A stretch of DNA of 12,928 bases from Bdellovibrionales bacterium. Lineage in GTDB: Bacteria; Bdellovibrionota; Bdellovibrionia; Bdellovibrionales; DASUEL01. Both the position numbers and the translations under genes were made by a program. The stretch covers positions 1-12,928 of the forward strand of contig JBFWOZ010000064.1 in NCBI GenBank assembly GCA_050250255.1. Reading direction: 5' to 3'. This document shows positions 1 to 12,928 of this stretch, piece by piece; positions within the stretch are counted from its first letter, which is position 1; the number at the start of each line of letters is the position of its first letter. The notes beneath the pieces are model-generated. The model made no database searches, was not told where the DNA came from, and saw only the letters and a list, made by a program, of their open reading frames with translations.

Positions 1-216
1 TTGGCTATTCAAGCTTTGGAGACCGTACCGATGTCCCAAAGAGACCAATCGTCTATGACCATGGCTATAGATACTTCGCTCATGGATGCCGCTAAAGAAA
101 AAATTAAAAACTTTAGACGCGAGTTATGTGATTTTTTTCAGAAAGAAAACAATCCACGCAATGCTGTCTATCAATTAACAATATCCTTATGTCCGTTGAC
201 TAAGATTGAGGAGTAA
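1..216 (+). CDS. C-terminal part of a TIGR02147/DUF4423-family protein (5'-truncated by the window)
   Basis: Translation 'ALETVPMSQRDQSSMTMAID...AKEKIKNFRREL...VYQLTISLCPLT' matches the DUF4423 C-terminal pattern recalled from family knowledge (RD-S-T-A, A+++I++FR, VYQLNxxLFPL). Stop TAA at 214-216. Confidence 0.8.
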   Translation: MAIQALETVPMSQRDQSSMTMAIDTSLMDAAKEKIKNFRRELCDFFQKENNPRNAVYQLTISLCPLTKIEE

Positions 217-217
217 T

Positions 218-1351
218 ATGAAACAACTCATTTTCAATATTTATCAGTATACATTTAAAGTGACCCTTTTACTTCTCGTGGCACAGTCAGTTTATGCGGG
301 CGGAGAAGGGCATGGTTCGAACCACATTAAAACACGGTTTTTGTGGGCGCGGGAAATTGCCATGGGCATCCTTGGAACAGAAAGCTGTAACAGAAGATTT
401 TCTGCAGACGATTGTTTAACCATGAAAAAGAAACTTTCAAGAAGTGTGTTTGTTTGGAAGGCGAATCCGAATGATCCTCTGACGGTTACTCTCCACGGTG
501 TTGAACAAGAGGTGTCTGCACGGACGACAAAAGAGCTCCAAAGCGTAATTGAGATTGATTTATTAAAAACTAAAGACATTGGTATTTTAGAGGCAGTTGT
601 TGTGATGATCCATGAGGCAGGTCATGCCGTCCACCTCTCTGACGATTTAATCACCGATCAAATTATTATTGATGCTCTTCAAGAAGAGGAAGATTTAAAG
701 AGATATATGCTGCTCCTTGACGGGACAAAAGCTCAGACCATGAGCGAAACGGGTGGAGATTATCGGTTATGGAATGCCTCCTCTTTAGAGATCCTGCGCA
801 GCGCACGCCTTGAAGCACAAAAATCAAACGCTCTCGCCGAAGAACGTAAAATACTACAACAAGCCATGAATACGGTTTTAAACACCACTCCTCCAGAGTA
901 TCAAAAGTATATTCTTTTAACTCTTGAGGGAAGCGTGAGCGATACCAACATTTTTGATGACGAGAAGTCACAAGTGGCTCTTTTAAGAAAATATGCAGAA
1001 TTCACGCATGGTGATCTTTCGGCTCTTTCTAGGCTGCAAAATACAGAGCAAACCTACATCTCGCACATAAAAGATGTTCTGTCCCGTACGATCAAGCTGA
1101 GTCTTAACTCTGCGGTAAGTCGTAATGATAACTTGGTTTTTATAAGACAAGTTGAGCGTGCGGCACTTTCTCTCAACCAGAACATTCAATCAAAGGTCTT
1201 TATCTGTGCTCAACAAACGCTGCATTCAGCACTTCACCAAGTAAGTGCGCTTGAGCAAGACAGTGTGAAATTAGGAAGAATTTTAAGATCGCACATTATG
1301 ATGGTACTGAATGATTTAGATCGTGGGACTTGTTCTACGCCGCAACCTTAA
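218..1351 (+). CDS. Secreted hypothetical protein with HEXXH zincin-like motif and helical C-terminal region
   Basis: ATG at 218 preceded by GAGGAG (208-213), a better start than TTG at 206. Signal-peptide-like N-terminus ending VYA|GGEGHG. HEAGH encoded at 611-625. Confidence 0.7.
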   Translation: MKQLIFNIYQYTFKVTLLLLVAQSVYAGGEGHGSNHIKTRFLWAREIAMGILGTESCNRRFSADDCLTMKKKLSRSVFVWKANPNDPLTVTLHGVEQEVSARTTKELQSVIEIDLLKTKDIGILEAVVVMIHEAGHAVHLSDDLITDQIIIDALQEEEDLKRYMLLLDGTKAQTMSETGGDYRLWNASSLEILRSARLEAQKSNALAEERKILQQAMNTVLNTTPPEYQKYILLTLEGSVSDTNIFDDEKSQVALLRKYAEFTHGDLSALSRLQNTEQTYISHIKDVLSRTIKLSLNSAVSRNDNLVFIRQVERAALSLNQNIQSKVFICAQQTLHSALHQVSALEQDSVKLGRILRSHIMMVLNDLDRGTCSTPQP

Positions 1352-1358
1352 AAGACAT

Positions 1359-1389
1359 AAAAAAGCCCGCGTGTTATCACGGGCTTTTT
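1359..1389. terminator. Bidirectional intrinsic terminator between convergent genes
   Basis: AAAAAA-GCCCG-cgtgttatca-CGGGC-TTTTT, lying between stops at 1351 (+) and 1427 (-). Confidence 0.85.
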
Positions 1390-1426
1390 GTCTAGAGGTA
1401 AAGTGCGAAGGTATAAGTGAACCTCC

Positions 1427-1849
1427 TTACATCTGTTTTGTAAACACCGTAGCACTACTGTAAATGACATTTCCAAGATCGTCGTAATACTTGCTACTTA
1501 CGCGAATATCTCCGTTTGAACCAAATTTTTGAAATGTACTGCGTGTGCTTTGGTATTTTTTGTCGGCTTCGATGAATAAAGTTCCTTGGATTACAAATGC
1601 TACATCTGTGAAGGTATAGGATTCAAACCTCGTATTTCCGTCAAAAACACTTGTGATTTTTCTATAGATTCCATCGGCAATATAGTGATCCATCGAACCG
1701 TTGTCGGATCGAATCATATCCAGAGACGTACACGCGGTTTGCTGTATTTGAATTGGAAGATTACGCACGACATACCTTCCGCTAAAATCAGGACATGCAT
1801 GTGTTGTGGTGCCAATAAATAAGATAGCCAAACTAAGAAGCTGTTTCAT
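1427..1849 (-). CDS. Secreted hypothetical protein, probably beta-rich (140 aa)
   Basis: RBS TTGGAG-aaat-ATG. Signal peptide MKQLLSLAILFIGTTTHA followed by CPDFSGRY. Two Cys and alternating strand-like patterns. Confidence 0.8.
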   Translation of the reverse strand: MKQLLSLAILFIGTTTHACPDFSGRYVVRNLPIQIQQTACTSLDMIRSDNGSMDHYIADGIYRKITSVFDGNTRFESYTFTDVAFVIQGTLFIEADKKYQSTRSTFQKFGSNGDIRVSSKYYDDLGNVIYSSATVFTKQM

Positions 1850-1880
1850 ATTTTCTCCAAACTAAAGTGACCATAAGTAA

Positions 1881-1909
1881 ACTCTAGAAAGTTCAAAATA
1901 GAATAGCAA
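1881..1909 (-). promoter_or_regulatory. Putative sigma70 promoter for the 140-aa orphan
   Basis: Minus strand TTGCTA (1909-1904), 17-nt spacer, TAGAGT (1886-1881), immediately downstream of the sucD terminator. Confidence 0.5.
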
Positions 1910-1910
1910 T

Positions 1911-1942
1911 AAAAAAAGCCCGCGATTTCTCGCGAGCTTTTT
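1911..1942 (-). terminator. Intrinsic terminator of the icd-mdh-sucCD operon
   Basis: Minus strand GCTCGCGA-GAAA-TCGCGGGC-TTTTTTT: GNRA tetraloop, one G-U pair, U7 tail, about 25 nt after the sucD stop. Confidence 0.9.
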
Positions 1943-1967
1943 ATTTGCCAAGAATGTGGGCGACAGA

Positions 1968-2834
1968 TTACATCTGTGACTTAAGCGTTGTCGCTAAATC
2001 TGCAGGGCTTCGGGCGATGGCACAGCCAGCGCTTTGGAGGGCGTCGAATTTGTCTTTCGCCGTTCCTTTTCCACCGCTGATGATCGCGCCGGCATGACCC
2101 ATGCGTCTTCCCGGAGGAGCGCTGGCACCAGCGATAAAGCAAGTCACAGGTTTTTTAAACTCGCGCTTGATGTATTCGGCCGCCTCTTCTTCAGCGCTTC
2201 CGCCGATTTCACCGATCATGATCACGGCATCAGTGTCTTTGTCGGCATTGTAGAGCTCAAGAACGTCGATGAAGTTAGTTCCATTCACCGGATCACCACC
2301 AATGCCTACGCATGTACTTTGACCTAATCCGATTGCGGTTAATTGATGAACTGCTTCGTAAGTCAAAGTTCCTGAGCGAGAGAGAACTCCGATACGACCT
2401 GGTTTGTGAATGTAGCCTGGCATAATTCCGATTTTGCATTGGCCAGGAGTAATCACGCCAGGACAGTTCGGTCCTACAAGGCGAGTTTTTTTGCCTTGCA
2501 TGTAGCGTTTCACTTTCACCATATCTAAAACGGGAATTCCTTCAGTGATACAAACCACTAATTCGATTTTTGCATCGACCGCTTCCATGATGGCATCAGC
2601 GGCAAATGGCGGTGGAACGTAAATCACCGAAGCGTTTGCTCCAGTTTTCTTTACCGCTTCATCGACCGTGTTAAACACAGGAAGATTAAGATGTTTTGTT
2701 CCACCTTTTCCTGGAGTCACTCCGCCAACCATTTTGGTTCCGTACTGAATGGCTTGTTCCGAGTGAAAAGTCCCTTGTGCGCCGGTGAAGCCCTGACAAA
2801 TCACTTTTGTATTACTATTGATTAAAATCGCCAT
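1968..2834 (-). CDS. sucD: Succinyl-CoA synthetase alpha subunit
   Basis: Motifs [39 protein letters not shown] and RMGHAGAI (phospho-His). RBS AGGAG. Confidence 0.99.
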
Positions 2835-2843
2835 GGTCTTCTC

Positions 2844-4007
2844 CTACTTTTTAAGAGCAGCGACTACTTTTTTTGCTGCATCTGTTAGGTCGTTTGCGGG
2901 AATGATATTAAGTCCACTTTTTTCGAGAAGACTACGACCAAGTTCCACGTTTGTTCCTGCAAGTCGCACAACGAGAGGAACTTTGAGGCCGAGTTCTTTG
3001 GAAGCGGCAATCACGCCTTCGGCGATGATGTCACATTTCATAATCCCTCCAAAAATATTCACAAGAATCGCTTTTACATTGGGATCTCTTAAAATGATTT
3101 TGAAAGCCGTTGTAACTTTCTCTTTCGTTGCGCCACCACCAACGTCCAAAAAGTTGGCGGGTTCGCCACCGTGAATTTGGATGATGTCCATGGTCGACAT
3201 CGCAAGACCAGCACCATTCACAAGGCATCCGATGTTTCCATCGAGCTTAATGAATGCGAGATCACTCTTTGAAGCTTCTACTTCTGCCGGGTCTTCTTCG
3301 CGAATGTCGCGCATTTCGGCGATGTCTTTATGTCGAAAGAGAGCGTTGTCATCAAAGTTTAGCTTTGCATCGAGGGCTATTACGGTATTTTCTTTTGTCA
3401 AAACAAGAGGGTTGATCTCAGCAATAGAACAATCTGATTTTTCAAAGGCCTGGTAAAGAGCCATAAACATTTTTGTCGCTGGGCCAATGGCCGCTTCAGG
3501 AATGTTCAAAGCAAAGGCGAGTTGTCTTGCTTGAAAGGGGATTAAGCCGGTTGCAGGATCAATGCTCACACGAATAATTTTCTCAGGATGTTTTTCGGCC
3601 ACCTCTTCGATGTCCATTCCGCCTTCGCTAGAGGCCATCATGGTCACACGGCTTGTCGCCCGATCGACAAGAGCAGCAACATAATATTCTTTTGCAATAT
3701 TACATCCTTCTTCGACGAGCACTTGATGAACTTTCTTTCCTTCTGCGCCAGTTTGTGGAGTGACAAGAGTCATCCCAATGATCTGCTTGGCTACGGATTG
3801 AACTTCATCAAGATTCTTAGCGAGTTTTACCCCACCGCCTTTTCCGCGACCACCGGCGTGAACTTGGGCTTTTACCACCCAAACAGATCCGCCAAGGTCC
3901 TGCGCTGCTTTTTTCGCCTCTTCAGGAGTAGTTGCGACTTTTCCACGTAAAGTGGCAACGCCGTACTTCCTAAGAACTTCTTTTGCCTGATACTCATGAA
4001 TATTCAT
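2844..4007 (-). CDS. sucC: Succinyl-CoA synthetase beta subunit
   Basis: [65 protein letters not shown]. Confidence 0.99.
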
Positions 4008-4020
4008 GTTGAGTTTTTTC

Positions 4021-4968
4021 CTATGCCTTTAAATTTTTAAGAGCTTCGACGAGGCCTTTAACAGCGTTGATCGAGTTATCGAGACCTTTTTGTTCTTCGT
4101 CATTGAGTTTGAGCTCAATCACTTTTTCCATTCCTTTTCCACCGAGAACGCAAAGTACGCCCACGAAAATTCCTTTGACGCCGTACTCACCATCTAGGAG
4201 GGCGGCACAAGGAAGAATTCTTTTTTGATCTTTCAAAATCGCTTCGGCCATCTGTACTGCGCTGGCAGACGGAGCATAGTAAGCGGAACCAGTTTTTAAA
4301 AGAGCCACAACTTCCGCACCACCATTACGTGCACGGTTTACGAGAAAATCAATACGATCTTTAGGAAGAATTTCCATGAGAGGCACACCGCCGACGGAAC
4401 AGTGGCGAGGCATTGGAACCATTGTATCGCCGTGACCACCGAGAACAAAAGCCTGAACATCTTTTACACTCACATTGAGCTCTTCAGCGATAAAAGTACG
4501 GAAACGGGCACCATCAAGAACGCCGGCCATGCCGATGACGCGCTCGCGTGGAAATCCTAGAACTTCTTTCGCTACAAAAGCCATGGCATCGAGAGGGTTA
4601 CTCACGATAATCGCGACTGAGTTTGGAGAATATTTTTTTACACCTTCGCAGACTTCTTTCATAATTTTTGAGTTTGTCGAGAGAAGATCGTCGCGGCTCA
4701 TTCCAGGTTTTCGTGGAATACCGGCAGTGATGATGACAACGTCAGAATCGGCCGTGTCAGCATAGCTACTTGTTCCGGTGATACGTGAATCAAACACTTC
4801 TACGGGTGAAGAGCAGTAAAGATCTAATGCTTTTCCTTTCGCAGCACCCTCGTTGACGTCTAAGAGAACCACGTCGCCCAATTCTTTTTGAGCAGCCCAG
4901 TGAGCGCATGTTGAGCCCACAAATCCGGCTCCGATCACAGTGATTTTTTTTCTTTTATGTTGAACCAT
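4021..4968 (-). CDS. mdh: Malate dehydrogenase (LDH-like type)
   Basis: Rossmann GAGFVG; specificity loop [13 protein letters not shown] with the MDH Arg; VSNPLD, GGHGD, GSAYYAP. RBS AGGAG. Confidence 0.97.
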
Positions 4969-4984
4969 GATGTCAGTCTCCTAT

Positions 4985-6229
4985 TCACATGTTTTTAATA
5001 ATTTCTTCACCAAATTCAGAACATTTTAACAAAGTTGCGCCTTCCATCTGGCGATGGAAGTCGTAAGTCACTCGCTTATTCTGGATGGCTTTTTGTAATC
5101 CTTTTTCAACGAGCTCATAAGCCTCTTTCCAACCAAGATACTCGAGCATCATTGAGCCTGAAAGAATGACGGAACCAGGGTTCACTTTATCCTGACCCGC
5201 ATACTTCGGAGCTGTCCCATGAGTGGCTTCGAAAACGGCATAGCCATCTCCAATGTTAGCGCCCGGAGCAATTCCTAATCCACCAACCTGAGCGGCGAGA
5301 GCGTCACTAATGTAATCACCATTGAGATTTGGAAGGATCAAAACCGAATACTCTTCGGGTCTTAAGAGTGCCTGTTGGAACATGTTATCGGCAATGCGAT
5401 CTTTCACAATGATTTTGCCTGCGGGTGCTTTTCCGGCGTGTTTTTCCCAGACATCATCTTCCGTCACGATGTAGTCGCCATATTTTTCTTTGGCTTCTTG
5501 GTAACACCAGTCTTTAAAGGCACCTTCGGTGAACTTCATGATGTTGCCTTTGTGAACGGCCGTAACACTTGGTAGCTTGTTAGCAATGGCAAAATCCATT
5601 GCTTTTCTCATAAGACGTCTCGTGCCAAACTCGCTCATAGGTTTAATACCGATGGCTGAATTTTCACGAATTTTTTTTCCATGTTTTGCCGCAAGTTGAA
5701 TGAACTCATTCGCCTCTGGACTGCCGGCTGTCCACTCTACACCCGCATACACATCCTCTGTGTTTTCACGAAAGATCGTCATGTTGACTTTTTCTGGTTC
5801 TTTCACGGGAGAAGGAACGCCTTTGTACCATTTGCAAGGTCGCACGCACGCGTAGAGATCCATTTCTTTTCGAATGGCCACGTTCAAAGAGCGAATGCCT
5901 TTACCAACGGGAGTGCCAAGAGGTCCTTTGATGGAAACCACGAACTCTTTCATTGCGGCGAGTGTCTCATCAGGGAGCCACTGACCGTTGTATGTTTTTA
6001 CGGCTTTTTCACCAGCGTAGATTTCACACCACTGAATTTTCTTTTTTCCGCCGTAAGCTTTTTCGACAGCGGCATCAAGAACGCGAACTGAAGCGGCCCA
6101 AATGTCAGGACCGGTGCCGTCGCCTTCGATGAAGTTAATAATAGGCTGGTTAGGTACTTCGATTTTGCCATTTGTACCAATTTTGATTTTTTGTCCCTGA
6201 GTGGGGACTTTGATTTTTTCGTAAGACAT
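4985..6229 (-). CDS. icd: NADP-dependent isocitrate dehydrogenase (E. coli-type dimeric IDH, 414 aa)
   Basis: Likely start ATG at 6229 ([18 protein letters not shown]), not 6634. Motifs [51 protein letters not shown] determinants in HGTAPKYAG and VTYDFHR. Confidence 0.97.
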
Positions 6230-6306
6230 GGAGACGTTCCTTTTACTTAAGTCCTTTCGGACTCTTTTTTGTTGAGCTGTTGCTTTCTTATAGAAATTTC
6301 CAAAAA

Positions 6307-6335
6307 ATCTTAGAGCCCATCTCATAAATAGGCAA
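6307..6335 (-). promoter_or_regulatory. Putative sigma70 promoter of the icd operon
   Basis: Minus strand TTGCCT (6335-6330), 17-nt spacer, TAAGAT (6312-6307), about 80 nt upstream of the icd ATG. Confidence 0.55.
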
Positions 6336-6374
6336 GACCCGATTTCTGTCTTTTCCTTGAGATTTCGTGTGAAA

Positions 6375-6413
6375 TTCATGACAATTTTGAATGACAAATG
6401 TTCACGACAATTG
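6375..6413. repeat. Three tandem imperfect 13-bp direct repeats in the divergent icd/mla intergenic region
   Basis: TTCATGACAATTT / TGAATGACAAATG / TTCACGACAATTG; invariant GACAA core at 6380, 6393 and 6406. Confidence 0.6.
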
Positions 6414-6458
6414 AACGATAAAGCTTGATTCAAATTGCGATGAAAAGGATTTTGCAGC

Positions 6459-7223
6459 GTGCCAGGCACTCCCTTGATGAGTTTTAAAAATGTTTCGGTT
6501 CGTTTTAGTGAGCATACGGTGCTTTCGAGAGTGAATTTGGATCTCTTCGAAGGGGAAAGTCTTGTCATCATCGGTCCCAGCGGCCAGGGGAAGTCCGTCC
6601 TGTTAAAACTTTTTGCAGGACTAATGGAACCCACTGAGGGAGAAGTGCTTTGGTCTGGACGAAGTTCTACGAGTTACTCTCGAGCAGAGCGCGTCAATTG
6701 GCTACAGAAAATGGGAATGTTGTTTCAGAAAAATGCCCTCTTTGACTCTCTCTCGGTTGCAGAAAATGTCGCCTTTCCTCTTCGTGAAACCACCGCGAAG
6801 GGCGAAAAAGAAATCCAAGCTCTTGTAGATTATTACTTAGAGGCCGTAGGCTTACTAGAATCTAAAGGTAAATATCCCAGTGAAATCAGTGGTGGTATGC
6901 AAAAACGTCTCGGTATTGCGCGTGCTTTAGCACTGAAACCCAAGGTGATTTTGTACGATGACCCCACGGCCGGTCTTGATCCTATTACGAGTCGAAAGAT
7001 CATTCAGTTGATCTTAAATTTACAAAAAGAACTGAAGTCGACGATCATCACGATCACCAATGAAATGAATCGTGCTTTTCAATTGGCGGGGCGAATTTGT
7101 ATGGTCGTCGATGAGTCGGTGATTGAGATGGGCGACAGCCAAGCCTCTAAGAAACATCAAGATCCGCGTGTTCAACAATTTATCAGGGGAAATGTGTCAG
7201 GCCCGTTAACGGATCAGAGATAA
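6459..7223 (+). CDS. mlaF: MlaF/Mkl-family ABC ATPase, copy 1 (degenerate catalytic residues)
   Basis: Walker [33 protein letters not shown], signature ISGGMQKR, Walker B ILYDDP (E->D), switch ITNE (H->N), MlaF-type tail [15 protein letters not shown]. Start GTG 6459 or ATG 6477. Confidence 0.9.
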
Positions 7224-7224
7224 C

Positions 7225-7971
7225 ATGGTTGAGTTTAAAAATGTTCATAAGCAGTTTGGTTCTCATCATGTTTTAAAAGGAATTAGCTTTGCCATTGAGC
7301 AGGGCGAAATCATTTTTATTCTCGGAACTTCTGGTACAGGAAAGTCTGTCCTTTTAAAAAATATCGTAGGTTTACTCACACCTGACAGTGGGGAAATTTG
7401 GATTGATGGTGAAGAAGTAAGCCAGCTGACGGAGCTACAGTACTTTCCGATTCGAAAAAAGTGCGGAATGGTCTTTCAGCACCCCGCTCTCTTTGACTCA
7501 CTGACTGTTTATGAGAACGTCGCTTTTGGACTTAGAAAACATTTTCAACTTGCGGAAGAAGAAATCCAAAAACGAGTGAAAGAGTGTCTCGCGCTCGTTC
7601 ACTTAAGTGACATTGAAGAGAAGTTTCCTGGTGAGCTTTCGTACGGAATGCAAAAGCGTGTGAGTCTGGCGCGTACCGTCGCGTTACAGCCTAAAATCTT
7701 ACTTTTTGATGAACCGACGACAGGTTTAGATCCCGTCACTACCAATGCGGTGAATCTCCTGATTCAGGATCTTTCTAGAAAATTACACACCACCTCTTTG
7801 GTCGTGAGCCACGACATGAACTGTGCTCTTGATATCGCCGATCGTATTATTGTTCTGGATAAGGGCATAGTCATTTGTAATGGGACACCTCAAGAGCTGA
7901 AGAAAAACACTCAGCCGCTTGTCAAAGATTTTTTAGAAGAAGCTCTCCTGCTTCGAGGAGAAAGCTTATGA
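7225..7971 (+). CDS. mlaF: MlaF/Mkl-family ABC ATPase, copy 2 (altered signature motif)
   Basis: Walker A GTSGTGKS, GMVFQHPALFDSLTVYENVAF, signature LSYGMQKR, Walker B LLFDEP, switch VSHD. Confidence 0.9.
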   Translation: MVEFKNVHKQFGSHHVLKGISFAIEQGEIIFILGTSGTGKSVLLKNIVGLLTPDSGEIWIDGEEVSQLTELQYFPIRKKCGMVFQHPALFDSLTVYENVAFGLRKHFQLAEEEIQKRVKECLALVHLSDIEEKFPGELSYGMQKRVSLARTVALQPKILLFDEPTTGLDPVTTNAVNLLIQDLSRKLHTTSLVVSHDMNCALDIADRIIVLDKGIVICNGTPQELKKNTQPLVKDFLEEALLLRGESL

Positions 7972-8747
7972 GATTTCTTTACATGTTTTTGGACGAAGTG
8001 GGGCGAGAGGCTCTGTTTTTACGACAGATTGTCGAGACGGCCTGGTACCGACCATGTTCTTGGCACAGCATTTGTGAACAGATTTATAAAGTCACTATTC
8101 AGAGCTTGGCAACGGTCGCGATGGCAGGTTTTTTTGTCGGCGCGATTATTGTCATTCAATTTACTGTTCAAATTACCGAGTTTGGTGGGCTTGGATATCT
8201 GGGTGGCCTCACCACAAGTAGTGCGATTCGCGAAGTAGGTCCTCTTCTTATCGCCTTCATGTTAAGTGGAAAAGTGGGCGCCTATACTGCGGCCGAACTC
8301 GGAACCATGCGCGTGACAGAGCAAATCGATGCGATTCGCTGTTTGGGCTCTGATCCACTTCAAGAACTCATTCTTCCTCGTTTCATGGGAATTATTATAT
8401 CTAGCTTTCTTCTCCTGCTGCTCGGTTTGATCATGGCGATTGGGGGAGGAATGGTGATGGGAATTTACTTCGCAGATATAAGTTATGAAGAATATCTCCG
8501 GCATATCCCCACAATGCTTACTCTGCCCTCTATATATGGTGGCCTATTTAAGTGTCTTATTTTTTCGATCACGCTCGCGACCATTTGTACTTACAAAGGT
8601 TATTCGGCGAGCGGTGGAGCACGTGGGGTAGGTAAAGCAGTTGTACAGACGGCAATGATGACGATGATCGGGATCGTGCTCGCTGACTGGATCACGACAG
8701 AAGTTGCCAACTCCGTGAAAAACGCGTTTCAAATGGTGCAACTATGA
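7968..8747 (+). CDS. mlaE: MlaE/YrbE-family permease, copy 1
   Basis: REVGPLLIAFMLSGKVGAYTAAELGTMRVTEQIDAIRCLGSDP and GGARGVGKAV motifs; multiple TM segments; ATGA overlap with the upstream gene. Confidence 0.93.
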   Translation: MRFLYMFLDEVGREALFLRQIVETAWYRPCSWHSICEQIYKVTIQSLATVAMAGFFVGAIIVIQFTVQITEFGGLGYLGGLTTSSAIREVGPLLIAFMLSGKVGAYTAAELGTMRVTEQIDAIRCLGSDPLQELILPRFMGIIISSFLLLLLGLIMAIGGGMVMGIYFADISYEEYLRHIPTMLTLPSIYGGLFKCLIFSITLATICTYKGYSASGGARGVGKAVVQTAMMTMIGIVLADWITTEVANSVKNAFQMVQL

Positions 8748-9517
8748 TCTCCGCGCTTGGTCAACAACTGATTTATAGTTCCACGGCGGCCCTCGAATTT
8801 ATAGAGCTATGTAGGCAGAGTGTATACAGCCTTTTCACCACAAAACTGAGACTCGATTCCTGCATGAAACAGTTTTATTTTGTGGCCAATCAGAGCGCTC
8901 CTATCGTGGCCTTTTGCGTCTGCTTTGCATCTATTGTTACGATTATTGAAGCAGTTTATCACATGCAAATAGTGATTGGTGATGTGTCGATGGTACCAGG
9001 ATTTGCGTCGCTATTTATTCTTCGTGAAATGGGAGTCGCAATTGCTTGTTTGCTTGTGACTTCGCGAGTGGGTGCGGGGATCGCGGCCGAACTCGGTTCG
9101 ATGACGGTGACGGAGCAAATTGATGCATTGAAAATGTTAGGGATTGATCCGATACAATTCTTAGTCGTTCCACGTCTTGTCGCCTGCGTTTTGGGCTGTG
9201 CTCTTTTAAGTATTCTTGCGAATGGCCTCTGCTTGCTCGGTGCCGCGCTGGTGAGTCAACATTTAATTGGGTACACGGTTGGGGAGTTTCTTGTAGCCAT
9301 GAGACGGTTTGTGGAATTCAAAGATATTCTCTTTCCTATTCTGAAAGGCGCAGCCTTCGGTGCAGCCATTCCACTCATTGCCTGTTATTTTGGATTGAAA
9401 TGTAAATCGGGTGCGGAGGGAGTGGGGCAAGCAACCACAAACAGTGTGGTGACGGCCTCGGTCGCAATTATTATTTTAGATTTTATTTTGGGTTATATTC
9501 TGTCACACTTTTACTAG
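8744..9517 (+). CDS. mlaE: MlaE/YrbE-family permease, copy 2
   Basis: REMG...RVGAGIAAELGSMTVTEQIDALKMLGIDP and GAEGVGQATTNSVV motifs; ATGA overlap at 8744-8747. Confidence 0.93.
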   Translation: MISALGQQLIYSSTAALEFIELCRQSVYSLFTTKLRLDSCMKQFYFVANQSAPIVAFCVCFASIVTIIEAVYHMQIVIGDVSMVPGFASLFILREMGVAIACLLVTSRVGAGIAAELGSMTVTEQIDALKMLGIDPIQFLVVPRLVACVLGCALLSILANGLCLLGAALVSQHLIGYTVGEFLVAMRRFVEFKDILFPILKGAAFGAAIPLIACYFGLKCKSGAEGVGQATTNSVVTASVAIIILDFILGYILSHFY

Positions 9518-9526
9518 AGGAAAGCG

Positions 9527-10309
9527 TTGTTTATGAAAGTCGAAACCAAAGTAGGTTTGCTATTTGTCGCTGCAATTTTAATTGTTCTTGGTTTTGCCTA
9601 TTTGATTGGCGCGCTCAACCCTTTCTCTAACTCACACACACTTTATGTGACTTACAACTACGCAGGTGGGATTGAGGTCGGCTCATCGGTTCGTGTGATG
9701 GGAATTAAAGTGGGTAAAGTCGAATCCATCATGTTTGATCCGACGATGAAGGACCTCAACGGAGAAGAAGTCAAATTGCAGCTTAAAATTTCGATTTCGA
9801 AAAAAGCGTGGAGTTCTATTCGTCAAGACAGCAAATTTTTTATCAATATTGCTGGTCTGATTGGAGAGAAGTTTTTAGAAATTTCTCCGGGCAGCACTTC
9901 TCTTCCTGAGTTGAATGCTGGCCAAACTGTTCGTGGTGAGGATCCTCCTCGAGTGGACCAGTTGTTGTCACAAGGCTATGGGCTAGCAGGAAAGATCCTC
10001 GAGTTTGTAGAAAAGAACGAAGGCGGAGTGACTCGCACGCTCGAAACCATGGATAAACTCGTCTCCAATCTGAATAGAACTCTCGTGCAGATGGATAAAA
10101 CGACCAAAAATGTGGAAATCAACCGCATCTTGAAGAATATAGATCAAATCACCGGTGATATGGCCCACGTAACCTCTAAAGTACGCACTCCAGAAGGTGA
10201 AAAAACACTCGGACTTCTACACAACCTCATTTGGCGACTGGAACCAATGGATGCCAAGGCCATTAAAAAGTTTTTGCAGGATGATGGAATTCGCGCGAAA
10301 CTTTTCTAA
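9527..10309 (+). CDS. mlaD: MCE-domain protein (MlaD-like) with extended C-terminal helical region
   Basis: N-terminal 'ETKVGL' plus TM helix; MCE motifs AGGIEVGSSVRVMGIKVGKV and GLIGEKFLEISPG; about 120-aa amphipathic helical tail. Start TTG 9527 or ATG 9533. Confidence 0.9.
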   Translation: MFMKVETKVGLLFVAAILIVLGFAYLIGALNPFSNSHTLYVTYNYAGGIEVGSSVRVMGIKVGKVESIMFDPTMKDLNGEEVKLQLKISISKKAWSSIRQDSKFFINIAGLIGEKFLEISPGSTSLPELNAGQTVRGEDPPRVDQLLSQGYGLAGKILEFVEKNEGGVTRTLETMDKLVSNLNRTLVQMDKTTKNVEINRILKNIDQITGDMAHVTSKVRTPEGEKTLGLLHNLIWRLEPMDAKAIKKFLQDDGIRAKLF

Positions 10310-10318
10310 GGGGGATCC

Positions 10319-10918
10319 ATGAAATCCATTTTGAGCGTGATTTTACTTTTCGCTTTCTGTTCGCCGGTGCAAGCGTCTCTCTTTGTCAGAAACGGCCAGC
10401 GTAAAGAGGTGCAAACCTCGCAGACCAAACAAGCTTCCGATGGTTATGGCCTTCGTAAAACTCGCAGAGTGGGCGTTGGTGTGAGCGGTGCCGGTCCTTT
10501 AGGACTTGCAGGAGCTAACTTGGAACTCAACATCACTCCTAAGTGGAGTCTCATGGCGGGTTATGGAACGGGCGTTCATTATCAATCCTACACCTTTCAA
10601 GCAAAACGCGTACTCGCTGGAGAATATCTTCTTCCTTATATGGCGGCAGGAGTTTCGCGTTGGTACACTACGGCTCCGGGGCACGGCAAAATTGATAACA
10701 TTCAGCCTGCGTTCCTCGACAGATTTATGAGTGCCGACGAAAAAGCATCAGGAGAGTTCTCCGAACTTCTTCTTTACCCTGCATTTGGTCTTCAATATGT
10801 CCAATTAGATGGAAGTTGGGCAGGCTATTCGATGTTTGTCGAAGTCCTCCTCCTTTTAGATATTGAGGAGTTTGAGACTGCGCCGACGGCCACCGTAGGC
10901 TTTCTCTACTACTTCTAA
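10319..10918 (+). CDS. Small outer-membrane beta-barrel protein (probably 8-stranded)
   Basis: Signal peptide ending VQA; alternating strands VGVGVS, ANLELN, SLMAGYG, PYMAAGVS, FGLQY, MFVEV; BAM-type C-terminus VGFLYYF; 9-nt gap after mlaD. Confidence 0.75.
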   Translation: MKSILSVILLFAFCSPVQASLFVRNGQRKEVQTSQTKQASDGYGLRKTRRVGVGVSGAGPLGLAGANLELNITPKWSLMAGYGTGVHYQSYTFQAKRVLAGEYLLPYMAAGVSRWYTTAPGHGKIDNIQPAFLDRFMSADEKASGEFSELLLYPAFGLQYVQLDGSWAGYSMFVEVLLLLDIEEFETAPTATVGFLYYF

Positions 10919-11028
10919 GGTTTAAAAGCCTCGTATCTGGCATTTTTTCAGCTGCTTTTCTCCGTGAAATGCGCGTCTTGACAGCAAAGCTCACTTTTAG
11001 TCAATTGCACCCTTATTGGGGGTTTTTT

Positions 11029-11316
11029 ATGAAAAGTCTTGTTTTAGCTCTAACGCTATTCTCATCGACAGTATCTGCAGAAATCATTTATCGCAGTTCC
11101 ACTGAGGCGGTTGTAGCCATACCCGCTCGTCGTTACGTCAACATGTCCGAATATCCGGCCTACGTTGCGAAGTGTGTAGGGGAGTTCAATGTTGAACGCG
11201 CCAAGCTTGTGAATCTCGGATTCACGATTGTTCACGAAGTAGAATGTCGTTATGTGAATCATCCCCACTCGTACGGAATCGCTGGGGCCTATGGAGAAAT
11301 CTTCTTCCTAAGATAA
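11029..11316 (+). CDS. Small secreted hypothetical protein (95 aa)
   Basis: ATG at 11029 after a GGGGG RBS gives a clean signal peptide MKSLVLALTLFSSTVSA; two Cys; followed by a terminator. Confidence 0.75.
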   Translation: MKSLVLALTLFSSTVSAEIIYRSSTEAVVAIPARRYVNMSEYPAYVAKCVGEFNVERAKLVNLGFTIVHEVECRYVNHPHSYGIAGAYGEIFFLR

Positions 11317-11325
11317 AATTTAGGT

Positions 11326-11357
11326 AAAAAAAAGCCTCCATTAACTGGAGGCTTTTT
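11326..11357. terminator. Bidirectional intrinsic terminator
   Basis: A8-GCCTCCA-ttaac-TGGAGGC-T5; perfect 7-bp stem between convergent stops at 11316 (+) and 11380 (-). Confidence 0.92.
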
Positions 11358-11379
11358 AATTTAAATCAAAAGCTGAAAA

Positions 11380-11460
11380 CTATCGGCGCGCTTTTTTGCG
11401 AGTCGCTTTTTTCTTTGTAGTCTTCTTAGCTTTTTTTCTAGTAGCTTTCTTCTTAGCCAT
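11380..11460 (-). CDS. 26-aa highly basic histone-H1/protamine-like peptide MAKKKATRKKAKKTTKKKATRKKARR (absent from the ORF track)
   Basis: Manual translation ATG(11460) to TAG(11380). RBS AGGAGG 7 nt upstream; own promoter upstream and U8 terminator downstream; repeat units differ at synonymous codon positions. Confidence 0.85.
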   Translation of the reverse strand: MAKKKATRKKAKKTTKKKATRKKARR

Positions 11461-11505
11461 GATCTCTCCTCCTAGGATGAGTTGAACAACCTGTTGCTTA
11501 ATCTA

Positions 11506-11533
11506 AGTGTATAAAAGCAACTCTCACCGTCAA
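11506..11533 (-). promoter_or_regulatory. Putative strong sigma70 promoter for the 26-aa peptide gene
   Basis: Minus strand TTGACG (11533-11528), 16-nt spacer, TACACT (11511-11506), preceded by an A/T tract resembling an UP element (11537-11563). Confidence 0.65.
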
Positions 11534-11562
11534 CTCTTTTTTTATTTAATTAAATCATTTTT

Positions 11563-11578
11563 TGGAATTCTGATTGCA
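11563..11578 (+). promoter_or_regulatory. Putative sigma54 (-24/-12) promoter for the tadB-like operon
   Basis: TGGAATTCTGATTGCA = GG-N10-GC with TTGCA -12 box (consensus TGGCACG-N4-TTGCW); implied start near 11589-11590, just before the GGAGGAG RBS. Confidence 0.5.
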
Positions 11579-11601
11579 AAACATCTCTTTCGGAGGAGTT
11601 T

Positions 11602-12345
11602 TTGACGTCTTTTTTTGTTTTTGCTGCAGTTTTGGTTGGATTTCGTGTCGATATTCGGATGATTGAGCACCTTTTCAACTCAAAAATCGTTCACAAAAGC
11701 ACAACAACACTTTTGAAACGCAGTTTTTTCTGCATTTATTTTGCGTTGATCCTCTTTTTTGTCAAAAAACCGACGCTTCTATGGTCAGTAGTGCTGTTTT
11801 TAAAGATTTTTTTGCTCTTATTCGAAAAAATCTTGAAGAAATATCGAGAAAATAAATTTCACACACACCTTCTTCTGTTTGTTGATCGTGTGATTCTAAA
11901 TGTGCAAGCTGGAAAATCATTTCGACATGCATTGGAGCGCGCACATGCTGTGAGTGATGTTTTTACGCAACAAAGAATGCGTAAGCTGATTGAATCTGTG
12001 TGTTTTGCGCAACAAATACGCGAAGAAACTCTTCAAAGTGACTTTTTAATTTCTGAATTACGGCAAATTGATCAGAATCCTCACAAAACATTACAAAGAT
12101 TAGAGCAATTACGTCGGCAATTAAAAATTGAGTCCGAGTTTCGACAAAAGTCTGCACAAGTATCGTTTCGGTTTCGGACTCAGTCCTACATCATGTGTGC
12201 TTTGTATTTTGCACTTTTCGTTTTTGTTTTGCGTGTTTGTGACCTGTCACGCACCTGGCCCATGCTTTTAGCATCCATCGTGTTTTTTCTCACAGGCGTT
12301 CTGTGGGTCTTTGTCAGTGGAAGGAGAATCAAATGGAAAGTTTAG
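11602..12345 (+). CDS. Divergent TadB-like / type II secretion F-family inner-membrane protein
   Basis: TTG start with GGAGG RBS. Two TM helices, then 'F...L..FVDRVILNVQAGKSFRHALE' (T2SSF-like start), a helical region, and a C-terminal TM pair ending in basic residues. Confidence 0.65.
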   Translation: MTSFFVFAAVLVGFRVDIRMIEHLFNSKIVHKSTTTLLKRSFFCIYFALILFFVKKPTLLWSVVLFLKIFLLLFEKILKKYRENKFHTHLLLFVDRVILNVQAGKSFRHALERAHAVSDVFTQQRMRKLIESVCFAQQIREETLQSDFLISELRQIDQNPHKTLQRLEQLRRQLKIESEFRQKSAQVSFRFRTQSYIMCALYFALFVFVLRVCDLSRTWPMLLASIVFFLTGVLWVFVSGRRIKWKV

Positions 12346-12737
12346 CGCCTCCATTGAGGTTGGTACTCGCGATGAGACGATCTGTAGAGAGTGGAGAATC
12401 TGTCGCCTCAGCGACGAGAAAGTATCTGCAGCTTCCTGCTGATGAATTAACTCCATTCGTTACTCAGTGTCTGCTGCATAAAAAAGTGGATGGTTCACTA
12501 AGCCCATGTCGTGAGGCTGTCTTAACCGTCATGCAATCTGGACTAGATGGGCAGCCAATTCTACCGGCACTAATGAGGCTGGAACAAGAAATCATCGAGC
12601 AGTGTCAGTTAGAGATGCAAACGACACTGGATCGGATTCCCTTTCAGCTGCTGTGGCCTATGCTTCTCTTGCAATTTCCCGCCTATCTACTGCTTCTCAT
12701 CGGTCCACTCATGGAAGCGCTTTTAGGAGGTTTGTAA
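12333..12737 (+). CDS. Short TadC-like / T2SSF-like protein (134 aa)
   Basis: ATG 12333 with AGGAG RBS, overlapping the previous stop. 'SVESGESV', 'GLDGQPILPALMRLEQE' and TadC-like terminal TM 'LLWPMLLLQFPAYLLLLIGP'. Confidence 0.6.
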   Translation: MESLAPPLRLVLAMRRSVESGESVASATRKYLQLPADELTPFVTQCLLHKKVDGSLSPCREAVLTVMQSGLDGQPILPALMRLEQEIIEQCQLEMQTTLDRIPFQLLWPMLLLQFPAYLLLLIGPLMEALLGGL

Positions 12738-12928
12738 TGGGGTGGTTTTATTTGATGATTTTTGCATGGCAAGTCTCTGCCAATGTGAGCTCCTTCTCTG
12801 CTGATCAAGAAAAGGCGCGTGCACTTATGCACTCCAAATCAACTACGGAGATGTTGAAGCGACTTCATGCTGCAGAAGAGCTGGCGTGGACAGAGAGTCT
12901 TTGTCGAAGTCAGTTGGAAAGTAAATCC
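12737..12928 (+). CDS. Hypothetical exported protein, 3'-truncated (absent from the ORF track)
   Basis: TAATG stop/start overlap, AGGAGG at 12725-12730; frame open to the window end: MGWFYLMIFAWQVSANVSSFSADQEKARALMHSKS... Confidence 0.7.
   Translation, partial: MGWFYLMIFAWQVSANVSSFSADQEKARALMHSKSTTEMLKRLHAAEELAWTESLCRSQLESKS

Follow-up and report, generated by a model that had tools for sequence, protein, structure and literature searches.

The operon at 6459-10918 of the window, the 12,928-nucleotide stretch of Bdellovibrionales DNA analysed here, most probably encodes an MCE-type transporter built from two unlike ATPases and two unlike permeases, whose motor would hydrolyse ATP at one site and carry a degenerate second site; we put the probability of this reading at about 80%. 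It rests on the motifs of the ATPases MlaF1 and MlaF2 (F1 and F2), the organisation of the operon, the conservation and co-occurrence of the two genes across genomes and a crossed pattern of conservation between them, all read at the sequence level. The original prediction for this DNA placed three substitutions in one composite site of an F1-F2 heterodimer and left the other site consensus. The motifs fall out in this way and all 138 tandem pairs collected carry the pattern, from which we infer a heterodimer and hydrolysis at a single site. Papers are cited for the part of their text that was available.

The operon and its products

The gene order is mlaF1-mlaF2-mlaE1-mlaE2-mlaD followed by an outer-membrane barrel gene, all on the forward strand (Table 1). 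Coupling within the run is tight: F1 and F2 lie 1 nt apart, the next two junctions overlap as ATGA, and about 10 nt separate the genes at each of the last two. Judged by its permeases, MCE domain and nucleotide-binding domains (NBDs) with Met in the signature, the operon is of the MCE/Mla class; Met at this place is a hallmark of MlaF, which forms a dimer (PMC7367683). Promoter and terminator scans at the operon gave results at chance level, and a Pfam scan of the locus proteins found no MlaB, MlaC or MlaA gene at the locus.

Table 1. Genes of the operon and key residues of the two ATPases (window coordinates).
Feature	Position	Strand	Description
mlaF1	6459..7223	+	MlaF-type ABC ATPase, 254 aa; GTG start, SD-like AAGGA 8 nt upstream
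F1 Walker A	6573..6596	+	GPSGQGKS, intact
F1 signature	6885..6902	+	ISGGMQ, consensus; would complete the predicted consensus site in trans
F1 Asp168	6960..6962	+	GAC in ILYDDP, at the place of the catalytic Glu
F1 Asn201	7059..7061	+	AAT in ITNE, at the place of the switch His
mlaF2	7225..7971	+	MlaF-type ABC ATPase, 248 aa; start 1 nt past the F1 stop
F2 Tyr140	7642..7644	+	TAC in LSYGMQ, third signature position
F2 Glu163	7711..7713	+	GAA in LLFDEP, intact
F2 His196	7810..7812	+	CAC in VSHD, intact
mlaE1	7968..8747	+	MlaE-family permease, 259 aa; Pfam PF02405, 1e-58; ATGA overlap with mlaF2
mlaE2	8744..9517	+	MlaE-family permease, 257 aa; Pfam PF02405, 1.4e-59; ATGA overlap with mlaE1
mlaD-type	9527..10309	+	one MCE domain, Pfam PF02470, 2.2e-17; start TTG 9527 or ATG 9533
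barrel gene	10319..10918	+	199 aa; predicted 8-stranded outer-membrane beta-barrel, no Pfam match

All six codons and motifs named in the original prediction were confirmed at their coordinates by reading the letters. F1 and F2 are 41% identical. In an alignment to the solved MlaF chains 7d06 and 6xbd (ELSGGM, DEP, SHD), Asp168 and Asn201 of F1 stand where these chains have the catalytic Glu and the switch His, and Tyr140 of F2 falls on signature position 3. The Q-loop of F1 is intact and its D-loop consensus; the Walker A motif (GTSGTGKS) and A-loop of F2 are intact as well. Among solved structures F1 matched MlaF chains best, and F2 had them as its top single-domain match. The NCBIfam MlaF equivalog scored the two copies at 187 and 204, with a cut-off of 441.

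The permeases share 29% identity, their PDB matches being MlaE and YrbE chains, and would pair in one transporter. The mlaD-type protein has a C-terminal extension of about 130 aa beyond the MCE domain. The barrel protein starts with a hydrophobic helix and has Phe as its last residue; its model, made from a 28-row alignment, has 8 strands and a pLDDT of 88, and a fold search with this model gave the OprF barrel 4rlc as top match (E 2e-5). A homologue lies 3' of mlaD in at least 23 of the 55 loci with room for it, and the gene position suggests a role in the MCE system.

Upstream, a TCA-cycle cluster at 1968-6229 on the reverse strand is transcribed divergently from the operon; from the translations we take its genes to be icd, mdh, sucC and sucD. 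Since icd starts near 6229, the extension to 6634 across mlaF1 given by the ORF finder is probably spurious. Similar genes were also seen beside mlaF1 in two other loci (L297 and L033). Past the operon, two membrane-protein ORFs at 11602-12737 on the forward strand have no Pfam matches and may resemble TadB/TadC-like pilus assembly proteins; similar ORFs lie past the operon in loci L299 and L300 too.

Conservation and inheritance of the two ATPases

Loci were drawn from 41 relatives, 80 genome contigs, 301 genomes of the phylum and 80 metagenome contigs. The first set held 125 tandem pairs with both genes longer than 200 aa, of which 114 were left after deduplication and 111 after a 97% filter. 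Another 36 loci yielded 27 complete pairs, six consensus single MlaF genes, two F2 genes at a contig end and one cut F2, and the pooled set came to 138 distinct tandem pairs. Controls were 123 distinct MCE loci with a single ATPase gene preceded by mlaE (125 unfiltered).

F2 kept both its Glu and its His in all 138 pairs, and its third signature position was Tyr in 104, Phe in 30, Ile in two, His in two and Gly in none. For F1, the S, G, G and M of the signature were invariant, as were the Walker A Lys and the Walker B Asp, while the catalytic position of Walker B was Asp in 92, Glu in 45 and Asn in one, and the switch position Asn in 99, Ser in 31, Thr in five and Gly, Ala and His in one each. 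No F1 had Glu and His together. Among the controls, Glu, His and Gly were all present in 123/123. Every pair thus combines a loss of catalytic residues in F1 with an F2 signature that lacks the Gly, and in none are both copies consensus, so the check proposed with the original prediction came out in its favour. The constant features are the loss of His in F1 (137/138) and the bulky residue in the F2 signature. Glu-to-Asp is optional: it is general in the order of the window and patchy elsewhere, with at least five Glu/Asp changes on the F2 tree.

The complementary pattern was present in none of the 30 best MlaF loci from 151 genomes of another deltaproteobacterial sample (the phylum of G319), and the fetched windows of these same 30 loci contained consensus MlaF genes with no tandem partner. 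An F2-type gene was found in about 132 of the 301 phylum genomes (141 matches less eight consensus and one borderline, the rest having been fetched only in part), and the mlaF1-mlaF2 operon is widespread in Bdellovibrionota. As these genomes are kin, the pairs represent one old arrangement that was retained and not 138 independent events. Over 111 pairs, each of the altered residues is encoded by both of its synonymous codons (GAT 45 and GAC 29, AAT 50 and AAC 39, TAC 50 and TAT 43).

The dN/dS ratios in the five closest pairs were 0.04-0.12 for F1 and 0.01-0.08 for F2; the saturation filter left 21 of 6105 pairs, and the deeper ones, with values up to 0.56, are unreliable. By these sequence comparisons copy 1 is under purifying selection: a relaxation, which would have spoken against the original prediction, has not gone as far as neutrality, the values in close pairs lying far below 1. 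F1 evolves faster overall, with a median pairwise identity of 48% against 57% for F2.

A FastTree phylogeny placed F1, together with orphan F1-like genes, in one clade and F2 in another, each with a support of 100; the two were not sisters, with weak support. None of the 31 strongly supported F1 splits conflicted with the F2 tree and 40 of 108 splits were shared. Among the 41 relatives, 25 had both genes, 15 had neither and one had F2 at a contig start. Across the searched genomes no F2-type gene was found without F1 except for three at contig ends. One genome (G007) has F1 beside icd and F2-E1-E2-D-barrel on a different contig, both motif sets being unchanged. For six loci of Bdellovibrio relatives (L034, L036, L223, L228, L368 and L369), 1-7 kb of other DNA separates an intact F1 from an intact F2.

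Conservation within the two proteins was compared by column entropy over the 138 pairs, with the three altered positions excluded. The 12 Walker-side columns had a mean entropy of 0.53 bits in F1 and 0.01 bits in F2, F1 being the more variable in eight of them and F2 in none. This was reversed for the 11 columns of the signature and D-loop (0.06 bits in F1 and 0.47 bits in F2; F2 more variable in eight, F1 in one), against a whole-protein entropy of 1.81 bits for F1 and 1.38 bits for F2 (221 columns). F1 is thus constrained on the face that it would lend to the catalytic residues of F2, and F2 relaxed where it would face the defective residues of F1. Independent homodimers do not predict such crossed conservation, which among the sequence data speaks most strongly for the heterodimer.

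A predicted complex of F1 and F2 with ATP and Mg scored 0.70, with 0.23 for the best control. The mark used is reached by 116 of 157 solved pairs and by two of 215 mismatched pairs, counts that hold only roughly here; as MlaF dimers have already been solved, the pass may come from likeness to them, and the model was used for geometry and not as proof of binding. Runs agreed in at least 93% of contacts, with a partner pLDDT of at least 88 and a head-to-tail arrangement. F2 residues 139-142 pack on the Walker A motif of F1, with Tyr140 touching Ser46 and Asp168 of F1, and F1 residues 144-147 pack on the Walker A motif of F2. A QFIxGxxxGP stretch of F1 aligns with QFLDGIADGP of E. coli MlaF. Its C-terminal GxxxGP motif, which falls on E. 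coli MlaF residues 245-252, close to the extension that makes up the MlaF handshake (PMC7367683), was present in 90/111 F1, 0/111 F2 and 9/123 single-ATPase controls, and these controls leave its meaning uncertain.

The same genome, 99% complete, has two more MCE loci, each with one consensus MlaF. A fourth (L303:2690-3445, reverse strand, contig C26; mlaE-NBD-mlaD) has an NBD with no Walker A, no recognisable signature and no switch His (Pfam ABC_tran at only 2e-12); it is apparently dead and might rely on an ATPase encoded at another place. Two lone ABC ATPases of the genome have the signatures YSKGM and LSLGE. Contig C8 encodes, at 56024-57511, a fused two-domain sugar-type ABC ATPase with LSIGE in the first domain and no Walker A match in the second, again an altered third signature residue paired with a probably dead site.

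Seven F1-like paralogues were found in loci without F2, E or D, and one of the genomes that carry them (G194) had no F2-type match. These orphans (L231 and L233-L238) have Asp for Glu, a varied switch residue and, in some, GQDP D-loops; by eye, from their translations, several lie near apparent small heat-shock, CBS-domain or cation-ATPase genes.

Fused tandem MlaF-like ATPases of about 540 aa (P0001-P0004, P0152, P0195-P0314) came from sources that include Myxococcota, Kofleriaceae and Bradymonadales. Among the best 120 long matches, 116 could be split; the second half has an SxGQ signature, non-Gly in 115/116, with a GQDP D-loop, the first half is consensus, and nearly all halves keep Glu and His. 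They were rejected as F1-F2 fusions, as both halves of 116/116 score best to the canonical profile and not to that of F1 or F2, and no F1-F2 fusion was found among these 120. The fused proteins form a lineage separate from F1 and F2, possibly with an independent and milder asymmetry.

A proposed asymmetric motor and its alternatives

ATP sites of ABC proteins are composite, and Glu and His are needed for efficient hydrolysis (PMC7544095; PMC3971661). We propose that F1, F2, E1 and E2 likely assemble beneath an MlaD ring. Site B, made up of the A-loop, Walker A, Glu163 and His196 of F2 with the signature and D-loop of F1, follows the consensus throughout and would be the one that hydrolyses ATP. 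Site A would combine Walker A, Asp168 and Asn201 of F1 with the SYGM signature and D-loop of F2, and would hydrolyse slowly or never; because F1 keeps its Walker A Lys and Walker B Asp, it would still bind Mg-ATP. A precedent for the part of Tyr140 is found in ABCB1, in which removal of Glu locks ATP and stops transport, and addition of ABCB11 changes restores transport through weaker binding (PMC7544095). One of the four changes that rescue this Glu-less site is G1178R, next to the signature Ser1177 (PMC7544095). As Tyr140 occupies the position of G1178R, the same role is suggested for it: through its bulk the Tyr probably loosens site A, where ATP left unhydrolysed would then not lock the dimer, and site B could drive the cycle. 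To judge from the family, the transporter probably carries a lipid or some other hydrophobic compound across the envelope.

One alternative retains the heterodimer and lets both sites hydrolyse at unequal rates, with a site A that the aromatic residue of F2 and the smaller Asn and Asp of F1 would remodel but leave active, and a motor that is tuned and not single-site. The contact between Tyr140 and Asp168 in the model would fit it, as would the non-random choice of replacements (Asn or Ser in 130/138, Tyr or Phe in 134/138) and the conservation in F1 of the Walker A Lys, Q-loop Gln (0.99) and Walker B Asp. Glu is moreover present in 45/138 F1 and His in one (L026), so that site A may be slowed and not dead in some lineages. 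We nevertheless hold this alternative to be unlikely: Glu and His, both described as necessary for efficient hydrolysis (PMC7544095), never occur together in an F1, the His position drifts among Asn, Ser, Thr, Gly and Ala, and other residues of site A are relaxed (A-loop 0.74, F2 signature Met 0.75, F2 D-loop 0.93). A reading in which F2 works as an active homodimer, with F1 as a catalytically poor, exchangeable regulator or inhibitor of this or of the other MCE systems of the genome, is still harder to accept and seems very improbable to us. An active F2 homodimer would keep its own signature and D-loop constrained, yet these are relaxed and those of F1 nearly invariant, and F2 was seen without F1 only at contig ends; the reading can point to the lone ABC ATPases that tolerate a non-Gly third signature residue, to the orphan F1-like genes away from MCE loci and to the three other MCE loci of the genome. 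The statement of the original prediction that a homodimer of either copy would have two impaired sites is weaker for copy 2. With non-Gly signatures in lone ATPases, and opposite Glu and His in the fused proteins, the Tyr alone cannot show that an F2 homodimer is dead.

That copy 1 is a decaying duplicate, or that the substitutions are assembly errors, has practically no chance left. The faster overall evolution of F1 would be expected of decay, but the same changes occur phylum-wide, dN/dS is low in close pairs and all matches have open frames; the dN/dS values and the conservation over the tandem pairs refute this reading. Strain-specific decay and sequencing error, which had been raised as possible objections, are excluded together with chance by the presence of the pattern in 138/138 pairs against 0/123 controls and by the mixed synonymous codons.

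The asymmetric motor would be of interest because the MCE motors in the checked papers and structures use one ATPase twice. If the reading is true, one hydrolysing site is enough to power a transporter of the MCE class, and mutations in a single subunit could separate the roles of the two sites, and those of ATP binding and hydrolysis, which is impossible in a homodimer. Other classes of ABC protein often have degenerate sites, and the surprise is limited to that extent. The operon is present in a named Bdellovibrio bacteriovorus (L033, strain kdesi), so the proposal is testable in a cultured predator; lipid uptake from prey by Bdellovibrio is described as unresolved in the available part of a preprint (bioRxiv 10.1101/2025.09.09.675085). 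A far-reaching version would join the asymmetric F1-F2-E1-E2 core, with its one hydrolysing site, to a Tyr wedge that stops a lock at the dead site, a small outer-membrane barrel of its own coupled through MlaD, a dedicated route for uptake of prey-derived lipid by Bdellovibrio-like predators and a gating or energy-sensing role for the ATP bound at the dead site, as the first case in the MCE class; taken as a whole, this is speculative and rather doubtful.

Comparison with known systems

Among solved structures, F1, E1 and E2 match the MlaFEDB complexes of E. coli, A. baumannii and P. aeruginosa (6xbd, 7d06, 7ch8) best, and these complexes also rank near the top for F2 and MlaD. They share the Met signature, the MlaE permease and a protein with a single MCE domain. 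MlaFEDB has one ATPase gene and one permease gene and consensus Glu, His and Gly, whereas here there are two of each gene with complementary changes. The present locus also differs in the lack of MlaB, MlaC and MlaA, a longer MlaD and a downstream barrel gene. With two ATPase genes, neither of them consensus, the operon is not a strict MlaFEDB. The minimal MlaEFD of Veillonella parvula has, as here, a core of three kinds of component, no MlaABC and an MlaD with an extension (PMC10665443); that system has a single mlaE and a single mlaF, is modelled as 2:2:6 and has an MlaD of 419 aa, against about 260 aa in the window (PMC10665443).

Two different permeases, as here, are found in mycobacterial Mce1 (YrbE1A/B, MceG, Mce1A-F; 8fed) (PMC13492129), and F1, E1 and E2 have sequence matches to its chains. 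Mce1 has an MceG homodimer that is shared between systems and six different MCE proteins (PMC13492129), against two ATPases and one MCE gene in the window. The background given in the original prediction, that characterised MCE ATPases are homodimers, agrees with the available text on both the MlaF dimer (PMC7367683) and the MceG homodimer (PMC13492129). An MCE system with two ATPases or a degenerate site was not found described in the literature searched, which did not extend to supplements (with possible MCE tables) or to most subscription papers. For LivF/LivG as a precedent no support was found in the literature, and the pair was not counted as evidence. With one MCE gene and two ATPase genes, the operon is not of the Mce1/Mce4 type.

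TM287/288, MsRv1273c/72c, ABCB11, TAP and CFTR were taken for comparison as heterodimeric ABC exporters with a degenerate site. The sequence features of such a design are all found here: each of the 138 F1 lacks Glu, His or both, the signature of the partner is altered and the other site is consensus. The degenerate site of MsRv1273c/72c has Asp497 and Gln528 in place of Glu and His, both on MsRv1273c (PMC12038006), which resembles F1, and that of TM287/288 has a Glu-to-Asp change, as in F1 Asp168, and a replaced His (PMC3971661). ABCB11 has the bulky G1178R at signature position 3 of the partner (PMC7544095), comparable to F2 Tyr140. A motor with one working and one weakened site, known from drug exporters and not found described for MCE transporters in the literature searched, is likely what these sequences encode. 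The asymmetric exporters have the exporter fold, with the NBD fused to the transmembrane domain; the operon encodes free NBD subunits for a transporter of the MlaE fold, and on the sequence comparison the resemblance is one of design and not of family membership.

Follow-up and report, generated by a model that had tools for sequence, protein, structure and literature searches.

Does a micro-open reading frame (ORF) of 26 codons, coding for little besides lysine, arginine, alanine and threonine, constitute a genuine gene, and what could such a peptide do in Bdellovibrionales? The question is raised by the window, the whole 12,928-nt stretch of Bdellovibrionales DNA analysed here, in which the ORF occupies part of a 285-nt gap, with a 115-aa ORF converging on it from one side and a tadB-like gene pointing away on the other. 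A sequence-only reading had taken it for a hidden gene encoding an abundant, histone-H1/protamine-like, nucleoid-condensing peptide. The Bdellovibrio nucleoid is very compact, decondenses during growth and re-compacts before division, according to the accessible text of papers from 2021 and 2025, in which the tight compaction of the B. bacteriovorus nucleoid, excluding free proteins, is stated as an open question. In the accessible part of a preprint (bioRxiv 2025.09.24.678257), the compaction factors are called unresolved, and proteins made late in growth are proposed to prepare the compact state. We found that the ORF is a real, conserved, separately transcribed Bdellovibrionales gene for a Lys/Arg/Ala/Thr peptide; the link to Bd3800, the use of published expression data for that gene and the comparison with tails on other proteins come from the present analysis.

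The ORF runs from ATG to TAG on the minus strand (11460 to 11380), and a recount of its 26 residues gave 12 Lys and 4 Arg, as first reported, besides 5 Ala, 4 Thr and 1 Met. Without Met, the peptide is about 2.9 kDa with a computed charge of about +16 at pH 7. Both 13-codon halves share KKKATRKKA, whose two copies differ at 5 of 27 nucleotides, every difference being synonymous. The claim of a complete expression unit was borne out: a Shine-Dalgarno (SD) sequence AGGAGG (11468..11473, minus strand) lies 7 nt 5' of the ATG, behind a predicted sigma-70-type promoter (11506..11533, minus strand; TTGACG at 11533-11528, a 16-nt spacer and TACACT at 11511-11506; 9 of 12 consensus matches) and an A/T-rich, predicted UP-element-like tract (11534..11560, minus strand). 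An intrinsic terminator (11326..11357, minus strand) follows, with an RNAfold hairpin at 11357-11334 and U8 at 11333-11326, slightly beyond the interval that the sequence-only reading had delimited. A consensus scan did not list this terminator although RNAfold shows the hairpin, probably owing to pairing between the A and U tracts; the A5 tract likely makes the terminator bidirectional, able to end the convergent plus-strand gene as well. Promoter-like sites were no more numerous in the window than in shuffled sequence (14 vs 17.5 ± 4.1). Among 18,705 ATG ORFs of 20-40 codons in the window's genome, only this one uses at most five residue types after Met, and just one other shares its combination of K+R of at least 50% and a strong SD. 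Another small basic ORF of that genome (contig C68, ATG at 8137, plus strand; 35 aa, K+R 51%, strong SD) is more varied in composition.

The divergent neighbour (11602..12345, plus strand), which served as the synteny anchor, encodes a membrane protein without Pfam or NCBIfam match at cut-off, which we take to be tadB-like, following the sequence-only reading; a tadC-like second neighbour (12303..12737, plus strand) has a weak T2SSF match (PF00482, E 0.0044, below cut-off). This pair (11602-12737, plus strand) is strongly diverged, and its strong matches were confined to the order in a search of 151 genomes of the phylum. On the other side, the 115-aa ORF (10969-11316, plus strand) has no family, a probable start at Met20 and a signal-peptide-like stretch, and none of the 28 other loci checked has a match to it downstream of the peptide gene.

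Homology searches proved blind to the peptide. None of 11 stand-alone members (26-120 aa) fell into a family when scanned against Pfam and NCBIfam, a phmmer-type search with a 44-aa member gave nothing better than E 0.68, and an HMM built from 17 peptides matched only 1 of 151 genomes, missing known positives. A collection of 15 billion proteins contained 0 of 16 members and 3 of 3 control proteins, which marks a blind spot that may stem from gene calling or from a low-complexity filter. The ESM Atlas contains the 43-mer of B. bacteriovorus described below; the nearest clusters there are unnamed proteins of 42-46 aa, and among clusters that have a family assigned, HC2 comes closest (score 0.90, 21% of members). 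We therefore turned to synteny and DNA patterns.

The search with the tadB-like protein gave matches in 37 of 41 genomes, the window's own counted. Twenty-eight of the first 29 relatives' loci returned have a complete divergent Lys-rich ORF, and in the 29th the start of the ORF falls at the contig end. Seventeen further loci, comprising six of the seven remaining tadB-like matches and 11 order-level genomes, yielded 16 complete genes and one broken by an assembly gap; G034 (match at contig start), G210 (weak match) and the four genomes without match were left out. Thus, an orthologue diverges from the same tadB-like gene at all 46 relatives' loci examined (44 of them complete), which were picked by the neighbour gene rather than by the peptide and span 13 families, kin among them not being independent. 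The association with tadB-like genes that the sequence-only reading had suggested checking hence holds throughout, and no complete gene lacks the start or ribosome-binding site, a loss that it had named as a refutation: all 45 complete genes, the window's own included, begin with MA and carry GGAG or GAGG within 18 nt of the start. TTGAC[G/C] lies upstream in 41 of the 45, and 22 of these 41 have TA-N3-T at a spacing of exactly 16 nt. Likewise, in 41 of the 45 genes the stop is followed within 80 nt by a GC run and at least U5. In the genus Bdellovibrio the gene is present at 29 of 30 loci, the remaining locus stopping at a contig end. A GTDB pattern scan, biased by its search pattern, showed the same layout in B. 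bacteriovorus strains, other Bdellovibrio and many Bdellovibrionales metagenome-assembled genomes (MAGs) among the matches listed.

The 45 products are 21-121 aa long (median 29) with K+R of 50-70%, and their 2,281 residues include one acidic residue, six Pro and no Leu, Ile, Phe, Trp, Tyr or Cys. Length varies from 33 to 55 aa inside one genus and sixfold across the order, and 17 short members have only M1, A2, K4, K5 and K22 as invariant positions. Lys makes up 52% and Arg 7% of 2,778 residues, the highest Arg fraction being 27%. The commonest 5-mers in 65 non-redundant genes are KKATK, KATKK, KAAKK, KKAAK and KKVAK. The 13-aa tandem duplication on which the sequence-only reading had built is real, with identical cores and synonymous differences, but it is lineage-specific; the unit of the family is a 4-5 aa motif (KKAT, KKATK, KKAAK or KKVAK) repeated to 21-121 aa.

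Substitution patterns point to selection on the protein. Among eight distinct 36-codon genes, pS was 0.22 and pN 0.0135; two other sets of equal-length orthologues gave 0.18 and 0.019 (four genes) and 0.31 and 0.04 (two genes). Given these pN/pS values of 0.06-0.13 in the genus Bdellovibrio, with variation at third positions, purifying selection acts on the protein as judged from the codon comparisons, which upholds the protein-level selection claimed earlier. It is extremely improbable that the locus makes no functional peptide and instead serves as an attenuator leader that senses lysine, acts as a small RNA or merely shadows a hydrophobic antisense ORF. A short ORF rich in one amino acid followed by a terminator would suit such a reading, as would the weak Rfam matches to leader families and BTnc231 and the open, hydrophobic antisense frame; but besides the low pN/pS, the Rfam matches fall far short of the gathering scores and are mainly due to the terminator hairpin, and an antisense ORF covers at least 60% of the gene in 28 of 45 cases, with an SD in only two. 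All three readings were rejected. A leader peptide would precede a co-oriented biosynthetic operon, and the attenuator fails because the next gene is convergent, by identified gene, in 20 of 29 loci; mdh or icd is co-oriented in five, and the downstream gene at the remaining four is unassigned.

A named record (L045) connects the peptide to an annotated gene. Its orthologue has 132 nt and a GC content of 0.303, and lies 105 nt from a 780-nt gene that is followed by a 438-nt gene; in Table S1 of PMC3627812, Bd3800 (NP_970506.1, hypothetical) has 132 nt and a GC content of 0.30303 and lies 105 nt from Bd3799 (780 nt), followed by Bd3798 (438 nt). The layouts being the same, the orthologue in strain HD100 is Bd3800, annotated as 'hypothetical protein'. 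The gene is therefore not hidden in the strict sense, having been annotated already, but it is only 'hypothetical' and is named in none of the full texts searched. Bd3800 encodes 43 aa without Arg, whereas the window's peptide has 26 aa with 4 Arg. The literature search, with subscription papers and most supplements outside its coverage, returned no paper on the gene or family; the accessible text of PMC11789641 contains nothing on such peptides, and the accessible part of a 2025 list of B. bacteriovorus nucleoid proteins does not include the gene.

All expression data concern the B. bacteriovorus orthologue rather than the window's genome. In Table S1 of PMC3627812, Bd3800 reaches 6,803 RPKM (887 reads) at 3 h of growth and 270 RPKM (118 reads) in attack phase, a 24-fold difference. 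The same table gives, for growth and attack phase respectively, 5,041 and 10.8 RPKM for the histone Bd0055, 3,516 and 6.2 for HU Bd0711, 768 and 14 for HU Bd2104, 4,283 and 48 for IHF and 22,090 and 7.7 for HU-beta. Hence, in growth phase Bd3800 falls among the main nucleoid genes and above Bd0055, itself at the 98th percentile in that phase (PMC10627809, source data), and in attack phase it exceeds all five. The transcript that the sequence-only reading had called for thus exists in B. bacteriovorus and is abundant. By RNA-seq, transcription of Bd3800 peaks in growth, not attack, phase, so the gene is not specific to the latter, although the timing is not settled given a microarray study. In the part of that study available (PMC2797640), Bd3800 showed no significant change on prey entry and 0.80- and 0.78-fold levels in host-independent growth (p 0.053), with Bd0055 and HU-beta up 4-7-fold. 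The mismatch could mean that the gene is timed to the predation cycle, or that probes perform poorly on so A-rich a sequence. RNA contigs, which give neither strand nor level and offer a weak hint only, form short islands over the gene in three of four studies and none over the body of the tadB-like gene. The islands run on for 200-270 nt beyond the predicted start site, reaching the tadB-like gene, and in one run (X1) a single contig covers everything; contig depths in another (X5; 905 over the gene vs 100-126 on the flanks) are unfit for ranking genes and were not used as levels.

The flanking genes behave otherwise, Bd3799 (3 and 10 RPKM in the two phases) and Bd3798 (0.7 and 12) being nearly silent (PMC3627812, Table S1). 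This uncoupled expression bears on the idea of an envelope- or prey-directed cationic peptide that works with the Tad-like genes and the Mla genes for lipid transport on its flanks. The constant divergence from the tadB-like gene speaks for that idea, as does the Mla operon or its beta-barrel gene, convergent on the peptide gene in 20 of 29 loci. We nevertheless hold it to be very improbable: in addition to the expression data, signal peptide and hydrophobic residues are absent, so neither export nor membrane insertion is apparent, and stand-alone look-alikes occur at other loci in other families of the phylum.

A role on RNA or the ribosome, either as a lineage-specific small ribosomal peptide, for which eL41, bTHX and bS22 may serve as models, or as an RNA-coating translation dampener, deserves more weight, and we regard it as unlikely. 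Any polycation binds rRNA, and the growth-phase mRNA level of Bd3800 falls within the range of ribosomal protein genes. Small ribosomal peptides of the eL41, bTHX or bS22 kind have fixed length and conserved sequence, whereas the 21-121 aa spread with few invariant positions would be hard to fit to a fixed ribosomal pocket, and no HMM match was obtained. Moreover, the gene lies outside ribosomal operons, and its growth/attack ratio of 24 compares with 115-1,972 in 12 of 14 ribosomal protein rows (15 of 57 rows labelled 'ribosomal' being covered); the other two, S20 and a second S1, have a ratio of 16. In favour of a role on RNA, chlamydial Hc2 binds RNA, with an affinity above that of Hc1, and represses translation (PMC2848022).

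At the protein level, Bd3800 was absent from the searched part of the life-cycle proteome tables, which list Bd0055, Bd3382 and Bd3802, and from 10 supplementary files of the histone paper PMC10627809, files 6, 7 and 9 lying outside the search; the accessible supplements of PMC11323537 contain neither Bd3800 nor the control genes and are uninformative here. The earlier warning that trypsin would destroy the peptide was confirmed by calculation, with pieces of at most three residues from the window's peptide and at most six in 44 of 45 members. The nucleoid proteomics that ranked Bd0055 first in the nucleoid used LysC/trypsin (PMC10627809). As the peptide yields no usable tryptic or LysC fragment, such proteomics could not have seen Bd3800; trypsin cleavage would explain its absence from proteomes, without proving translation.

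Which known proteins does the peptide resemble? Protamines are arginine-dominated. In contrast, the family is lysine-based with Ala/Thr spacers and is nearer to the H1 C-terminal tail and Hc2; of the histone-H1/protamine-like label, the H1/Hc2-like composition therefore stands and the protamine part does not. Hc2 (HctB, PF07382) and Hc2-like proteins such as Bordetella BpH1 share with the family K/R pairs, A/V/T spacers, repeats of 4-5 aa, length set by in-frame gain and loss of repeats, and hosts whose life cycle is biphasic and whose nucleoid is condensed (PMC2848022). Two basic residues with A/V/T/P spacers in variable number, the repeat pattern by which Hc2-like proteins are recognised, are found here too. 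The Hc2-like proteins differ in being 149-237 aa long with a non-repeat C-terminal part (PMC2848022), whereas the family, at 21-121 aa, is all repeat, with higher charge density (50-70%) and almost no Pro. None of the 11 stand-alone members matches PF07382 at E ≤ 1, a blunt comparison, HMMER composition filters missing known positives as well. Hc1 (HctA) resembles the peptide in a Lys/Ala-rich region without acidic residues, which in Hc1 binds DNA, but has a conserved N-terminal dimerisation domain (PMC2848022), whereas the peptide has no non-repeat domain and no Pfam or NCBIfam match. The three-helix histone fold with the RKT-x-D motif (Bd0055/HBb, FtF and ZZ types) is not represented, the motif occurring in 0 of 45 members and only the tail motif being shared. 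On these comparisons the family is a minimal, domain-less form of Hc2/H1-tail polycation that fails the HMM, length and domain tests of known families.

The C-terminal KPAA domain of Pseudomonas AlgP/PhaF is likewise a disordered, H1-tail-like repeat of variable copy number; AlgP has 352 aa, a folded N-domain and Pro-rich repeats (PMC9239181), whereas the peptide stands alone with Thr/Ala/Val spacers. KPAA peptides bind DNA in vitro, and polyphosphate granule spacing requires the KPAA domain (PMC9239181), so that an AlgP-like polyphosphate-granule binder or DNA-polyphosphate tether may be envisaged. The window's genome does carry ppk1 (PF02503 above cut-off). However, the peptide has no folded partner domain for tethering and its family is nearly free of Pro, and no ppk genes occur among the identified neighbours; we give this reading little probability.

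The same motif recurs as a tail on other proteins. A start-motif pattern matched 66 of 151 genomes of the phylum, and 43 loci were read. Eight of these, from four other families, are genes that stand alone elsewhere in the genome, with all-basic products of 18-129 aa; three of them, in another family of the phylum (L203, L208 and L219), encode 20, 129 and 30 aa, are followed by terminators and have neighbours that are presumably clpA-like and/or miaB-like. At seven loci, all among the 23 of the first batch, the motif forms the N-terminal tail of a histone-fold protein, supported by a bacterial histone-fold chain in the PDB that matches at E 1.5e-9, and tailed histones occur within the order too. 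At many loci it is the tail of SWIB proteins (PF02201 confirmed for both tested); two SWIB-fused tails match PF07382 weakly, at 15 and 22 bits where the cut-off is 40, and one tailed SWIB-type gene (L265:582), from a single MAG, shows an apparent frameshift after 17 codons. Positively charged tails on bacterial FtF histones have been published (PMC11390915). The FtF-histone and SWIB tails of Bdellovibrionota carry a near-identical MAKKKATKK... motif, and the peptide is such a tail as a whole protein, with its own promoter and terminator; given the low complexity, convergence rather than common descent is possible.

The window's genome itself has this tail on two SWIB-like proteins and several housekeeping proteins. 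Lys/Ala/Thr-rich N-terminal tails are found at C14:25538-25888(-), C47:4529-4843(-), C19:14218-14664(+) and C63:8970-9650(-), and further at C6:2524-3438(+), C39 near 8685(-), C2 near 9380(-) and C26:5064-5801(-); judging by their motifs, the tailed proteins are presumably SWIB-, GroES-, Bcp-, Ku-, HIT- and NadD-like. Such tails are possibly a general nucleoid-tethering tag. A 138-aa protein (C5:68594-69007, plus strand) combines a 65-aa Lys/Ala/Thr repeat with a strongly acidic C-terminal half. The sole histone-fold protein found in this genome, which is 99% complete, is of ZZ type (C18:6597-7160, plus strand), searches for a Bd0055-type or face-to-face histone having turned up none. Two other genomes (G019 and G037) have no histone match, yet the peptide gene is present.

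What, then, would such a peptide do? Hc1 and Hc2, which consist of K/R-A/V/T pentamers, condense DNA, and their appearance coincides with condensation of the chlamydial nucleoid (PMC2848022). By analogy with them and with the DNA-binding AlgP peptides, it is probable, if well short of certain, that the peptide is an H1/Hc2-like polycation without domains which, like an H1 tail standing alone, coats and condenses DNA and whose synthesis precedes re-compaction of the chromosome. Its short monocistronic mRNA, of about 170 nt, would be efficiently translated from its strong SD, mainly during growth inside prey, ahead of nucleoid re-compaction before division, and transcription of the gene continues in attack phase, in which the nucleoid reaches its highest density. 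With no hydrophobic core and no acidic residue, the peptide would be disordered and bind polyanions without sequence specificity, and chains carrying +13 to about +75 charges would bridge and collapse DNA by charge neutralisation. Function would depend on charge density, since lengths differ sixfold and the start is the only conserved motif. Against a packing role, the mRNA is far lower in attack phase than in growth, and the same tails occur on non-chromatin proteins of the window's genome, presumably GroES-, Bcp-, HIT- and NadD-like, so the motif is not chromatin-specific. Polycations bind RNA and polyphosphate as well as DNA.

More tentatively, and with considerable doubt, the peptide may be a missing protamine-like packing factor acting as a free histone tail, made in bulk late in growth inside prey to collapse the daughter chromosomes for the attack phase, which escaped trypsin/LysC proteomics and whose fused counterparts act as a nucleoid-entry tag where the nucleoid excludes free proteins. 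If this were true, bacteria may widely possess micro-polycations as a class of chromatin proteins that has been overlooked. The gene is kept at one locus across the order, and the growth-phase mRNA of its B. bacteriovorus orthologue exceeds that of the histone Bd0055; a chromatin role is plausible and directly testable in a genetically tractable model organism.

Several minor features surround the start and end of the gene. In relatives, a TGAC-N7-GTCA inverted repeat lies over the -35 element, and the window has a degenerate copy of it (11518..11532, GTTG for GTCA), GTCA being in place in 21 and GTC in 28 of 41 orthologue promoters. As a regulon motif it was rejected, with 18 occurrences observed and about 25 expected in the window's genome, and its 17-mer version was no commoner than the reversed control over 41 genomes, leaving it locus-specific only: a possible candidate site for an unnamed regulator of the peptide gene or of the divergent tadB-like gene. 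An SD-occluding hairpin (UCCU with AGGA) was also rejected, as SD pairing was 0.51 vs 0.52 with shuffled upstream sequence and higher in 20 of 45 genes; for a CsrA site, the presence of csrA is the only pointer. AACAAC(AAC) runs occur in the leader (5' UTR) of 41 of 65 non-redundant genes (e.g. L007, L045 and L047), a set that is partly pattern-biased, and are probably an unstructured translation enhancer. Finally, a repeat of about 125 bp lies between the Mla-linked beta-barrel gene and the peptide terminator (L047:1008-1136 and L045:1028-1152); it has many copies, 77-92% identical, in most Bdellovibrio genomes searched, RNA contigs branch there, and it looks like a MITE- or REP-type element.
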